Translations under genes and position numbers: made by a program
NCBI GenBank assembly: GCA_032249135.1
Contig: JAVVGL010000015.1
Coordinates: forward strand, 1-53,531
Source of the DNA: Candidatus Calescibacterium sp.
Lineage (GTDB): Bacteria; Calescibacteriota; Calescibacteriia; Calescibacteriales; Calescibacteriaceae
DNA: 53,531 nt
Direction of reading: 5' to 3'
Shown: positions 1-53,531 of the stretch, in pieces
Position numbering within the stretch: position 1 is the stretch's first letter
Layout of the letters: each line of letters opens with the position of its first letter
The notes under the pieces: generated by a model
What the model saw: only the letters and a program-made list of their open reading frames with translations
Database searches by the model: none
What the model was told of the DNA's origin: nothing

Positions 1-742
1 TTTGGCTTTCCACCAAATCTACAAATGGTTTATGGATAAAAACCAAAGATGGAAATTCTGCTTTCTCTAATTTCTCTTGTATGAAATTGTTTAAATGTTC
101 ATTTGCAAATGTGTTTATTCCTACAAAGTAAAATTTACCAAATTTGAAGAAAAAAAAACCTCTGTGAGGGAAATATTTTTCTAAAAGTTCTATATCTTTT
201 TCGTCCTCGTATTCATGGTTCCCGGCAGCAAGAAAAAATAAAGAATTTTGAAGTGTTGGCTCAAAATACGAAAATAATTTATCCCATCTTTCAAGCCTAT
301 TTCTATATTGAAAATCTCCGACATGAAAAACAAAATCTGGCTTAAATTCTTGGACATGTTTCATTATTTCTCCAAGAACACCTGATGTATAAGATGTATC
401 TCCAATTACAGCAAATTTTACTTTATTACCGTCAGGAATTCTGATTTTTCCTTCACAGATTTTCTTTTTACCACTTACTACTTCATATCTTACTTCCTTT
501 CCTGTCAAATTATTGATATCTGAAATTTCTATTTCGTTTTTCCCACAAAATTCTTTCGGTTCTGGGAAATTTACTTTCACACAATTCTGGTTTTTTTTAT
601 CAGATACAAAAACCTTTATTTTATCTTCATCTATTCCTACATGGCATATTGTGGGATAAGATTGAAAAAAGTAGAAAAATGAATCGCAGCTCGTAGTCAC
701 AAAAACCAACAAAATAATCAAAAATTTTCCAGATCCCTTCAT
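1..742 (-). CDS. Metallophosphoesterase (calcineurin-like/purple acid phosphatase-like) lipoprotein, runs off the window start
   Basis: Manual translation from ATG at 742: MKGSGKFLIILLVFVTTSC (lipobox-like), then FAVIGDTS, VFHVGDFQY and AAGNHEY, the D/GD/GNHE metallophosphoesterase motifs. Not in the ORF track because it has no stop in the window. Confidence 0.85.
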   Translation of the reverse strand, partial: MKGSGKFLIILLVFVTTSCDSFFYFFQSYPTICHVGIDEDKIKVFVSDKKNQNCVKVNFPEPKEFCGKNEIEISDINNLTGKEVRYEVVSGKKKICEGKIRIPDGNKVKFAVIGDTSYTSGVLGEIMKHVQEFKPDFVFHVGDFQYRNRLERWDKLFSYFEPTLQNSLFFLAAGNHEYEDEKDIELLEKYFPHRGFFFFKFGKFYFVGINTFANEHLNNFIQEKLEKAEFPSLVFIHKPFVDLVESQ

Positions 743-860
743 TTTTTGGTAAGAAGATTTTTTGTCCTATTTGTTCTATCTTCTTATATTTTCAGCTTTG
801 TGGAAATAAAAAATAGAAAAGTGGGAAAAATTTTGTTAGTATATTAAATCAAGTTCTTAT

Positions 861-3602
861 ATGGAAAGGGTAGAGGAGAAAAAGTTGGATTTCAAGGATA
901 CAATATTTTTACCAAAAACTGATTTTCCGATGAAAGCAAACTTGACCCAAAAAGAGCTTGAAATTTTAGACTTCTGGGAGAAAAACTCAATATATGAGAA
1001 AGTTTTGAAAGAGAGAAAAGAAGTTTTCACAGTCCATGATGGTCCTCCATATGCAAATGGTCACATACATTTAGGACACGCTCTCAACAAAGTAATAAAA
1101 GATATAACTGTAAAGCATGCTTTGCTTTCTGGGAAAAAAGCTGAATTTGTTCCAGGATGGGATTGTCACGGGCTCCCAATAGAAAAAGAGGTTGAAAAGA
1201 AGATAGGAAGAGATAAACCACCAGTTGAGATAAGAAGGGAATCAAGAAAGTACGCTCAACACTTTATTGAAGTTCAAAAAAATGAATTCAAAAGACTTGG
1301 AGTTTTTGCAACTTACGCAAAACCTTACATCACTATGTCACCCGACTATGAAGCTATGATAGTACGCTCAATAAACGAGATATGGAAAAAGGGAAGAATT
1401 TATAACGATCAAAAACCCGTATTTTGGTGTCCGGTGTGTATTACTGCTCTGGCAGAAGCAGAAGTAGAATATAAAATCAAAAAATCCCCATCAATTTATG
1501 TGCTTTTTCCAGCTAAGTTCAAGAAAATCGGAGGTTCTGATACTGAATTTGAAAAACTTTTTGCTCTCGTTTGGACAACTACCCCTTGGACAATCCCCGG
1601 CAATTTTGCTCTTGCTTTCCACCCATCTATAAAATATGTCATCGCAAAAAAAGATGAAAAATATATAATAGTTGCTGAAAAACTTGCCAAGATTCTTGGA
1701 GAATATGAAAAAGTTGATACTGTGGTTGGTAGTGAATTTGAAGGAAAAGTATTTTCTCATCCAATATTTGGTAGGGACTCAGTCGGTGTTATTGGAGAGT
1801 TTGTTAGTGAAGAAGAGGGTACAGGAATAGTTCATATAGCACCAGGACACGGTAAGGAAGATTATGAAGTAGGTAAAAAATATTCTCTTCCGGTCCAAAG
1901 CGTTCTTGACGAATTCGGAAGAGGTAATCAAAATTCAATAAAATACAACGGAATTTTCTACGAGGAAATGAACAGAAAAGTAATTGAAGATTTAAAGGAA
2001 AAAGGATTTTTATTTCAGGAAGGAGAATATGAGCATTCATATCCTCACTGTTGGAGGTGTAAAAAACCCGTAGTTTTCAGAGCAACTCGTCAGTGGTTCA
2101 TAAAAGTAGAAGATATAAGACAGGATTTGATAGAGCAAGCCAAAAAAGTAAAATGGATACCTGATTGGGGGATAACCAGAATGGAAAGCACTCTCGCATC
2201 AAAGCCAGACTGGTGTATCTCTCGTCAAAGAGCGTGGGGAGTTCCAATACCTTATTTTGTGTGTAAAAACTGCGGAGAATATATATGGAGCGAATATGCG
2301 GCAGAAAAAATTGCTGAATTTACACTTGAAGGAGAACCTGATGCTTGGTGGGAAAAAGATATAAAAAATTTTATCCCAGAAGATTTCAGATGCTTCAAAT
2401 GTGGAAGTTCAGATTTTGAGAAGGGGAAAGATGTTCTTGATGTGTGGATAGATTCAGGTTTGAGCTTCAAATATATGAAAAATAAAGAAAATTTCTCTTT
2501 TCCTGCGGATGTGTATATAGAAGGAACTGATCAACATAGGGGATGGTTTCAAAGCTCACTTACCCTGTCTTTTCTTCTTGAAGGAGTTGCTCCTTACAAA
2601 AAAGTTTTTACTCACGGTTTCATTTTAGATGAGTTCAAAAGAAAGATGTCAAAATCTTTGGGAAATGTCATTTCCCCGGAAGATATAATCAAGGAAGACG
2701 GAGCAGAGATAGTAAGACTTTGGGCTGTATTTTCTGACCCAACCGAAGATGTAAAAATATCAGAGAGAATTCTTTCAGATGTGAAAGATATGTACAGAAA
2801 AATAAGGAACACTATAAGGTTTATGCTCGGAGTTCTTGGAGATAATCCTGATTCTGTTCCTTCAAAAATTTTCCCACAAGATATATATTTTCTTTCAAAG
2901 CTCAGAGGGTTTGAAAAGGAGGTTCTGAATTATTATGATCAAATGGAGTATCACAAAGCTGCAAGAAAAATACATAATTTTGCTGATAATGTTCTTTCAG
3001 CTTTATATCTTGATATAATTAAGGATACAATTTACTGTGATAGCAAAGATAATCCCCGCAGATTGAGTGCTCAGTATACTGTGTTTTTGGCTTTAAAATC
3101 TATTATAGCACTTTCTGCTCCGATTTTATCTTTTCTTGTAGAGGAAGCTTATTTTCATATGCCAGAGGTTTTTGGTTTCAGAAAATTTGAGAGTGTATTT
3201 TTTGAAACATACGACAGAATGCTTTTATCAAAATCAAATATCATCTTTGAAAACGAAGAAAAAATAAATAAGTTCTTTTCAGAAGTTGAAAAGATAAGGA
3301 AAGAGTTTTTAGAGGTTATAGACAAAATGAGAAAGGCAAAGGAAGTAGGAAATTCTCTTGAAATAGAACTCAGAATTTCTGTTCCTCCTTTTGATTTCTG
3401 TTCCGAAGAAGAGATGAAGCAAATTCTTGAGGAGTTCTTCATAGTATCTTGTGTGAGGTTTTCGGTTGGAGAACCGAAACTTATTGAGGTCAAAAAATAT
3501 GAGAACGCAAAAAAGTGTCCAAGATGCTGGAAATACTTTGAGGAGGAAAACGAAATCTGTAAAAGATGTGAAAATGTGATTGAAAATTTAGGGCTACACT
3601 AA
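861..3602 (+). CDS. ileS: Isoleucine--tRNA ligase (IleRS1 type)
   Basis: HDGPPYANG, HLGH (HIGH), GWDCHGLPIE, WTTTPWT, KMSKS, C-terminal CPRCW..CKRC zinc finger. Confidence 0.98.
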   Translation: MERVEEKKLDFKDTIFLPKTDFPMKANLTQKELEILDFWEKNSIYEKVLKERKEVFTVHDGPPYANGHIHLGHALNKVIKDITVKHALLSGKKAEFVPGWDCHGLPIEKEVEKKIGRDKPPVEIRRESRKYAQHFIEVQKNEFKRLGVFATYAKPYITMSPDYEAMIVRSINEIWKKGRIYNDQKPVFWCPVCITALAEAEVEYKIKKSPSIYVLFPAKFKKIGGSDTEFEKLFALVWTTTPWTIPGNFALAFHPSIKYVIAKKDEKYIIVAEKLAKILGEYEKVDTVVGSEFEGKVFSHPIFGRDSVGVIGEFVSEEEGTGIVHIAPGHGKEDYEVGKKYSLPVQSVLDEFGRGNQNSIKYNGIFYEEMNRKVIEDLKEKGFLFQEGEYEHSYPHCWRCKKPVVFRATRQWFIKVEDIRQDLIEQAKKVKWIPDWGITRMESTLASKPDWCISRQRAWGVPIPYFVCKNCGEYIWSEYAAEKIAEFTLEGEPDAWWEKDIKNFIPEDFRCFKCGSSDFEKGKDVLDVWIDSGLSFKYMKNKENFSFPADVYIEGTDQHRGWFQSSLTLSFLLEGVAPYKKVFTHGFILDEFKRKMSKSLGNVISPEDIIKEDGAEIVRLWAVFSDPTEDVKISERILSDVKDMYRKIRNTIRFMLGVLGDNPDSVPSKIFPQDIYFLSKLRGFEKEVLNYYDQMEYHKAARKIHNFADNVLSALYLDIIKDTIYCDSKDNPRRLSAQYTVFLALKSIIALSAPILSFLVEEAYFHMPEVFGFRKFESVFFETYDRMLLSKSNIIFENEEKINKFFSEVEKIRKEFLEVIDKMRKAKEVGNSLEIELRISVPPFDFCSEEEMKQILEEFFIVSCVRFSVGEPKLIEVKKYENAKKCPRCWKYFEEENEICKRCENVIENLGLH
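2706..2826 (+). repeat. Direct repeat copy 1 (internal ileS segment, 121 bp)
   Basis: Aligns without gaps to 10765-10885; 9 mismatches by manual alignment. Confidence 0.95.
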
Positions 3603-5119
3603 AATTCAAATTTGCCTACAAGTTTTTTAAGGTCTTCCGCTGCTTCCAAAAGCAAGTTTATAAGCTTTTTGAAATCTTCTGCTTCATTTATTGTATTTTG
3701 AATAAAAATGTTAATTTCTGTAATTCTATTTAAGGATTCTCTCATCGTTGCTCTTACTTGGTCTATTGAACTTGAGATCTCATTTATCATATCAACTGAC
3801 CTTTTTGAGATTTGCTCAATTTCCCTTAAACCAGCAATACTCCTTTGGCTTTTTTCCATTGCTACATTCATCTGTTCTCCGACTTGTTTTATGGTTTGTG
3901 TAAGTGAGGATATAGTCTGGACCAAAGATGATACGGTTTTCTCTATTTTTTGAGCGATATCTTTTGTAATATTCGCAAGTTTCCTTACTTCATCGGCAAC
4001 AATTGTGAAACCTTTGGCTTTTTCTCCGGCTCTTCCTGCTTCTATTGATGCGTTCAAAGCAAGGATATGTATATTTCCTGCCATATCATTAATTGTGCTT
4101 ACATATTGAGAAATTTCTTTTTCTTTCTTTTTGAGTTGTTCTGCTTCTTTTGATAGGTTTGAAAATAGCTCTCCTATTTTTCTAAACATTTCTATGTTTT
4201 CGGAGATTGTCTGTATTTCTGTTTTTGCTTTCTCTAGCGATGTGTTTGATGACGCCAAAATTCCCGCTGCTTTATTTGATATGCTTTCTGCTTGCTCAAA
4301 TGTCACCTCGCTTGAACTTTGCACCTCCGCAATGTATCTTCCCGCCTTCCTTGTATTTTCAAGTATATGAGAATATGTCTCCTCTGCTTTTGAAGATAAA
4401 GCTTTTATTTTATTCGAACTTTCAAGGATACCCAAGATTATCTTTGTTAGAGATTCAATAAATAGATTGAAATTTCTTGCAAGTTCTCCTACTTCATCTT
4501 TACTTTGAGTTTTTATCCTGAATTTAAGATTTGTTCCACCTTTTGCTATTTCAGACAGAATTCTAATGACTTGATACAAATTAACTGTAATGTTTTTTGA
4601 AATCAAGGTTGACGCTAATATACCTACTATTATAATCAGAGGCAGCGTAAGTAAGGATATGGCAAAGATTCTGCTGGTTGCACTTTCTATTTTTTTTGAT
4701 ACAGAGCTTCTGAGAGAATTCCAATCTTTATCAAGAGTTAATTTTTTCTCTTGAAGTATAGAAAAAGCATTTTCATCTCCCTTTATTGCTTTTTCAAATG
4801 TATTCATGTAGTCATCTATTGATTTTGTGAGTTCAGTAGTTTCCGATAAAAAACCTACGCTACCAACTTTGCTTAAATTTTCCTTTATATTTGCTGATAT
4901 ATCTTTTGCTTCTTTGAATTTATTCTCATCTAATGTAGTTATTGCTTCAAAAAGTTTTGAGAGAAGTTTTGAATTCATCTCTTCAAGCGCGAAAAATGTA
5001 GGTAGTTCTCTTGCGATTCTTCTTTGCCTTTCCAAATTAAGAAAAATAAAAATAACAGCAGCAGAGTTGAATATAATAACTGCAATAAAAGAGAGAAATA
5101 TCTTTGTTCTTATATTCAT
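3599..5119 (-). CDS. Methyl-accepting chemotaxis protein (2 TM, periplasmic helical sensor, HAMP, MA domain)
   Basis: Two hydrophobic segments, HAMP (SKDEVGELARNFN), signalling hairpin ILALNASIEAGRAGEKAKGFTIVADEVRKLA; stop overlaps the ileS stop. Confidence 0.95.
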   Translation of the reverse strand: MNIRTKIFLSFIAVIIFNSAAVIFIFLNLERQRRIARELPTFFALEEMNSKLLSKLFEAITTLDENKFKEAKDISANIKENLSKVGSVGFLSETTELTKSIDDYMNTFEKAIKGDENAFSILQEKKLTLDKDWNSLRSSVSKKIESATSRIFAISLLTLPLIIIVGILASTLISKNITVNLYQVIRILSEIAKGGTNLKFRIKTQSKDEVGELARNFNLFIESLTKIILGILESSNKIKALSSKAEETYSHILENTRKAGRYIAEVQSSSEVTFEQAESISNKAAGILASSNTSLEKAKTEIQTISENIEMFRKIGELFSNLSKEAEQLKKKEKEISQYVSTINDMAGNIHILALNASIEAGRAGEKAKGFTIVADEVRKLANITKDIAQKIEKTVSSLVQTISSLTQTIKQVGEQMNVAMEKSQRSIAGLREIEQISKRSVDMINEISSSIDQVRATMRESLNRITEINIFIQNTINEAEDFKKLINLLLEAAEDLKKLVGKFEF

Positions 5120-5209
5120 AATAAAAAATTTTAATATTAGAATAGAAATTTTTCTAAATTTAGCTGATCAATTCTGTTGTAATGGTTGGTTATTTATTTT
5201 GCTTTTCTA

Positions 5210-6562
5210 TTATTTTAATTCTATTATTTTAAGAGATTGGAAATCGTTAGCGTTTCCGTTGTTATTTATAACTTTCCAGATATTATATACTCCGCTTTTG
5301 ACATCTCCTTTGTCATCAAATTCATTACTGCCAGATGCTCCATCATAATCAATATCTGCACCTTGGGAGATTTTAGTTGTTATATCTTTCCAGTTTCCAC
5401 CAGCTGAAACAGGTTTTACTTTTTCTCCACCAGCTGTAAGCTGTGGAAGCTTTTCTTTTACTTTATCTGCATCAGGTTCTCCTGCTGCCTGAATCCCCAT
5501 AGCAAGAATATAAACAAGGTCATACGTATTGTCGTTGTATATTTCGGGCGGTTTCCCATATTTTTGGTTATATTTTTGTGAGAAGGCTTTGTATATTTCG
5601 CTGCCAACAGGTGCAGATGGGGCAGTACCTACAAAATTATCTTTTATAAGATCTGTGATTGTTTTTTCTCCTGATATTGAAGTATCCATATTACCATCGC
5701 AACCAAAAAGTTTTGGTTTAGATTTATTATTTTGCTCAATATAACTTTTGAGGTCCTTCAAAAGATTTACACCATCTTTTGCAAATGTTATAAGAACTAA
5801 TGCATCTGGGTTTCCTGAACCATAAGCTTCTTGAATTTCGGAAGAAAAATCTGTTTCTTTGTCTTCCGCATATTTTACAAATTTTAGAACAGTTCCTCCG
5901 AGGCTTTCAAATTCACTTTTGAATTTTTCTGCAAGTTTTGCTCCATAAGGGTCATCTCTATATATTACTGATACCTTATCTACTTTCATAGTTTCTAATC
6001 CTTCAATTTCCCCTCGTGCAAGTTCTGCTAATGCTTTTCCTTGCAGGGCATCCGATGGGGCATTTCTCCATATAAGTCCATCGTCACCGATATCTGTTAT
6101 AAGAGGGCTTGTAGCAGAAGGCGATATAATAAGAGTTCTTTTCTGCTTTACAGGATCACAGCTCTGAATATTCCCACCACAAATACCTTTTATTATTGCT
6201 GAACTTGTTGCCGGTCCTATTATGAGCTTTATACCTTCTGATGTAAGTTTATCAAAACAGCTCTTTGCTCCATCAGGTTTTGTCCCATCATCGCAGATTT
6301 TCAGTTCAATCTTTTTCCCCAAAACTCCACCACCCTCATTTATTTCACTTTCTGCTAACCTTGCTGCGTTTACCATAGTTTCTCCAAAAGATGCAAGATC
6401 ACCAGTCAGCGGAACTATAACTCCTATTTTGATGGTTTCTCCACCTGTTGTTCCACCTCCTGTTGTTTTTTCCTCTTTTGCGCATGAGACAAAGCCTAAA
6501 ATTAAAGTAATTGCCAAGATTTTTCTAACATTTATCCATATTTTATTTAACTTTCCCTCCAT
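5210..6562 (-). CDS. Branched-chain amino acid-type (LivJ/Peripla_BP_6) substrate-binding lipoprotein
   Basis: Lipobox FVSC, IKIGVIVPLTG, INEGGGVLGKKIEL, ISPSATSP, DYDGASG; strong AGGAGGTG RBS upstream. Confidence 0.92.
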   Translation of the reverse strand: MEGKLNKIWINVRKILAITLILGFVSCAKEEKTTGGGTTGGETIKIGVIVPLTGDLASFGETMVNAARLAESEINEGGGVLGKKIELKICDDGTKPDGAKSCFDKLTSEGIKLIIGPATSSAIIKGICGGNIQSCDPVKQKRTLIISPSATSPLITDIGDDGLIWRNAPSDALQGKALAELARGEIEGLETMKVDKVSVIYRDDPYGAKLAEKFKSEFESLGGTVLKFVKYAEDKETDFSSEIQEAYGSGNPDALVLITFAKDGVNLLKDLKSYIEQNNKSKPKLFGCDGNMDTSISGEKTITDLIKDNFVGTAPSAPVGSEIYKAFSQKYNQKYGKPPEIYNDNTYDLVYILAMGIQAAGEPDADKVKEKLPQLTAGGEKVKPVSAGGNWKDITTKISQGADIDYDGASGSNEFDDKGDVKSGVYNIWKVINNNGNANDFQSLKIIELK

Positions 6563-6650
6563 TTTTAATCACCTCCTTTTTTCTTTAATAATTAATCATT
6601 TTTTATTTTTTTTGTTTCTTTTTTTTTCACAAAAAATTTTCTTTTTCACT

Positions 6651-8861
6651 TTATAGGATACTTTCTAATCCTATGAGGAACCAGAATGGGTTTTGTGGAA
6701 TATCAAAGCCTGTAAATCCTGGTTCCCAATAATTTTTGTTGAATATGTTCTCTGCTCTTACATAAATTTTTGTTATGTATCCTATTTTCTTTGTTCCTGC
6801 TGAAAGAGATATCCCAGATGTAAAGTAAGGTGGTAAGGGACGGTCAGGAATTTCAGTCAGTCCAATCCATTTTGCTGTAAAAGTTGAAATATTTCTTTTC
6901 CCTATGTATCTTCCAAATATACCAAGGTCTATTTCATAAGATTCTCCTATACTTTGAGAAAAGAGAGCTGAGAAGAAAAACATATTTTGTGGGAAAAATT
7001 TATTCTCTATATCTTTTACTTCTCCTAAAAATTCCTCTTTGACTTTTGATTGAACGGAAGAATATGCAAAATTTGATTTAATTTTCCAGAACCTTATTCC
7101 TAATGAAATATCAAATCCTTGACTTAATTTTGATGGGCGGTTGATGGGTTTTATGTAATTCCCTTTTTTATCAAATTCTATTGCATCTTTTACATTTATG
7201 GTGTAGATTGAAATTTCTGGTTTGAGTTCAATCTGCTCAAAGCCAACAGGAATTTCAAATGTCCCTCCAACTATACCTTCTGTTATTTTGGATTTTTCTG
7301 GTTTGAGGTTTGGGTTCCCATCAAGGTCTCCGGGTCGTGTTGCTGTTATAAAAAGTTGTTCAGGAGAAGGAGCACGAAATGATGTACCAAATATGCCTTT
7401 TACATATGTTGATAAACCTGCTTTTTTCAAGGGTAAAATTACAGCTCCAACTCTTGTGTTGAAAACATCTTCATATATATTGTGGTCATCGTATCTTGCA
7501 CCCAAAAGGAATCCAGCTCCTAAAATTGAAAATTCTCCTGCCTGATAAATTCTCTCAATCGGAAGTGCATAAATTTGACCGTACAAACCTAAGTTTCTGA
7601 ATGTTTTTTTAGGTTCTTCTGGTTTAAATTCTAACTTGCGTTCGCCATCTTGAAGCTTGTATAAGCTTTCTATTTTTTCGTTATCATTTATCAAATCTGC
7701 TCCAACAAGTATCAAGTTCTTATCTTTTTTTGCAGATGTTTCAAATCTCAAATCTACCGATGTTGATCCGAAATCTTTCAGGTATGTTTCTTGTGTTTCA
7801 CCATATCTTATCACTTTTCTATCTGGTTCAAATATAAGAAATTTCTCTTTGAGAGGACCTGAAACAAAAAGCCCACTATAAAAAGAGGGAGTAATTACCC
7901 AACCAACTTCTGAAAATTTTATATCTCCTGAAAGTTTTGCAGATCCACCCGCTGTATATATGCTTGTCCTGTTTTGAGGCAAGAGAATGCTATTTTCGTT
8001 TTCTGGAAATTGCGAAGATGCTGAAAAACCCTGAAATATTCCCTTGATTTCAAGATTAAAAACATCATATCTTAATCCTGTTTTTGATAGCACACTTAAA
8101 GCAGAGAGTGTATCATCTTTTGATGTTTGACCTTTTAGAAATTCAAATTTTGCTTTATCTTTTGCTAAATCAGAAAATCTTATAGATTCGTCTGAAATTT
8201 TTAATCCGTCTCTTTTTTGATTGAAGTGGTAAATTCCTATTCCAAATGGTATTTCTGCTTCTCCTATTTGAAATACATGTGCGCTTGCGACTTCAAATGC
8301 TCCCTGAAAATTTTTATTTTTAAAAAGTCCCGGAGATATTCTAAAAGAGGACGGAGGCATCTCATCCGGGTCTCTGGTTGTTACATTTATTACTCCTAAA
8401 AATGCGTTTGCTCCATATAACGCTGACGCAGGTCCTTTTACAACTTCCACAGATTTGATAAAAGATGGAGGTATAAATTCAGGTCCAAGTAGGGCTTCGC
8501 CCGAAGGTCTGAAAGCTAAATAGTCTTCGCTATCTAACATAGTTTTTAAAATTCTTGAACCGCCTTTTGGTCCAGCGTGAATTCCTCTCAAACCAAAGTT
8601 ATAAGTTGTCCAGTTATAAATTCCCCACATTCCCGGCATGTAGTTCAAAGCATCGCCTAAGGATATAAAGTTAAATTTTTTGAAATCCTCACCAGAGAGA
8701 ATGAGGAAAGAGGATGGAGCTTCTTCTGGTTTTTGTTTAGCTTTTATTGCACCTGATATAAACTCTTGCTCAAATGTGAGAAGTTCTATCTCGCTCTGCG
8801 CTTGAGAGTTGCTTTTAAGAATGATGAGAAAAAATAGGAGGAAAAGAATAAAAAATCTCAT
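6651..8861 (-). CDS. TonB-dependent outer membrane receptor
   Basis: Signal peptide, plug motif IKSVEVVKGPASALYGANAFLGVINVTT, barrel motifs GTSFRAPS, GNPNLKPEKS, ENIFNKNY. Confidence 0.93.
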   Translation of the reverse strand: MRFFILFLLFFLIILKSNSQAQSEIELLTFEQEFISGAIKAKQKPEEAPSSFLILSGEDFKKFNFISLGDALNYMPGMWGIYNWTTYNFGLRGIHAGPKGGSRILKTMLDSEDYLAFRPSGEALLGPEFIPPSFIKSVEVVKGPASALYGANAFLGVINVTTRDPDEMPPSSFRISPGLFKNKNFQGAFEVASAHVFQIGEAEIPFGIGIYHFNQKRDGLKISDESIRFSDLAKDKAKFEFLKGQTSKDDTLSALSVLSKTGLRYDVFNLEIKGIFQGFSASSQFPENENSILLPQNRTSIYTAGGSAKLSGDIKFSEVGWVITPSFYSGLFVSGPLKEKFLIFEPDRKVIRYGETQETYLKDFGSTSVDLRFETSAKKDKNLILVGADLINDNEKIESLYKLQDGERKLEFKPEEPKKTFRNLGLYGQIYALPIERIYQAGEFSILGAGFLLGARYDDHNIYEDVFNTRVGAVILPLKKAGLSTYVKGIFGTSFRAPSPEQLFITATRPGDLDGNPNLKPEKSKITEGIVGGTFEIPVGFEQIELKPEISIYTINVKDAIEFDKKGNYIKPINRPSKLSQGFDISLGIRFWKIKSNFAYSSVQSKVKEEFLGEVKDIENKFFPQNMFFFSALFSQSIGESYEIDLGIFGRYIGKRNISTFTAKWIGLTEIPDRPLPPYFTSGISLSAGTKKIGYITKIYVRAENIFNKNYWEPGFTGFDIPQNPFWFLIGLESIL

Positions 8862-8960
8862 AGTGTTATAATATATTAATTTTAATTTTAGGAATTTTCT
8901 GGTTTGAGTTTCAAATTTGAGGTTATAGGTGATTTTGGAACTAATTCTCTTCTAATTGAT

Positions 8961-9431
8961 TTATTTTATGGTTCCAATGATTTTTATATTTCCACCTTCA
9001 ACTTTTTTGCTGACATACCCTATTGCTGTCTTTTTTTCCGAAACTTCTTTTATTATTTCGTCTTCACTTTTTACCTGTGGAGGAGTTTCACCTGCCATCA
9101 ATTTTGTTAGCCATAACTTCCTGTAAGACTGTATATCCATACCAAGAACTTTTTCAAGAAATTTCTGCTTGGCTGGGTTTTCTGCCGGTGGTTCAAGAAG
9201 AACAATTTTTTCTCCATCTAATTTTGATATTCTACCAAGATATGCTGCTTTCACATCATCAAGACTGATTTGTAGTGAAGTATTTGATATTATGTATATT
9301 TCTTGTGATTGAGCAAAACTGCTCAAAACAAAAAGATTGAAGATAGGAGGGACCAAAATGAGCAGTACTACTTTTTTTATTTTAAGTTTTAGTTTATTTA
9401 TATACAACCCCGTCATTTTCTTCCCTCCCAT
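8961..9431 (-). CDS. Small single-domain periplasmic binding protein (phosphate-ABC-SBP-like family); start uncertain
   Basis: Signal-like N-terminus; ISLDDVKAAYLG, FLEKVLGM..YRKLW, SEDEIIKEVSEKKTAIGYV pattern of small PBP-like proteins. Confidence 0.75.
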   Translation of the reverse strand: MGGKKMTGLYINKLKLKIKKVVLLILVPPIFNLFVLSSFAQSQEIYIISNTSLQISLDDVKAAYLGRISKLDGEKIVLLEPPAENPAKQKFLEKVLGMDIQSYRKLWLTKLMAGETPPQVKSEDEIIKEVSEKKTAIGYVSKKVEGGNIKIIGTIK

Positions 9432-9581
9432 TTTTGAATTTATTTATGATAATAAAATATAATCATTCTCTTTTGATTTGTCTATGGAAATTGAAATTTT
9501 TTCTTTTCTTTTTTCCTATTCTTATTTCTATTTTTACTTTGCCTCTGTTTCGTTTTTCTACTTTACTTTTGTTTTTTCTTT

Positions 9582-10472
9582 CTATTGTTTTTCTATAAAC
9601 TTTACGGGTGGAAAGAATACTTTTTTCTTCCTAATATCTATTTTCCCTTTTAGTATATCAACAATAGTTTTCCCGAGTTCCTTTCCGAGTTCTTCAAAGT
9701 CTATCTGATAAGATAGTGCAACTCCCATTTTAGCAAATGCTTCCGAAAAACCAATAGCAGGAACCTGTGAGGCTGCGGAATATATATCATTTATAGTATC
9801 TGAATTTACAACTGTGGCATCTGGTATAAGCCAGAAAGGTTTCCCTAAACCAAGTGCTTTTCTTACATCGCTATCGTTAGAAACAAGAATATCCCTTAAT
9901 ATTATGTCTAATTCTTCTGAACTTCTTTTTATAGTAAGAACTGTACCAGCTGAATCTCTTGAAAATGGGATTACAATTTCTTTAACTTGAAATCTTTTTT
10001 GGAACTCGGAAAGAATCATTTTAGGGTCCGGCATCATATTAAAATACGCAAAGTTTTCTGGTAGATTTCCGAGTTTTTCCGGAGAAAAAACAAGTGAAAA
10101 TAAAACAGGATTCTGTTTTTTACCTCCTAACATTTCAAAAGCTGCATATGTAGGAATTATACCAAGCGATATAACTGCAAAGCCTTTCGATTTTATACGC
10201 ATTTTCTCTATTTTATCTTTACACAAATCAACATTACTCTGGCAGTTATCTATAATAACTTCTATGTTCTCTTCTTTTTCAATAGAAGATTTTATACCAT
10301 CAGCTACTTTATTATATAAGCTATCATCCTCCTGCTTTAACACTAAAATTTTTGATGAGAAACCTGAAATTGGAAATAAAAAGAGAAAAGAAAAACAAGA
10401 AAAAAATAGTGGTATTAAAATCCTTCTGTAGATTCCTTTTCTTTTTTTATATCCTATATTTTTTGCAGCCAT
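9582..10472 (-). CDS. ABC_sub_bind-type periplasmic substrate-binding protein
   Basis: N-terminal TM/signal, PVLFSLVFSP, FWLIPDATVV, GVALSYQIDFEELGKELG. Confidence 0.8.
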   Translation of the reverse strand: MAAKNIGYKKRKGIYRRILIPLFFSCFSFLFLFPISGFSSKILVLKQEDDSLYNKVADGIKSSIEKEENIEVIIDNCQSNVDLCKDKIEKMRIKSKGFAVISLGIIPTYAAFEMLGGKKQNPVLFSLVFSPEKLGNLPENFAYFNMMPDPKMILSEFQKRFQVKEIVIPFSRDSAGTVLTIKRSSEELDIILRDILVSNDSDVRKALGLGKPFWLIPDATVVNSDTINDIYSAASQVPAIGFSEAFAKMGVALSYQIDFEELGKELGKTIVDILKGKIDIRKKKVFFPPVKFIEKQ

Positions 10473-10574
10473 ATCAGATAATTTTAAGAATAGTTTTGAA
10501 AATTTGTTATTTTCCCTCTAGCATTTACCTTTAAAATTGGGAACAATAAAATACCTATATCTTTACTTTTATCT

Positions 10575-10760
10575 TCACACCATTGTAAGTCCGCCTGATA
10601 CACTTATGACTTGTCCTGTTATATAAGATGATATAAGTCCGATGATAAAAAAGCTACAATAGGGGCTATATCTTCTGGTTTTCCAAGCCTTTTCAAGGGG
10701 ATGTATTTCTCCATAAAGGAGATTATCTTTTTCCCTGTTTCACTTTGCTGAATGAATTCA
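10575..10760 (-). pseudogene. 3' remnant of a short-chain dehydrogenase/reductase (SDR), frameshifted
   Basis: IPLKRLGKPEDIAPIVAFLSSDL, then after an extra TA near 10632, SSYITGQVISVSGGLTMV* (stop at 10575); the N-terminal Rossmann part is absent. Confidence 0.88.
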
Positions 10761-10764
10761 AGGG

Positions 10765-10885
10765 GAGATAGTAAGGTTGTGGACTGTATTTTCTGACCCA
10801 ACCGAAGATGTAAAAATATCGGAAAGAATTCTTTCAGATGTGAAAGATATGTACAGAAAAATAAGAAATACTATAAGATTTATGC
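10765..10885 (+). repeat. Direct repeat copy 2: non-coding ileS fragment
   Basis: Translates [40 protein letters not shown] vs IleS EIVRLWAVF...; in-frame TGA at 10753 and no start codon. Confidence 0.95.
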
Positions 10886-10915
10886 AAAGTATAATAAGGT
10901 ATGGGACTTCAGCTA

Positions 10916-11851
10916 CTATGAGTATCTAATTACACTCATTATCTTCTGGGCTAAAACTTCGGATACACTTTTTGGTATAACGAATTTTGAAAATTTTGTT
11001 CTTTCTGCTATCTCGTAGGCTAAATTAAGAAAATCTTTTGTGCCTCTTTCAAACCATTTTATAACATCTATTCCTAAGATTTCCCCGCTCTTTTTTAGCC
11101 TTAAAATAGATGCTGTTATGTGAAATACCCATATAAACTGTTTTATTAGTATTCTTACTTGCTCTATATAAGAAATTCTGTTTATAACTTCGGGCAAATA
11201 TTTCCTTGCAAATCCGACATGTTTTGCCTCATCTTTCGCTATGTATTCAAGAAGTGCTTTTAGTATCGGTTCATGAAAACACTCTTTTAAAGCAGTGAAA
11301 AGATAGTAAGCCACCGTCTCGGTAAGAAGATGCAGACCGACCATTTTGAGTGCAATTGAATTTGTTCTAAGTACATCATCAAGAACACATCTTGAATTTG
11401 GATCTATTTCTGGAATTGGTCCCAAAAGCCCCAGATACTTCTGGTAAGCTGTCACATGTTTTGCCTCTTCTATTACTTGTGCAGATAAAACTTTTTTAGC
11501 GTCCATATCCTCAACCATATTAAGGAGTTGTGCTGCAACAAGCATTGCAACAATTTCTCCATAATATATTATTGAAAGAATTTTGAGTAAAGCCTCTTTT
11601 TCTTCCTTTGTGAGTTTGGGTTCCCCATATTTTTTCAGGAGTTCGTTGAAAACTTTTGTATCGTCCCAGAAATGCTGTTTTGATAGCTCGTATGATTTAT
11701 CTAAAAGAGGATATTTTATTTTCACATTCTCATAAGAATACGGATCAAAACTTATTTTTGGTATGAACTTTGAAATTTTTATTTTTGCCTTTGCCACCCT
11801 GTATCCGCCTTTTTCTATTACTTCTCCTACTATTTTCTCTAATCCACCCAT
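10916..11851 (-). CDS. Ferritin-like diiron-carboxylate protein (AurF/aldehyde decarbonylase-like)
   Basis: Paired E...EExxH and E...DExxH ligands: YGEIVA, IEEAKH, LTETVA, KDEAKH. Confidence 0.85.
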
Positions 11852-12062
11852 AATTAATATTTTAATAATTTTACTGACTGGAAGGTAGTTTTAAAGAAGA
11901 ATTTTTGTCAAATAAATTTAAAAAATTTGAAATCTGTTCAAGTAAGAGGTTATGAATTAGAAAAAGCTCATATAGTAGTATAATGAAGATCAAGTTCGTT
12001 TGCGAATGTTAGATTGGATTTATTTATAAAAAAATATATTTTTATAAAAAAATATAGAAAAT

Positions 12063-13988
12063 ATGGGGGGATGGAGGAAAATCAGTATTTTTCTCGTTTT
12101 GTTTGTTGCTTTTATCTTTTCATTTTTCAGACTTCTCTTTTTTCTCTTTTATCTCAAAGATGCTCCTTTTTTCGCTTTTTTAGATGGACTCAGGTTTGAT
12201 TTTTTTGTTATTTTGCCTTTTTGGATTTTACCTTTATTTATTTTGAACTTCCCGTTTGAGCTTCCAAAAGCATTTTATCTGGTTTCTCTTTGGTGGATCT
12301 ACATTACAATTTTAGTTTTCGTTGCTGTCCTGATTTTTGATTTTGTTTTTTTCGGACAAACTCAAAAGCACGTTTCAGTGGAAATCCTTACAATTTCATC
12401 GGATTGGGACTTTATTTTCAAAAGCATATTGTCTGAATGGAAATACCTTTTAGGGTTCCTTATTTTTGGTGTAATTTTAGGATATTTTTGGTATAAATTG
12501 ACGAAGATAAATTTTAGAAAACCAACTTGGAATTTACCTTTTCGTATTACTTATTTCGTTATAGTTGTCGCTTTGATTCTGCTTGGTTTGAGAGGAACAT
12601 TATCTTCAAAACCTTTACATATAGTAGATGCTTTCACAAAAGGTATGCAGTACGGAAATCTTGCTTTGAACGGCGTCTTCTCAATTTATACAACTTTATA
12701 TTCAAATGTTGTAAAGAAAGATTATCAAAATCTAAAAAATCGTAATTTAAAAACAAACTTTTTTGGATATGATGAAGCTCTTTCTATTTTAGAGATTGAA
12801 TCTAAATTTCGCTCATACCCGTTCAGAAAAATCTCAAGGTGTGAGAAAAGCGATAAGGAAATAGGTAATAGTAAGCAGATTATGGGAAATCAGAAGTATG
12901 ATATTCAGAAGTATAATATCGTTATTTTTATACTTGAAAGCTGGACACCAAAATATATAGATAGCCTTTCTCATGAAAACTGGGGAGTTACTCCTAACTT
13001 TGATAAAATAGTTGAGAAAGGAATAACCTATGAAAAATTTTATTCTGCTGGGGTAAGAAGTATATTTGGAATTCAAGCTATATTAACTGGTATTCCATCT
13101 TTACCTAATCTACCTTACATGGGACGGGGACTTGACGCTATGAATTTCAGAGGAATGGGGTATATCGTGAAAAAATATGGGTATAAAACAATATTTGTTC
13201 AGAGTTCAAAAAGAAGGTCATATAGATTAGATTCTATTGCAAAAGCAAGTGGATTTGACTATGTTTTTGGAATGGAAGATATAAAAAAGGAAATTGGACT
13301 TTTACTTGATTATCCACCCGGTCCCCCTCCACCATTTGGGTGGGATTATGAAACTTTGGTTTTTCTTTTCAGGAAAATTCAGAGTTTTGGAGAACCTTTT
13401 TTGGTAGTTGTTTTCACAGGTACAACTCATGCTCGCTTTGCAGATTTACCAAAAAATTTCAAAAAATATGAACATTCTGAAATGGGATTGGGAGGTTACC
13501 TTAATACTCTGTTTTATTCGGACTGGGCTTTGGGAGAATTTATGAAAATGGCAGAAAAAACTCGGTGGTTTGAAAGAACAATTTTTATTTTTATGGCTGA
13601 CCATCCAGCTTTCACATCCGGCGACTTCCGTGAAAGATTCCATATACCTTTCGTGATTTTTGCTCCTTCTGTTTTTTCTCCTGAAAGAATCAAAGATATT
13701 GTTGGGTCCCAATATGATATTATTCTGACAATTATTGATTTACTCTGCCTTGATGCTGAATTTTCCTCTATTGGTAAATCTATTTTCAAAAGAACAAAAG
13801 ATGATTTTGTTTTTGTTTCAGATGGCGACCTTATTGGAGCTATTACAAGATATGGATTTATTTCTCATTCCACTTTTGGTATAGTTGAGGCCAATATTTC
13901 TGGTGGTGATTTGCAAGATCTTGAAAAAAGGCTTTTAGCTCTATTTGAGTTAAGCTATTATGCTATAACGAAAAATAAGTGGTTCTAA
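12063..13988 (+). CDS. LTA synthase family / phosphoglycerol transferase-like membrane sulfatase-fold protein
   Basis: Several N-terminal TM helices, NIVIFILESW, VTPNFD, TTH, YSDWALGEF, TIFIFMADH, HIPFVI. Confidence 0.9.
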   Translation: MGGWRKISIFLVLFVAFIFSFFRLLFFLFYLKDAPFFAFLDGLRFDFFVILPFWILPLFILNFPFELPKAFYLVSLWWIYITILVFVAVLIFDFVFFGQTQKHVSVEILTISSDWDFIFKSILSEWKYLLGFLIFGVILGYFWYKLTKINFRKPTWNLPFRITYFVIVVALILLGLRGTLSSKPLHIVDAFTKGMQYGNLALNGVFSIYTTLYSNVVKKDYQNLKNRNLKTNFFGYDEALSILEIESKFRSYPFRKISRCEKSDKEIGNSKQIMGNQKYDIQKYNIVIFILESWTPKYIDSLSHENWGVTPNFDKIVEKGITYEKFYSAGVRSIFGIQAILTGIPSLPNLPYMGRGLDAMNFRGMGYIVKKYGYKTIFVQSSKRRSYRLDSIAKASGFDYVFGMEDIKKEIGLLLDYPPGPPPPFGWDYETLVFLFRKIQSFGEPFLVVVFTGTTHARFADLPKNFKKYEHSEMGLGGYLNTLFYSDWALGEFMKMAEKTRWFERTIFIFMADHPAFTSGDFRERFHIPFVIFAPSVFSPERIKDIVGSQYDIILTIIDLLCLDAEFSSIGKSIFKRTKDDFVFVSDGDLIGAITRYGFISHSTFGIVEANISGGDLQDLEKRLLALFELSYYAITKNKWF

Positions 13989-14107
13989 TAAAACACTGAT
14001 GAAAGAAAAATTGTTCTTGGAAAACAGAAAAATAGAATATGGAAAGAAAAACTTCATAAACTTTTCAATTTGTGTGAAAATGAAACTTTTGGTTTGAATG
14101 TTCTTTT

Positions 14108-14605
14108 ATGAATAAATCGGGGATTAATAAAATAAGGAGTATATGTGAACTTCCCTTGGTGGTAAAACTCCCAATTTTTTTCTTCTCTTTGTATGGACTA
14201 TTCGGACCGTTCGTTAATCTTGCGTATCACATAAGCAAAAAAGGAGTTGGATTTGAAAACACTTTGAAATACTATTTCGGAAATCCAGATGAGATGATAC
14301 CACCTTTGGGGTTAGTCTCTTTTCTTGAAGTTATGCATTTTCATACATGGAGTCAAGCAGCAGTTATTTTTATTCTCACTATCCTTTTTTCCTTAACCTG
14401 TTTTCATGAAAAACTAAAAGCTATTGTTATTGTTTTAACTTTTATTTCCTCTTTGGGACACATTTTTTTGCCAACCCTTACAAGATTTGTAAGTAAAAAA
14501 TTTGTTTATCCCCTCTTTTTAGATACTGTCTTGCTTTCCGGCTGTATTGTCTTTTTATCTTTGTCTCTGATCTTTGAAGTTGTAAAGAGAAGAAAAAAAG
14601 AATAA
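14108..14605 (+). CDS. Hypothetical 4-TM membrane protein
   Basis: Four hydrophobic segments, His-containing EVMHFH motif. Confidence 0.75.
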   Translation: MNKSGINKIRSICELPLVVKLPIFFFSLYGLFGPFVNLAYHISKKGVGFENTLKYYFGNPDEMIPPLGLVSFLEVMHFHTWSQAAVIFILTILFSLTCFHEKLKAIVIVLTFISSLGHIFLPTLTRFVSKKFVYPLFLDTVLLSGCIVFLSLSLIFEVVKRRKKE

Positions 14606-14652
14606 GGAGTGTTGAGCAATTCCCGAGACAAAATATCATCAAAATTTTCTCT

Positions 14653-16389
14653 TCAAAATTTCAGGATGCAATCTATTTTTTTTGTTATTGGCATTCTTCT
14701 GTCTTTACCGAAGGCTCTTGAACTTATCTTAATTCCCGGTGGTGCCTGTCTTCTCTTATATTCTGCTTTCTCTACCATCTCTATAACTCTTTTTATTACT
14801 CCTTTATCTACACCTACTACTTTTTCTATGATTTCGGGCGGAGTATCTTTTTCTATGTAAAGTTTTAAAATTGCGTCAAGGATTCTATAAGGTGGTAAGT
14901 CATCTTCATCCTTTTGATTTGGTCTAAGCTCAGCTGATGGTGGTTTTTCAAAAACTCTTTTAGGTATTATTTCTCTACCTTTCATTTCATTGTAAAACTT
15001 TGCGATTTTATAAACATCTGTTTTGTAGAGGTCTTTTATGACTGCAAACCCTCCCGCAAGATCTCCATATAGTGTAGCATATCCTACACTCATTTCGCTT
15101 TTGTTTCCACAAGCTAAAACTATATGACCAAATTTGTTTGAGATTGTCATAATTATGTTTCCTCTTATTCTTGCTTGTAAATTTTCCTCGGCAGATGAAA
15201 ATGGTGTTCCGGCGAAAAGTTCTGAAAGCTCATTCATAAAAGCTTCATAAATCCTCATTATTGGAATTTTCAAAAATTTTATTCCGAGGTTTTTTGAAAG
15301 TATTTCTGCGTCTTCAACTGAGTGATGTGATGAAAATTGAGACGGCATAGATATTCCAAGAACATTTTCTGGTCCTATTGCTTCTGTTGCGATGCATGCT
15401 GTAAGAGATGAATCTATTCCCCCAGATAGCGCTATAAGGGCTTTTGAGAACCTATTTTTTAAAATGTAGTCTCTGGTTCCTGTAACGAGTGCGCAAAAGA
15501 CTTCTTCTTCCCATTTTGGAAAATCATAAATTTCATTTTTTGTTTCTCCATCTTTTTGGGTTATAGATAAATCTAAATTTATGACTTTGATTTTTGAATC
15601 GGTTGAAGGTTTCTCTGTTCTTCTTCGTGGGTCATGAACTCTTTTGAGATAAACTTGAGTTATATCTATATCTTTTATAAGTATGTACTCTTTGAAAAGA
15701 GGGGCTCTCGCTTCTGTATCTCCCCATGGCGATATTACAGATGAAGTCCCATCAAACACAAGTTCATCTTGACCGCCGACAAGGTTACAAAAAAGCACAT
15801 ATGATGAATAGTCTGCCGCCCTTGTTTTCATCATATCTTCTCTTATTTTTGGTTTTGAGATGTGATATGGTGATGCGGATATGTTCACAATTATTTCAGC
15901 TCCTCCTTCTATCGTGAGAGAAAAAAGGGGTTCTGTTGGGTGCCAAATATCTTCACATATTGATACACCTATTTTTACATTATCTTGTGTTTGCAAAATC
16001 AATTTTTCTTTTCCTGAGGAAAAATATCTCATCTCATCAAAGACTCCGTAGTTTGGAAGATGGATTTTTTTGTATTTATATATTTTTCTGTTGCACAAGA
16101 TTGCTGCGCTGTTGTATATATCTTCTTCAAGATCAACAAATCCCAAAATTATTATAGCTCCGTCTGAAATTTCTTTTATTGTTTTCAAAGCTTCTCTTTG
16201 CTCTCTTATGAATTTAGTATTAAACACTAAGTCCTCTGGGGGATATCCACACAGTGCAAGTTCAGGAAAACAGATTAATTTTGCTCCCGCTTCTTTTGCT
16301 TTTCTTGCGAACTCTATGATTTTTTTCGCATTACCTTCTATATCTCCTACGAAAGAGTTTATCTGGCATAATGCAACTCTTACATACAT
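14653..16389 (-). CDS. nadE: Glutamine-dependent NAD+ synthetase
   Basis: Nitrilase domain (FPEL, LPNYGVFDEMRYF, ICEDIW) plus synthetase domain (LSGGIDS, ENLQARIRG, GNKSE, PPSAEL). Confidence 0.97.
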   Translation of the reverse strand: MYVRVALCQINSFVGDIEGNAKKIIEFARKAKEAGAKLICFPELALCGYPPEDLVFNTKFIREQREALKTIKEISDGAIIILGFVDLEEDIYNSAAILCNRKIYKYKKIHLPNYGVFDEMRYFSSGKEKLILQTQDNVKIGVSICEDIWHPTEPLFSLTIEGGAEIIVNISASPYHISKPKIREDMMKTRAADYSSYVLFCNLVGGQDELVFDGTSSVISPWGDTEARAPLFKEYILIKDIDITQVYLKRVHDPRRRTEKPSTDSKIKVINLDLSITQKDGETKNEIYDFPKWEEEVFCALVTGTRDYILKNRFSKALIALSGGIDSSLTACIATEAIGPENVLGISMPSQFSSHHSVEDAEILSKNLGIKFLKIPIMRIYEAFMNELSELFAGTPFSSAEENLQARIRGNIIMTISNKFGHIVLACGNKSEMSVGYATLYGDLAGGFAVIKDLYKTDVYKIAKFYNEMKGREIIPKRVFEKPPSAELRPNQKDEDDLPPYRILDAILKLYIEKDTPPEIIEKVVGVDKGVIKRVIEMVEKAEYKRRQAPPGIKISSRAFGKDRRMPITKKIDCILKF

Positions 16390-16516
16390 TATATATAAAT
16401 ATAAGAAATGAATATTTCTTATAAATATATATAAGAATATTTTGTTTTTGATTTTATTTTTGTTTGCTTATTTGGAATTTGATTGCTAAATTTCACGCCG
16501 GTTAATTTTATTTTTC

Positions 16517-17359
16517 GTGACTACATTTCACATAATAACTATATTCCCAGAATTCTTTTCTTCTGTGTTGGAAGTTGGACTTGTAAAGAAAGCAAGAGAA
16601 AAAAAGATAATAGATTTTGTTTTTATAGATTTGAAAAGTTTTGGTGTTGGCAAACATAAAGTGATAGATGATAGACCGTATGGAGGAGGAGCAGGAATGG
16701 TCTTGCGTCCCGAACCCATTGTTTCTGCTTTAAGATCTGTAAGTTTTAGGGGAGATAAAAGAATCTCTATTCTTATGTCCCCTTCCGGAAATCTTCTCAC
16801 ACAGGAAAAGCTTGAAGAACTATCTTATTTTTCAGATATAGTTATTGTCTGTCCAAGATATGAGGGAGTAGATGAAAGAGTAAAAAAATTCATAGATGAA
16901 GATATTTCAATCGGAGATTATGTTATTCATTCAGGAGATGTGGCTGCTCTTGTAATCATAGAAGGCGTTGCAAGACTAAAGGAAGGATTTATGACAACCC
17001 CTATAAAAGAAGAGCTTACCTTTGGCATTTTAGATTTTCCTCAATTTACACATCCAAAAATTTTTGAAGATATGGAGGTTCCAGAAATTTTACTTTCAGG
17101 TCATCATGAAAATATAAGAAGATGGAGGATAGAGCAATCTGTAAAAAAAACTCTTGAAAGAAGACCCGATTTGGTTTTGAAATTTTTTATCAAAAAAGAA
17201 AACGAATTGAATTTACCCCCAGAAAAAAAGGAGATGATAAAAAGTTACCTTTTTGATGTTTCTTTTTGTGAAAGTAAAAGAGATCAATCGTTGGAAAAAG
17301 AAATCTTTCACATAATGGTAAATTATCTTATAAATATAAAAGAACTCTTTTCATATTGA
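16517..17359 (+). CDS. trmD: tRNA (guanine37-N1)-methyltransferase
   Basis: DDRPYGGGAGMV, RYEGVDER, SIGDYV, VPEILLSGHH; GTG start; short C-terminal extension. Confidence 0.96.
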   Translation: MTTFHIITIFPEFFSSVLEVGLVKKAREKKIIDFVFIDLKSFGVGKHKVIDDRPYGGGAGMVLRPEPIVSALRSVSFRGDKRISILMSPSGNLLTQEKLEELSYFSDIVIVCPRYEGVDERVKKFIDEDISIGDYVIHSGDVAALVIIEGVARLKEGFMTTPIKEELTFGILDFPQFTHPKIFEDMEVPEILLSGHHENIRRWRIEQSVKKTLERRPDLVLKFFIKKENELNLPPEKKEMIKSYLFDVSFCESKRDQSLEKEIFHIMVNYLINIKELFSY

Positions 17360-17436
17360 TATCAAATAAATAAAGGAAACTATTTTTCAAAAATAATGAA
17401 ATATATTTTTTGTTTTTTTATTCTTTAATAACTGAT

Positions 17437-18669
17437 ATGAACAAATCAAAGAAAAATGAGAAGATGAGGAAAGAAGGAAAAACAGCGAAGGTAGAAACTA
17501 AAAAAGGGCAGAAAGGTTTGAAGGAAGAACTTTACCCGATAGAGCCTCACGGAGGGAAACTCGTAATAAGATATTCTCCAAAGAAACCAGAAAAAAATTA
17601 CCCTGTAATAAACATATCTCGGAGAGAGTGGTGTGATCTCCAACTTATTGGAATCGGAGCTCTTTCTCCTCTTTCTGGGTTTATGTCAAAAAAAGATTAT
17701 CAAAGCTGTGTTGATAGTATGAGACTTTCGGATGGAACCTTGTGGAGCATTCCGATAACACTTTCTGTTGATGATGAAAGCTACGCAAAGGTTAAAAAAT
17801 CTGATGTTATATATCTGCAATATGAGGGAAAAATATGGGGAGAAATATTGGTTGAAGAAATCTACAAACCTAACAAAGAAAAAGAAGCTTTAAAAGTTTA
17901 CGGAACCACATCAGAAGAACATCCATCTGTATCTTATCTTAAAAAGTCTGGATCAAGATATATTGGAGGAAAAGTAAATGTTTTTGAGATTGATAATTTC
18001 GGTTTCCCGAATGAATTTTTTACTCCGTTGGAGGTGAGGAAAGAATTTTTAAAGAGAGGTTGGAGGAAAGTTGTAGGATTTCAGACAAGAAACGCTCCAC
18101 ATAGGGGACACGAGTTCATTCAAAAATGTGCTCTTGAATTAGTAGACGGACTTTTTATAAATCCTCTTGTAGGAGAAACAAAATCAGATGATGTACCATC
18201 TGATAAAGTTGTTGAAACTTATAGAGTTTTGATAGAAAAGTATTATAACAAAAGTAGGGTTTTTCTTGGAATTCTTCCATCTGCTATGAGATATGGAGGA
18301 CCTCGCGAAGCTGTCCATCATGCTATAATGAGGAAAAATTATGGTTGTACTCATTTTATCATAGGAAGGGATCACGCCGGATACAAGAATTTTTACGGAC
18401 CATACGATGCTCATAAAATTTTTGAGAAGATAGATCCAAAGGCTCTTGGAATCACACCCCTATTTTTTGATAATGCTTTCTGGTGTAATATTTGTGGGGA
18501 GATGACAACTGAAAAGGCTTGTCCGCATCCGGCAGAAAGTAGAATCTCAATTTCTGGAACTCAGGCAAGAGCTATGCTATCTCGTGGTGAAAAGCCACCT
18601 TCTGAGTTTATGAGACCGGAGGTTGCAGAAATCCTTATAAATTTTTACTCTCAAAAAACTCAAAGTTAG
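17437..18669 (+). CDS. sat: Sulfate adenylyltransferase (ATP sulfurylase)
   Basis: PHGGKL, FQTRNAPHRGHE, MRYGGPREA, THFIIGRDHAG; ATG at 17437 chosen as the likely start. Confidence 0.96.
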   Translation: MNKSKKNEKMRKEGKTAKVETKKGQKGLKEELYPIEPHGGKLVIRYSPKKPEKNYPVINISRREWCDLQLIGIGALSPLSGFMSKKDYQSCVDSMRLSDGTLWSIPITLSVDDESYAKVKKSDVIYLQYEGKIWGEILVEEIYKPNKEKEALKVYGTTSEEHPSVSYLKKSGSRYIGGKVNVFEIDNFGFPNEFFTPLEVRKEFLKRGWRKVVGFQTRNAPHRGHEFIQKCALELVDGLFINPLVGETKSDDVPSDKVVETYRVLIEKYYNKSRVFLGILPSAMRYGGPREAVHHAIMRKNYGCTHFIIGRDHAGYKNFYGPYDAHKIFEKIDPKALGITPLFFDNAFWCNICGEMTTEKACPHPAESRISISGTQARAMLSRGEKPPSEFMRPEVAEILINFYSQKTQS

Positions 18670-18702
18670 TTTTGGAAATGAGATTTGATTTAAACAAAAT
18701 TT

Positions 18703-19611
18703 TCACTGTGAAAATTTACAAATATTTTGAGGGATAGAGCATAAATCTTTTTTTATTTCTATATTAGTGGAATTTATCTCCCCAGTGATTTCAGTTGGGC
18801 ACACAGGAGTTATTATTTGAAATTCTCCTCCTGACTCTTTTGTTTCGCTTCTTGCTCTAATATCAACATTATATGTAGATTTTTCAATACATCCGCTGTA
18901 AGATGTTATTTCACCTTTTATTGTTATATCAATTGTGTTTGTATTTTCTTTTTGATAGTATGCGTATTCAAAGTTTTGTAAATCTAAATCTATTTTATCT
19001 CCAAACTCCATATTTATTTTGCCCACTTTTTCTTGCTCTGTTCTTAATGCATATCCACCGTAAAATTTGATAGATGATATATTTGAGAGAGAAAGTGAAA
19101 AATATTGTGATAGTTCATCTTCTTTTCTTATGTGAAGTGACATATTTTCAAATACAAATCTGCCTCCTTTTAGTGATATTTCCCCTGAAAGTTCTATATT
19201 AATTTGAGGATAAGATATGGATGAGATTTTGATGCTTAGTATATATTTTGAAATTTGAGGTTGTATTTCTATCTGTCCTTTTAGTAAAAACGAATCTCCT
19301 ATTTTGCATTTATCGTAAATTTTTTTATTATTTTCTTTTTTCATACAATCTGCTCCCTCTATTGAGATTATTGCTTCAATGATGTCTTGAATATTTTTTA
19401 TAAAGTATGCTAATGTTGGAATAGAGTGGGCTATTCTTGCTATGATTTCTTCTGAAATAGATTTTTCATTCTTCTTAGAGCAATTCAAAGTGTTTGATAT
19501 AAAGAAAAGAGTGAAAAAGAGAACAATTTTGAATACGTATTTAAAAGATTCTTTTTTCATCGCATAAGAATATAGTTCTCTTTTTTGGTATTTTGGAATT
19601 TCGGATATCAT
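18703..19611 (-). CDS. Hypothetical exported protein/lipoprotein
   Basis: 302-aa ORF, hydrophobic N-terminus followed by Cys (TLNC), several Cys; no recognised domain. Confidence 0.65.
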   Translation of the reverse strand: MISEIPKYQKRELYSYAMKKESFKYVFKIVLFFTLFFISNTLNCSKKNEKSISEEIIARIAHSIPTLAYFIKNIQDIIEAIISIEGADCMKKENNKKIYDKCKIGDSFLLKGQIEIQPQISKYILSIKISSISYPQINIELSGEISLKGGRFVFENMSLHIRKEDELSQYFSLSLSNISSIKFYGGYALRTEQEKVGKINMEFGDKIDLDLQNFEYAYYQKENTNTIDITIKGEITSYSGCIEKSTYNVDIRARSETKESGGEFQIITPVCPTEITGEINSTNIEIKKDLCSIPQNICKFSQ

Positions 19612-19646
19612 TTTTATTTTAGCTGTTTTTGATGTTTTGTTATCCT

Positions 19647-20903
19647 TTAATCTTTTGTTGCGTATTTTGTTATGAAAGATGTATCAAGTATTAACTCTGT
19701 GAGAGTTTTTGGAGAAGCTATTTTGATGTCATCGGGGACAGATTGTCCTGTTGTAAAGAATGCGATGGGTTTTTCTAAAAATGTTCCAATATTTATTATG
19801 GTTCCCGGAAATGAAGTTTCATCTACTTTTGTGAATATCAGATAATCAATTCCTGTTTCTGAAAACCCTCTTATGACATTTATCATTTCCTCTTCCCTTT
19901 GAGATGTAGATATGAGCAAGCAAGTCTCTACTTTTGCCTTACTTCCTATTTCTTTTATCAGAGAAGAAATCTTTTTTATATTTTTTGTATCGTATTGGCT
20001 TTTTCCCATTGTATCAACTACTATAAACTGAAATTTTGTAAGTTCATTCCATATTTTTTTGATTTCATCTTCCGTTGCAGCTACAAATAAAGGTATTCCC
20101 ATAATATCTGCATATTTTTTTATTTGTTCTACTGAGCCAATCCTATATCTATCTGTTCCTAAAAGTGCAACTTTTTTGAACCCGGACATAAGATAAAGAG
20201 CAGCTATTTTTGCAGCAGTTGTAGTTTTGCCTACTCCTGTTGGACCAATAAGCACTAAAAACTTTGATTCTCCTCTGAAAACATCTATCAGAGGATTTTT
20301 AAATAGTAGGTAATTTTGAATGACTTTTGCAAATGATACTTGATCAATTTTACCTTCTTTTGATATTATATCTTCTGTTATAGATAATGCAATGTTCCTC
20401 TGAACTCCTTTTGATATAAGTTTTTTGAATAGAAAAAGACCGATTTTGGGAAGCTTTATTTCAGGTGCTGAAATCTCCTTTTTTGACATGAATTCAACAT
20501 AGACTTTGAGGTTATAAAACTCTCTCTTTATCTCCTCAATTTTTTTTGATATTTCCGAAAGTAGTTCTATTTCGTATCCTTTATTTTCATAACCTTTATT
20601 TTCATATCTTTCTTGTTTTTCTTTTTCTTCTTTTTTTTCTTTTTCACTTTTTACTTCCAAATGTTTTTCTTGGAAAGCTAAATTCTTTGCTTCTATTACT
20701 TTTTGATTTTCTGAAATTTCTTTTCTTTTTTCCTCGTGATTTTGTGCTAATATACCCACTATTACCTCATAATACTTTTCTCCACCTATTTGTTTCTCTT
20801 CGTATCCAATCAGGATACCATTCCCGCCTGTATCCTCCTTTATTTTCTCAAAGATTTTGAGTAAGTTTTTCCCGGAAAATTTTTTTATTACAGAGTATTT
20901 CAC
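19647..20903 (-). CDS. flhF: Flagellar biosynthesis SRP-type GTPase FlhF
   Basis: GPTGVGKTTTAAKIAA, DRYRIGSVEQIKKYA, DTMGKS, TKVDET, TTGQSVPDDI. Confidence 0.93.
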   Translation of the reverse strand: MKYSVIKKFSGKNLLKIFEKIKEDTGGNGILIGYEEKQIGGEKYYEVIVGILAQNHEEKRKEISENQKVIEAKNLAFQEKHLEVKSEKEKKEEKEKQERYENKGYENKGYEIELLSEISKKIEEIKREFYNLKVYVEFMSKKEISAPEIKLPKIGLFLFKKLISKGVQRNIALSITEDIISKEGKIDQVSFAKVIQNYLLFKNPLIDVFRGESKFLVLIGPTGVGKTTTAAKIAALYLMSGFKKVALLGTDRYRIGSVEQIKKYADIMGIPLFVAATEDEIKKIWNELTKFQFIVVDTMGKSQYDTKNIKKISSLIKEIGSKAKVETCLLISTSQREEEMINVIRGFSETGIDYLIFTKVDETSFPGTIINIGTFLEKPIAFFTTGQSVPDDIKIASPKTLTELILDTSFITKYATKD

Positions 20904-20927
20904 AAATATAATTATACCATTTTTTGT

Positions 20928-21539
20928 ATGCTCTATATAATGAGTTTACTGAGTGATTCATCTAGTCCGCTTGATATAAATTCGAGGCTTTTTGAACGAA
21001 AAATAAAATTTTTGCATGTTTTTTCTTTTGCTCGGAACTGCGTAAGTGTAGGAAGAAATGTAAAAATAATAGGTGAGGATTTAAATATACCGGTTTTCAG
21101 GAGAAGAACAGGGGGAGGAGCTGTCTTTCATGGTGAAATGAAGGATTTATGTTTTGCCTTTACTTTTGAATCTCAAAGGGGAATGAAGGATATTTTTTCT
21201 TGTGTGGGGAATATTGTTGGTGAATTTATTTTAAATGAGTTCAAATTACCTGCGGTTGAAGTTAAAGAAAATGGAGATGTCATTTTTAACAAGATTAAAA
21301 TAGCTGGAATATCTTCTGCAAGATCTGGGAAATTTTTTTTATTTGAAGGGTGCATTTTAATTTTACGGGATTGGAAAAATTTGGAAATGAAAAATTTGGA
21401 GATTCCACATTTTTTTGATGGGAAATTTTCAAGTTTTTGTTTTAATTTTTGGGGACAAAAAATGGAAAATTTGGAAAATTTTTGCAAAGTTTCTTTTTCT
21501 CTTTTTTCTTTTCTTAAACAGAAAATCGCTTCATTATAG
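20928..21539 (+). CDS. Lipoate-protein ligase / octanoyltransferase-like catalytic domain
   Basis: RRRTGGGAVFH and GDVIFNKIKIAG motifs; shorter than usual. Confidence 0.8.
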   Translation: MLYIMSLLSDSSSPLDINSRLFERKIKFLHVFSFARNCVSVGRNVKIIGEDLNIPVFRRRTGGGAVFHGEMKDLCFAFTFESQRGMKDIFSCVGNIVGEFILNEFKLPAVEVKENGDVIFNKIKIAGISSARSGKFFLFEGCILILRDWKNLEMKNLEIPHFFDGKFSSFCFNFWGQKMENLENFCKVSFSLFSFLKQKIASL

Positions 21540-21788
21540 GAGTTTTGTAGAAAAGAATTAAAATTCAATTCAAAATTTTTCTTTTTTTCTATTTTTATTT
21601 TTGATCGTTTTTTATTATTTCTGAAAATTTTGTTTTTCTCATTTTATAATGGAAAATGTTATAATTTATAATGTGAAAGAAATAACAGATAATGCATTTG
21701 ATATAATTATTTTATGAAAAAATTTTTGCAAAATTTACACCTTTTTGCAAAAATGATTAATAAAATAATTATAATTATATTATAAATT

Positions 21789-22934
21789 ATGGAAGAAAAA
21801 GTTGAGAGAGAGAAAATTAGAATAGACAACAAAAGTGGGCTTATAATTGTTGATGTTCAAAAAGACTTTACTCCCGGGGGAGCACTTGCCGTTCCAGAAG
21901 GAGATAAGATAATTCCAACAATAAACAAATATATTGAGGAATTTAAAAAAGCAGGGGGAAAAGTGTTTGCAACACGAGATTGGCACCCTGAAAACCACAT
22001 ATCTTTTAAAGAAAGAGGAGGACCATGGCCACCTCACTGTGTTCAAAATACTGAAGGGGCGGAGTTCCATCCCGATCTGAAACTCCCAGAAGATGTTGAA
22101 GTGGTTTCAAAAGCGTATGAACCAGATAAAGAGGCTTATTCAGGATTTGACGGAACTGACCTTGAAGAAAGATTAAGAAGGTATGGTATAGAGAAAGTGT
22201 TTGTTTGTGGGCTTGCAACAGATTATTGTGTTAAAAATACAGTCCTTGATGCTGTTTCAAGAGGCTTTGAAACATTTTTACTCACTGATGCTATAAAGGG
22301 AATTGATGTGAATCCCGGGGATTCTGAAAGAGCAATAGAGGAGATGAAGCAAAAAGGAGCTAAACTTTTAAACCTTGACGACCTTGAAAGAGTTGGGGTT
22401 AGGGAAGAATTGGAGAGAAAAGTTGAGGAAATAAAGAAGTTAGCAGAAGAAAAAGCAGGAGAAATATCTGCTCAGGTTGCTCAGAAAGTTGAGGAAGCAA
22501 AAAAGAGGATAAAAAAGGTAGTTGAAAAGGAGAAAAAGGAGTTAAGGAAGTCTATTAGGAAAGCTGCGAAAGAAGTGAGAAAATCAATCGGGAAGACTGC
22601 GAAAGAATTAAGAAAGACGGCGAAGAAGGCAGAGCGTGAAATAAAAGGTAAGGTAAGGAAGGCGGTGGAGAGCGTTGCAAAAGTAGTAAGCGAAGCTGCT
22701 AGCAGGTTGAAAGTAGGTAAGATGAAATTACAAAAAAAGAGATTACAAGAAAAACCACAAAAAGTAGCGAAGGAAGGAAAGGAGGAGAAGAAGAAAGTTT
22801 TACCCGGGAGAAGCATCTCCCGGGCGATAAAAAAAGGGAAAGGAGGTGGAAAGGCTATGGCTACAAAGAAAACAGCAAAACCAAAAGCCAAAAAAACAAC
22901 AACAGCAAAAAAAACATCAACAAAGAAAAAATAA
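21789..22934 (+). CDS. pncA: Nicotinamidase/pyrazinamidase with a long Lys/Glu/Ala-rich C-terminal extension
   Basis: VDVQKDF.PGGALAV, DWHP, WPPHCVQ, YSGF, GLATDYCV in the first ~195 aa, then ~185 aa of coiled-coil and basic tail. Confidence 0.93.
   Translation: MEEKVEREKIRIDNKSGLIIVDVQKDFTPGGALAVPEGDKIIPTINKYIEEFKKAGGKVFATRDWHPENHISFKERGGPWPPHCVQNTEGAEFHPDLKLPEDVEVVSKAYEPDKEAYSGFDGTDLEERLRRYGIEKVFVCGLATDYCVKNTVLDAVSRGFETFLLTDAIKGIDVNPGDSERAIEEMKQKGAKLLNLDDLERVGVREELERKVEEIKKLAEEKAGEISAQVAQKVEEAKKRIKKVVEKEKKELRKSIRKAAKEVRKSIGKTAKELRKTAKKAEREIKGKVRKAVESVAKVVSEAASRLKVGKMKLQKKRLQEKPQKVAKEGKEEKKKVLPGRSISRAIKKGKGGGKAMATKKTAKPKAKKTTTAKKTSTKKK
22857..22934 (+). CDS. Possible independently translated 25-aa basic peptide MATKKTAKPKAKKTTTAKKTSTKKK (in frame with pncA)
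   Basis: AGGAGGT at 22841-22847, 9 nt before ATG 22857. Confidence 0.5.
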   Translation: MATKKTAKPKAKKTTTAKKTSTKKK

Positions 22935-22944
22935 ATAAAAAAAT

Positions 22945-23006
22945 AAGGGGGAGTTAAAATCTCACCCGGGAAAAATACCCGGGTTTAGGGGAAACTCCCC
23001 CTTTTT
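22945..23006 (+). terminator. Nested stem-loop / intrinsic terminator after pncA
   Basis: AAGGGGGAGTT (22945-55) pairs with AACTCCCCCTT (22993-23003); inner ACCCGGG/CCCGGGT stem; T-run follows. Confidence 0.75.
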
Positions 23007-23185
23007 ATATTTTAATAATTTCTTGGAAGATGTAGGAATTTTCCTTTTCTTTTAAGTTTTATCATTTAGATTAACAGCGATTTTCCTTTCAGGAGAGAAT
23101 TTACAAAACTCTTTTTAACCTATGTATACACTAAATTTATAGCTTTTTGGTAAAGTTTAGAGGGATAATATAATAAATAAACTTT

Positions 23186-25528
23186 ATGAGGGTACCTCTG
23201 AATTGGTTGCGTGATTTTGTAGATTTAAGTGATCTGTCTCCCGATTTTATTGCAGAAAAACTAATTATGAGAGGAATAGAAGTTGAATCTTGGTCCAAAG
23301 TTGCTAATTTTGCAGAACAATATAAAATAGTTGAAGTTATTGATATAAAACATGTGGAGGGAGTAAGGTTACCCGTATGTACGATATATGATGGCCAATC
23401 AAAATATCAGGTTGTATCTGGGGCTCCAAACATAAAAAAAGGAAAATTTGTATATGCTCCTCCCGGAAGCAAGGTTATAAAAAATGGTGAGATTATAGAG
23501 TTAGGCATAAAAAAAATAAAGAACGTAGAATCTTTTGGAATGCTGTTATCTCCTGCCGAAATAGGATTTCCCGGGGGAGAAGAAGATAGGTTACTTGAAG
23601 TTAATGAGGAAGTGGAGATCGGTGAGAATTTTGGAAAAGTTTTTGATCTTCCAGATATTGTTTTTGATTTGTCAATAACTCCGCAAAGAGGTGATCTTCT
23701 ATCTATCTTTGGAGTTGCATCCGAGCTTTCCGCTATTTTCAAAAGAGAGATGAAGAAAATTTTTCCTGAAGAAGTTTTTTATGATATTCATCAAACTTTG
23801 GATTTTTTTGAAAGGGAACTTAAAGGAATTCCAAGAAAAGGTTTTCAGTTAAAAGTTGAGAGTGAAAGATGTCCTTTATATATCGGTATTTTATTTTCAG
23901 GTGATCTAAAAAGTAGGATTTCTCCCCCCAAAGTAGTTTCACGCCTTTATCTTTGTGGAGCTCGTCCTCTGAATCCAATAGTAGATATAACTAACTACAT
24001 TATGTTTGAATTTGGGCAACCAACTCATGCTTTTGATTTTGATAAGATAAAAGATGGAATTGTTGTGAGGTTAGCAAAAGATGGAGAGAATTTACTATGT
24101 CTTGACGGAAAAAAGAGAACTCTTTCGCAAGATGATTTGATTATTGCAGATTTTGAAAAGCCGGTGGCGATAGCGGGTGCTGTTGGTGGTGAAAACACAG
24201 CAATTGATGATAAAACTCAAAATGTCCTTTTAGAAAGTGCTTTCTTTTTGCCTTCTTCTGTGAGGAGAACTTCAAAACGACACAATATAGAGACAGAATC
24301 AGCTTACCGTTTTGCAAGAAGGGTTTCTCCGCATTTTGTTTTGTTAGCTCCTTTGAAAATAAGAGAATTATTTCAAAATTTAGGATTATATCCGCAGGGT
24401 TTTGATTTATTTGCAAATCTTGATTATTTTGGGCAGACAAGAATTGAGTTTGATACAGATTTTGTAAATGATTATGCCGGAACAAATTTGAAAGAAGATG
24501 AAATTCTTGAAGCTATAAAATCGCTTGGAATAAAAGTAGAAAGAAAGGTAGGAACGAAAATTTTATGTATTCCTCCGCTCTCTCGTGGAGATTTGAAGAT
24601 AAAAGAAGATATAGTTGAAGAAGTCCTGAGATTTTATGGATATGAAACTATTCCTTCATCTTTCCCGTATATTCCTTCGTTTTTTGTTGAAAGTTTTGAT
24701 GATGTCAAAAAAAGGATTTTGAAAGAAAGAATAAAAGATTTTTTTGTCTCTATTGGTTTTTCGGAGGTGAAAACTTATCCGTTTTCTCATGCAGGAGCTT
24801 TAAAAATAAAAAATCCAATAGATAAAAATTTACCTTATCTTTCTCCAAATCTCAGAGAGAAAATTTTAGAGGTTATACTAAACAACCTGAAAAAGGGTTG
24901 GGAAAATGTTAGGGTTTTTGAAATAGATAAGGTATTTCCAGAGGAAGAAAAAGAATCTTTGTGTTTTGGGGCGGCGGGTAAAGCATATCCTGAACTATGG
25001 AATTCAGAAAAAAGAAAAATAGATATATTTGACATAAAGGGTATAGTAGAGACTTTATTTCAAGATGATGTTTCTTTTCTGCCGAAAAAATCAGATGATA
25101 TTCTTTCTTATTCATTCTCAATATTACATAAAGAAAAAGAAGTTGGAATTATCGGAGCGTTTTTGGAGAAAAAATTGGGTTATGAAATTTTTATCTGTGA
25201 GATTGATTTTGATTCTTTAAGCTATGAAAACTTTTTTGATCTGAAAACAGGTAGTTTTTATTCTGATTTACCACTACTTCAAAGAGATGTATCTTTTTTT
25301 GTTCCAGAAGGTATGAGTTGGTCTGATATAAAGCAGGCTTTTTTTGTTGAAAATGTAGTTGATGCTTTCGTTTTTGATGTGTGGCAAGAGGAGAAGAAAA
25401 AAAGTTATGCTGTGAGATTTATCATAAGGCAACCTAAACTTCTAAACTCTGATGAGGTAAATATTATAATTGAGAAGATAATTTCTAATTTGAGAAATCT
25501 TGGTATTGAAGTAAGAGCTGCAAAATAA
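23186..25528 (+). CDS. pheT: Phenylalanine--tRNA ligase beta subunit
   Basis: MRVPLNWLRDFV, GAPN, ITPQRGDLLS, VDITNY..GQPTHAFD, EDIVEEVLRFYGY, RDVSF. Confidence 0.96.
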   Translation: MRVPLNWLRDFVDLSDLSPDFIAEKLIMRGIEVESWSKVANFAEQYKIVEVIDIKHVEGVRLPVCTIYDGQSKYQVVSGAPNIKKGKFVYAPPGSKVIKNGEIIELGIKKIKNVESFGMLLSPAEIGFPGGEEDRLLEVNEEVEIGENFGKVFDLPDIVFDLSITPQRGDLLSIFGVASELSAIFKREMKKIFPEEVFYDIHQTLDFFERELKGIPRKGFQLKVESERCPLYIGILFSGDLKSRISPPKVVSRLYLCGARPLNPIVDITNYIMFEFGQPTHAFDFDKIKDGIVVRLAKDGENLLCLDGKKRTLSQDDLIIADFEKPVAIAGAVGGENTAIDDKTQNVLLESAFFLPSSVRRTSKRHNIETESAYRFARRVSPHFVLLAPLKIRELFQNLGLYPQGFDLFANLDYFGQTRIEFDTDFVNDYAGTNLKEDEILEAIKSLGIKVERKVGTKILCIPPLSRGDLKIKEDIVEEVLRFYGYETIPSSFPYIPSFFVESFDDVKKRILKERIKDFFVSIGFSEVKTYPFSHAGALKIKNPIDKNLPYLSPNLREKILEVILNNLKKGWENVRVFEIDKVFPEEEKESLCFGAAGKAYPELWNSEKRKIDIFDIKGIVETLFQDDVSFLPKKSDDILSYSFSILHKEKEVGIIGAFLEKKLGYEIFICEIDFDSLSYENFFDLKTGSFYSDLPLLQRDVSFFVPEGMSWSDIKQAFFVENVVDAFVFDVWQEEKKKSYAVRFIIRQPKLLNSDEVNIIIEKIISNLRNLGIEVRAAK

Positions 25529-25608
25529 AAAGAAATCTTTCAAATGAAAGCTAACCTTTCAAAAAACACAAAAATTTTTATGAGAGGATAAATTAAATTT
25601 TAGAAAAT

Positions 25609-26592
25609 ATGAAACAGAGTATAGCTATAACTGGAATAAGGGAGTTTTTGGGTGCTAATCTTCTCATAAGGTTGCAGAACATACCGGATGTGAAACTTAC
25701 TTTAATAGAGAGGTTTAAACCAAGTTTTGTAAATGATAATGTCGCTTTTTATAGAATAGATTTGACTGATCCGCGAGCTGATATCAAGATTTATGAAGCT
25801 CTTGAAAGGGAAAATGTAGATACATTTATTCATCTTGCATTTTTTGAAAGTCATGTTCCTTTTAATTATTCGTATGCTCACGAGGTCCAAGTTATAGGAA
25901 CTTGGTATATTCTGAACGCTTGCGCTAAAAAAAAGATAAGGAAATTCATTTTATCTTCAACAACAGAGGTTTATGGAGCAGATCCGATGAATCCAAATCT
26001 CATAAAGGAGGATGCTCCCTTGCGTATAAGACCTGATTACAAATATATCAAAGATAGAGTTGAGGCTGAGGAGCTAGTCAAAAAATTTGCGAAGAAAAAT
26101 CCTAATACAAAAGTTTTCATTCTGAGAAAGTGTCCTGCTCTTGGTGATAAAGTAAAAAATTTCATGACATGGTATCTTTCAGGAGCTATTATATGTTCTG
26201 TTTTGGGGTTTGATCCTATGATGCAATTTATACATCAGGAGGATTTGATTGAGTCTCATCTTAAAGTTGCTCTTTTAGACGAAGCACCGGGAGGAATATA
26301 TAATATAGCTGGGAGGGGAGCCTTACCACTTTCTTACATAACAAGACTTATGGGGAAAATAAATATTCCACTCATTTACTCTTTTGCTTATTTATTGTTT
26401 TATATTTTGCGAGCTGCTCGTATTGCTCCTTTTCCTCCTCAACATATAGATTACATAAGATTTACATTTGTTGCTGATGGAACAAAAGCAAAGGAGAACT
26501 TGGGATTTATACCTAAATACTCAACGAAAGAAGTGGTAGAAGAATTCGCAGGATATGTGAAACTCAAAAAAGCAAGAATAAAGCAAGATTAA
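25609..26592 (+). CDS. NAD-dependent epimerase/dehydratase family protein
   Basis: IAITG..FLG, IHLAF, SSTTEVYGA, GFDPMMQFIHQED. Confidence 0.88.
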   Translation: MKQSIAITGIREFLGANLLIRLQNIPDVKLTLIERFKPSFVNDNVAFYRIDLTDPRADIKIYEALERENVDTFIHLAFFESHVPFNYSYAHEVQVIGTWYILNACAKKKIRKFILSSTTEVYGADPMNPNLIKEDAPLRIRPDYKYIKDRVEAEELVKKFAKKNPNTKVFILRKCPALGDKVKNFMTWYLSGAIICSVLGFDPMMQFIHQEDLIESHLKVALLDEAPGGIYNIAGRGALPLSYITRLMGKINIPLIYSFAYLLFYILRAARIAPFPPQHIDYIRFTFVADGTKAKENLGFIPKYSTKEVVEEFAGYVKLKKARIKQD

Positions 26593-27023
26593 TCGGATTT
26601 TTGGCTTGATGATTCTATCTTTTCAAATATTTTTTCAATTTTTTCTTTGTCTATTTTTCTTGAGCCAGATAGCATACAGCTACAAATTCCTTTTTCTTCG
26701 TTTATTTTTTCTGCATTTTTGTTTAGCTTCCTCAAAATTGGGTAGATTACATAAGCAGAATAAGATAATGGACCAAAATTTCTGTTTTTCATGAGTTTGA
26801 AAACTGCTTCTTCTCCCCAGAATAACCCGTCATCATCTAAAAGATATAGGGCAAAGGGAAATTTTTCTCCACCAAATATATCTGAAAGTATCTCATAACT
26901 TTCTTGTATCGGAAAAGTTATTATACCGAGTTTCCGGAAAAATTCCGCTGCTCTTTTGCAAAAGTTACAGCTTGAATCATATATGATGATTTCTTTTCTA
27001 CTATTTTTCATCTTTTGTTGCAA
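26589..27023 (-). CDS. DCC1-like thiol-disulfide oxidoreductase family protein
   Basis: IIIYDSSCNFC (DxxCxxC) motif. Confidence 0.8.
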   Translation of the reverse strand: MQQKMKNSRKEIIIYDSSCNFCKRAAEFFRKLGIITFPIQESYEILSDIFGGEKFPFALYLLDDDGLFWGEEAVFKLMKNRNFGPLSYSAYVIYPILRKLNKNAEKINEEKGICSCMLSGSRKIDKEKIEKIFEKIESSSQKSD

Positions 27024-27058
27024 TAATTACAATATATATATAAGTAAGATTAAAGAGA

Positions 27059-27436
27059 ATGGCAGTTATTCAAAAAGAGATAGAGCTTGAAGGGACAAGA
27101 GGTAAGAAAAAGGTAATAGCTTTATTTGATAGTGGTGCAACTTATTCTTGTATAACACCTCAACTGGCACAAGAGTTGGAACCAGTTTTACCTTTGCCGA
27201 AACCTTTGGAGTTTGAAACGGCAAAAAACGGCGAAAAGGTCGTAGCAAGGGGATATGTGAGACTTAACTTTTATATTGAAGGATATAGGTTTTCAGATGA
27301 ATTTATGGTTATAGAGAATTTATCTGAGCCGGTAATTATTGGAGCAGCGACATTACAAAAATGGAGGATGAAGTTAGATTTTGAAAACGACACAGTAATT
27401 ATTGACCCAAGAACGACAAAATTGAGGCTTATATAA
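27059..27436 (+). CDS. Retropepsin-like (clan AA) aspartyl protease
   Basis: ALFDSGATYS catalytic motif and IIGA..LQ second motif. Confidence 0.88.
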   Translation: MAVIQKEIELEGTRGKKKVIALFDSGATYSCITPQLAQELEPVLPLPKPLEFETAKNGEKVVARGYVRLNFYIEGYRFSDEFMVIENLSEPVIIGAATLQKWRMKLDFENDTVIIDPRTTKLRLI

Positions 27437-27452
27437 TTGAAACTCATATAAA

Positions 27453-28445
27453 TCACGTAAAGAATGATTTGAAGCTTTCTAAGATTTTTCTTATACTTAG
27501 TGATGTCAAAACAGAAAGAGCAGGAACAATTGTCCAGAACAATATTATTGTTATTATGAATTTGTTTTCTATTGCTTTTTTGCCTTTGCGAGCAAACTCT
27601 ATTCCCATCATGCCTGATGTTATGGTTTGATTTATTGAAACTGGTATCCCCAAGATTGATGCAATAATTAAGAATGTTCCTTCAACAAATTGTAAAAATG
27701 CGGCTCGTAAAAGTCCAAGATTTGTTATTTTTGTTCCCACAGTTTTTATTATGTTTTTTGAAAATATCAATCCACCTAATGCCATAAATAATCCAGCAAA
27801 AAATAGGCTTTCTTTTATTCCAGTTATTTTGTATGCAGAAACTATTCCGAAAGAGTTTGCTGCATTGTTTGTTCCTGCGGAGAATGAGAAATATACGCCC
27901 ATCCCTACTGTGAAGGTTTTTATGATAAAAACTATCTTGGTGTTCTCTCTTATTTTTGAAAGGAGATCTACGATTTTCAGATAAATCAACTTCTCAAATA
28001 GATAAGCTATTACAAAAATAACAAAAGGCGTTGTTATCCACCATATGACTATTTGAAGAAATTTTTCTGTGTTCAAAGATTTCTCATATATCCCAATTCC
28101 TACAACGGATAGAACTACGATTTCAGTTGTTGATATGGGAACATGAAGGGAGTTTGCCAATATTAAAAATAGGATTGAGTTTATGTAAAAGGTGAAGGCA
28201 TTTATTTTTGTGTCAAATGTCCCCTCAGATACTATACCTTTTGATATTGTTTTGAGAACATTTGAACCTAAAAAGTATGCTCCTAAAAATATTGCAGCAC
28301 TACCTAAAATTATAAGATATTTTCTTCTCATTACCCTTGCGGAATACGAGGGGCTCATAGCTACTGATATGTTAGATGTACCTATTGATGCTGCAAGAGC
28401 ACAAGCTAAGCAGAATATCAATATATTTTCTATACTCAACAGCAT
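27453..28445 (-). CDS. PiT-family inorganic phosphate/anion transporter
   Basis: About 10 TM segments; GTSNIS / GTNNAANS repeats and PISTTE / PVSINQ motifs. Confidence 0.88.
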   Translation of the reverse strand: MLLSIENILIFCLACALAASIGTSNISVAMSPSYSARVMRRKYLIILGSAAIFLGAYFLGSNVLKTISKGIVSEGTFDTKINAFTFYINSILFLILANSLHVPISTTEIVVLSVVGIGIYEKSLNTEKFLQIVIWWITTPFVIFVIAYLFEKLIYLKIVDLLSKIRENTKIVFIIKTFTVGMGVYFSFSAGTNNAANSFGIVSAYKITGIKESLFFAGLFMALGGLIFSKNIIKTVGTKITNLGLLRAAFLQFVEGTFLIIASILGIPVSINQTITSGMMGIEFARKGKKAIENKFIITIILFWTIVPALSVLTSLSIRKILESFKSFFT

Positions 28446-28638
28446 TTTATATCCGCCATCTTCTCTTATTTTTTGTGTTGTATTTTAACACAAAAATTAT
28501 TTTTTTTAAAGCAAAAATTGTTCCTTAAAACAAAGTGTTGTTTTAGGTTTCAGCTTGTTATATTTTTCTATTTTCTTCTGAAACTTCCTGAAACTTGGAA
28601 AGCAAATAAAAATCAAGATAAAAAACTTTCTTGATTTT

Positions 28639-29259
28639 ATGGATAAAACCCGATTAATAATTTATCTTACGGGTGGTATAGCTACGGGAAAATCTACGGT
28701 TGCAAAAATGTTTTCTGAACTTGGAGCTTATGTAATAGATGCAGATAAAATAGCTCACAAGGTTATGATGAAAGGAACACAAGCTTATAACAAAATAGTT
28801 GAAATTTTTGGGAAAGATATATTAGATGAAACCGGTGAGATAGACAGAAAAAAATTGGGAAAAATAGTTTTCAAAGATAAAAGCCTTCTTGCAAAGCTTG
28901 AAGAAATAACTCATCCGGAAGTTTTATCTTATATGGCTCGGGAGTTAGCTGATTTGAAATCTGATATAGTTGTTATTGAGATACCATTAATATTTGAGAA
29001 AAGGCTTGATTTGCATCCTACTGTGCTCGTTTATGCTCCACGCCATATCCAGAAAAAAAGACTGATTGAAAGAGATAATATTTCGGAGGAAGAAGCGGAA
29101 ATGAGAATTTCTGCTCAAATGGATATAGAAGAGAAAAAGAAACTCGCAGATTATGTCATAGATAACTCAGGTCCAATTGAAGATACAAAAAGGCAAGTCA
29201 AAGAAATCCTTGAAAGAATAATAGTTAGTATGCATCAGCAAAAAGAAAAACCTGGTTGA
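28639..29259 (+). CDS. coaE: Dephospho-CoA kinase
   Basis: LTGGIATGKSTV, DADKIAH, IDRKKLG, THP, EIPLIFE. Confidence 0.96.
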   Translation: MDKTRLIIYLTGGIATGKSTVAKMFSELGAYVIDADKIAHKVMMKGTQAYNKIVEIFGKDILDETGEIDRKKLGKIVFKDKSLLAKLEEITHPEVLSYMARELADLKSDIVVIEIPLIFEKRLDLHPTVLVYAPRHIQKKRLIERDNISEEEAEMRISAQMDIEEKKKLADYVIDNSGPIEDTKRQVKEILERIIVSMHQQKEKPG

Positions 29260-29297
29260 GAATTCAAAAAAATTTTTTCGTAATTAAAATAGATTTT

Positions 29298-32200
29298 ATG
29301 GGAAATTTTCTATTGAGAAAGTCATTAAAAGCAAAAGGGAAAATTTTGGCTGCTGGAATATTTGTTTTTGGTCTTTATCTTTCTTCTGTTTTTGTTTCGC
29401 AGTGTAAAAAAGAGAGTTCAAAATCTCCTCCTCCAACTCAAGTGGGAGGACTTCCTGTTATATCAGATAAAGATATCGTAAAAGCTCCAAAGCTTGATGA
29501 AGCTATATCAGAGGTTTCTCCTCCACAGAGCATAAGCATTAGGGTTTTGAAAAAGGAAGATATAAAAGAGTTGAATCCAATACCACCTGAATATGGTGGA
29601 GCTTTTAAAGCGAAAGAAGGTGATATTCTTGTGGAAACAGAAAAAATAAGAGCTATAATTCAGAGACCATCAAAAGAAATAAGAGAAATAGGAGTATCTA
29701 CTTATGCTGGAAATATAATAGATGTTGATATAAAGAGAGAAGATGGTAAGTTTCACGATATTCTTGGTGAGGAAAATTGGTTCTGGTTTTTGGGACATAC
29801 TATAAAACCCCAAAAAATAGGAGTTCTTGAAGGGAAACAGAATGTTATAGTTGTTCTTGGAGAGCTTGACCTTCTTGATTATATAAACGCTAATGGTCTT
29901 GCGGGAACTGTTTTTAAAAGATTTATACCAAATTATGAGCTCCCATTCAAAGTAGATGAAGTAAAACCTCTCAAAGTTGCAAAATATTTCGTTTTTTCTG
30001 ACGGACGCTATATCAAAATAATTGATGTTGCATGCAGTACTTCTGAGGAGCCAATAGAAAAATTTTTCTTTGCAGATATAATTGATTCGGGAGGTTCAGG
30101 TGAGTTCTTTATTCCTTCGTCAGACCTTCAAGGATTTGGATATGTTAGCCCTTTGCCAACAGGTCTTTCTGTATTCAGAATGTCAAGTTTCGCTTTTGTA
30201 TCAGAGGAAGTTGATTCATCTTATGGAATATTCCACTTCAAAGACGGTAACTTTACAGATGATAATGTTGTTCTCGTTGTTTCTGGTGTGGCTCTTTTGG
30301 GATACGGTATGCTTGATGGGGACCCACTAAACTCTTTACTTCAAGTTGCTATGGGTACATCTTCAAGATTTATAGAGATAAAGCCAAAAGAATGTATTAT
30401 GAACCAAAAATATTTTGTAGTTGGTAATGGTTCTCCTTCTTCTTTATCTGACGAATTCTTCAGAATAAGGCAGAAAAGAGAGAAATTTAATTTATACGAG
30501 GTTCAAGGAAAAGTTAATGTTGATAATTTACCCTATTTGCCTTCCCGTCCTCGTGTTGCTGTATTCAAAGGGAATGAGCTTATTACAACAGCAATTGCTG
30601 ACCAGCGCGGAAATTTCAAACTACTTTTACCAGAAGGTGAATATAAATTCATAGCTGAACTCAAAGAATTACCACCTTCGCAACCTAAAATTGTAAAGGT
30701 ACCAGAGCAACTCAAAGTATCATTTGATCTTGGAAGTGTAGCGAAAGTTATTGTTTCTGCTGTTGAAGTTTATGAAAAAGACGGGAATATAGTGGAAAAG
30801 AATATACCTGCAAAGGTTTCATTTTTGTGCGTTGGTCCATGCCCAAAAAAAATATGCAAGGGTAAAGAGTGTGAGGTGAAATCAACTTCTTTTAGAGACT
30901 ATGTGTATGATCCTTTACCAGAAGGAGTTCAGGAAGTTGTTTTTTTGGCAAAAGGAGAAAGAACGGAGGTAAATTTACCTCCCGGAACATATAAAATCGT
31001 TGTTTCTCGCGGAATGGAGTATTCAAGATATGAAAGGGAAATTTCTTTGAGTCCGGGATCTGAAACTGAAATAAAGGCTATTTTACACAAAGTTGCCGAT
31101 ACTCCGGGATGGATTTCTGCTGATACTCATGTTCATGCTGTGAACTCTCCGGATAGTCCAGTGTCTCTTATAGATAGGGTTATAACATTTGCAGCGGAGG
31201 GTGTAGATGTTATAATATCAACAGATCATGATTGGCTTACAGATTATGAGCCTGCAATTCAGCTTGTTGGAGTTTCTGAGTTTTTGGCGTCACTTGTAGG
31301 TCAGGAAATAACAACTTTTTCTTATGGTCATTTTAACGCTTATCCACTCAGAAGAGATGAGACAAAACCATCAGATGGCGCTCTTGACTGGGCTGAAAAA
31401 TATGATAGATTCCAAAAGTATGGAATTCCGGAGAGTGAGAAAGAAAAATATAGGTTCTTGCGTTCTTTGCATCCAAGAGAAATTTTCAAAAATGCTCATC
31501 TTATGAAACCAGATAACCTCAAAAGGAATATAGTTCAAGTCAATCATCCTCGTTCAGGAGGAATGGGATATTTTGATTATGTTCTTGTAGACACTCTCAA
31601 TTTCACAACCACGCAGGACCCTTGTATGCACAGAATATTCCCTCCTCAGGGACAGTGTGGAACATCAAAGGAAATAGGAGGTAAAGATACAGGTCTTTTC
31701 ATTCCATTTGAGATTCTTGCAGATATGAATAATTTAGAAAGGTTTGACGCAATAGAAGTTTATAACTCTTACTATGAAATTCCTACGGTAATTAACGATT
31801 GGTTCACTTTCTTAAATCACGGTATTCACATAACAGCTGTTGCTTGTTCTGATACGCATCAGAAAGTCCAAGTAATATCTGGTATAGGAAGAACTTTTGC
31901 TTGGGTTGGACCTGGGAACGATTTACCTCAGAAGTTCAGGGAAGATGTACTTGTGCAATCTACTTTTGTTGATAGCATGGCTGATGGTAAAGTTTTTATA
32001 ACGAACGGCATAATTCTTGATGAGTTTAAAGTTTGTGGATTTCGCGGAGGCGGGGAAGTTTGTGCTGAGATGGGGAGATCAAATATGAAAAACATAACAT
32101 CTGGTTTCAAGGTAAAGCTCAAACTAAAAAGTGCAGATTGGGTTGACTTTGATACTTTGAGAATTTTTATAAACACACCAAAGACTGCTGTGAAATCTGG

Positions 32201-32621
32201 TGAAGCTAAAACAAATTTACCCGAACCATTTTTTGTCTCCGAAATTACACCTTACATATCTGAGAAAAATATAGGTGGTATTTCTTTCAAGTGGAGAGAG
32301 TTTTCAATTGATTTACCTATAGCTCCACCGACAGATGACTTTTGGGTTGTTGTGATGGTAAGTTGTGAGAAAAAATGTGAGCCAAATCCTATGTTCCCCG
32401 TTATAACGGATAAAAATGTAAAACCTATACTTATTACAAATCCGATATATATAGACCAGAATGGTGATGAAAAATTTACGCCCTCAAAACCAACATACGC
32501 AGATTCAGGGATTTCCCGCAGAGCGCCTGATTTTAAAACAAAAGAAGATGTCAAAAAGCTTGATAAGAAAAAATTGAAGGAGCTTTTCATTAAAGCACTG
32601 GAAACACTGCATATACATTAA
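29298..32621 (+). CDS. Large exported PHP-domain (CehA/McbA-like) metallohydrolase, probable lipoprotein
   Basis: Signal ending VSQC, carboxypeptidase-regulatory-like beta domains, PHP motifs ADTHVHA, STDHD, VNHPR, CSDTH; ATG 29298 preferred over TTG 29256. Confidence 0.85.
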   Translation: MGNFLLRKSLKAKGKILAAGIFVFGLYLSSVFVSQCKKESSKSPPPTQVGGLPVISDKDIVKAPKLDEAISEVSPPQSISIRVLKKEDIKELNPIPPEYGGAFKAKEGDILVETEKIRAIIQRPSKEIREIGVSTYAGNIIDVDIKREDGKFHDILGEENWFWFLGHTIKPQKIGVLEGKQNVIVVLGELDLLDYINANGLAGTVFKRFIPNYELPFKVDEVKPLKVAKYFVFSDGRYIKIIDVACSTSEEPIEKFFFADIIDSGGSGEFFIPSSDLQGFGYVSPLPTGLSVFRMSSFAFVSEEVDSSYGIFHFKDGNFTDDNVVLVVSGVALLGYGMLDGDPLNSLLQVAMGTSSRFIEIKPKECIMNQKYFVVGNGSPSSLSDEFFRIRQKREKFNLYEVQGKVNVDNLPYLPSRPRVAVFKGNELITTAIADQRGNFKLLLPEGEYKFIAELKELPPSQPKIVKVPEQLKVSFDLGSVAKVIVSAVEVYEKDGNIVEKNIPAKVSFLCVGPCPKKICKGKECEVKSTSFRDYVYDPLPEGVQEVVFLAKGERTEVNLPPGTYKIVVSRGMEYSRYEREISLSPGSETEIKAILHKVADTPGWISADTHVHAVNSPDSPVSLIDRVITFAAEGVDVIISTDHDWLTDYEPAIQLVGVSEFLASLVGQEITTFSYGHFNAYPLRRDETKPSDGALDWAEKYDRFQKYGIPESEKEKYRFLRSLHPREIFKNAHLMKPDNLKRNIVQVNHPRSGGMGYFDYVLVDTLNFTTTQDPCMHRIFPPQGQCGTSKEIGGKDTGLFIPFEILADMNNLERFDAIEVYNSYYEIPTVINDWFTFLNHGIHITAVACSDTHQKVQVISGIGRTFAWVGPGNDLPQKFREDVLVQSTFVDSMADGKVFITNGIILDEFKVCGFRGGGEVCAEMGRSNMKNITSGFKVKLKLKSADWVDFDTLRIFINTPKTAVKSGEAKTNLPEPFFVSEITPYISEKNIGGISFKWREFSIDLPIAPPTDDFWVVVMVSCEKKCEPNPMFPVITDKNVKPILITNPIYIDQNGDEKFTPSKPTYADSGISRRAPDFKTKEDVKKLDKKKLKELFIKALETLHIH

Positions 32622-32706
32622 TTAGAAGGTCAAAAATTCTATCAAATATATAATTAAAACGATAGTTACGTGTTATTGAGTGGTGTTATAACAATAGCTT
32701 GTTTTT

Positions 32707-33237
32707 TTAATCTATAATTTCATCTAAACTGAAAATTTTTTCAAAGAATATTCCTTGCTCTTTTACTTTTTGTCCTCCGCCTCTATCTATTATTGCTATT
32801 ACTCCTTGTGTTTCAATACCATTCTCTTTTAGTTTTTCTATTGCGTTCAGTGTTGTTTTTCCTGTTGTTATTACATCTTCTAAAAGTATTACTTTTGTTA
32901 ATTTTGGACCTTCTATTATTTTTGATGTGCCGTAATCTTTTGGATTTTTTCTCACTATTATACCTTGTGATTTGAATCCTCTCTGATGCATTTTCATCAC
33001 AGCTGCTGCAACGAGTGGAACTCCACCGAGTTCTACTCCAGCAAAGTTGTATAAACCTATCTTTTGAGCTATGTCGCATATTATATCAGATACCATATCA
33101 AGAAACTCACCCTCACCGGAGACCATTTTTATATCTATGTAGATATTTGATTTTTGACCTGATGAGAGAACGAAATCTCCTTTCAGAACAGCTTTCTCTT
33201 TTATTATTTTTTTCAGTATATCTTTTTTTTGTTCCAT
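32707..33237 (-). CDS. pyrE: Orotate phosphoribosyltransferase
   Basis: GDFVLSSGQKS.IYID, GVELGGVP, VRK..KDYGT, LEDVITTG. Confidence 0.95.
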   Translation of the reverse strand: MEQKKDILKKIIKEKAVLKGDFVLSSGQKSNIYIDIKMVSGEGEFLDMVSDIICDIAQKIGLYNFAGVELGGVPLVAAAVMKMHQRGFKSQGIIVRKNPKDYGTSKIIEGPKLTKVILLEDVITTGKTTLNAIEKLKENGIETQGVIAIIDRGGGQKVKEQGIFFEKIFSLDEIID

Positions 33238-33454
33238 CTATTTTTTGATGTGCAAATTAAAGATTTACAAAGCATTTTATCTAAAAAATCTTCATTATTA
33301 TTATGTCTGAATTTGAGCTCTTTTGGGTAATATACAAAATTTTCTCTGATAACCTACTAAAACCTCAAATATCTTTCCAATGATGATATTCAAAATCACT
33401 TTACCTGGTTTATAGATCTCCTGGGCAAACTCATTTCCATATTTATCCTTTTAA

Positions 33455-33589
33455 GGGGGAAATTTTGTGCTGATAAATGACTATGATCCAATATTGTACC
33501 AATTTCAAGCGGAAAAAGAGGATAAATTTGGGTGAGATTATATTATACGGGGACTAACGGTTTGGGTGGTGAAAATAGGAAAGATTTAA
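33455..33589 (+). pseudogene. DUF2249-domain gene remnant
   Basis: GGNFVLINDYDPILYQFQAEKEDKFG*DYIIRGLTVWVVKIGKI*, matching the DUF2249 pattern FxLxNDHDPxPLxYQF..E...F.W.Y...GP..W.V.I; the Trp position is TGA (33533); no N-terminus. Confidence 0.7.
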
Positions 33590-33695
33590 CCAAAAAGGAA
33601 GATACATCTGATATAAAATCGGAGCAGAAAATTCAAAAAATGCAAAAAACCAAAAAAGAAAATAAAAGAAAATTAATTTTAATATATATATTTTA

Positions 33696-33782
33696 GCCGA
33701 GGTGGCGGAATTGGAAGACGCGGGAGACTCAAAATCTCCTGGGGCTAAAAACCCCGTGCGGGTTCGAGTCCCGCCCTCGGCA
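33696..33782 (+). tRNA. tRNA-Leu(CAA)
   Basis: GCCGAGG/CCTCGGC acceptor stem, GGAGA-CT-CAA-AA-TCTCC anticodon arm, long variable arm GGGG/CCCC, GGTTCGAGTCC T-loop; CCA not encoded. Confidence 0.96.
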
Positions 33783-33894
33783 CATTTTTTATTGAACAAT
33801 CATTCAATTTTTCTGATTTTTAACGCACTCTTTTTTCAAAACTTATAATTGAAAATTGAAATCTAAATAAAAAATAAAAAAGGAGGTAAAACTT

Positions 33895-34326
33895 ATGGCG
33901 ACCGGAAAGAGTCCAGAAGAATTAAAAAAAGAAGTAGAGGAGGCAGCAAAAGCAGGTGATAGAAAGAAAATAATGGAAATAGGCAAAGATGCAGATCCAG
34001 AAGAAGTATACACCATAATACTTCCAACAGCAGCAAATGCGAACCCAGAAACACAGCAAAAATTGCAAGGGGTGGATGCAATTGTAAAGTTCGTTATAGA
34101 AGGTGAAGGAGGAGGAACATTCTGGATAAAAGTATCCGGTGGAAAAGTGGAGGGAGGAAAAGGAGAGCCACCAGAACCTGCAAAAGCAACCATAACCCAA
34201 AGCATAGATACATTCAGAAAGATCCAAGCAAGACAACTTGATCCTCAGATGGCATTTATGCAAGGTCTCCTGAAAATATCAGGAGATATGGGAGTTATAA
34301 TGAGACTTGCTCAACTTATGAGATAA
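33895..34326 (+). CDS. SCP2 sterol/lipid-binding domain protein
   Basis: IEGEGGGTFWIKV, ATIT, LDPQMAFMQGLLKISGDM; AGGAGGT RBS. Confidence 0.92.
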   Translation: MATGKSPEELKKEVEEAAKAGDRKKIMEIGKDADPEEVYTIILPTAANANPETQQKLQGVDAIVKFVIEGEGGGTFWIKVSGGKVEGGKGEPPEPAKATITQSIDTFRKIQARQLDPQMAFMQGLLKISGDMGVIMRLAQLMR

Positions 34327-34336
34327 AAAATAAAAC

Positions 34337-34391
34337 GGAGGGGGAAGTATAAAGAAGTATAAAATAAATAAAGACAAAAAACTCCCCCTCC
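34337..34391 (+). terminator. Long-loop inverted repeat after the SCP2 gene (terminator-like)
   Basis: GGAGGGGGA(A)GT ... ACTCCCCCTCC. Confidence 0.5.
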
Positions 34392-34399
34392 CCCAATTT

Positions 34400-34993
34400 A
34401 TGTTTTCAAAAGAAAGAGCATTAGTTATAACAAAAAAGAATAAAGGTGAAGATTTGTATATATGTTTGTTAGGGGAGGAGAGTGGAATATTTTGGTGTGT
34501 CGCAAAGCACGCCAGAAAAAGTAAGAGAAGATTTCTTAACATCTTAGAGCCTCCATCTTTAATTCAAGCATATCTACGTAAATCTAAGTTCTCTCAAAAC
34601 ATCATAATTGAAAAAGCCGAATTAGAAAATTTGTTTGAGGAAATAAAAAATTCACTTCTGAAAATTTTGATAGCGTGGTTTTCCCTTGAACTTACAAGAG
34701 CAGTTTCATTCTCAAAAGATACTTTTGAAGTGCTTCTTAACTTTCTTCTAAAAATTTCCAAGGAAGATGAATATGATCTAAAAAAAGAATACGAAAAAAT
34801 AATTTACAAATTCGGGCAGGAAGTGCTTGAAAAAGAAGGTTTTATAGTAAGTGGGAAAAATGGCAGTCAAAACTCAGCCAATCTGAAATTTATTGAAAAA
34901 ACATTAGAGGAAATATATGGTCGTAAGCTAAAACTTTTCTCAATTTTAGATCTGATAAAAAAAGTAGCAACAGAGGATGATGAAATTAAATGA
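34400..34993 (+). CDS. recO: DNA repair protein RecO (divergent, no clear Zn finger)
   Basis: N-terminal OB pattern GEDLYICLL.E.G...VAKHARKSKRRF..LEP. Confidence 0.75.
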   Translation: MFSKERALVITKKNKGEDLYICLLGEESGIFWCVAKHARKSKRRFLNILEPPSLIQAYLRKSKFSQNIIIEKAELENLFEEIKNSLLKILIAWFSLELTRAVSFSKDTFEVLLNFLLKISKEDEYDLKKEYEKIIYKFGQEVLEKEGFIVSGKNGSQNSANLKFIEKTLEEIYGRKLKLFSILDLIKKVATEDDEIK

Positions 34994-35017
34994 TGAAATT
35001 ATTTATCTTTTAATTGA

Positions 35018-35239
35018 TTATTTGTTTTGTGATTGATTTATTTGTCTTTCTTTCAAGATAGTGAGTATTCTTGCTATTTCTTTTTTTGTTTGTCTTATTT
35101 TTGCAGAATTTCCTCTACCTTCAAGCTTTATAGCCGTTCTCAAACCGAAAAGTTCTTTCTTCAACTCCGAAAGCCTTGAAATCAGTTCTGCGTCCGACAT
35201 TCTTCTCAAAAGTTCAAGCTGTTCCTTCCTTTTACTCAT
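35018..35239 (-). CDS. rpmC: 50S ribosomal protein uL29
   Basis: LRRMSDAEL...L.ELKKELFGLR...N.AKIRQTKKEIARILTILKE. Confidence 0.93.
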   Translation of the reverse strand: MSKRKEQLELLRRMSDAELISRLSELKKELFGLRTAIKLEGRGNSAKIRQTKKEIARILTILKERQINQSQNK

Positions 35240-35273
35240 AGCTTTTAATCTAAAAATAAGCTATAAGATTTTG

Positions 35274-36383
35274 TTATTTTTGATTTTCTTCACTATTTTT
35301 GAGTTTTTCTTCTTTTTCAAGTCTTCTTTTTCTCCAATCTGGTATTATTTTTTGTTCGGATCGCTCAACAGCAAGAGCATAAGGAGGCACATCTTTTGTT
35401 ATAGTTGAGCCGGCACCAATATAAGCGTAATCTCCTATTTTCAAAGGAGCTACAAGCATAGAACCAGAACCTATGAAGGCAAAATCACCTATATCTGTTG
35501 GATTCTTTTTTAACCCATCCCAATTACAAGTTACTGTCCCAGCTCCAATATTTACATTCTTTCCTATCTTCGCATCTCCTATATAAGAAAAATGTTGAAT
35601 TTTTGAGTTTTCTCCAATTTGAGAGTTTTTTATTTCAGCAAAGTTTCCAATCTTCGCTCCCCTTCCAACGGAAACACGAGGTCTCATTCTCGCAAATGGA
35701 CCAACTTGGACATCCTCTTCTATTTCAGCTCCCTCAATATAGCAATAAGGTAAAATACGAACTCTGCTTCCAATCTTACTTTTTATAATATGATTTCCAG
35801 GGTAGATTACAGAAGATTCTCCGATAAATGATGATATAATGAAAGTATCTCCGAATATTACTGCATTCTTTTCTATTTGGGAATCAAAAGAAATAAAGGT
35901 TTCATCTGGTGAAACCAAAAATGCAATCTGGGATACCTCATCGTTTTTTATCTTTTTTGATATATGAAGAGCTCTTGTCCAATCTGACTTTGTTTTTAAC
36001 CTAAAAGAAAAAGGTGCTCTGAAAATTTCTTTTTTATCTCTTTTGGGTTCATGATCCAAAGATATGATAAAACTTTCAGATTCAGAACACAAAGAAAACT
36101 CTCCTCTTCCCAAATTTTTTCTCAATATAAGACTGAAAATAGCTTTTGAACACTCATCAATAAAATCCGGATGTGGTGGAACAAAGCTATCTTTGAAAAT
36201 AAAAAAGAAAACCTCTGGTACTTCAATATGTATGCCTCTTTCACTCTCAACTTCCAAAAATTTCTTTATATTATCACTCAGCCTTTCAGCAGTAATTTTA
36301 GCTATATCTGGAAGAGAAATCCCAATTATATCGGGAAACTCCTCACCTTCTTCTATGAGAACTACTTTCAGTTTAAAACTCAT
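35274..36383 (-). CDS. glmU: GlmU-like glucosamine-1-phosphate acetyltransferase (left-handed beta-helix) with degenerate N-terminal domain
   Basis: [62 protein letters not shown]; no LAAGxGTRM motif. Confidence 0.8.
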
Positions 36384-36454
36384 ACTTTACAGAATAAAAA
36401 ATTCATCCTAAAAAAATAATTTTTGAAATTAAGTTTTTCAGTAAAACTAAGTTT

Positions 36455-37177
36455 TTACTTTACTATCCCCAAAACTCTAAATCCCCCAAACCCGAAAATT
36501 AGAGAATACCCTATACCAGAGAAAAATCCTATAGCTTCTCTCACATTTTTTACATATTTTGGTGGAATATATAATATATCACCGGGGGTGAGATATATAT
36601 TCTGAGTGAAATCTCCTTCCTTTATTATTTTTTCTATGTTGACGCTATAAATATCACTTGACTTTTTTGCTTCATTCCATCTTATAACATAGACACGAGA
36701 AAGTTTATTATCTTTTGGTGAAACTCCTGCTATTATAACTGCCTCAAAAACACTTAGAGGTCTTTGAACATAAATTACGCCTATACTTTCATCTTTGACA
36801 ACATAAATTTTTTGGCTTTTCATTTGTCTAACAAAAACTGCAACATAAGGTCTCTTTATATATTCAGAGAAAATTTTTTGTAATTGCATCTTTAAACCAA
36901 TAGATGTCATGCCAACAACATAGTACTCACCTACCAAGGGTATCAGAATTCTTCCCTCATCATCTACCTCATATGTACCTGAAACTCCTATCTCATCAGG
37001 AACAAGTTTTATTTCAATAATATCTCCTGGTCCTATTGGGTATCTTGTCTCCGGAGTAATAAATGGTCCGGGCGGCAGAGGTGGGGGTTCTTTATAACAT
37101 CTTAAAGCAAGAGTACATAAAAAAATTAGAACCGCAAACGAAATTTTATACAAAACTATTTTTCTTTTTCCATCCAT
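36455..37177 (-). CDS. Polysaccharide biosynthesis/export (Wza/Poly_export + SLBB) lipoprotein
   Basis: YPIGPGDII, VDDEGRILIPLVG, YIKRPYVAV, NIYLTPGDILYIP. Confidence 0.88.
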   Translation of the reverse strand: MDGKRKIVLYKISFAVLIFLCTLALRCYKEPPPLPPGPFITPETRYPIGPGDIIEIKLVPDEIGVSGTYEVDDEGRILIPLVGEYYVVGMTSIGLKMQLQKIFSEYIKRPYVAVFVRQMKSQKIYVVKDESIGVIYVQRPLSVFEAVIIAGVSPKDNKLSRVYVIRWNEAKKSSDIYSVNIEKIIKEGDFTQNIYLTPGDILYIPPKYVKNVREAIGFFSGIGYSLIFGFGGFRVLGIVK

Positions 37178-37186
37178 ATCCAGAAG

Positions 37187-37732
37187 TCAAAATCTTTTTA
37201 TATAATGAGAAATTCCAAACAATATGTTATATTTCGGTAGCTCATCTGCAACAATATTTATAGGAAAATCAAGAAAGAAGGAAAAACTTTTGCTTATCTT
37301 TGTCTCTATGCCTAACATCAAGGAAAACTCGCCTTTTGCATTAAGTTTAAGAAAATCAAACTTTCCCGGTTCTTTTCTCAACCACATAACATTTATAACT
37401 GTTCCTAAATAAGGAAAAATCTGATCATTTATTTCTCTGAAATTGAAAAATAATCCATATCCTGTTACAGGAACAATATCTTTTTTCTCCAATCTCCACA
37501 CTCCCTGAAATTCAAATGTTCCTTGAATATCTTCATCAAATTCTCCGGGAGAAAATTTTATCTTACCGACACCACTTGCTGGTGGTATTCCTCCACCGCC
37601 CCCAACAGAATAAAAGATGTTTCTTTTCATGCACGAAAAAAATGAAAGATTGAGAAAAGTTAGCAAAAATAGATAACTCAAAATACGGAATTTTTGTGAT
37701 CTTTGATTAACTATCTGCATAACCAAAAACAA
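37187..37732 (-). CDS. Hypothetical lipoprotein / small beta-rich outer membrane protein
   Basis: FFSC lipobox-like, alternating beta-strand pattern, C-terminal Phe. Confidence 0.6.
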   Translation of the reverse strand: MFLVMQIVNQRSQKFRILSYLFLLTFLNLSFFSCMKRNIFYSVGGGGGIPPASGVGKIKFSPGEFDEDIQGTFEFQGVWRLEKKDIVPVTGYGLFFNFREINDQIFPYLGTVINVMWLRKEPGKFDFLKLNAKGEFSLMLGIETKISKSFSFFLDFPINIVADELPKYNILFGISHYIKRF

Positions 37733-37779
37733 GTGTTTATTACTATTATTTATTTTTTATTACTATTATTTATTTTTTA

Positions 37780-38823
37780 TCAATTTGTTGTAATGTATTC
37801 ACCTTTTAGTCTTTTTATAAATTCTTTCGGAAAATCAGGAAGTAAAATTGACATTTTACGAAAGGGAAATCTTAACGCAACGGATAGAGCAAAAATTTTG
37901 TCTTGATATGGAATCATGAAAAGATAATCTCTTAACCTGAAAAGAAAAAAAGGGGATGAGACAAAACTTGATACTAAGCGAGAATAAAGAACAGTTGATT
38001 TTTTAAATTCTCCCAGCCAGTTTGGTTCTTTCAAACCGAATACCTTTACTGCCCCTAAAACACCGATAAGTAAAAAATTCACAACTTTGAATTTTTCAGC
38101 TATATGAATTAGTTTTACTGCGTTTTGGTGAGAGTTCAAAATAACCTTTGATATATCAAGAAAAATTCTGAGGGGAAAAGCGTGCTGAAAAAGATGACAA
38201 GAAATTTCAATCAAGTCCCACTCAGAAGATAATGTTTTCACTTTGATATATTCATTTTTGAACTTTATTTTTGTAAATTCTGTTTCAACATCTTCATATT
38301 TTATATCAACAAACAATCTATCACACAGCCAAGTATGAACTCCAACTGAAATGTCTCCGTTTTTAAACTGTATTGCGTGCCCGATCTTTTCTTTTATCTT
38401 TGAAAGAGGAATGGGAGAGAAACCAGATTCAAGGAGGAAATTTAAAAACTTATCTTTATCAGATTCTTTTATGAGTAAATCTATATCTCCGGCGTGTCTT
38501 ACTTGCAAGCCACCATAGTATTTTTGAGCAACGGAGAAACCTTTGAGCAACACAAAATCAAATCCTGATTTAGAAAGAAATTTCAGAGTTTCAAAATTAT
38601 TCTTTATTTTTTTTAGGTTCAAAAGATAATCAAAGTAGAAAATTTCTGACCAAATTTTTCGCTTTTTTAACTCAGAAAAAATTTGAGTTGAAACACCGTA
38701 TCTTTTTGCTTTGCTGAAAATCTGATATTCAAAATCTCTGAAAGTTTTCTCATCAAATTCCTGACCACAAAGTATTTTCAAAATTATCTCATCTTCTTTT
38801 GATATCATCTGATTTGACAGCAC
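37780..38823 (-). CDS. Nucleotidyltransferase family protein (NTP_transf_5-like)
   Basis: VLLKG.....Y....R..GDIDLLI motif; later H residues. Confidence 0.85.
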   Translation of the reverse strand: MLSNQMISKEDEIILKILCGQEFDEKTFRDFEYQIFSKAKRYGVSTQIFSELKKRKIWSEIFYFDYLLNLKKIKNNFETLKFLSKSGFDFVLLKGFSVAQKYYGGLQVRHAGDIDLLIKESDKDKFLNFLLESGFSPIPLSKIKEKIGHAIQFKNGDISVGVHTWLCDRLFVDIKYEDVETEFTKIKFKNEYIKVKTLSSEWDLIEISCHLFQHAFPLRIFLDISKVILNSHQNAVKLIHIAEKFKVVNFLLIGVLGAVKVFGLKEPNWLGEFKKSTVLYSRLVSSFVSSPFFLFRLRDYLFMIPYQDKIFALSVALRFPFRKMSILLPDFPKEFIKRLKGEYITTN

Positions 38824-38842
38824 CTGATTTTCCCTTTTGATC

Positions 38843-40099
38843 TTACTGAATTTGAGATGATTCAGTAATCTCTTTTATTTTTTCAATATATGATTTGACT
38901 TTTTCAAGTTCTGCTGAACTTCTCTTTATCCAAACAGTTTTGAGTTTTACCCTTTCTGCAAAGTTTATATTTTTCTCATATATTTCGGAAGCGTATTTTA
39001 GAGCTTTTTCAAGTTCTTTCAGGAGTTCTTGCCTATAAATTTTTATCTCTTCACTATCTTTGAGTTCTGGTGGAGGAGGAGATATTGCGAGGTCTTCAAA
39101 AAGGTATCTATAAGTTTCCCCGAGCTTGAAGACAGCAGCTGTAATCCACCAAGGTTCTCCATTCCTTACAACATCCATATATTTTTTCTGAGCTTCAAGA
39201 ATATGCTTTACCTTACGCTTTACAGCATCAATAGGATAATTTTTCTCTAAAATGGCAAAAATAAAGTTGAGATTAGCTTCAGAAATGGAAACTATTGTTT
39301 TTGCTTCATCTGAAATCTTCCTTTGATTTATACTTTTTATTTCTTTCTCAATTTTCTTAACATCAGCTTTTACAGAAGATAAATTTTGATCTTGAATTTG
39401 TTGATGATTTTCTAAATTTGCAAGATCAATTTCTCTTTTAATCAGAGAGTTTATTATGTTTTCTGTTTTTTGGAATAGAGAAAGAGCATAAGCAAAAAGT
39501 TTCCTTTTCTCATCAAGGAAGGAATTAATATCTATTTCAAAGTTCTCTCCTCTTGATATTTTTATTCTTGAAAGACGCAAGAGAGAATCAGACCTTATCT
39601 CATAATTTGGGCTTTTCAAAAGTTCGGAATAAATTTTCTCTGCTTCATCATCTTTCCCAAGTCTTTCAAGGCTCATTGCAAGATTGAAAAGAGAAATTTC
39701 TCTGTATTCTTCATTTGGGGAATTGTTCGCAAGAACCTCAAATATTCTTGCTGCAATCTCTATATTCCCCTGCGAGTAAAAAACAAAAGCTCTATCAAAC
39801 ATCTCCTCATATGTTCTTACATTGAGAGAATCTTTGAGAGCTTCATATTCAAAAATCACAGGATTTTTTTGATAATTCTGTATCTCCTGAGATTTTTCTG
39901 GGCGTTCTTCAATATAACCTTCTTCTGTTTTATCCCCCCTTTCTTCCTCTTTTATTTCACATTCTGAACATAAAAAATCAATTTTGTTTTCATAAATTTT
40001 AGTTTGCTTTTTAGCACATCCAAAAAGCAAAGAAAATAGGTACAAAGAAATAAAAAAGTAAAATAGATTCCTCATCTTTTTCTCAATCTTCACTGACAT
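38843..40099 (-). CDS. TPR-repeat lipoprotein
   Basis: LFGC lipobox, TPR helices (SLFNLAMSLERLGKDDEAEKIY), C-terminal PPPPEL..EE...Y..EL motif. Confidence 0.85.
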   Translation of the reverse strand: MSVKIEKKMRNLFYFFISLYLFSLLFGCAKKQTKIYENKIDFLCSECEIKEEERGDKTEEGYIEERPEKSQEIQNYQKNPVIFEYEALKDSLNVRTYEEMFDRAFVFYSQGNIEIAARIFEVLANNSPNEEYREISLFNLAMSLERLGKDDEAEKIYSELLKSPNYEIRSDSLLRLSRIKISRGENFEIDINSFLDEKRKLFAYALSLFQKTENIINSLIKREIDLANLENHQQIQDQNLSSVKADVKKIEKEIKSINQRKISDEAKTIVSISEANLNFIFAILEKNYPIDAVKRKVKHILEAQKKYMDVVRNGEPWWITAAVFKLGETYRYLFEDLAISPPPPELKDSEEIKIYRQELLKELEKALKYASEIYEKNINFAERVKLKTVWIKRSSAELEKVKSYIEKIKEITESSQIQ

Positions 40100-40213
40100 A
40101 AAATAAATTATTAATCTTGAAGCAGAAAAATGACTAATCTGATTAAAACTTCAAATTTAAAAAATAAAAGCTATTTCTATCACTTAAAATTTCTGTTGTC
40201 TAAAATTATTTTG

Positions 40214-40489
40214 ATGAAAATTACGGGTGAAACAAAGAGGATAAAACCAAAGTACACTCAAACGGTAAGAATACCGAAAAAATTCAAATCTCTGTTTTGG
40301 GATTGTCCAAATGGGAAAACATATCTTGAAAAATTTATTTTGCGCATTTTAAATTATGGAAGTTTCAAAGATATAAAATGGCTCTATAAAAAATATAAAA
40401 ATGAAACATTTGATATAATCACAAGGTATGATGATATAAAAAAAGGTGTAAAGTTCTGGATAAAATTTTGGCATGAAAGAGGAGATTGA
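40214..40489 (+). CDS. DUF6922-like putative antitoxin
   Basis: IPKKFKSLFWD...FILRILNYG...DIKWL...Y; overlaps the downstream AbiEii gene; ATG 40214 likely start. Confidence 0.7.
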   Translation: MKITGETKRIKPKYTQTVRIPKKFKSLFWDCPNGKTYLEKFILRILNYGSFKDIKWLYKKYKNETFDIITRYDDIKKGVKFWIKFWHERGD

Positions 40490-41081
40490 AAACCTGAAGG
40501 AAAAAATTGAAAAAATGAAGAAAATTTCAAGAGAAATTCAAGCATTATTTAGGAACTTTTATCTTGCAGGTGGGACTGCTCTTATGTTGAAACATAAACA
40601 TAGGATAAGTAAGGACTTGGATTTCTTTTCAGAAAAACCCTTTTCCTTTTTAAGACTTTCGTCAAAAATAAGAAGATTTTTCAAAGTCTCAAAGGAGGAA
40701 AGATTTGAAGATAATATAGATTTTATAATTGATGATATAAAAGTATCTTTCGTATTTTTTCCGTTCAAAAATATAAAACCAATTGAGAAAATAGAAGGTA
40801 TAAAAGTCGCATTAGATTATGACATTTTCCTCAATAAAATATATTCTGCGGGAAGAAGGATAGAAAGTAAAGATATAGTAGATTTTGCTTTTTTATGGAG
40901 AAAATATAGATGGGAAATAAAAAAAGTTAGAAGAGATTTTGAAAGAAAATTCCCTAATCAGAGCTTTGAAATATATTTGGGAGCAATATTTTATATTGAA
41001 GATTACCCAGAAATTGATGAGAGTACTGCAAAAATTATAAATGAAATAAAAAAAGAATGGATAGAGAAAAATACTTTTTAG
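40473..41081 (+). CDS. AbiEii/AbiGii-family nucleotidyltransferase toxin
   Basis: FYLAGGTAL...HRISKDLDFF, K....RRIESKDIVD. Confidence 0.88.
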   Translation: MKEEIENLKEKIEKMKKISREIQALFRNFYLAGGTALMLKHKHRISKDLDFFSEKPFSFLRLSSKIRRFFKVSKEERFEDNIDFIIDDIKVSFVFFPFKNIKPIEKIEGIKVALDYDIFLNKIYSAGRRIESKDIVDFAFLWRKYRWEIKKVRRDFERKFPNQSFEIYLGAIFYIEDYPEIDESTAKIINEIKKEWIEKNTF

Positions 41082-41141
41082 TTAGGGAAAAATATACTTT
41101 AAAGAAAAATATTCTTTGAATATTTTCCAGATCATACATTA

Positions 41142-42146
41142 TCAGCGCACATAGTATTTAAATGTTTTCTCTACGCCATTTCTTTCTAAAACTATTTCAA
41201 AGTATGTCTCATTCTGTATATCTGAAAAGATCTTCAAAATGGCTTCGGGACTTGACACCGGAACTTTATTTATTGACTTTATTACATCTCCATCCTGAAT
41301 TCCTATAGCTCTATAAAAGCTTGAAGGAGATATATTTACAAGACGGAACCCTTGAATTTTACCATCTTTTATGTAAGGAATAGCTCTTGCTGATATAAGA
41401 AGCTGAGTCATATCAGAAAGATTTGAGACTACAAACTCACGCTTTACCTCAAAGGTATCTTCCCCAACACGGCGAAGCTGTGAAGAAAGTGGTCCGCCTC
41501 CGCTTTCAAATTCAAAAGATTGCCCCGGAGGAATTCCATAAGGTTTTTCTCCAGCATTATCAACTTTTTGCTGCTGTGCCTGTGCTCTTTGCATCTCTTC
41601 TTCAAACTTTTTCTTATCTTCTTCAAACAAAAATAAAATCTCTTTTCTGTTTCCACGAAGTATCTCAACTCTATCTGGTTTTATAGATACTATTTTCGCC
41701 CCCGGTTCTATTTCCTCTCCCTGTCTTTTCATGAAAGTAGTATTAGACTGAGTGTGATATATAAAAGCGTAATTTTCTTTTTTTCCTCCTATTATGGTTC
41801 CAACGAGTTTGTACGAATCTGAAAGTGGAGAAACAACTACTTCTTTTATAACCTCTTCCTCTTTTGGATTTTGCTCAACAACAATTTTCCTTCCGAGTAT
41901 TCCCTTCTCCCAAAGAAAACTGAAAGCTTCTGGGGATATATTGTTTTTTTGGTTATTCCTCATAAGGTGCCCATCAAGGTTTGACTTCAGATATTGCTCT
42001 CTCTCCTCTACCTTTATAGAATTTTTGATAAAAAAAATTGAGATCCTTGAAAAAGATAATCCAAAAAAGAAAATCACAAAAAAAAATGATATTTCTGTTG
42101 CTCTCTCAACTAATATCCTCTTTATTATGTTTAACAAATTCTCCAT
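41142..42146 (-). CDS. gspC: Type II secretion system protein C (TM, HR domain, PDZ)
   Basis: KLVGTIIG...AFI, IVSIKPDRVEI, ARAIPYIKDGKIQGFRL, IGIQDGDVIKSIN, ERNG. Confidence 0.88.
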   Translation of the reverse strand: MENLLNIIKRILVERATEISFFFVIFFFGLSFSRISIFFIKNSIKVEEREQYLKSNLDGHLMRNNQKNNISPEAFSFLWEKGILGRKIVVEQNPKEEEVIKEVVVSPLSDSYKLVGTIIGGKKENYAFIYHTQSNTTFMKRQGEEIEPGAKIVSIKPDRVEILRGNRKEILFLFEEDKKKFEEEMQRAQAQQQKVDNAGEKPYGIPPGQSFEFESGGGPLSSQLRRVGEDTFEVKREFVVSNLSDMTQLLISARAIPYIKDGKIQGFRLVNISPSSFYRAIGIQDGDVIKSINKVPVSSPEAILKIFSDIQNETYFEIVLERNGVEKTFKYYVR

Positions 42147-42305
42147 CTTATCCTCTTGCCTTTGTTCTTCCTTATTTTTTCTCCTTACCTGATTAAAATA
42201 TATTTTAGGAATATTACGAAAATTAAAATAAAACTCTAACTTAATTTTTCAAAAAATAAACTGAAAGGAATTATAGATTAAATTAGTTATTTAGAAAATA
42301 ACTAT

Positions 42306-44285
42306 ATGACTGGTAAGGAATTTCTTGAGAAGAAAGGAATCAAGAAAGATGATATTGTTGGCATAAAAGTAGGAAATAAAATTTTTGATTTGCTCACCCC
42401 TTTACCTGAAAGTGTGTTAACAGAACTAGAAAAAGTCATAGCAGAAAATAAATTAGATAGCTCAAGTTCTAATGTGAAACTTATAAGAATAGATAGTCTA
42501 GATGGATTAGATATTATGAGACATTCTTGTGCTCATGCTCTCGCTCAATCTGTAAAGAGGCTTTTCCCTGAAACAAAGCTTTCTGTTGGTCCAACAACAG
42601 AAGTTGGATTTTTCTATGATTTTTACAGACCGCAAGGTTTCTCAGAAGAAGACTTGAAAAAAATAGAAGAAGAAATGAAAAAAATAAAGAATGAAAACTT
42701 ACCCATAAGAAGATTTGAGCTTAAAAAAGAAGAAGCAATAAAACTATACGAACAAAAGGGAGAAATTTTCAAAATAGAAATACTCAAAGAAATAGAAGAT
42801 GATGTGGTATCATTTTATGAGCAAGGTGAATTTTTGGATCTTTGTAGAGGACCTCATGTGCCCTCAACTGGAATGATAGGGGCGTTCAAACTTACATCAA
42901 TATCTGCTGTACATTTTAGAGGAGATGAAAATGCCCCCCAACTCATAAGAATATATGGTGTAGCGTTTGCAAATGAAGAAGCACTTCAAAACTACTTCAA
43001 GCAACTTGAAGAAATTAAAAAGAGAGACCACAGAAAATTGGGAAAAGAACTTGAACTTTTCATGATAGATGAAGATGAAATAGGACCGGGACTTGTAATA
43101 TGGTTGCCGAAGGGAGCAAAAATAAGGAGAAAAATAGAAAACTTTTGGCTCAAAATACACGAAAAAAAAGGTTATAACCTCGTATATACACCCCATATAG
43201 CAAAAATAAATCTCTGGAAAACTTCAGGACACCTTGACCACTACAGAAAATTTATGTTCCCACCTATGGAGTGGGATAAAGAAGATGTAAAAGAAAAAAA
43301 AGAAGAATCAAAAGATTTTGAAAGGTCAATAGGTTACGGAGGTGAAAAAACTCCATACCAGCTCAAACCTATGAATTGTCCGTTTCACATAATGATTTTC
43401 AAATCAAAAACTCGGTCATACCGCGATTTACCTTTCAGATTGTGTGAGTTTGGAACAGTTTATAGATATGAAAAAAGTGGGGTCCTTCATGGACTTCTTC
43501 GTGTGAGAGGTTTCACACAAGACGATGCCCACATATTTTTGAAAATAGATCAAATAGAAGATGAAGTTTCCGAAATTCTTGAAATAATCAAAGAAATATT
43601 GAGTATGTTCGGATTTTCAGAGTATATGGTTTTTTTATCAACAAGACCAGAAGAAAAAGCAGGTACAGATGATGAATGGGATTTTGCAGAGGAATCTTTA
43701 AAAAAAGCGTTAGAAAAAAGCAAATTGAACTTTGAAATAGATCCCGGAGAAGGGGTTTTTTATGGACCAAAAATAGATTTGAAAATAAAAGATGTTCTTG
43801 GAAGAGTTTGGCAATGCTCAACAGTTCAACTTGATTTTAATTTGCCAAGAAAATTTTCTGCTTTCTATATAGATTCAGATAATCAAAGAAAACCAGTGTA
43901 TATAATTCACCGAGCTATATTTGGGTCATTTGAAAGATTTTTTGGGATATTTATTGAAAACACAGCAGGAAACTTTCCCCCATATTTTGCTCCTATTCAG
44001 TGTGTAGTAATAAGTGTCAAGGAAAATTCGCAAGATTACGCTTCATTTATATATAATCTTCTTTCAGAAAATGGGCTTGACTGCGAGTTTGACTTAGAAA
44101 CAGGAGAACGATTATCAAAGAGAATAAGAAACTGGGAAGTTGCAAAAGTTCCATTTATGATAGTTATTGGAGAAAAGGAAAAAGAAGAAAAAACAATAAC
44201 AATAAGAGAAAAAGGTGGTTCGATAAAAACTTTATCAATAGAGGAGGGAATAAAATACATTTTATCAAAATGCAGTATAGGGTAG
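42306..44285 (+). CDS. thrS: Threonine--tRNA ligase
   Basis: RHSCAH, DLCRGPHVP, RDHRKLG, LKPMNCPFH, RVRGFTQDDAH, FYGPKID, HRAIFGSFERF. Confidence 0.98.
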   Translation: MTGKEFLEKKGIKKDDIVGIKVGNKIFDLLTPLPESVLTELEKVIAENKLDSSSSNVKLIRIDSLDGLDIMRHSCAHALAQSVKRLFPETKLSVGPTTEVGFFYDFYRPQGFSEEDLKKIEEEMKKIKNENLPIRRFELKKEEAIKLYEQKGEIFKIEILKEIEDDVVSFYEQGEFLDLCRGPHVPSTGMIGAFKLTSISAVHFRGDENAPQLIRIYGVAFANEEALQNYFKQLEEIKKRDHRKLGKELELFMIDEDEIGPGLVIWLPKGAKIRRKIENFWLKIHEKKGYNLVYTPHIAKINLWKTSGHLDHYRKFMFPPMEWDKEDVKEKKEESKDFERSIGYGGEKTPYQLKPMNCPFHIMIFKSKTRSYRDLPFRLCEFGTVYRYEKSGVLHGLLRVRGFTQDDAHIFLKIDQIEDEVSEILEIIKEILSMFGFSEYMVFLSTRPEEKAGTDDEWDFAEESLKKALEKSKLNFEIDPGEGVFYGPKIDLKIKDVLGRVWQCSTVQLDFNLPRKFSAFYIDSDNQRKPVYIIHRAIFGSFERFFGIFIENTAGNFPPYFAPIQCVVISVKENSQDYASFIYNLLSENGLDCEFDLETGERLSKRIRNWEVAKVPFMIVIGEKEKEEKTITIREKGGSIKTLSIEEGIKYILSKCSIG

Positions 44286-44779
44286 GAAGGAATATAAAAG
44301 CAAAACAAGTAAGGGTAATAGGAGAAGACGGAAAACAAATAGGCATTCTTCCTCTGGAGGAGGCTCTAAAAATAGCTGAGGAGAAGGGGCTTGACCTTGT
44401 AGAAATAGTACCAAATGCCGATCCGCCAGTTTGCAAAATAGTTGATTTCGGAAAATTCTTATATGAGCAAAAGAAAAAAGAGAAAGAAATAAAAAAAAGC
44501 CAAAAAGTAATAGAAGTGAAGGAGATGCAGTTCTCTCCAACTATCCAAGACCATGATATAGAAATAAAAGCCAAAAAAATAATAGAGTGGATGAAAGAAG
44601 GAGAAGTAAAGGTGAAACTTGTGGTCAAAGGAAAGGGAAGAGAAGCATTGCATGATGAGGTAATGAGAAAAGTCATAGATAAAGTTATGCAATACCTTTC
44701 AGATTCAGCACAATTTGAAAAACCACCATACAAAGAGGGAAGAAACTTAGTAGCAATAATCACACCAAAAAGAAAGTAA
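44255..44779 (+). CDS. infC: Translation initiation factor IF-3 (start either ATA 44255 or ATG 44270)
   Basis: VRVIGEDGKQIGI, GLDLVEIVPNADPPVCKIVDFGKF, VKEMQFSPTI..HD; follows and overlaps thrS. Confidence 0.95.
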   Translation: MHFIKMQYRVGRNIKAKQVRVIGEDGKQIGILPLEEALKIAEEKGLDLVEIVPNADPPVCKIVDFGKFLYEQKKKEKEIKKSQKVIEVKEMQFSPTIQDHDIEIKAKKIIEWMKEGEVKVKLVVKGKGREALHDEVMRKVIDKVMQYLSDSAQFEKPPYKEGRNLVAIITPKRK

Positions 44780-44874
44780 TGGTTTTTATTTCCTTAAAGA
44801 AGAACTAATTTTGAACATATAAAAAAGGGAAAGGAAAAAATTTCTCTGCTCCGGAATAAAATTAATCAGAGAAG

Positions 44875-45789
44875 ATGAAAACATTTCACAAATTGATTTT
44901 TGGAGATAGCGAAAATATGAAAGAATTAGATAATAATAGTGTCCATCTTGTAGTTACAAGTCCTCCATATTTTAATGCTCCTTTTGATTACCCTGATCTT
45001 TTTCCAAGTTATGATGCATACCTAGATAAAATGACAAAGGTTGCAAGAGAGATAAAAAGAGTACTATGTCCCGGTAGGATAGCATGTATAGTATGTGATG
45101 ATATTTTAATAGAAGACAAAAAATTTCCAATAGTTGCGGATCTCACAAAGATTTTTATAAAAGAAGGATTTGATTACCGCGATAAAATTATATGGATAAA
45201 GCCAGAAGGTTACATTCGTATAAGTAGAAGAAGCGGAGTTGTTTTGCAAAATCCATACCCTATGTACTTTTATCCTGACAACATCCAAGAGACAATTCTT
45301 ATTTTTCAGAAAGGGAAATTTGATTACAAAAGTATTCCTGATGAGATGAGAGGGAAATCAAAAATAGACATTTTGGAGTATAAAGATAAAAAGTGGTATT
45401 TGAACGTATGGAAGATTGTTAATGTCTTACCCTTAAAAAACCGATTAGAAACCGGTATAGCTGCTTTTCCAGAAGAAATACCATACAGGCTTATAAAACT
45501 CTTTTCATATGTAGGAGAAACTGTTCTTGATCCTTTTATGGGTTCTGGTACAACAAATAAGGTAGCAGCAATGCTCAAAAGAAATAGTGTTGGATATGAA
45601 ATTGATTTAGAGCTATTAGAAGTAGTCAAAGAAAAAATAGGATTAAAAAAGAACCCAATATTTTATGATGTTGAGATAATAGTAAGAGATGATGCAAAAC
45701 ATCTCCGCACAGAATTGCAAAATAAAGTTAGCAACAAAATATCAGTGGTAAAAAATGCCAAAAGAATTTCAAAAAGGTCTAACCGATAA
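44875..45789 (+). CDS. Beta-class amino-DNA methyltransferase (probably N4-cytosine)
   Basis: Motif IV VVTSPPY precedes motif I VLDPFMGSGTT; AAFPEEIPYRLI. Confidence 0.93.
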   Translation: MKTFHKLIFGDSENMKELDNNSVHLVVTSPPYFNAPFDYPDLFPSYDAYLDKMTKVAREIKRVLCPGRIACIVCDDILIEDKKFPIVADLTKIFIKEGFDYRDKIIWIKPEGYIRISRRSGVVLQNPYPMYFYPDNIQETILIFQKGKFDYKSIPDEMRGKSKIDILEYKDKKWYLNVWKIVNVLPLKNRLETGIAAFPEEIPYRLIKLFSYVGETVLDPFMGSGTTNKVAAMLKRNSVGYEIDLELLEVVKEKIGLKKNPIFYDVEIIVRDDAKHLRTELQNKVSNKISVVKNAKRISKRSNR

Positions 45790-46192
45790 AGAGAAAGGGG
45801 AATTACTCACAATATTAGAGGAACAAGGTAAAATAAATTGGATAATTTTCCTATTTAGCGAAATATGGAAAGAAAAATTTGTGAAAATGAAAGATACGTT
45901 GATGATAGTTGATGGACATGTTGGTAAAGTATTTTGTAGAACTGGACTATTAAGCGAAATCCTCTATGAGAGAAATCGCCCATATATTATTCAAGCAAGC
46001 AAAATGAGAACGCAGATAGAGAAAATAGTATATGACTTTGGGAAAATTCCATTCTATGTGGACAACGGGGCTTTCTATATTTTTGAAGAAGGCTTTTGCA
46101 CTGATATATCACCAAACTGTAAAAGTTGTCCAATAAGTAAATTGTGCAGAAAATATACAAAGTGGACAGCTTACCAAAAGTGGAAAGATTAA
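45755..46192 (+). CDS. Endonuclease III/HhH-GPD-like protein with [4Fe-4S] motif, short or internally deleted
   Basis: IVDGHVGKVFCRTG (cf. VDTHV.RV..R.G) and CTDISPNCKSCPISKLC (C-x6-C-x2-C-x5-C); only 145 aa. Confidence 0.7.
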   Translation: MPKEFQKGLTDKEKGELLTILEEQGKINWIIFLFSEIWKEKFVKMKDTLMIVDGHVGKVFCRTGLLSEILYERNRPYIIQASKMRTQIEKIVYDFGKIPFYVDNGAFYIFEEGFCTDISPNCKSCPISKLCRKYTKWTAYQKWKD

Positions 46193-46264
46193 AAAATTAC
46201 CATTCGCTAAACAGAATATAAAATAGCAAAAAATAAAATAATAGGTATATATTGGAGGACAAAA

Positions 46265-47848
46265 ATGCAGACATTAGGAGAAAGGATAAGAGAGAAACTT
46301 TTCAAAATATGTCAAGATATAAACAAAGATAAAATACCCCATATACAGTATCCTGAAAGACCAAAAAACGACGAATATGGAGAACTCTTTACAGATATTG
46401 CATTCAAACTCGCTCCAATAATGAAAAAACCTCCAAATGTTATAGCAGAAGAAATAAAAAAAGAGCTACAAGAATTCAATCCTTCCGTTGTGAATGGATT
46501 TATAAATTTCAAAATACCTCCGGAAATCTCAATTGATTTTCTTTTCAACTTCACTAAACCCAAAAATTTTGAGGGACAAAAAATCTTGTCTGAATTCGTT
46601 TCTGCAAACCCTACTGGTCCATTACATATAGGACACGGAAGGATAGCCGCTGTTGGAGATGCAGTTTCACGGATGCTTGAATTTTGTGGAGGAGAAGTTG
46701 TAAGAGAGTTTTACATCAACGACGCAGGAGAACAAATAGAAAAACTTGGACAAACAATAAAAGGGGTTGGCGAAGAATACAAAGGAGAATATACAGAAAA
46801 AATAAAAAAAATTCTCCAAGATGAAATACAAAATTCTGATGCTTTCTCTTTAGGATTTAAAGCTTCAAGAATAATTCTTGAAGATATAAAAAAAACATTG
46901 GAGAGGTTCAGAGTAAGGTTTGAAAATTTCGTTTCAGAAAAAGAAATATCAGAAAAATATATCAAGGATGCTCTTGAAATAATAAGACCTTACACATATG
47001 AACAAGACTCAGCTATTTTCTTAAAAACAACATTATTTGGAGATGACAAAGATAGAGTCGTTATAAAAAGAGATGGAAAACCAACTTATTTTGGAAACGA
47101 TTGCGCATATCATCTTTACAAAATAAAAAGAGGCTTTGACATACTTTTTCAGGTATGGGGAGCAGACCATCACGGATATATAAAAAGAATAGAATCTTTT
47201 CTAAATATCGCAGGATTTAAGGGAAAATTCATAGTCAAGCTTGTTCAGATGGTTCTTTTACTAAAAGATGGAAAAGCAGTTCAGATGTCAAAAAGAGAAG
47301 GAACATTCATAACATTAGATGAGCTCATAGAAGAAGTAGGAGAAGATGCGGCAAGATTCATCTACCTTACAAAAAACTCAGATACACAGCTTGAATTTGA
47401 TATAGATTTAGCTAAAAAGAAAAGTATGGAAAATCCTGTATTTTATGTCCAGTACGCTCATGCAAGAATATCATCTGTATTTGAAGAAGCTAAAACAAGA
47501 AAACTTATTTCAGGATACGAAAAATGGAAAGAAGACCTCAAAGAAAAAATAAGAGCAAAAAATTTTGATGAAGACTTTGATCTTGAAGAGGAAGAAAGAC
47601 ATATATTAGGATTGTGTTGTGTGTTTTACGATGAGGTCATAACATCTTGTGAGCTTTTTGAACCAAGCAGACTTACCTCATTCCTTATGTCCCTTGCAGC
47701 TTCTTTTCACTCATTCTACCAGAAAAAAAAGATTCTCGTAGAAGATGAAAAAATAAGGTTCAAAAGATTACTTGTATGTGAAATGGCAAAAAAAACGATA
47801 AAAACCGGACTTGAACTCCTTGGGGTTTCAGCACCAGATAAAATGTAG
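46265..47848 (+). CDS. argS: Arginine--tRNA ligase
   Basis: EFVSANPTGPLHIGHGR, EFYINDAG, WGADHHGY, MSKREG, NPVFYVQYAHAR. Confidence 0.98.
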   Translation: MQTLGERIREKLFKICQDINKDKIPHIQYPERPKNDEYGELFTDIAFKLAPIMKKPPNVIAEEIKKELQEFNPSVVNGFINFKIPPEISIDFLFNFTKPKNFEGQKILSEFVSANPTGPLHIGHGRIAAVGDAVSRMLEFCGGEVVREFYINDAGEQIEKLGQTIKGVGEEYKGEYTEKIKKILQDEIQNSDAFSLGFKASRIILEDIKKTLERFRVRFENFVSEKEISEKYIKDALEIIRPYTYEQDSAIFLKTTLFGDDKDRVVIKRDGKPTYFGNDCAYHLYKIKRGFDILFQVWGADHHGYIKRIESFLNIAGFKGKFIVKLVQMVLLLKDGKAVQMSKREGTFITLDELIEEVGEDAARFIYLTKNSDTQLEFDIDLAKKKSMENPVFYVQYAHARISSVFEEAKTRKLISGYEKWKEDLKEKIRAKNFDEDFDLEEEERHILGLCCVFYDEVITSCELFEPSRLTSFLMSLAASFHSFYQKKKILVEDEKIRFKRLLVCEMAKKTIKTGLELLGVSAPDKM

Positions 47849-47919
47849 CTTATTTTAGAACAAAATTTGCCAAAAGCACAAAGAAAACTTATATTATTAA
47901 ATTAAAAAATGCTTTCTTT

Positions 47920-47991
47920 TGGGGTGTCGTCTAACTGGCAGGACACGGGACTTTGGATCCCGGCGTGGAGGTTCGAGTCCTCCCACCCCAA
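47920..47991 (+). tRNA. tRNA-Gln(UUG)
   Basis: TGGGGTG/CACCCCA acceptor stem, CGGGA-CT-TTG-GA-TCCCG anticodon arm, GGAGG-TTCGAGT-CCTCC T arm; sits directly before prs, a conserved arrangement. Confidence 0.96.
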
Positions 47992-48001
47992 CAATTAGTT
48001 T

Positions 48002-48964
48002 GTGTCAAAAGGCTTAAAGGGTGAAATAAAAATTTTTTCCGGGACAGCAAATCCAGAACTTTCTCAAAAAATCTCTCAATACATAGAAATACCTCTTGGA
48101 AAGTGTGAAATCAAAAGGTTCGCAGATGGAGAAATTTGGGTTGAAATAAAAGAGAACATAAGGAGAGCGGAGGTTTTCATAATACAACCTACATGCCCAC
48201 CTACAAATGATAACCTTATGGAACTGCTCATAATGATAGATGCTCTAAAAAGAGCGTCAGCAGAAAAAATAACAACGGTAATACCATATTACGGATATGC
48301 AAGGCAAGATAGAAAAGTAGAACCAAGGACACCAATTTCCGCAAAACTTGTGGCCAATCTAATTCAGGTTACAGGTTCAAATAGAGTAGTTACAGTAGAT
48401 CTGCACGCAGGACAAATCCAGGGATTTTTTGACATTCCAGTTGATAACCTATATGCTATGCCAATACACATAGATTATATAAGGCAAAAGTGGGGTGAAG
48501 GTGATGACATAGTGATAGTATCACCTGATACTGGTGGAGCACCGAGAGCAAGAGCGTATGCGAAGCATCTAAAAAGTGGGTTTGCAATAATTGATAAAAG
48601 AAGACCTAAACCTAATGAATCAGAAGTTGTATTCGTCGTGGGAGATGTCAAAGGTAAATATGCTATAATAGTTGACGATATTGTTGACACTGGCGGAACA
48701 ATAATAAAAGCAGCAGAAGCCCTGCTCAATCACGGAGCAAAAGGAGTTTCAGCAGTTTGTACCCATCCTGTTCTATCTCTACAGGCACCAGAAAAAATAA
48801 AAGATTCCCCGATTGATGAACTTGTTGTCACAGACACAATACCACTTAACGGAAAAGATGAGAGAGCAGGGGGTAAAATAAAAGTTGTATCTGTTGCTCC
48901 ACTTCTTGGAGAAGCAATAATGAGGATATATGAAGGGAGAAGCGTTTCAGAGCTATTCATTTGA
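48002..48964 (+). CDS. prs: Ribose-phosphate pyrophosphokinase
   Basis: FADGE, PYYGYARQDRK, DLHAGQIQGFF, VSPDTGG, DDIVDTGGT. Confidence 0.98.
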   Translation: MSKGLKGEIKIFSGTANPELSQKISQYIEIPLGKCEIKRFADGEIWVEIKENIRRAEVFIIQPTCPPTNDNLMELLIMIDALKRASAEKITTVIPYYGYARQDRKVEPRTPISAKLVANLIQVTGSNRVVTVDLHAGQIQGFFDIPVDNLYAMPIHIDYIRQKWGEGDDIVIVSPDTGGAPRARAYAKHLKSGFAIIDKRRPKPNESEVVFVVGDVKGKYAIIVDDIVDTGGTIIKAAEALLNHGAKGVSAVCTHPVLSLQAPEKIKDSPIDELVVTDTIPLNGKDERAGGKIKVVSVAPLLGEAIMRIYEGRSVSELFI

Positions 48965-49921
48965 AAAGTTATCTTTTGAGAAATCCTTTATGAAATTGAG
49001 AAGGTAAAACAATGGCGAAAAGAGACCTACCCTTACTTTTAAGAGGGTATAAGTGAATTTTTGGGAAACCTCAGATGATTTTACTTTCCTCATACTTTTT
49101 ATTATTCCATCAATTTCAGAAGTTCTAAATTCAGCTTCTATCTGGAATTTTTTGAGAGACCTATAAACTTCCGCTTCTGTTTTAAGTTTTATAAAAGAAA
49201 AAACATAGGGATAAAGTCCAGATAAAACAGAATTTGGATCTTCATCGCGGAGCAAGAATAAGGAGTTTATTTTTCCTGAAAGTATGTCAATTGCGACTTT
49301 CTTGAAAGGAATAGAGAAATCAGGAGGCAATACTTTTAAAATATCATCTTTGACTATGTATTTTCTTGGGAAAGCGTATAGTGCAGCTTTATGCAAAATT
49401 TCTTCTGGATCAAGGTCGGTTTGAGCTATCTGATATAAAACTTCTTCAGCATCTTCCATAATTCTTATTTCAGGAAAACGGCTCTTCAAAATAGATATGA
49501 TATCGGAAGTTTCATATGAAATCCACCAGTAGCTTTCCAACTTTGAAGCCAAATCTAAAATCGCTTTGTTTATTGATTTTTTCTCAGAGCGTATTACCAC
49601 TACACTTTCGGTTGAGCTATTGAACTTTTGGCAAATCTTCTGTATTTCATATATTTGCGATTGAGAGGGAGAAAAAAGTTCTAAATCTAATACAATAATT
49701 TTCCCTTTACGAGAAAAAAAATCTTGTGAAGAAAAAAGATGATAAATACTTTCTTTCTGGGAGTAAATCTGAATAATTTCCACTCCTTTCCCTAAATTTT
49801 CTTTTATTGAGGATAAAAATTCTTTGAAAATTGGTTTTGGACAGTTTGCAAATACATATAAAGGTTTAATTTTCGCTTTCTTCCCTATCTCAACCAAAAT
49901 TTGTTGATACCTTTTTTTCAT
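48953..49921 (-). CDS. Hypothetical protein, possibly a divergent DNA polymerase III delta subunit (HolA-like)
   Basis: Size and motifs KIKPLYVF, SQDFFS..KIIV, I.EDAEEVL...DL..EEILHKAALY....IVKDDI resemble HolA. Confidence 0.5.
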   Translation of the reverse strand: MKKRYQQILVEIGKKAKIKPLYVFANCPKPIFKEFLSSIKENLGKGVEIIQIYSQKESIYHLFSSQDFFSRKGKIIVLDLELFSPSQSQIYEIQKICQKFNSSTESVVVIRSEKKSINKAILDLASKLESYWWISYETSDIISILKSRFPEIRIMEDAEEVLYQIAQTDLDPEEILHKAALYAFPRKYIVKDDILKVLPPDFSIPFKKVAIDILSGKINSLFLLRDEDPNSVLSGLYPYVFSFIKLKTEAEVYRSLKKFQIEAEFRTSEIDGIIKSMRKVKSSEVSQKFTYTLLKVRVGLFSPLFYLLNFIKDFSKDNFSNE

Positions 49922-51051
49922 ATCAGAAGTTTTTTGAGGCTTTTCACAACTGCATCTCCAAATTCCTTTGTACTTACAACTTTTATTTTAGTTTTTCCTC
50001 TTTTTCCTTTTTGTGATTTCTTTTTTTCATCTTGAGATTTTTTCTCAAGCAAATCTTGGGTTCTAAAACCTTCCGAAAGAACATTCCTTATTGCAGTCTC
50101 TATCAAATTTCCCTCTTCCTTCATACCGAGAGAGTATTCACAGAGCATGGAAGCAGAAAGCAAAGTGGCAATTGGATTCGCTATTGATTTGCCAGCTATA
50201 TCTGGGGCTGAGCCATGAACAGGTTCGTAAAGTCCTTGAATTCTGCCACCACCCAAATCCAAACTTCCTAAACTTGCGGAAGGACAAAGTCCAAGAGAAC
50301 CTATTATTCCACCGGCTTCGTCTGAGATTATGTCTCCAAAAAGATTTGGGCACAAAACTACATCAAATTTTTGAGGGTTCAAAATAATGTAATAAGTCAT
50401 AGCATCAACATAAATGTGTTCAAGTTTAACATCAGGGTATTTTTGTGCGACTTCGGACACAATTTTTCTCCAAAAGGAAGATACTTCAAGGACATTTGCT
50501 TTATCTACTGAGGTTACCAATTTTTTTCTTTTGCGCGCCATCTCAAAAGCAAGATGAGCTATTCTTTCAACTTCTTCTTTTCTATAAATCATCGTATTTA
50601 AAGCGTAATCTCCGAATATTCCTCTCGGTTGCCCGAAATACACATCAGATGTAAGTTCTCGCAAAACAACAAAATCTATTCCATCTGAATTTTTCAATGG
50701 AGAGATATAAGAAAGTTCAGGAAAAATTTTTATTGGTCTTATATTAGCCCAAAGTTCAAGTGCTTTTCTTATTTTAAGAAGTCCTGCCTCAGGTCTTTTA
50801 TCAATAGGGAGGGAGTCCCACTTTGGTCCTCCGACTGCGCCGAGCAATATCGCATCTGAATTTTTAGCCTTCTCCACAACCTCATCTCTTATTGGGACAC
50901 CATATTTGTCTATTGATACTCCTCCTATGAGATCAAAATCAAATTCAACTTTTATTTTCTTTTTTTGGAAAATAAAATCAAGAACTTTTACAGCTTCATC
51001 AACAACCTCAGGACCTATTCCATCTCCCGGAAGAACTAAAATCTTCATCAT
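49918..51051 (-). CDS. leuB: 3-isopropylmalate dehydrogenase
   Basis: LPGDGIGPEV, GAVGGPKWD, RPEAGLL, VDKANVL, NLFGDIISD, YEPVHGSAPDIAG. Confidence 0.97.
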   Translation of the reverse strand: MMKILVLPGDGIGPEVVDEAVKVLDFIFQKKKIKVEFDFDLIGGVSIDKYGVPIRDEVVEKAKNSDAILLGAVGGPKWDSLPIDKRPEAGLLKIRKALELWANIRPIKIFPELSYISPLKNSDGIDFVVLRELTSDVYFGQPRGIFGDYALNTMIYRKEEVERIAHLAFEMARKRKKLVTSVDKANVLEVSSFWRKIVSEVAQKYPDVKLEHIYVDAMTYYIILNPQKFDVVLCPNLFGDIISDEAGGIIGSLGLCPSASLGSLDLGGGRIQGLYEPVHGSAPDIAGKSIANPIATLLSASMLCEYSLGMKEEGNLIETAIRNVLSEGFRTQDLLEKKSQDEKKKSQKGKRGKTKIKVVSTKEFGDAVVKSLKKLLI

Positions 51052-51378
51052 ATTTTTTTATTTTATTTTTCTACTAATATAAGATTTTGGTGTTTTACAA
51101 GTCGTTATGCGGCAAAAATTTCAATTCTCTTCTTTTTCTTCTTTTAATCCTCCCTTCAATCCTTCTTTTTTTCAATCTTTTCCCCGATAAAGGATTTTTT
51201 GAAATATCACTATTTCAAAATCACGTCAAATCTTTTTGACTCGTTTCTGTATCTATATCTTTCACCTCTCCTCCTCCTCATCATCATCCTTATTTCTTTA
51301 CTCCCGCTTTTATTTTGATTTGATAAAAAATTTTCTCAAAAAAATAAAAATTTTTTGATAAAGTATATCTGTAAAGAT

Positions 51379-51927
51379 ATGGAAGAGAAAAAGAAAAAAG
51401 AGGAGTCGAAAGAAGTTTTTGAAGTATCAAGGGACGGAAAGAAAATAAAAAAAGTAATAAGGGGAAGGTTCTTTGAAGACTTTGAAGTTGGAGAGAAATA
51501 CTATCACCACTGGGGCAGAACCCTTACAGAAAGCGATAACATTTTATTTTCAACTCTAACGATGAACTATAACCCTATTTATTTCAACGATGAGTGGGCG
51601 AAAAAAATGGGATACAAAAGAGCAGTAATAAATCCTCTCTTGGTTTTTAATGTAGTTTTGGGTATGAGTGTTGAAGATCTCAGTGAGCAAGCCCTTGCTC
51701 TACTTGGATACACAGATATAAAATTCCCAAAACCAGTATATCCGGGTGAGACCATTTTTGCCTTCTCGGAAGTGATAGAAAAAAGAGAATCAAAATCAAG
51801 ACCAGAGGCGGGAATAGTTACTTTCAAAACGGTAGGAGTAAATCAGGATGGTGAGATAGTTGTAGAATATAAAAGATCAGTTCTCGTAAAAAGACGGGAA
51901 TTTATAAAAAAAGAACTTGAAGGCTAA
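51379..51927 (+). CDS. MaoC-family (hot-dog fold) dehydratase
   Basis: GRFFEDFEVG, GRTLTESDN, NPIY, FPKPVYPGETI, KRESKSRP..GIV. Confidence 0.92.
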   Translation: MEEKKKKEESKEVFEVSRDGKKIKKVIRGRFFEDFEVGEKYYHHWGRTLTESDNILFSTLTMNYNPIYFNDEWAKKMGYKRAVINPLLVFNVVLGMSVEDLSEQALALLGYTDIKFPKPVYPGETIFAFSEVIEKRESKSRPEAGIVTFKTVGVNQDGEIVVEYKRSVLVKRREFIKKELEG

Positions 51928-52020
51928 AAATTTGCAAAGAAAAAATTTAACTTGTAAGAATGAAAATTGATAAATAATCAACCCAGAAAAAAAATGAATT
52001 TGTGTTTAAAATAAAAAAAT

Positions 52021-52056
52021 GTAAGCCGGGTGGATTTCAATATCCACAAGGCTTAC
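52021..52056. promoter_or_regulatory. GC-rich hairpin with a 2x2 internal loop just upstream of the SRPBCC gene
   Basis: GTAAGCC-GG-GTGGAT-TTCAAT-ATCCAC-AA-GGCTTAC. Confidence 0.6.
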
Positions 52057-52065
52057 TAAAAGTAA

Positions 52066-52578
52066 ATGAAGGTAAAAATGGAACACATTTTTGATGTCCC
52101 AGTAGATAAGTTTGATGAACTGTGGAATAATAAAGAGGTGATAGATAATGTTGTTGCAAAGCTCCCTAATGTAAAAAAAAGGGAGGTTATAGAGGAAGAA
52201 AACAAGGGCGGAGTAGTTTATAGGAAAGTATTATATGAGGGGGAAGCTGAAATACCTGATATAGTAAAAGGGGCTGTGAAACCTGATATGCTCAAATGGT
52301 ATGAAATAACTACTTATTATCCAGACAAAAAGGAGTATGAGTTTGAAATGGTACCTGTTTTCTTCAAAGACAAAATTCATTTCAAAGGAAAAATAAAACT
52401 TGTACCGGAGGGAAACAAAACAAAAAGAATTATAGAAGGTGAGCTCAAAGTTTCTTTCAATCCCTTGGCGAACAAAATAATAGAAAAATTTATGAAAGAT
52501 TATCTTGAAAAAAATATGGCAGTTGAAGCAAAAGTTCTATCAGAAGAAATGTCAAAAAAACTCAAAGAATTAGCATGA
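52066..52578 (+). CDS. SRPBCC/START-like (DUF2505-like) lipid-binding protein
   Basis: MEHIFDVPVDKF, W.E...Y, KG.I.L.P.G.KTKRIIEGELKV, long C-terminal helix. Confidence 0.7.
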   Translation: MKVKMEHIFDVPVDKFDELWNNKEVIDNVVAKLPNVKKREVIEEENKGGVVYRKVLYEGEAEIPDIVKGAVKPDMLKWYEITTYYPDKKEYEFEMVPVFFKDKIHFKGKIKLVPEGNKTKRIIEGELKVSFNPLANKIIEKFMKDYLEKNMAVEAKVLSEEMSKKLKELA

Positions 52579-53474
52579 ATAAAAAAGGAGATGATAGGAA
52601 AAAACATGAAAAAATAAATGAAGCTGAAATTAAGCTATCAAAAATAGGTAAATTCTCTCAAACTCCAAAAATTCCTAAAAATTGGGCAGAAGTAATTAAA
52701 GAAATCAGAAAAAAAGATAGAGTAATTATTGTTGGTGGGGTAGATGTTGGAAAAACATCTTTTACTATTGCTCTTGAAAGAAAGTTCAAAAATCCAGCGG
52801 TAATAGACCTTGATCCGGGTCAGCAGAGATTTTTCATACCGACTTGTGTATCAGCAAAATACAAAAATAAAATCTTAAAATTTTTTGTAGGAAGTACATC
52901 TCCAAGATTTTCAGAGTGGCTCATAATACTTGCTTTACAAACATTTCTGCAAAGGTTAGAAAAATTCAAACCTGATTTATTTATTTTAGATACTCCCGGT
53001 TTCATAGAGGGAGACAGAGCGGTTGTATTAAAAATTTCTGAGACTATAATTTTTCGTCCGACAAAAGCAGTAGTTATAACAGAAGACAAAACAAAAACTG
53101 AAAAATTGATTGAAGTTTTGTCTAAATTCTCAAAGGTTTATATATTAGATCCTTCGGAAGATGCAAGAAAAATTTCTCCGGAAGAAAGGGCAGAGATACG
53201 CCTTACAAAATTCAAAAATTACTTTTCAAAAACAAAGGAAATAATAATAATCAAAGAAGAGCAAAAAAAGAAGATCGTAGATATTTCACCAAAAATTGAA
53301 GACCAAGAAGTAACGAAACTTATTGGTTTTTTCAGAAATGGACTTACAGAAGTTGTAGGAATAATAAAAGAACAATCTGAAAGTGAAATGAAAATTATAA
53401 TACCAGAGGATTATGAATGGAAAAATTGGGATTTTGCAATTTCAAGCACTATAAAATCTATAATTCCTATATGA
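52575..53474 (+). CDS. Clp1/Grc3-family polynucleotide 5'-kinase
   Basis: GGVDVGKTS P-loop, DLDPGQ, FVGSTSP, LDTPG, R..R...F..YF lid. Confidence 0.88.
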   Translation: MNKKGDDRKKHEKINEAEIKLSKIGKFSQTPKIPKNWAEVIKEIRKKDRVIIVGGVDVGKTSFTIALERKFKNPAVIDLDPGQQRFFIPTCVSAKYKNKILKFFVGSTSPRFSEWLIILALQTFLQRLEKFKPDLFILDTPGFIEGDRAVVLKISETIIFRPTKAVVITEDKTKTEKLIEVLSKFSKVYILDPSEDARKISPEERAEIRLTKFKNYFSKTKEIIIIKEEQKKKIVDISPKIEDQEVTKLIGFFRNGLTEVVGIIKEQSESEMKIIIPEDYEWKNWDFAISSTIKSIIPI

Positions 53475-53478
53475 GAAT

Positions 53479-53531
53479 ATGGTAGAAAGGGAAAAACTTC
53501 TTGAAGGAAAAACTATAATAGTGACAGGAGG
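53479..53531 (+). CDS. SDR-family oxidoreductase, N-terminus only (runs off the window)
   Basis: MVEREKLLEGKTIIVTGG. Confidence 0.75.
   Translation, partial: MVEREKLLEGKTIIVTG

Follow-up and report, generated by a model that had tools for sequence, protein, structure and literature searches.

A candidate mobile restriction-modification cassette pairing a beta-class DNA methyltransferase with an endonuclease III-like protein, and its decayed copy in a Candidatus Calescibacterium genome

According to the available sections of one review, the restriction glycosylases that it describes belong to a single fold, HALFPIPE, and PabI, which adopts this fold, excises A from GTAC and is blocked by m6A (PMC10273834). 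As portrayed in the same sections, R.PabI and R.CcoLI each couple a methyltransferase to an effector that excises bases, the two forming a mobile unit that enters operons and replaces other R genes (PMC10273834), an organization that the two-gene cassette described here appears to share; in contrast, the effector of this cassette is an HhH-GPD protein with four Fe-S cysteines and its methyltransferase is probably an m4C enzyme. The latter belongs to the same SPPY class as the methyltransferases of the SuaI and PhoI systems (GG^CC, beta-class m4C methyltransferase), a likeness that is drawn through class and through PADLOC families, since S. acidocaldarius matches both the family of this methyltransferase and that of the restriction endonuclease (REase) found beside it in other genomes. 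As far as the accessible parts of the sources go, both M.SuaI and M.PhoI belong to the beta class and make m4C in GGCC (PMC3425538; PMC11033074; PMC4752239 supplement), and they are listed as active (PMC4752239). Unlike in these systems, the effector here is not a REase of the PD-(D/E)xK type. It shares with Nth, MutY, Mig and ROS1 the fold (Z 12-15), the HhH lysine, an aspartate and a four-cysteine cluster, whereas it differs from them by its length of 313 aa with insertions, by scores far below the nth and mutY cut-offs, and by belonging to a family that is tied to a methyltransferase, patchily distributed, mobile and often broken. The HhH fold is also used against phage DNA by Dag glycosylases and END nucleases, with which our comparison is one of descriptions, in partial sources; as described there, Dag and END target modified DNA, and END has no methyltransferase partner and contains an inactive EndoIII domain. 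Our literature search, whose scope stopped short of subscription papers, REBASE and bioRxiv supplements, returned no report of an HhH-GPD restriction effector with a cognate methyltransferase.

The window (the whole stretch of DNA analysed, 53,531 nucleotides of contig JAVVGL010000015.1) carries on its forward strand an intact beta-class amino-methyltransferase gene (44875-45789, 304 aa), which matches PF01555 over its full length (E 2.6e-44) and PADLOC MTase_II PDLC03353 (E 4.2e-75), and in which motif IV, SPPY (44959-44970, +), lies N-terminal to the FxGxG-type motif I, DPFMGSG (45529-45549, +). It is followed on the same strand by a gene remnant (45755-46192) that encodes 145 of the 313 aa of a protein resembling HhH-GPD/[4Fe-4S] glycosylases/AP lyases; in its intact form, this protein is a candidate restriction effector. 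This remnant retains VDGHV (45908-45922, +), whose conserved aspartate is Asp221 of the intact protein and aligns to the VDTH aspartate of Nth, as well as C-x6-C-x2-C-x5-C (46097-46147, +), the predicted [4Fe-4S] ligands. Both genes overlap by 35 nt (45755-45789, +); translational coupling is likely, and their starts are 880 nt apart in the window and 886-889 nt apart in 65 of 81 scored loci. The motifs and the overlap are as an earlier note on this DNA had read them from the sequence. Profile searches with the 145-aa frame gave no Pfam or PADLOC match at E<=1 and a faint one to mutY (TIGR01084, E 0.0012).

The cassette is flanked by infC and argS, and all of the 1485 nt that separate the stop codon of infC from the start codon of argS (44780-46264) are an insertion, since in a same-genus genome lacking the cassette these two genes lie 43 nt apart. 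Within the same genus, the cassette also occupies other insertion sites. Displacement of rpmI-rplT by the cassette was considered and rejected: the earlier note had placed the pair where these genes usually follow infC, which is at odds with the empty infC-argS site in the same genus and with rplT lying on another contig. In relatives without the cassette at this site, infC is followed by other genes, and across the family infC is uncoupled from rplT, which is found elsewhere (window 44270-46265; L103, L112-L114). A foreign base composition was likewise rejected, the GC content of the cassette (0.31-0.32) being like that of its flanks. No nuclease-sized open reading frame lies between infC and argS. 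A promoter scan of the cassette gave no signal above chance; in one metatranscriptome, contigs span both genes, coverage that is by itself no proof of transcription. Elsewhere in the window, a DUF6922-like gene and an AbiEii-like nucleotidyltransferase gene form a pair (40130-41081, +), the latter falling in a gap of the alignment to the same-site orthologue L078, and another contig of the source genome (C23:26925-27729) carries a second beta-class methyltransferase, in two frames and with 39-50% identity.

The window copy of the glycosylase is inactive because a deletion of 504 bp, which keeps the reading frame, has taken out Lys189, the lysine of the HhH. When aligned with P0001, a 313-aa relative that is 97% identical, it lacks 168 codons, and with them the whole HhH hairpin, while Asp221 and the Fe-S cysteines are retained; the junction lies at 45830-45841 (+), with a 2-base shared overlap at 45836-45837. 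With a same-site orthologue as reference, contigs of two sequencing runs skip the deleted segment and show the 2-base overlap at the join. In these runs the deleted form reaches depths of 116 and 363 where the longer one has 39 and about 6, and a third run contains the long form only. This comparison covered 4 of the 22 listed runs, and the window DNA may itself derive from two of the four. An assembly artefact was rejected as the cause of the deletion, the deleted form being the deep contig in two runs and coexisting with longer alleles. The internal deletion that had been suspected in the 145-aa protein is therefore real, and the accompanying guess of an orphan methyltransferase also gains ground: with the hairpin and Lys189 of its partner removed, the methyltransferase of the window is probably an orphan without an effector. 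Other alleles of the same species are broken differently, by frameshifts near codons 110, 125 and 183. The glycosylase is full length in 10 of its 15 listed cluster members, and the methyltransferase in 14 of 15, the remaining one using a later start. One genome holds two copies of the cassette (L001 and L008), with the glycosylase intact in one and broken in the other.

A search for longer relatives, which the earlier note had proposed, retrieved 236 candidates, of which 139 proteins, most of them 311-319 aa long, passed E<=0.001; the best longer relative of the window frame is 97% identical and the most distant homologues are 27-33% identical. The structure model of intact P0001 (pLDDT 95.3) is almost all helical, and the two-domain, all-helical HhH-GPD fold accounts in this model for residues 9-304. 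Its best match is E. coli endonuclease III (2abk; Z 15.3, rmsd 2.8, 208 aligned), with which a Deinococcus EndoIII and a queuine salvage enzyme tie within 1 Z unit, followed by Mig (1kea, Z 13.2), ROS1 (Z 12.4) and MutY, at 12-18% identity in the structural alignments; ROS1 is also among the weak sequence matches of the family. P0001 does not adopt the HALFPIPE fold of the PabI family, and no HALFPIPE structure is among the 50 structural matches listed for it. Foldseek with the P0001 model gave no match at E<=0.001 (best E 3.5e-3, the same families being ranked), and since the queuine salvage enzyme ties by Z, the modelled fold alone does not reveal function. The GWVGxDxKA segment of the family aligns to GVGxKTA of the host Nth (hhalign probability 91); Lys189 then coincides with the HhH lysine, and Asp221 with the aspartate of VDTH. 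All 126 aligned homologues have Lys189, 123 have Asp221 (the three others have Asn at this position) and 123-124 have each of the cysteines. Given the established chemistry of endonuclease III, this mapping predicts glycosylase and AP-lyase activity for the intact family, and its cysteines may hold a [4Fe-4S] cluster, in keeping with the EndoIII-type, Fe-S identity first assigned to the gene.

Members of this family are not ordinary Nth or MutY enzymes, a possibility that the earlier note had named as fatal to its proposal. Indeed, P0001 scores 16.5 bits against the mutY profile (TIGR01084), for which the cut-off is 286.5, and has no match to the nth profile (TIGR01083) at E<=0.1; the host genome carries two separate HhH-GPD genes besides the cassette remnant; and the family is linked to a methyltransferase. 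Of 108 glycosylase loci in bacterial and archaeal genomes, 96 have next to the glycosylase a methyltransferase at least 50% identical to that of the window (in divergent orientation in one of them); the other 12 comprise 10 loci with too little upstream DNA, one lone fragment and one locus with a different SPPY methyltransferase. Conserved linkage, which had been proposed as a check, is consequently found in nearly all loci with upstream DNA. Beyond the 108 loci, two more lone glycosylase fragments and one short broken piece were found; no glycosylase was found in viral contigs and plasmids, nor in 178 genomes of one further phylum, a search run without a positive control. The genes flanking the pair differ between hosts, which indicates that the pair moves as a unit. 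At L087 (1825-3907), the glycosylase is 50% identical and its partner is another kind of SPPY methyltransferase (30% identity); the flanks of this locus (CCGG 1/21, GGCC 5/22) possibly point to another specificity.

Viewed from the methyltransferase, the same slot houses a REase in some loci and the glycosylase in others. A search anchored on this gene found it in 15 of 201 and 4 of 79 genomes, that is, 19 loci, in which the effector position is filled by a REase_II of the PDLC03572 family (12 loci), the glycosylase (3), a convergent REase_II of another family (1) or neither (3, one of which ends at a contig end). The PDLC03572-family proteins have a conserved D-E...E-x-K pattern (PADLOC E 4.8e-101 for the reference copy), and no name for them came from Pfam, NCBIfam, PDB, plasmid, phage or Atlas searches. 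This REase was found in none of 10 glycosylase genomes, nor in the source genome, and conversely, in the first set of 201 genomes, the glycosylase was found in 3, which are not of the REase type, all these genomes being incomplete; the second REase family, PDLC03542, had no match anywhere in the own-genome search, which makes it uninformative. In the genomes covered, no conventional REase was found with the intact pair, the other observation that would have spoken against the proposal. In a methyltransferase tree of 39 rows (16 of 50 glycosylase rows kept, two long-branch rows omitted), glycosylase and REase partners interleave, three glycosylase-partnered methyltransferases nesting in a REase-partnered clade, and a single clade of glycosylase-partnered methyltransferases was rejected (delta logL 369) in a fast constrained search for which the program warned of too few replicates. 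This interleaving and the swap within the slot are our strongest argument that the glycosylase would do the job of the REase. The methyltransferase also appears in other contexts: a same-genus genome (L107:1618-5577) has in a row a second methyltransferase, an IS240/IS6-type transposase, the homologue of the window methyltransferase and a Type II REase, and on a contig of a viral collection (L117:2195-6443) the methyltransferase has a weak match to REase_II on one side and a gene with a SIR2 domain on the other. The Sulfolobales viruses STSV1, STSV2, YNP1 and YNP2 possess orphan homologues (54-64% identity), and no glycosylase partner was found in two annotated viral methyltransferase regions; a viral methyltransferase without partner fits an anti-restriction use.

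A methyltransferase adjacent to a separate effector gene, in a slot shared with REase_II, is the arrangement of Type II restriction-modification (R-M) systems, and we consider it likely, from these genomic comparisons, that the pair is a mobile two-gene cassette of this sort. Its effector would then be an HhH restriction glycosylase/AP lyase in place of a phosphodiesterase, a reading that we hold with good though not full confidence and that gives substance to the R-M-like system with an HhH-GPD effector surmised in the earlier note, being supported by the linkage to the methyltransferase, the absence of the REase from glycosylase genomes and the swap seen from the methyltransferase side. The methyltransferase, whose class is given by its motifs, would methylate the exocyclic amino group of a base within a short palindrome, probably producing GG(m4)CC. 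The intact 313-aa partner would recognize the unmethylated site and excise a base, the inner C being a first guess; Lys189, by residue mapping and by the chemistry of endonuclease III, would form a Schiff base and nick the backbone by beta-elimination, and, if both strands of the palindrome were attacked in this way, a double-strand break with damaged ends would follow.

Regarding the target, no other 4-base palindrome is as depleted as GGCC in the host flanks (183 occurrences against 891 expected, over 317 kb); CTAG comes next at 0.39. In some hosts this depletion is selective (e.g., 7/94 and 7/41), and unrelated viral loci stand at 0.81; at L082 (6/6) and L086 (13/16) there is no depletion of GGCC. 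Controls within phyla, made after omission of regions shorter than 8 kb (5 of 40 in one set, 2 of 20 in the other), were less clear: in the first, GGCC was at 0.33 in carriers versus 0.39 in non-carriers (p 0.31), and ACGT and TCGA differed more; in the second, it was at 0.02 in carriers versus 0.74 in non-carriers, but 10 other palindromes differ too. The source genome ranks GGCC fourth (CTAG 0.09, TCGA 0.15, ACGT 0.20, GGCC 0.29) and also avoids the 6-mers CTNNAG and GTNNAC, a strong palindrome avoidance that suggests long exposure to many R-M systems. Among 14 control genomes, the PADLOC family of the methyltransferase matches four and the PDLC03572 REase family one, S. acidocaldarius, which is also among the four. 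In the available text of one source, SuaI/M.SuaI, with GG(m4)CC, is the sole R-M system described for this organism (PMC5809426). No depletion of GTAC (22/22) or GGCC (16/13) was found in 6.9 kb of STSV1 DNA, in which a modified C in GTAC has reportedly been described. Because the within-phylum controls did not single out GGCC and because of this STSV1 modification, we regard GGCC with m4C protection, suggested by these sequence comparisons, as somewhat better than an even bet.

The way the cassette decays bears on the relationship between its two genes. Across the 96 linked loci there are 23 broken glycosylases and 3 broken methyltransferases (over 28,815 and 26,712 codons, respectively); sequencing errors should strike both genes equally. 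After merging near-identical loci into 86 groups, neither gene is broken in 63, only the glycosylase in 20, only the methyltransferase in 1 and both in 2; the bias of 20 versus 1 (binomial p 2e-5, related loci not being independent) fits a toxic effector that depends on its methyltransferase. It also fits a dispensable accessory gene, and would be expected if the methyltransferase were useful alone and its partner merely accessory. Apart from a single locus, L111, no intact glycosylase was found without an intact neighbouring methyltransferase where upstream DNA is available. At L111, a methyltransferase that is twice frameshifted, with motif I changed, adjoins a glycosylase whose frame is open and whose key residues are all present, and no second close methyltransferase was found in this genome (88% complete). 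This locus contradicts the R-M reading, although polarity acting on the coupled gene could explain it, as could another methyltransferase.

L111 is indeed what would be tolerated if the protein were a modification-dependent defence glycosylase, Dag- or ROS1-like, which excises a modified base (m5C or a phage hypermodification) and for which the methyltransferase is a passenger or keeps the host site unmarked. Such HhH-fold enzymes acting on modified phage DNA exist, as reported in the accessible text of a preprint (10.1101/2025.10.29.685425), and ROS1 is among both the structural and the weak sequence matches. We nevertheless judge this explanation unlikely: L111 is the sole exception to the company of an intact methyltransferase, the word "methyltransferase" is absent from the available text of the Dag paper, the END nucleases as described have no methyltransferase, and the swap with Type II REases would be left without explanation. 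The earlier note had left open whether the effector acts on unmethylated or on modified DNA; the comparative evidence favours the former over the latter for the intact family.

Lopsided decay would also be expected of a repair gene, whose loss can be tolerated, and a Mig- or Vsr-like enzyme correcting mismatches or lesions at methylated sites in hot habitats would suit the many thermophiles among the hosts; the thymine-DNA glycosylase Mig also shares the fold. Mig and Vsr, however, serve C5-methyltransferases, and m4C or m6A is not deaminated to thymine; in every locus where a partner was seen, it is an amino-methyltransferase and not a C5-cytosine one. Moreover, a repair helper should accompany the REase, whereas REase-partnered methyltransferases have no glycosylase and glycosylase-partnered ones no REase, and Mig, according to the part of the source available, has Tyr at the position of the HhH lysine (PMC9945173), where Lys189 is invariant in this family. 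A repair role appears accordingly improbable, even more so than action on modified DNA. Least probable of all, and by our estimate very much so, is a role other than that of a glycosylase, with the HhH fold serving as a regulator that sits on the site or cutting through a different chemistry. Catalytically inactive EndoIII domains do serve as sensors in END nucleases, as far as these are described, the fold is common to nucleoside hydrolases, and three of 126 homologues have Asn at position 221; on the other hand, the near-complete conservation of Lys189 and Asp221 points to catalysis, and the model, occupied by HhH-GPD from residue 9 to residue 304, has no fused nuclease domain.

The R-M reading with a base-excising effector hence makes the intact family a well-supported candidate, on comparative grounds, for a second fold of restriction glycosylase. 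In its most specific form, it would represent a second, independently evolved class, whose EndoIII-fold [4Fe-4S] enzymes attack GGCC when it is unmethylated, taking out a base that is not damaged (perhaps cytosine) and then breaking the strand through an AP-lyase activity of their own. N4-methylcytosine would protect the site, and on a single methyltransferase lineage these enzymes would have taken the place of conventional REases repeatedly, in bacteria and in archaea; taken as a whole, this chain is tentative, and we give it slightly less than an even chance. Intact natural pairs of methyltransferase and glycosylase exist, and the family is a possible source of a thermostable, sequence-specific and methylation-sensitive glycosylase. 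If the proposal is true, some apparently orphan methyltransferases would be explained, because Pfam and PADLOC do not flag the HhH-GPD partner, and restriction by base excision would have two origins, the later-recognized one lying in the repair fold that is commonest of all.
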